DNA from: Candidatus Undinarchaeota archaeon | GTDB lineage: Archaea > SpSt-1190 | Assembly (NCBI GenBank): GCA_964449215.1 | Contig: CAYVAH010000024.1 | Location: forward strand, 1-12,339 | Length of the DNA stretch: 12,339 nt | Direction: 5' to 3' | In this document: in pieces, positions 1 to 12,339 of the stretch | Numbering within the stretch: position 1 is the stretch's first letter | Layout: each line of letters starts with the position of its first letter | Position numbers and translations under genes: made by a program | The notes under the pieces: generated by a model | Database searches by the model: none | Told to the model about the DNA's origin: nothing | The model's input: only the letters and a program-made list of their open reading frames with translations

Positions 1-154
1 CCCTATAAAGAGAATCAATTAGATTTCTCACTTTTGGAGACTTCCATACAAAAGGGCGTTGGATCTCGGGGATGGCTATTTCTCCTGATCTGTACCAACC
101 CAATATGATGTCAACAGGGTGATTCTGTACGGAATATTTCTCAATTATTGCCAT
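1..154 (-). CDS. DUF262 domain protein (GmrSD-like modification-dependent restriction family), N-terminal 51 aa, runs off the window
   Basis: Manual translation from ATG at 154: [51 protein letters not shown]. The P-x-x-QR-x-FVW...LIDSL-Y-R pattern is the DUF262 N-terminal signature. Not in the ORF track. Confidence 0.88.
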
Positions 155-182
155 CTTTATCTATGGCTCAAACTTGTGCAAA

Positions 183-196
183 TTTATAATCTTTTC
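183..196 (-). promoter_or_regulatory. BRE/TATA promoter of the DUF262 gene
   Basis: Minus strand reads GAAAAG-A-TTATAAA, about 29 nt upstream of ATG 154. Confidence 0.55.
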
Positions 197-263
197 ATTA
201 AACCATCTCCATAATAAACCCCCAGAACTAAGAATTATATGAACCAAGTAGGGAGCCTAACCG

Positions 264-286
264 AAAAGAAAGCGCCCCGGCCGGGG
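264..286 (-). terminator. Putative terminator: GC palindrome followed by a T-rich tract
   Basis: Perfect palindrome CCCCGGCCGGGG (275-286) followed on the minus strand by CGC-TTTCTTTT, starting 7 nt after the zinc-ribbon stop codon. Confidence 0.5.
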
Positions 287-293
287 ACCCTGT

Positions 294-452
294 TCAGGGC
301 CCAACAAAACCACACTTGCACTTCCAGGGCTTGGAGCTCTTCCTGCACCTGCCGCACCGGTATATAGGCTCGCCGCAGTTCGGGCACTTGAACCTCACAG
401 AGCCCTCTACCGTTGAAAGGTCGGCGCTGCAGGTCACGCATCTGAACTCCAT
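294..452 (-). CDS. Small zinc-ribbon protein, HVO_2753/DUF1610 family (52 aa)
   Basis: Manual translation: MEFRCVTCSADLSTVEGSVRFKCPNCGEPIYRCGRCRKSSKPWKCKCGFVGP. Four Cys pairs, F-x-CPNCGE and C-terminal CGFxGP. AGGAG lies 7 nt before the ATG. Below the ORF-track length cutoff. Confidence 0.92.
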   Translation of the reverse strand: MEFRCVTCSADLSTVEGSVRFKCPNCGEPIYRCGRCRKSSKPWKCKCGFVGP

Positions 453-465
453 GTGGCTTCTCCTA

Positions 466-933
466 TCAGGGGTATAAAAAGCTATTGCTGTTTATGGCTT
501 CCCTCCTCTGTGCGGGTGGCTCCAGATAGGTCCCGGGACCCCCGGCAAGTTTTTTGAGTTCTTCCTTTATGTCCAGTATGCGGGCCGAGTTCACCTGGCG
601 TTTTTGTATGATGTTGCCAAAGGCTCTCTCGACCTCAGCGTAGCCTTCAACAGGCGACTCGCATTTTACCTTCAGGGTGGAGCGACCCTCCAGCGCACCT
701 ATCTGAACTTCAAGGATGCTGGTCCCCTTCCCGATTTCATTGTAGCTTATGGTGTAGGTCCAGCCCCTCTGTGATCGCCACCTGCGGATATGCACCCCGC
801 GCCCCTCGCCGAAAGCATAGGCATTGCCTGAAAGGGCTTTCAGGTCAGAGGTCGTTTTTGCAGTTTCGTTCAAAAACTTCAGAAGCTCTCCTGCAACTTT
901 TCCCAGATACCTCCTCGATATTACCCTGCTCAC
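466..933 (-). CDS. Hypothetical protein (155 aa)
   Basis: Fills the gap between DUF6390 and the zinc-ribbon gene in the same orientation. GTG start about 20 nt after a TTTAAG box. No family recognised. Confidence 0.7.
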   Translation of the reverse strand: MSRVISRRYLGKVAGELLKFLNETAKTTSDLKALSGNAYAFGEGRGVHIRRWRSQRGWTYTISYNEIGKGTSILEVQIGALEGRSTLKVKCESPVEGYAEVERAFGNIIQKRQVNSARILDIKEELKKLAGGPGTYLEPPAQRREAINSNSFLYP

Positions 934-952
934 AATATTATAGAGCCCGGGG

Positions 953-966
953 CTTAAAGTTTTTTT
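953..966 (-). promoter_or_regulatory. BRE/TATA-like promoter for the orphan and zinc-ribbon pair
   Basis: Minus strand AAAAAAAC-TTTAAG, overlapping the DUF6390 stop and about 20 nt from GTG 933, consistent with a leaderless mRNA. Confidence 0.5.
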
Positions 967-1642
967 ACTCCCAGCTGTGCTTAACTGTGTCGATGACCGT
1001 CCTCAGGTTATCCTCGTAGAGCCGGATTGCCTTCCGGGAGGCTTTCTCGAAGGCAACACCGTGGTGCAGGAAAACCCTGTCGCCTGGCTTGACGTCAAAA
1101 AAAGCTGCCTCCACTCGGATGTAACCTTCCCCCAGCTCGAGCCCGGGCAGGAGCCTGTTGTATTTTACTCCCTCTCCGACCGCGGTTCCCAGGGAAACCT
1201 TACAGCGGTCGGCGAAGCTCAGGACACGCGGGATGTCCTTGGCGACCGCGCCGAAATAAAGTGTGTGAAAGTTGTGTGTGAGCGGCACCCCTGCCGGCAG
1301 CTGTGCGATCTCTTCGAGCTTCTTGGGCAGGGCAACCTGCTTGAGGTTCTCCTTGAGCAGCTCCGCCGCTTCTTCGCCATACCTGCCCCACCTGTCCCAG
1401 CCGATGATGCAGGCGCTCACGACCTCCTCATCGAAGGGGGACTTCCCGCAGGCCCTCCCGACTGCGTCAAGGTAGGCATACAGGACCTTCAGTTCCCTGA
1501 TGAAATCCTTTACCCTACCGGTTTCTTCGTCCGTCCAGTTTTCTTTCTTCAGCAGTTCATATATCCCCGGCTCTTTTCTGCCACAAAGACCCAGGGTGTT
1601 CGGCTTGTAAGAAAACCGGAGCGCCAGCTTAAGGGAATCCAC
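965..1642 (-). CDS. DUF6390-like protein with a C-terminal HypC-like segment (about 225 aa)
   Basis: Motifs RFSYKPNTLGLCG, LYAYL...SPFDEEVV, THNFH, DRCKVSLG and GDRVFLHHG resemble DUF6390 as I recall it (RYAYPPNxLGYCG, DPLDxxVVEAYW, PHHSFH, DxCRIxWG, GDxVSLHW). GTG 1642 chosen because GAGGTG lies 7 nt upstream; the track start is 1657. Confidence 0.8.
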   Translation of the reverse strand: MDSLKLALRFSYKPNTLGLCGRKEPGIYELLKKENWTDEETGRVKDFIRELKVLYAYLDAVGRACGKSPFDEEVVSACIIGWDRWGRYGEEAAELLKENLKQVALPKKLEEIAQLPAGVPLTHNFHTLYFGAVAKDIPRVLSFADRCKVSLGTAVGEGVKYNRLLPGLELGEGYIRVEAAFFDVKPGDRVFLHHGVAFEKASRKAIRLYEDNLRTVIDTVKHSWE

Positions 1643-2516
1643 CGCCCGCCACCTCACTCTTGGTTCCTGCCAGAATCCCGCAGCCCAGGAGTATCAGGGC
1701 GGAGCCAACGAGCTGGAGTGAATAGACCGGCTCGTTCAGGAAGAGCACTCCCAGAACCAGTGAGATAACCGGTGAGAGCAGCAGGATGCTCGAGGCCTTG
1801 GACAGGTTGATGAACCTGAGCCCCCAGTACCAGGTGAGCACATACCAGGTCAGAAGTAGAGTTGAGACGGCTATGTAGAGCCACTGGACGGGCTGGAGCT
1901 CAGCTATCAGGTGAAGCTTGCCCTGGAGTGCCGCCACGCCGAACAGGAACAGGGAGCCGAAGAACATCCGCCCGAATGTGACGCGCCAGTTCGTTTCCCC
2001 GAGTCTCATGAACCTCTTGGCAAGTGTGTTCTCCACGGCCCAGAGTATGGTGGCCAGGAGGGCAAGTATATCGCCGGTCCTTACGTCGAGGGGTAAATTT
2101 TCGTACTGCAGGACTACCAGTCCCAGTAACGCGGTCCCCATGGCGAGCTTCTGTTTGTCCGTCAGCTTCTCCCCCAGGAACACGAGGGCAAGGAGTGAGG
2201 CCCAGACTGGAAGTGTTTTGTGTATGAAGGCTGCCCTCCCGCCGGTTGTCAGGGGCAGGCCTGTGAAGAAAAGCAGGAATGCCAGACCCCCACCAATGAG
2301 TCCCAGAACCGCGAGGTTCCACAGGGGGACCGGCTTGCTTTCCCCTTTGAACTTCTTGGAGAGTGCGAGGAAGACCAGGCCTATGAACAGTGCCCTGATG
2401 GCCGTGAACACCACGGGCTCCACCTTGAGAACAAAAAAGCGGTTGATGACTATCGCGGCCCCGGAACCGATGGCCGTGCCGAGCACAAGCAGGGTTCCCA
2501 GGGTCTCCTTGTCCAT
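1629..2516 (-). CDS. EamA/DMT family transporter (about 295 aa)
   Basis: About 10 hydrophobic segments in two repeats: FTAIR, PVW...VFLGEKLT, GDILALLATILWA, LSPV...LFLNEP, G-x-ALILLG. Start set to ATG 2516 (MDKETLG) because the upstream extension covers the divergent promoter. Confidence 0.92.
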   Translation of the reverse strand: MDKETLGTLLVLGTAIGSGAAIVINRFFVLKVEPVVFTAIRALFIGLVFLALSKKFKGESKPVPLWNLAVLGLIGGGLAFLLFFTGLPLTTGGRAAFIHKTLPVWASLLALVFLGEKLTDKQKLAMGTALLGLVVLQYENLPLDVRTGDILALLATILWAVENTLAKRFMRLGETNWRVTFGRMFFGSLFLFGVAALQGKLHLIAELQPVQWLYIAVSTLLLTWYVLTWYWGLRFINLSKASSILLLSPVISLVLGVLFLNEPVYSLQLVGSALILLGCGILAGTKSEVAGGGFP

Positions 2517-2580
2517 GCCCCAATCAGTCGCAGGGGTAAAAAAAGTTTTGGCTTTATAATGAGACGCCACCTATTAGAAT
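2517..2580. promoter_or_regulatory. Divergent promoter region (EamA / HAD)
   Basis: Plus-strand TTTATAA at 2553-2559, 21 nt before ATG 2581. Minus-strand AAAAC-TTTTTTTA about 21 nt before ATG 2516. Confidence 0.6.
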
Positions 2581-3297
2581 ATGATGCGACCCAAAAGGAA
2601 CAAGGTAGCAGTGTTCTTTGACTATGATGGCACTCTGGTGGAAGGGTCATCCTATGCCCGGATGGCTGAAATGCTCGGGGTGCAGCTGGATGAAAGCGGG
2701 TGGGGTGACTGGGAAACGGAAGAGGACTACAATAAAATTGACGAGGAAGATTTCCGGAGGATGCTGGAGGGGGGATACACCGACCGGAAGGGCAGGAAAC
2801 TTGCCAGGAAGGCTGCTGGGAATCAGGGGGTTCTGGAACTGCCCAAGCGGGTTGTTGAGAAGGTGAAGGCTATGGGTGCCGATGTCGGGGTCATTTCTCT
2901 GGGTTTCGGTGTGCTGGTGGATTATGAGGTCAAGAAAATGGGGATCCCCCGGAAGAACGTATATGTTTCCAGACTCACCTCCAAGAGGAGCATAGAAGAC
3001 CAGAAAGGGAACTGGCTCACGCCCCATGCCAAGGAAAGGATAATGAACGAACTGCGGTCACGTGGGGTGTACGGTGTCCTTCTGTTTGTTGGTGATGGGG
3101 GGTCTGATGCATATGCCATGAGGGCCTCAGACGGGTATGTTGTTCTGGGTAAGAAGGTGGAGGAAGTGTTCGAAAAACTGGGTGGCCCACCGGAGGGCGT
3201 GCCATACTGTGAGTGCAGAGACCTGCAGGATTTCCACGACAGGTTCGACGAGGTCATGGGGTACCTGCTCAAAACTGTTTTTTCGGGGGAGGTCTAG
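2581..3297 (+). CDS. HAD-superfamily hydrolase, phosphoserine-phosphatase-like (HAD-IB)
   Basis: Motif I FFDYDGTL, motif II VISLG, motif III Lys (HAKE), motif IV FVGDGGSD. Confidence 0.88.
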   Translation: MMRPKRNKVAVFFDYDGTLVEGSSYARMAEMLGVQLDESGWGDWETEEDYNKIDEEDFRRMLEGGYTDRKGRKLARKAAGNQGVLELPKRVVEKVKAMGADVGVISLGFGVLVDYEVKKMGIPRKNVYVSRLTSKRSIEDQKGNWLTPHAKERIMNELRSRGVYGVLLFVGDGGSDAYAMRASDGYVVLGKKVEEVFEKLGGPPEGVPYCECRDLQDFHDRFDEVMGYLLKTVFSGEV

Positions 3298-3655
3298 GAA
3301 GCCGTTCAGGCAGTTTTGTCTCGCTTTTCCAGAGCCCATGTATGTTGCACAGGGAAAGGGCCACAAGTTTCCCTCCGGATTTTACCCGGAATCTGAATGT
3401 CGCCCTCGGCTCTGTGATGGTCCCGGTTTCTCCGTGGGCACCGAACTCAGCCTTCCCGACCGGGTAGAGGAACTCGCCCTTTTCAGGTAAGTGATAGAGT
3501 TCCACCCACTTTATGTGATGCTCTGCCGTATTGGGGTGTGGAATCCCTTTCCCCACTACAACCTCTGCCGTGATTCTGCCATCCTTCACTTCGAGCAGCT
3601 CAATCACAGGCACATGCTTTTCCGTTTTCCAGTCCGCGGTTCTTATCCTTTCCAT
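3269..3655 (-). CDS. sor: Superoxide reductase (1Fe-SOR, neelaredoxin type)
   Basis: EKHVP, HPNTAEHHI and CNIHGLW supply the Glu/His4/Cys iron ligands. No desulforedoxin domain. Confidence 0.95.
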   Translation of the reverse strand: MERIRTADWKTEKHVPVIELLEVKDGRITAEVVVGKGIPHPNTAEHHIKWVELYHLPEKGEFLYPVGKAEFGAHGETGTITEPRATFRFRVKSGGKLVALSLCNIHGLWKSETKLPERLPRPPPKKQF

Positions 3656-3656
3656 T

Positions 3657-4502
3657 TTATTTCACCCCCAGCATCCCCCGGATACCCAGCCCGATTGCGA
3701 ATGACACTGTCGCCACCCCCAGGCTTATTGCGGCCATTTCCAGGAAGCTTTTCAGGAAATCTCTTTCCTTTATCACAGAGGAGAAGAAGGTGAAGATGAA
3801 AATTATAATGAGGGCATTGGCTGCTGCGACCGCCAGGGAAGAGTATGGATTCGAAAACAGGAAAAATGGAAGCACGAGCAGGAACACGGAAAGAAGGTAT
3901 GCTGCCCCTGTATAGCCTGCGGCCTGGAGGGCCTCCTCATTTCCTTCAGACCTTTGGGACAGATATTCTGAGGCTCCCATCGATAGGGTGGCTGAGATTC
4001 CAGTTATGAGGCCAGCGAGTCCGACGAGCCTGGAGTTTTGAAAGGCGAATGTGAGCCCTGCAAGCGTGCCCGTTATTTCCACGAGGGCGTCGTTTATGCC
4101 CAGCACCATTGATCCAATGTGGCGGACTTTACGCTCATCAATCAACCCCACCAAGAGTTTCTCATGTTCAACCTCATCTTTCACTATCTGCTTTGCCTCG
4201 GGGTATCCTTTTATGACCCTGGCGTATTTTTCTTGTGCCTCGCGCTCACCATTCTCCATAAGCTTCGCAACGAATGTTATCCCGAGCAGTTTTGCCAGGA
4301 GAGTGAACCAGAGAATCTTCCACCTGTCAGGTCTCACATCTTCTCCCGTGTATTTCCGCCACTCGGAATAGTGCCTGGCTTTGTCTTTCGCGAGCCGGAG
4401 GAGAGTCCGGGAGTTCTTCGGGTCCGCGAACCTGGCAAGCCTCCGGTAGATGTGGTGTTCCGTTATCTCCCCTCTCTGAAACTCCAGAATTGTGTTTTTC
4501 AC
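3657..4502 (-). CDS. Rubrerythrin-like (erythrin) domain fused to a VIT1/CCC1 iron transporter domain
   Basis: N-terminal ferritin-like helices (EITEHHIY, MENGE...Y, DEVEHE), then VIT1 motifs VLGINDALVE and SMGASEYLS, and about 5 TM segments. Confidence 0.9.
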   Translation of the reverse strand: MKNTILEFQRGEITEHHIYRRLARFADPKNSRTLLRLAKDKARHYSEWRKYTGEDVRPDRWKILWFTLLAKLLGITFVAKLMENGEREAQEKYARVIKGYPEAKQIVKDEVEHEKLLVGLIDERKVRHIGSMVLGINDALVEITGTLAGLTFAFQNSRLVGLAGLITGISATLSMGASEYLSQRSEGNEEALQAAGYTGAAYLLSVFLLVLPFFLFSNPYSSLAVAAANALIIIFIFTFFSSVIKERDFLKSFLEMAAISLGVATVSFAIGLGIRGMLGVK

Positions 4503-4576
4503 ACCGGGAAGAGTGTGGGAAATTTATATGTGTGCCTCCTACCAGAACTATTATATTTTCCCCATATATTGATTCT
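4503..4576. promoter_or_regulatory. Divergent promoter region (VIT1-sor / guaAB)
   Basis: Minus-strand TATAAAT at 4522-4528, about 20 nt before GTG 4502. Plus-strand TTATAT at 4551-4556, about 20 nt before ATG 4577. Confidence 0.6.
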
Positions 4577-5503
4577 ATGGGAAACTGGTCCGAATTTATT
4601 GAGAGAAAAGTTGAGGAGATTCGCGCTTATGTTGATGGGAAGGCGGTGGCTGCAGTATCGGGGGGCGTTGATAGTGCGGTGGCAGCCTTTCTGGTGAAGC
4701 GGGCAATTGGGGACCGGCTTTTTCCCGTGATTATCGATACCGGGTTCCTGAGGCAGGGGGAGGTGGAGGATGCAGTCCGGCGACTGACTGCCATTGGTCT
4801 TGGGCCGGAGGTCATGAACGAGCAGGACAGGTTCTTTGCAGCTCTGAAGGGGCTCAGGAATTCGGAGGAGAAGCGGCTGGCATTCGGTAAAGTCTATGGC
4901 GAGCTGCTTATGGAGTTCGCCAGGAAAAAAGGGGCGGAGTTCCTGGTCCAGGGGACCATTGCACCTGACTGGATTGAAAGCGGGGAAGGCCGCGAGAAGA
5001 TCAAAAGTCACCATAACGTGGGTGGTCTCAAAACAGAGCTCAAACTCGTTGAGCCGTTGCGCGAGCTCTACAAGGACCAGGTCCGGGAGGTTGCGTGTGT
5101 TATAGGATACGAGGCTCCAAGGCAGCCCTTTCCCGGTCCTGGCCTCTCGGTCCGTGTCCTCGGAGCTGTCACAAGGGAAAAGGTGGAGCTTATCAGGAAG
5201 GCAACCGCTGTGCTCGAGCGGGAAATTGAGGCTGCATCTGCCAGGGGTGAGTTCCCCCTGCCCTGGCAGTATTTTGCGGTTCTTCTGGACAGGAGCACAG
5301 GTGTTAAGGGTGACCTTCGCAGTTACGGATACACGGTGGCTCTGCGGGTGGTCAGCAGCAGGGACGGTATGAGCGCGGATATAGTGGAGCTGCCATACCC
5401 CCTGTTGCGGCGGCTGACTGCCAGAGTCTGTGCAATCCCGGGCATAAACAGGGTGGTTTATGATGTTACGACCAAACCTCCGGCAACGATTGAGTGGGAG
5501 TAA
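4577..5503 (+). CDS. guaAB: GMP synthase subunit B (ATP pyrophosphatase), 308 aa
   Basis: SGGVDS PP-loop, LVQGTIAPDWIES, IKSHHNVGG, PFPGPGL, YDVTTKPPATIEWE. Start moved to ATG 4577. Confidence 0.97.
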   Translation: MGNWSEFIERKVEEIRAYVDGKAVAAVSGGVDSAVAAFLVKRAIGDRLFPVIIDTGFLRQGEVEDAVRRLTAIGLGPEVMNEQDRFFAALKGLRNSEEKRLAFGKVYGELLMEFARKKGAEFLVQGTIAPDWIESGEGREKIKSHHNVGGLKTELKLVEPLRELYKDQVREVACVIGYEAPRQPFPGPGLSVRVLGAVTREKVELIRKATAVLEREIEAASARGEFPLPWQYFAVLLDRSTGVKGDLRSYGYTVALRVVSSRDGMSADIVELPYPLLRRLTARVCAIPGINRVVYDVTTKPPATIEWE

Positions 5504-6077
5504 GGTCCTGCTCATAGACAACAGGGGTCAGTGGACCTACCTTGAGGAGCGGATGCTGAAAGAACTGGGCGCCTCCGTGCTTGTGGTTCCAAACACCCGG
5601 TTGCCAGAGCTGGAGCGGTTCGATGCCGTTGTCCTCAGTGGTGGCTCGCCCAGAATCAGTCTTGATGAACTCGGGAGGGTTCCGGAGCTTGTTGATAGAT
5701 GTGCCGAGCTGGAGAAGCCTCTGCTCGGCATCTGTGTTGGCCACCAGTATCTTGCTGTCCATTTTGGTGGTGGTGCTGAACCTGCGGAGGTTCCGGAGTT
5801 CGGCCCCGTTGAGCTCAGGTTGCTTGACCGGGGTCACATATTTTCAGGTCTGCCGGAGCGTTTCAGGGTCTGGGAGAGCCACAACGACGAGGTGAAGCAC
5901 CCTGGCAGGCTTCTACCGATGGCGAGTTCCGATACTTGCCGGTATCAGGCCCTGCGTCATCCTGAACTTCCAATCTACGGTGTGCAGTTCCACCCGGAGG
6001 TCAATGAAGCTCAGTTCGGCCGCGAGATTTTCACGAACTTTTTGTTGGGTAGCGGGCGGGAAGGGCGGTTTATATAG
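5490..6077 (+). CDS. guaAA: GMP synthase subunit A (class I glutamine amidotransferase)
   Basis: IDNRGQW, LSGG, LGICVGHQ (catalytic Cys), WESHNDEV, GVQFHPEV (His-Glu). Start uncertain: TTG 5490 or ATG 5460/5463. Confidence 0.93.
   Translation: MSGSKVLLIDNRGQWTYLEERMLKELGASVLVVPNTRLPELERFDAVVLSGGSPRISLDELGRVPELVDRCAELEKPLLGICVGHQYLAVHFGGGAEPAEVPEFGPVELRLLDRGHIFSGLPERFRVWESHNDEVKHPGRLLPMASSDTCRYQALRHPELPIYGVQFHPEVNEAQFGREIFTNFLLGSGREGRFI
6069..6076 (+). promoter_or_regulatory. TATA box for the protease-HypC gene, embedded in the guaAA 3' end
   Basis: TTTATATA ends 20 nt before ATG 6097 and overlaps the guaAA stop codon. Confidence 0.6.
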
Positions 6078-6096
6078 TTCCTCTGGTGGAACTTCC

Positions 6097-6666
6097 ATGA
6101 TTGGCATCCTCGCGGTTGGGAATGAGCTCCGGGGGGATGATGGCGTTGGGATATATGCCGGGAGGCTGCTGAAGGACAGGGGTTTCCCGGTGGTGTTTGC
6201 CCACGAGAACCCGGAGAACGTGATTGACAAATTGCGCGGCTTTGATAGGATAGTGGTGCTGGACGCCGCCCATTTTTCCGGGAATGAGCCTTTCAGGGTT
6301 GTGCAGCCGGGTGATTCCCATTACAGCCACCGGCCGGGGCTTTCGAAACTGGCAGGGTTTCTCGGCGTTCCCTTCGTGGTGGTCGGCATAAAGGCATATA
6401 AGAGGGCTCTGTTTAGGGGTGTCAGTGATAGGGCGAAGGAAAACGCCCGTGCGGCGGTGAAGGTGGTTGAAATGTGTATGGCTCTTCCGGGTGTGGTGGT
6501 TGATGCTGAAAGGAAGCTGGTGGACGTGAACGGCAAGGAAAAGCAGGTTAAGTTTGCGGTCCCGGGGGTGAAGAAGGGGGACTTTGTTCTGATTCATGCA
6601 GGGGTTGTCATTGAGAGGCTGACTGCCGAGGAATTCGAGGAAGCCCGGAAGGCAATCATCTTGTGA
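6097..6666 (+). CDS. Hydrogenase maturation protease (HycI-like, aa 1-125) fused in frame to HypC (aa 126-189)
   Basis: GNELRGDDGVG, VVLDAA, YSH and VVGI mark the HycI/HybD protease family. These run with no stop codon into MCMALPG...VKKGDFVLIHAGVVIE, the HypC signature. Confidence 0.9.
   Translation: MIGILAVGNELRGDDGVGIYAGRLLKDRGFPVVFAHENPENVIDKLRGFDRIVVLDAAHFSGNEPFRVVQPGDSHYSHRPGLSKLAGFLGVPFVVVGIKAYKRALFRGVSDRAKENARAAVKVVEMCMALPGVVVDAERKLVDVNGKEKQVKFAVPGVKKGDFVLIHAGVVIERLTAEEFEEARKAIIL
6472..6666 (+). other. hypC: HypC/HybG/HupF domain, possibly also translated from an internal start (64 aa)
   Basis: ATG 6472 begins MCMALPG with the canonical Cys2. AGGTG lies 6 nt upstream, matching SD spacing elsewhere in the window. 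Confidence 0.8.
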
Positions 6667-7837
6667 AGAGGAACATCTGGGAGTTCACAAACTCGAAGAA
6701 GGGCTTCGGGAAGAGCCCCAGTGCAACCGAGAGGATGAACACGCCATAGAGGAACGCGCGGAACTTCTTGTTGACCTTTTTTTCTTCTGAGCCCTGTATG
6801 GAGGACAGGATGCGCAGGGCGACCAGGGCGTTGAGTATCAGGTTGAAGAGCAGGAAATATGAGACCGGCTGGGAAGCGGAGAAGACGGAGGAGAACAGCA
6901 GTATTTTGCTGGGGAAGAGGTGGAAGGGGGGAAGACCCGACAGGGCAAAGAAGGATGCATAGAATGGTAGCTCGAGTCCCCGGGGCGCCCTGAGGTCGTG
7001 TATGTCCAGGGAGCCGGACACCACGAGGGCGGTGAATGCGAAGCTCATGGCCAGCACGTGGCAGAACATCATGTAGAGGGCTGCTGTTCTCGAGCCGGGG
7101 CTTGCCATGGCGATTGCCAGCAGGAGATATGCGAGGTTGGAGGCGTCCATCAGGGCGAGTATCCTTTTTGTGGAGTTCTCTGTGAGTGCCATTGCATTCG
7201 CTATGAACATGGAGAACATCGCGAAGGCCTGGAGGACGGGGGACGGTTCCTGAATGATTATGAGCAGGGCGAGGGGGCTGATTTCCGTGAGTATTGCGGA
7301 GAAAAAGAGGATTGAGGACAGGGAAGCAGTGCGATAGATTTCCACCAGCCAGTCCTGGAATGGAGCTATGCCGAGTTTTATCAGGAGTCCGAGTGTGAAG
7401 AACACCAGAGCGCCACCGGTGAGTGCTGTGAGGGAACCCGTGGTGTAGTATTCAATCGCTATTGAGAAGAGCATCAGGGCGCTCCCCACTGAGTTAACCA
7501 CAAAATAGCGGAACACCGCGCGGAGGTCCCTCTTTTCAAGTATGAGGAAGTAGGAGGCATAGATGGCGAGTTCAAAATACACGAACAGCTCAAGAAGGTT
7601 GGAGCTTTGAAGGATGCCTATCAGGTCGAACATTGCCAGGAAAAAAAGCGGGTATTTTTCTGCCGGCCAGCTGGAGAGCCAGAGGACCAGCAGGGAAAGC
7701 CCGAAGAAGAAAGAGGCGATGAGGTGTCCACTCTCAATGGAGACAAGAATGGCTGCAAGGAAAGCCGCAGCTGTCAGCGGCTTTCTCATTCCCCTCATAA
7801 AGGGGAGTATAAGGGCCAGGGTCAGGAGGATGTCCAT
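6656..7837 (-). CDS. Antiporter-like membrane subunit, NuoN/MrpD-like (393 aa)
   Basis: FVYFEL, YFVVNSVGSALML, IKLGIAPFQDWLVEIY, KRILA, LSGLPPF...SK. GGTG lies 5 nt before the ATG. Confidence 0.88.
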   Translation of the reverse strand: MDILLTLALILPFMRGMRKPLTAAAFLAAILVSIESGHLIASFFFGLSLLVLWLSSWPAEKYPLFFLAMFDLIGILQSSNLLELFVYFELAIYASYFLILEKRDLRAVFRYFVVNSVGSALMLFSIAIEYYTTGSLTALTGGALVFFTLGLLIKLGIAPFQDWLVEIYRTASLSSILFFSAILTEISPLALLIIIQEPSPVLQAFAMFSMFIANAMALTENSTKRILALMDASNLAYLLLAIAMASPGSRTAALYMMFCHVLAMSFAFTALVVSGSLDIHDLRAPRGLELPFYASFFALSGLPPFHLFPSKILLFSSVFSASQPVSYFLLFNLILNALVALRILSSIQGSEEKKVNKKFRAFLYGVFILSVALGLFPKPFFEFVNSQMFLFTR

Positions 7838-8970
7838 GGTATCACCCCGGGTAACAGTAGCAGTGCTATTATGAGTGGGAGAGCCGTTTCGAGCTTTCTC
7901 CCGGACTTCTTGAAGAATACAGATAGGAGTCTCTCACAGTAGAGTATTGTGGGGAAAATTGCGAAGGCGAAAAATAACCCTGCGACCTTCGAGTATGCCC
8001 AGGTGGATTTCAGTATCCCAAGTTCCGTTGTGAATCCAAGCAGGGGTGGGAAGCCCGCCAGGGAGAGTGAGGATATGAGGGTCGTCAGGAACAGGGTTTT
8101 GGAGTCCACACGTATGTCACGGATTATGCGCATCCCTGTGTTTCTTATCAGCTCACCCGCTGTGAAGAAAAGGGAAGCCTTCGCCAGGGCATGCATTATC
8201 AGGAACAGGACCAGGAATTCCCTGGAGGTTAAAAGGGCGATGGCTGCGTATCCCATCTGTGAGACCGTTGAGTATGCAAGCAGCCGTTTTATGTCGTGTT
8301 CAGCGTTGGCGCCGACCGCTCCATAGATGGCAGAAATAATTCCAAGTGGAAGGAGGAGTTCAGGGGTTGAGGAATAGCGGAATACTCCGTAGGCGCCGCA
8401 GGCAACGACTGCTCCTGACAGCAGTGCGGAGAGCTGGAAAGGTGCTTGTGAGTGTGCGTCAGGTAGCCAGGAGTGGAAAGGGAACAGACCCATTTTTATT
8501 GCAAAACCAAGGGTCAGGAGTATGGAGGCGACTTTCCCTTCCCCGAGGAGCCCGGCAAGCACCAGCACCGATGACACCTGCATGAACCCGAAATACTTGA
8601 AGGCTGCGGAGGGGTCTTCCTGAAGTATTATGTAAAAGGCCGGGAAGAGCATCAGTTCGAGGAAGAAGAACAGCTCGAAGGGGTTGGTTGCACCGAGAAA
8701 CCCCACCAGCCCTGCAGAGAAAAGTATGAGCATTGCAATAACCGATTTTTTCAGGTCCCGTGCATAGACCAGTGAGGTCATCACCAGAAGGGCGAATGTG
8801 AAGGCGAGCGAGGGGTGCTGGGGGTTCCATGAGAACACTGTTCCAGGAAGCCATTCGAAGCGAAGCTGTTCATTCACGAAAAGGAAGGAAAGGATGGCAG
8901 ACCACCTTGCCAGATTCGGGTAATAGAGTGCCAGGACCGCGGAAGTCACGAGTATTGCTATTGTCAGCAC
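7822..8970 (-). CDS. Antiporter-like membrane subunit, NuoM/HyfB-like (382 aa)
   Basis: FFFLELM, IKMGLFPFHSWLPDAHSQAP, KRLLAYSTVSQMGY, HALAKASLF, GFPPLLGFTTE. Confidence 0.9.
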   Translation of the reverse strand: MLTIAILVTSAVLALYYPNLARWSAILSFLFVNEQLRFEWLPGTVFSWNPQHPSLAFTFALLVMTSLVYARDLKKSVIAMLILFSAGLVGFLGATNPFELFFFLELMLFPAFYIILQEDPSAAFKYFGFMQVSSVLVLAGLLGEGKVASILLTLGFAIKMGLFPFHSWLPDAHSQAPFQLSALLSGAVVACGAYGVFRYSSTPELLLPLGIISAIYGAVGANAEHDIKRLLAYSTVSQMGYAAIALLTSREFLVLFLIMHALAKASLFFTAGELIRNTGMRIIRDIRVDSKTLFLTTLISSLSLAGFPPLLGFTTELGILKSTWAYSKVAGLFFAFAIFPTILYCERLLSVFFKKSGRKLETALPLIIALLLLPGVIPWTSS

Positions 8971-10364
8971 AGCATCACCCCCATTGCAAGAGCCGCCAGT
9001 GAAGCGGCGATATACCCCACATCCCTGCCCACCGGGCCTGTGAATGTCCTGTTCAGCCTCTGGGAACCGTGCCTGGCAGCTCTCCCCACCAGATACCCCC
9101 AGTTTTCCAGTCTTTCTTCAGGAGGCTCCATCTCCGGGAACTTTCTGGAGAACAGCCAGTTGAGGGCATTGCCAGTGGCTGCCAGCGGCTTGAAGTTGAA
9201 GAGTATCAGTCCCGCTGCTGTTGCTGCGAGGATCGAGACCGTGCTGGAAAGCGGTGGCACTGACACGGGGTAGAGCAGCACTGAAAGGCCTGCCATTACA
9301 AGGGCAAGGAAGGTGCCAACCCCCCTTCGTGGGGGGGCTCCACCGGAAAAGCTTGCACAGTACATCCGGGTGAAGTACAAGACGGAGAGGAACACCGTCA
9401 GGGCCGCCGTGTTCTCACCAATCTTGAACCAGAACATTCCAAGGAGGGGTGCTCCTGAAAGTGAAAGCATGAGGAAAAGGGAAAGAGCGGAGGAAAGGGA
9501 TTTCCTGTTCAGTCCGGTTTCAAGTTCATATCCCTGTCCTGCAGCGTAGGTTCCGACAAGTATGAAGTAGGCGGCCTTGAGGAAGGCGTGCACTGAGAAT
9601 GCCACGGGTAGGAGGGGGGAGCTGAAGACCGTGTAGAGGAATGCCACCGTAGCTATGGTGGAGTATGCGAGCACCCTCTTCTGGTTGTGCTGGACAAGGG
9701 CAAGAAACGATGCCACAACAATCGAAAGCATTGCCCAACCCCTGATAAACCCGGAGAGGAACAGGAAGTGTTCCTGGAACCTGTGGAGCAAGAGGGGTCC
9801 CGCAGCTACCATGGTGGCTGAGTGGAGCAGTGCTGACACAGGGGTGGGAGCCTCCATCGCGTCGGGCAGCCACACGAAGGGGATTTGAGATGACTTGATC
9901 ATCGCCGCTATGAATAGCAGCAGGGCTGCAGTAGGGGGAACGACACCAAAGCTGAAGCTTCCAGTTTCCAGGCTTATCAGCACGATTGCCAGCAGAAATG
10001 CAACGCCACTTATTCTGTTGATTACCAGGGCCCGTCTTGCAGCTTTTCTCGCAGGTTCCGTTTCCCTGAGTGCTATTAGCAGGTAGGAGCAAAGACCCAT
10101 CAGTTCCCAGGAAAAATAGAGGTAAAGCCAGTCCTGTGCGTTCAGGAATAGCAGCATACTCGCCAGAAACACGGTCATCAACGCCACAAACTCGCGTTTT
10201 CTGTGCTTTATGTAGTCCATCGCGAATAACAGCGTGAAGAGACCTGTTGCAAGGCAGACCCCGTCCAGCAGGTTGCTCTGCACGGTAAGGGCTGCGAGTG
10301 TGGCCAGGACAGAAGCCCAGGGGGTAAGGAAGGAAAGAGCAGCACCTGCGAGGAGTTCCATCAT
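8964..10364 (-). CDS. Antiporter-like membrane subunit, NuoL/MrpA-like (about 466 aa)
   Basis: WELMGLCSYLLI, IKSSQIPFVWLPDAMEAPTPVSALLHSATMVAAG, KRVLAYST, HAFLKA, and a C-terminal lateral-helix-like stretch ending FTG plus one TM. ATG 10364 forms an ATGA overlap; GTG 10370 is the alternative start. Confidence 0.92.
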   Translation of the reverse strand: MMELLAGAALSFLTPWASVLATLAALTVQSNLLDGVCLATGLFTLLFAMDYIKHRKREFVALMTVFLASMLLFLNAQDWLYLYFSWELMGLCSYLLIALRETEPARKAARRALVINRISGVAFLLAIVLISLETGSFSFGVVPPTAALLLFIAAMIKSSQIPFVWLPDAMEAPTPVSALLHSATMVAAGPLLLHRFQEHFLFLSGFIRGWAMLSIVVASFLALVQHNQKRVLAYSTIATVAFLYTVFSSPLLPVAFSVHAFLKAAYFILVGTYAAGQGYELETGLNRKSLSSALSLFLMLSLSGAPLLGMFWFKIGENTAALTVFLSVLYFTRMYCASFSGGAPPRRGVGTFLALVMAGLSVLLYPVSVPPLSSTVSILAATAAGLILFNFKPLAATGNALNWLFSRKFPEMEPPEERLENWGYLVGRAARHGSQRLNRTFTGPVGRDVGYIAASLAALAMGVMLC

Positions 10365-10600
10365 TTCCACATCACCCTGTAGTTGCGAACGCCTGCCGTC
10401 CTCAATATCAGCAGGGAAAATGCAAATGGAACGGCTTCGATTGCCAGCAGGAAAAGGACTATGTCAGAGGCTCCGACCTTCACGAAGAGCAGGATTGCCG
10501 GGAAGGCGAGGAGGCTCGTTATTGCGGTGACTTTCAGCACGTCTCCCTCCCTGATGAGCCCATAAATGCAGAGCGTTAGTATGGAAACCTCCCAGATCAT
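10361..10600 (-). CDS. Small 3-TM subunit, NuoK/MnhC/MbhG-like (79 aa)
   Basis: IYGLIREGDVLK resembles GxYGLxxxxNLxK, with a TM3 Glu (LAIEAV). Sits directly before the NuoL-like gene. GAGGTG lies 5 nt before the ATG. Confidence 0.75.
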   Translation of the reverse strand: MIWEVSILTLCIYGLIREGDVLKVTAITSLLAFPAILLFVKVGASDIVLFLLAIEAVPFAFSLLILRTAGVRNYRVMWK

Positions 10601-10758
10601 TTTATCACCTCTATCCCTGCGACAAATGTGAACACCAGGGTGAAGGCCAGGAAAACCTCGTTGGTTCCGAGCCGGGCGAAGCTCGCTGCGGGGGGAGGAG
10701 AACCAAGCAGCATTACCAGGACTCCTAACAGTAAAACTGCGAGTGCTTCAGTCTTCAA
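10597..10758 (-). CDS. Small 2-TM subunit (53 aa), probable MbhE/MnhB-like or NuoJ C-terminal half
   Basis: Manual translation from TTG 10758 (GGAGGTG 6 nt upstream): MKTEALAVLLLGVLVMLLGSPPPAASFARLGTNEVFLAFTLVFTFVAGIEVIK. Its stop forms an ATGA overlap with the next gene. Missing from the ORF track. Confidence 0.75.
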   Translation of the reverse strand: MKTEALAVLLLGVLVMLLGSPPPAASFARLGTNEVFLAFTLVFTFVAGIEVIK

Positions 10759-10960
10759 TTATTTCACCTCCAAAGACCAGAAGAGCTATTGCTCCCATCG
10801 CCGACGCCATTGCCTGGACCGCCGCCGGTAGCACCATTCCCTTTTCGAACATGAAGGCTGCAAGCATCAGTCCGGCAGCAAAGAATGAAACAGCCACGTG
10901 CTCATGCTTCCTCGAAAGCACAACAGCCATAACCAGCACAGCTATGACAGACTCAAAGAT
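10748..10960 (-). CDS. Small 3-TM subunit, DUF4040/MbhD-like or NuoJ N-terminal half (63-70 aa)
   Basis: VIAVLVMAVVLSRKHEHVAVSFFAAGLMLAAFMFEKGMVLPAAVQA fits the MbhD/NuoJ-N pattern. Start uncertain: ATC 10960 (ideal SD spacing) or GTG 10939. Confidence 0.7.
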   Translation of the reverse strand: MFESVIAVLVMAVVLSRKHEHVAVSFFAAGLMLAAFMFEKGMVLPAAVQAMASAMGAIALLVFGGEIIED

Positions 10961-11730
10961 ACTACCACCTCCATCATGGCAATGATGTTCAGGGCTGTGA
11001 GATACCGGACCACCTTGTCCATCTGGAACCTGGGGAGAGCCACCGACACGAGTGATATTGCGATGAAGACCCCCAGAGTTTTTGCAAGGAGCCAGGCGGA
11101 CCCGAAAAAGGAAGCGAGAAGCGCACACACCGCAACGGCTTTTGCCTGTGTTGCATAATTGGTCAGCCCCAGGAGCGCTCCTGAAAGCTCAGCTTTCCAG
11201 CCACCTGCTATTTCGGACTCAGCTGTTGGCACGTCAAATGGTGGGAGTTCAAGCTCGGCCATGGCAGCCACAAATGCTACCGGGAAGAACACCAGCGCTG
11301 CTGGCGGCCATGGCAGGTCAAAGCCAAAGAGGAAAGCGGGTGCCAGGAAGGCAAGGGGAAATGCCGGGTCCAGGGACATCTTCATCCCGGCAAGTCTCGA
11401 GGCGCCTTGCATGGTAAAAGGGCTCTTTGACTCGAAGGCAATGAATGTCTTCAGGGCGATATCCACGAGGAAAAGTGCAAGCAGGATGACCAGCCTGTGA
11501 CTCCACTGGCTGAGTGCCACGAACAGGGCGAGAACATCCGTGGCGACCAGGAAAAGCACGGCCACCACGAGCAACCACCCCTTTTTCGGGAGTATCACTT
11601 CTTTGTTCAGGAGCTTCAGGAAATCATAAACGGGCTGCAGCAGTGGGGGTCCCACGCGCTTCTGCACCCTGGCGTCAAGCTTCCGCTGGACCCACTCAAA
11701 CAGGAAAGGCAGCAGCAGCTCATAGGCCAT
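10942..11730 (-). CDS. Complex I subunit 1 family (NuoH/HycD/EchB/MbhM-like), 262 aa
   Basis: RKLDARVQKRVGPPLLQPVYDFLKLLNKE and PPFDVPTAESEIAGG...ELSG, LPRFQMD. Confidence 0.95.
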   Translation of the reverse strand: MAYELLLPFLFEWVQRKLDARVQKRVGPPLLQPVYDFLKLLNKEVILPKKGWLLVVAVLFLVATDVLALFVALSQWSHRLVILLALFLVDIALKTFIAFESKSPFTMQGASRLAGMKMSLDPAFPLAFLAPAFLFGFDLPWPPAALVFFPVAFVAAMAELELPPFDVPTAESEIAGGWKAELSGALLGLTNYATQAKAVAVCALLASFFGSAWLLAKTLGVFIAISLVSVALPRFQMDKVVRYLTALNIIAMMEVVVSLSLS

Positions 11731-11938
11731 TCATCCACCCCTTTATCAGTGCCAGTAACAGGATTATGCTGGCTGAAGGTTCCTGAGGGATTATGAATAT
11801 TGAGGTGTGAATTGCTATGAGGGTGAGAAAAATGCGCGGGTAACCAACGGAGCCAGCTCTACCTGCGAGGTCGTGGCCGGCCGCATAGACCCTATGCTTC
11901 CAGTCTATTTTTTCATTACCAGTGCTTTTGTTGGACAT
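11720..11938 (-). CDS. Hypothetical small membrane protein within the operon (about 72 aa, start uncertain)
   Basis: The only long minus-strand frame spanning the 174-nt gap between the NuoI-like and NuoH-like genes. Two short hydrophobic stretches, and the stop overlaps the NuoH-like start as other operon junctions do. Confidence 0.55.
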   Translation of the reverse strand: MSNKSTGNEKIDWKHRVYAAGHDLAGRAGSVGYPRIFLTLIAIHTSIFIIPQEPSASIILLLALIKGWMNGL

Positions 11939-12168
11939 ACTTCTGTGCATACCGAACACCTTATGCATTTCTCGTGGTCAACTTTCACGAACCCTTCTTC
12001 GACCACGCTTATCGCCACTGCAGGGCAGTGCTTTACACAGAGGTGGCACTTTATACACTTGCTCTTGTCATAGGCCACCCTGCTCTCCGCCCACCTGGGG
12101 GTCTCCCTCCTGAAACCCTCGATGGTTTCTCTCCTGCGAAACAGACCTATCAACGCTTTGAGGAACAC
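11905..12168 (-). CDS. 2x[4Fe-4S] ferredoxin subunit, NuoI/EchF/MbhN-like (87 aa)
   Basis: CIKCHLCVKHCP and CIRCSVCTEVCP, with an N-terminal LKALIGLFRRRET typical of NuoI-like subunits. Confidence 0.92.
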   Translation of the reverse strand: MFLKALIGLFRRRETIEGFRRETPRWAESRVAYDKSKCIKCHLCVKHCPAVAISVVEEGFVKVDHEKCIRCSVCTEVCPTKALVMKK

Positions 12169-12338
12169 AGCTCAGCACCTTTTTTTATCGCGGCTATTAT
12201 GTCCGATGGCTTTGGCGGGCACCCCTCCACCTTTATGTCTCCCTTTATCCGGGGTCCCTTGCACTTGAACACACCACCATTTATGGCACAGGCACCTATG
12301 GCTATCGTTACCTTCGGTTCCGGCCCCTGTTCAAGCAC
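12150..12338 (-). CDS. NuoB/EchC/MbhJ-like small Fe-S subunit, C-terminal part (5' end outside the window)
   Basis: PEPKVTIAIGACAINGGVF and D-x-x-V-x-GCPPKP. Confidence 0.93.
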   Translation of the reverse strand: MLEQGPEPKVTIAIGACAINGGVFKCKGPRIKGDIKVEGCPPKPSDIIAAIKKGAELCSSKR

Positions 12339-12339
12339 C

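Follow-up and report, generated by a model that had tools for sequence, protein, structure and literature searches.

A hydrogenase maturation protease fused in frame to HypC in an archaeal family, with a probable nested start for free HypC

Introduction

Genes that encode a second protein within their own reading frame are known from phage lambda, where an internal in-frame start allows the 3′ part of a protease gene to be translated separately as well (C/Nu3). In archaea, the Haloferax volcanii Cas8b/Cas11b gene carries an internal in-frame start, with a possible Shine–Dalgarno (SD) sequence, from which the C-terminal domain is made separately, and a 2025 paper presents this as the first such start to be proven in archaea (PMC11899642). 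For hydrogenases, passages of a 2025 review describe six Hyp proteins as necessary for all [NiFe] enzymes, the N-terminal Cys of HypC as essential in the canonical system, and the maturation proteases as cutting large subunits only after nickel insertion (PMC12134894). Group 3b hydrogenase loci of CPR microbes have a neighbouring protein family, fam002, some members of which are HypC-like (PMC7304191).

The locus described here lies in a 12,339-nt stretch of archaeal DNA (the window, taken at its full length) and joins a hydrogenase maturation protease to HypC in one frame. Like Cas8b/Cas11b, the fused gene is archaeal and has an internal in-frame start at a domain boundary, here with a conserved ribosome-binding site; unlike that pair, whose proteins are unrelated, its internal start would create an N-terminal Cys, alternates between ATG and GTG, is family-wide and is predicted from sequence. 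The nested protease-gene layout is that of lambda C/Nu3, whose proteins are again unrelated and serve viral capsid assembly. As with fam002, the hydrogenases are those of a small-genome microbe and have a HypC-like neighbour family; the fam002 passages mention no protease fusion, DUF6390 or loss of HypD, HypE and HypF, and the supplements of that paper may bear on DUF6390 (PMC7304191). The word "maturation" is absent from the available text of PMC8091004, PMC8421398 and PMC7414124. A literature search that left most subscription papers and all supplements outside its scope found no description of a protease–HypC fusion, nothing on DUF6390, and nothing on HypC with an internal in-frame start codon in a hydrogenase context. 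The protease–HypC gene appears to be a new instance of nested in-frame genes, within a maturation module undescribed in print.

Results

Translation of the frame at 6097–6666 (+ strand) was free of stops and gave a protein of 189 amino acids. The maturation protease profile TIGR00072 matched residues 4–125 (56.8 bits; cut-off, 47.45) and PF01455 matched residues 126–186 (51.4 bits; cut-off, 28.5), which bears out the uninterrupted run from protease into HypC proposed in an earlier, sequence-only reading of the window. An AlphaFold model of the fusion had a pLDDT of 86.8, and both folds were recovered from it with Foldseek; the junction was modelled as a helix (residues 111–128) that is the last helix of the protease and runs through Met126–Cys127. 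The ESM Atlas held no usable match to the fusion. A metagenome contig (L031), possibly from the same sample, encodes the identical 189 residues (100%), and contigs from two of four sequencing runs (X3 and X4) bridged the junction without gaps; X1 had no coverage there and X2 gave nothing. Because of this second copy, the gap-free contigs and 20 non-self homologues, the fusion is genuine and not an assembly error. An assembly or strain-specific artefact might be suspected given that the source is a metagenome-assembled genome and that one relative is split; with eight of ten genomes and all 20 homologues fused and two runs crossing the junction, it has next to no chance of being the explanation.

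The domain encoded by 6097–6471 (+) belongs to the hydrogenase maturation protease family TIGR00072 and is predicted to be a nickel-dependent protease. It adopts the HybD/HycI fold (Foldseek: PDB 5zby, E = 1.3e-10; 5ija, E = 5.4e-9), with putative metal ligands at D15 (6139–6141), D56 (6262–6264) and H78 (6328–6330), all on the + strand. D15 and D56 were invariant in an alignment of 21 proteins and H78 was conserved in 20; the three align to the acidic/acidic/His triad of 5ija, which we take to be metal-binding, as in HybD and HycI. Compared with HybD/HycI (TIGR00072; PDB 5ija, 5zby and 1cfz), the profile, the fold, the Asp/Asp/His set and a large subunit with a C-terminal extension are the same, whereas the fused protease bears a C-terminal HypC domain and scores only 32.9 on the HycI equivalog TIGR00142 (cut-off, 119.1). 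The label "HycI-like" given to it earlier is thus apt in the broad sense of TIGR00072 and too narrow if the HycI equivalog is meant. The large subunit in the source genome (C39:167–1369) keeps four Cys residues and a 16-residue extension after the L2 motif, and the protease therefore has a candidate substrate. Such an extension was likewise present in four other large subunits of the fused family that were available whole, as well as in the split relative, G004. Large subunits of three further genomes (L238, L239 and L240, from G015, G014 and G013) end at the L2 His without an extension and are clustered with hypC and DUF6390; HypD was not found in those genomes.

The rest of the frame, 6472–6666 (+), is a nested in-frame hypC ORF of 64 amino acids. 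Its Cys127 (codon 6475–6477), which would be N-terminal after Met removal, and its His167 (codon 6595–6597), which lines up with the His of PDB 2z1c, were invariant in all 21 aligned proteins, and the HypC fold was found in the fusion model (Foldseek, 2z1c, TMt 0.71). The domain has the fold, the Cys at domain position 2 and the conserved His in common with HypC/HybG/HupF (PF01455; PDB 2z1c and 3vyr). It differs from them in being encoded inside another gene, in occurring in genomes where HypD, HypE and HypF were not found, and in falling below the TIGR00074 cut-off when the whole fusion is scored (36.3 against 48). In each of the eight fused genomes, the fused gene was the only hypC match, and a Met aminopeptidase gene was found in genome G000.

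An internal SD core, AGGTG, lies at 6461–6465 (+) within the codons for K122 and V123 in the last helix of the protease, followed by an out-of-frame TGA at 6468 and the ATG at 6472. From 21 loci examined, 12 non-redundant fused genes with DNA were kept for codon analysis; a copy of the window's gene, one near-duplicate, six duplicates and the split locus were dropped. As a correction to the sequence-only reading, the Met before Cys127 is itself not conserved (Val in 18 of 22 proteins, Met in four), but a start-type codon is: ATG was used in four of the 12 genes and GTG in eight, that is, in every non-redundant gene with Val at this place, and never GTT, GTC or GTA, against GTG at 85 of 237 other Val codons (36%). 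V123 was GTG in 12 of 12 genes, and position 122 was AAG for all nine Lys (background 112/239, 47%) and AGG for all three Arg; GGTG stood 6 nt upstream of the start codon in every gene. Among 45 four-fold columns, only the two Val columns, 123 and 126, used a single codon, with GC3 of the genes ranging from 0.17 to 0.67. The naive probabilities of the fixed codons (7e-7, 2e-4 and 1e-3) are inflated by kinship, for which the other 43 columns provide a fair control.

The 16S tail of the source genome is intact (GGATCACCTCCT), and GGTG in that genome peaks at spacer 5 (range 5–8) ahead of operon-internal starts, of which 167 were crudely called. At the nested site the spacer is 6 and the 16S-tail duplex −11.0 kcal/mol, the best decile of operon-internal starts being at −11.2; duplexes across the 12 fused genes ranged from −9.3 to −12.8 kcal/mol. 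AGGTG at the spacing of the nested site preceded only 15 of 6683 internal in-frame ATG/GTG codons. Since synonymous codons 122, 123 and 126 are fixed so as to spell an SD and a start, codon conservation in 12 genes argues strongly for the nested start at AGGTG/ATG 6472 that had been offered as one of several options. At a probability of roughly 0.8, the buried Cys is best explained by such a start, with one mRNA giving rise to both protease–HypC and a free, Cys-first HypC.

A TATA-like box (TTTATATA) occupies 6069–6076 (+), 28 nt before ATG 6097. TATA-like hexamers peak genome-wide at −30 to −26 from start codons, and among the 12 fused genes a hexamer was found at a similar place in seven, further upstream in two and not at all in three. 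The SD of the 6097 start is weak (−6.2 kcal/mol) but the box at −28 matches the genome-wide peak, and the long mRNA is for this reason probably leaderless. A possible, weak internal TATA box (CATATA, A-rich upstream) lies at 6395–6400 (+), 77 nt before the nested start; Y101 was encoded by TAT in 12 of 12 genes against 22 of 44 other Tyr in the same genes (naive p = 1.3e-3, about 0.05 after 39 columns), and this box is only suggestive. TATAA is otherwise avoided in the coding DNA of G000 (139 of 573 Tyr + AA).

Downstream, the fused gene converges on the distal part of a group 4 (Mbh-like) membrane-bound hydrogenase operon (6656–12339, − strand), recognized by profile matches to the small-subunit C terminus, a 4Fe–4S subunit, a NuoH-like subunit and MrpA/D-like subunits. 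The large subunit and the small-subunit N terminus are on contig C39. The 3′ ends of the fused gene and of the last MrpD-like gene overlap by 11 nt (6656–6666), and the convergent layout recurred in the other fused loci tested. Profile searches, in which positive controls were detected and absence from an incomplete genome is to be read as "not found", gave HypD and HypE in none of the eight fused genomes (84–95% complete) and, within the family, only in G004. HypF was above cut-off in none of the ten family genomes, G004 (72% complete) included; HypA was found in none of three fused genomes tested, and HypB above cut-off in neither of two. The canonical Fe(CN)2CO delivery that had been assumed for this HypC is at odds with these results, HypD, HypE and HypF being undetected in fused genomes.

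At the other end of the window, a DUF6390 protein (965–1642, −; PF19927) consists of a helical N-terminal domain and a C-terminal HypC fold, and an EamA-family permease (1629–2570, −; PF00892) lies directly upstream of it. DUF6390 carries an internal Cys147 and His193 in the HypC fold, together with invariant Cys20 and His123. In its model (pLDDT 94), residues 147–220 superposed on HypC 2z1c with a middling Z of 6.7 (rmsd 2.3, 65 residues aligned), and hhalign matched DUF6390 to the nested HypC at 94.5%, Cys on Cys. A Foldseek search with DUF6390 returned no match at E ≤ 0.001; HypC chains ranked 1–4. As modelled, residues 147–220 are a HypC fold. Complex prediction for nested HypC with DUF6390 scored 0.01, a value that carries no weight either way. 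DUF6390 was present in all eight fused genomes (seven by Pfam, G003 by a custom profile) and was not found in G004. EamA adjoined DUF6390 in most related loci tested, and the pair, which in the window lies at 965–2570, is often divergent from the fused gene in related loci.

The relation between DUF6390 and HypD was also followed in another archaeal phylum. Of 132 genomes at least 85% complete, 51 had a large subunit, and among these DUF6390 was found in 40, HypD in five, both in none and neither in six (Fisher p = 2e-4, the genomes being kin and not independent); the 81 genomes without a large subunit had no DUF6390. The swap between DUF6390 and HypD was seen inside two genera of that phylum. 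DUF6390 and HypD were mutually exclusive in the 51 hydrogenase-bearing genomes and in the fused family. Five further genomes with DUF6390 had no HypF, and HypA was above cut-off in two of three such genomes tested. Genome G011, with a large subunit and no HypD, gave only a weak DUF6390-like match. On a Thermoplasmata contig (L185:5084–10065), a large subunit in a 695-residue open frame is followed by hypC, EamA and DUF6390.

The ten genomes of the family make up the whole order examined; eight carry the fused gene, G004 has it as two genes, and in G005 (83% complete) neither the fused gene nor a large subunit was found. Genome G000 measures 0.79 Mb and is 95% complete. Depositors labelled the records with the fusion Candidatus Altiarchaeota or Undinarchaeota, and the best-matching sequencing runs are labelled hydrothermal vent metagenomes; among 11 runs listed with matches, none was of RNA. 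A protein search that admitted proteins of at least 103 amino acids, so that stand-alone proteases of the clade could have shown up, yielded 21 proteins: one near-identical and 20 non-self at 50–71% identity, all covering 94–100%. Short stand-alone relatives were seven distant HypC proteins (33–41% identity). In a search of 1.84 billion representatives, both domains were spanned, among the best 150 of 1290 profile matches, only by the family representative and one fragment. Across 297 loci, 37 ORFs with both domains, many of them duplicates, all belonged to the fused family, with no independent fusion elsewhere; protease and hypC were adjacent but separate in 20 loci, four of which are those of G004 and others of which come from other lineages. 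Because all two-domain ORFs fall in one family and adjacent separate genes occur in other lineages, the fusion is probably a single-family trait derived from an adjacent protease–hypC gene order.

The G004 protease is longer at its tail, and a single base separates its stop from the ATG–Cys of a separate hypC that has a strong SD. In the trees of both RpoA1 halves, G004 falls inside the fused group (96/95 and 100/98), and placement outside it was rejected (AU p = 0.005), so that the split is probably a reversal from the fused state; the split as the ancestral state was rejected on the same trees. The protease tree agrees on this placement, although the G004 protease forms a long branch in it; the large-subunit tree lacks resolution at this point. 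If the split is a reversal, a stop could reappear immediately ahead of the nested ATG and leave both genes intact, which fits a HypC that already started alone. G004 also has a canonical hypC–hypD–hypE cluster (L237; G004:C6:5955–7552), separate from the split protease–hypC pair, on a contig that ends in hypE; this cluster was possibly regained by transfer or is possibly a binning contaminant.

Elsewhere in the window, a gene with a desulfoferrodoxin/superoxide-reductase domain lies beside a VIT1-family gene (3269–4502, −). In three related loci, the VIT1 gene is directly divergent from the fused gene, which hints at a link to iron handling. GMP synthase is encoded in two genes, for the ATP-pyrophosphatase and the glutaminase (4490–6077, +), and the TATA box of the fused gene falls within the last codons of the latter. 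A 155-residue ORF (466–933, −) had no Pfam or NCBIfam match. The ORF at 2–154 (−), cut off at the contig end, presumably resembles the DUF262/GmrSD N terminus.

Discussion

We propose that transcription from the TATA box at 6069 would give a leaderless mRNA, to be read from ATG 6097 into protease–HypC (about 20 kDa from its length). This product would remove the C-terminal extension from the large subunit of the group 4 hydrogenase, while its own HypC Cys, part of the junction helix, would not be free. Ribosomes would also load at AGGTG/ATG 6472 to produce free HypC of about 7 kDa, and Met aminopeptidase would expose its N-terminal Cys, whereupon the free protein could bind iron and the apo large subunit. 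As HypD, HypE and HypF were not found, the probable partners of this HypC are DUF6390 and the EamA permease and not HypD. The fusion itself probably dates to the family ancestor, in which neighbouring protease and hypC genes would have lost the spacer that separated them. In 11 of 12 genes, codon 125 (GAA or AAA) is one base change from a stop, yet none of 22 fused proteins stops there; T. kodakarensis HybD ends only about four residues beyond this position. This suggests that read-through into HypC is itself kept and is not explained by a tolerated tail alone. A tethered HypC could serve as a useful docking module for the protease on its substrate, although the odds are somewhat against it, and the coupling of the first and last maturation steps by the fusion, also raised in the sequence-only reading, is possible.

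The strongest objection to a nested start comes from DUF6390, whose HypC fold has an internal Cys that is invariant yet is not preceded by a start codon, so that a free N terminus is not proven necessary and may, by analogy, matter less in a DUF6390-bearing pathway. GTG starts may also be weak, and the codon evidence comes from the DNA of 12 genes. One could accordingly suppose that full-length fusion alone is made and that its HypC domain works via an internal Cys, as that of DUF6390 seems to: Cys147 aligns on HypC Cys2, the canonical partner HypD was found in none of eight fused genomes, and all 22 proteins run through the junction without a stop. We regard this as unlikely, as the fixed synonymous positions of codons 122, 123 and 126 are left unexplained by it and Cys127 is modelled within the last helix of the protease. 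The internal Cys of DUF6390 is the best counter-argument to the nested start, yet it too leaves the frozen codons unaccounted for.

Release of HypC from the fusion by its own or another protease, which the sequence-only reading had listed, would make use of an intact protease in cis and of a conserved junction sequence. That conservation is at the nucleotide level (codons 122, 123 and 126), the residue before Cys alternates between Met and Val as ATG and GTG would, and the junction is helical in the model; such proteases, moreover, cut large subunits only after nickel insertion, in the passages of the review cited above (PMC12134894). Cleavage finds no support here and is very unlikely. The out-of-frame TGA had been read as a possible relic of a two-gene junction, and one may picture the protease ending at it, by programmed frameshifting or as such a relic, with HypC re-initiated by translational coupling; TGA is present at −4 in eight of 12 genes, and the split genome has a stop, 1 nt and an ATG. 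As a general mechanism, frameshift or relic was rejected because TGA is absent in the other four genes, three of which have a stop of the other frame at −5 and one none there; no slippery sequence was seen in the junction alignment rows, and the only split relative is derived and not ancestral. We give this arrangement barely any credence. The TGA is made up of the T of the preceding Val/Ile codon and the GA of Glu, and its T is probably favoured by extended pairing with the 16S tail.

With the nested start as the preferred reading, a broader and more doubtful picture may be sketched, which as a whole we hold only tentatively. Symbiotic archaea may use a minimal [NiFe]-type route free of HypD, HypE and HypF, in which free HypC, a HypC-docked protease and DUF6390/EamA would together take up or assemble a metal unit. 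Docking would link trimming to the place where the chaperone binds the immature large subunit, DUF6390 would supply the third HypC fold together with additional Cys/His ligands, and the metal unit would possibly be ready-made host Fe(CN)2CO or a centre without CN and CO.

If the nested start is true, this family would provide the second archaeal case of an internal in-frame start, one that is family-wide and gives rise to a functional group, the N-terminal Cys. As gene callers annotate the fusion alone, the free HypC would be invisible in databases. The locus would also define a very small hydrogenase maturation kit, comprising the protease, HypC, DUF6390 and EamA, in genomes without HypD, HypE and HypF, and such a kit makes the origin of the metal centre of these enzymes testable by heterologous expression.
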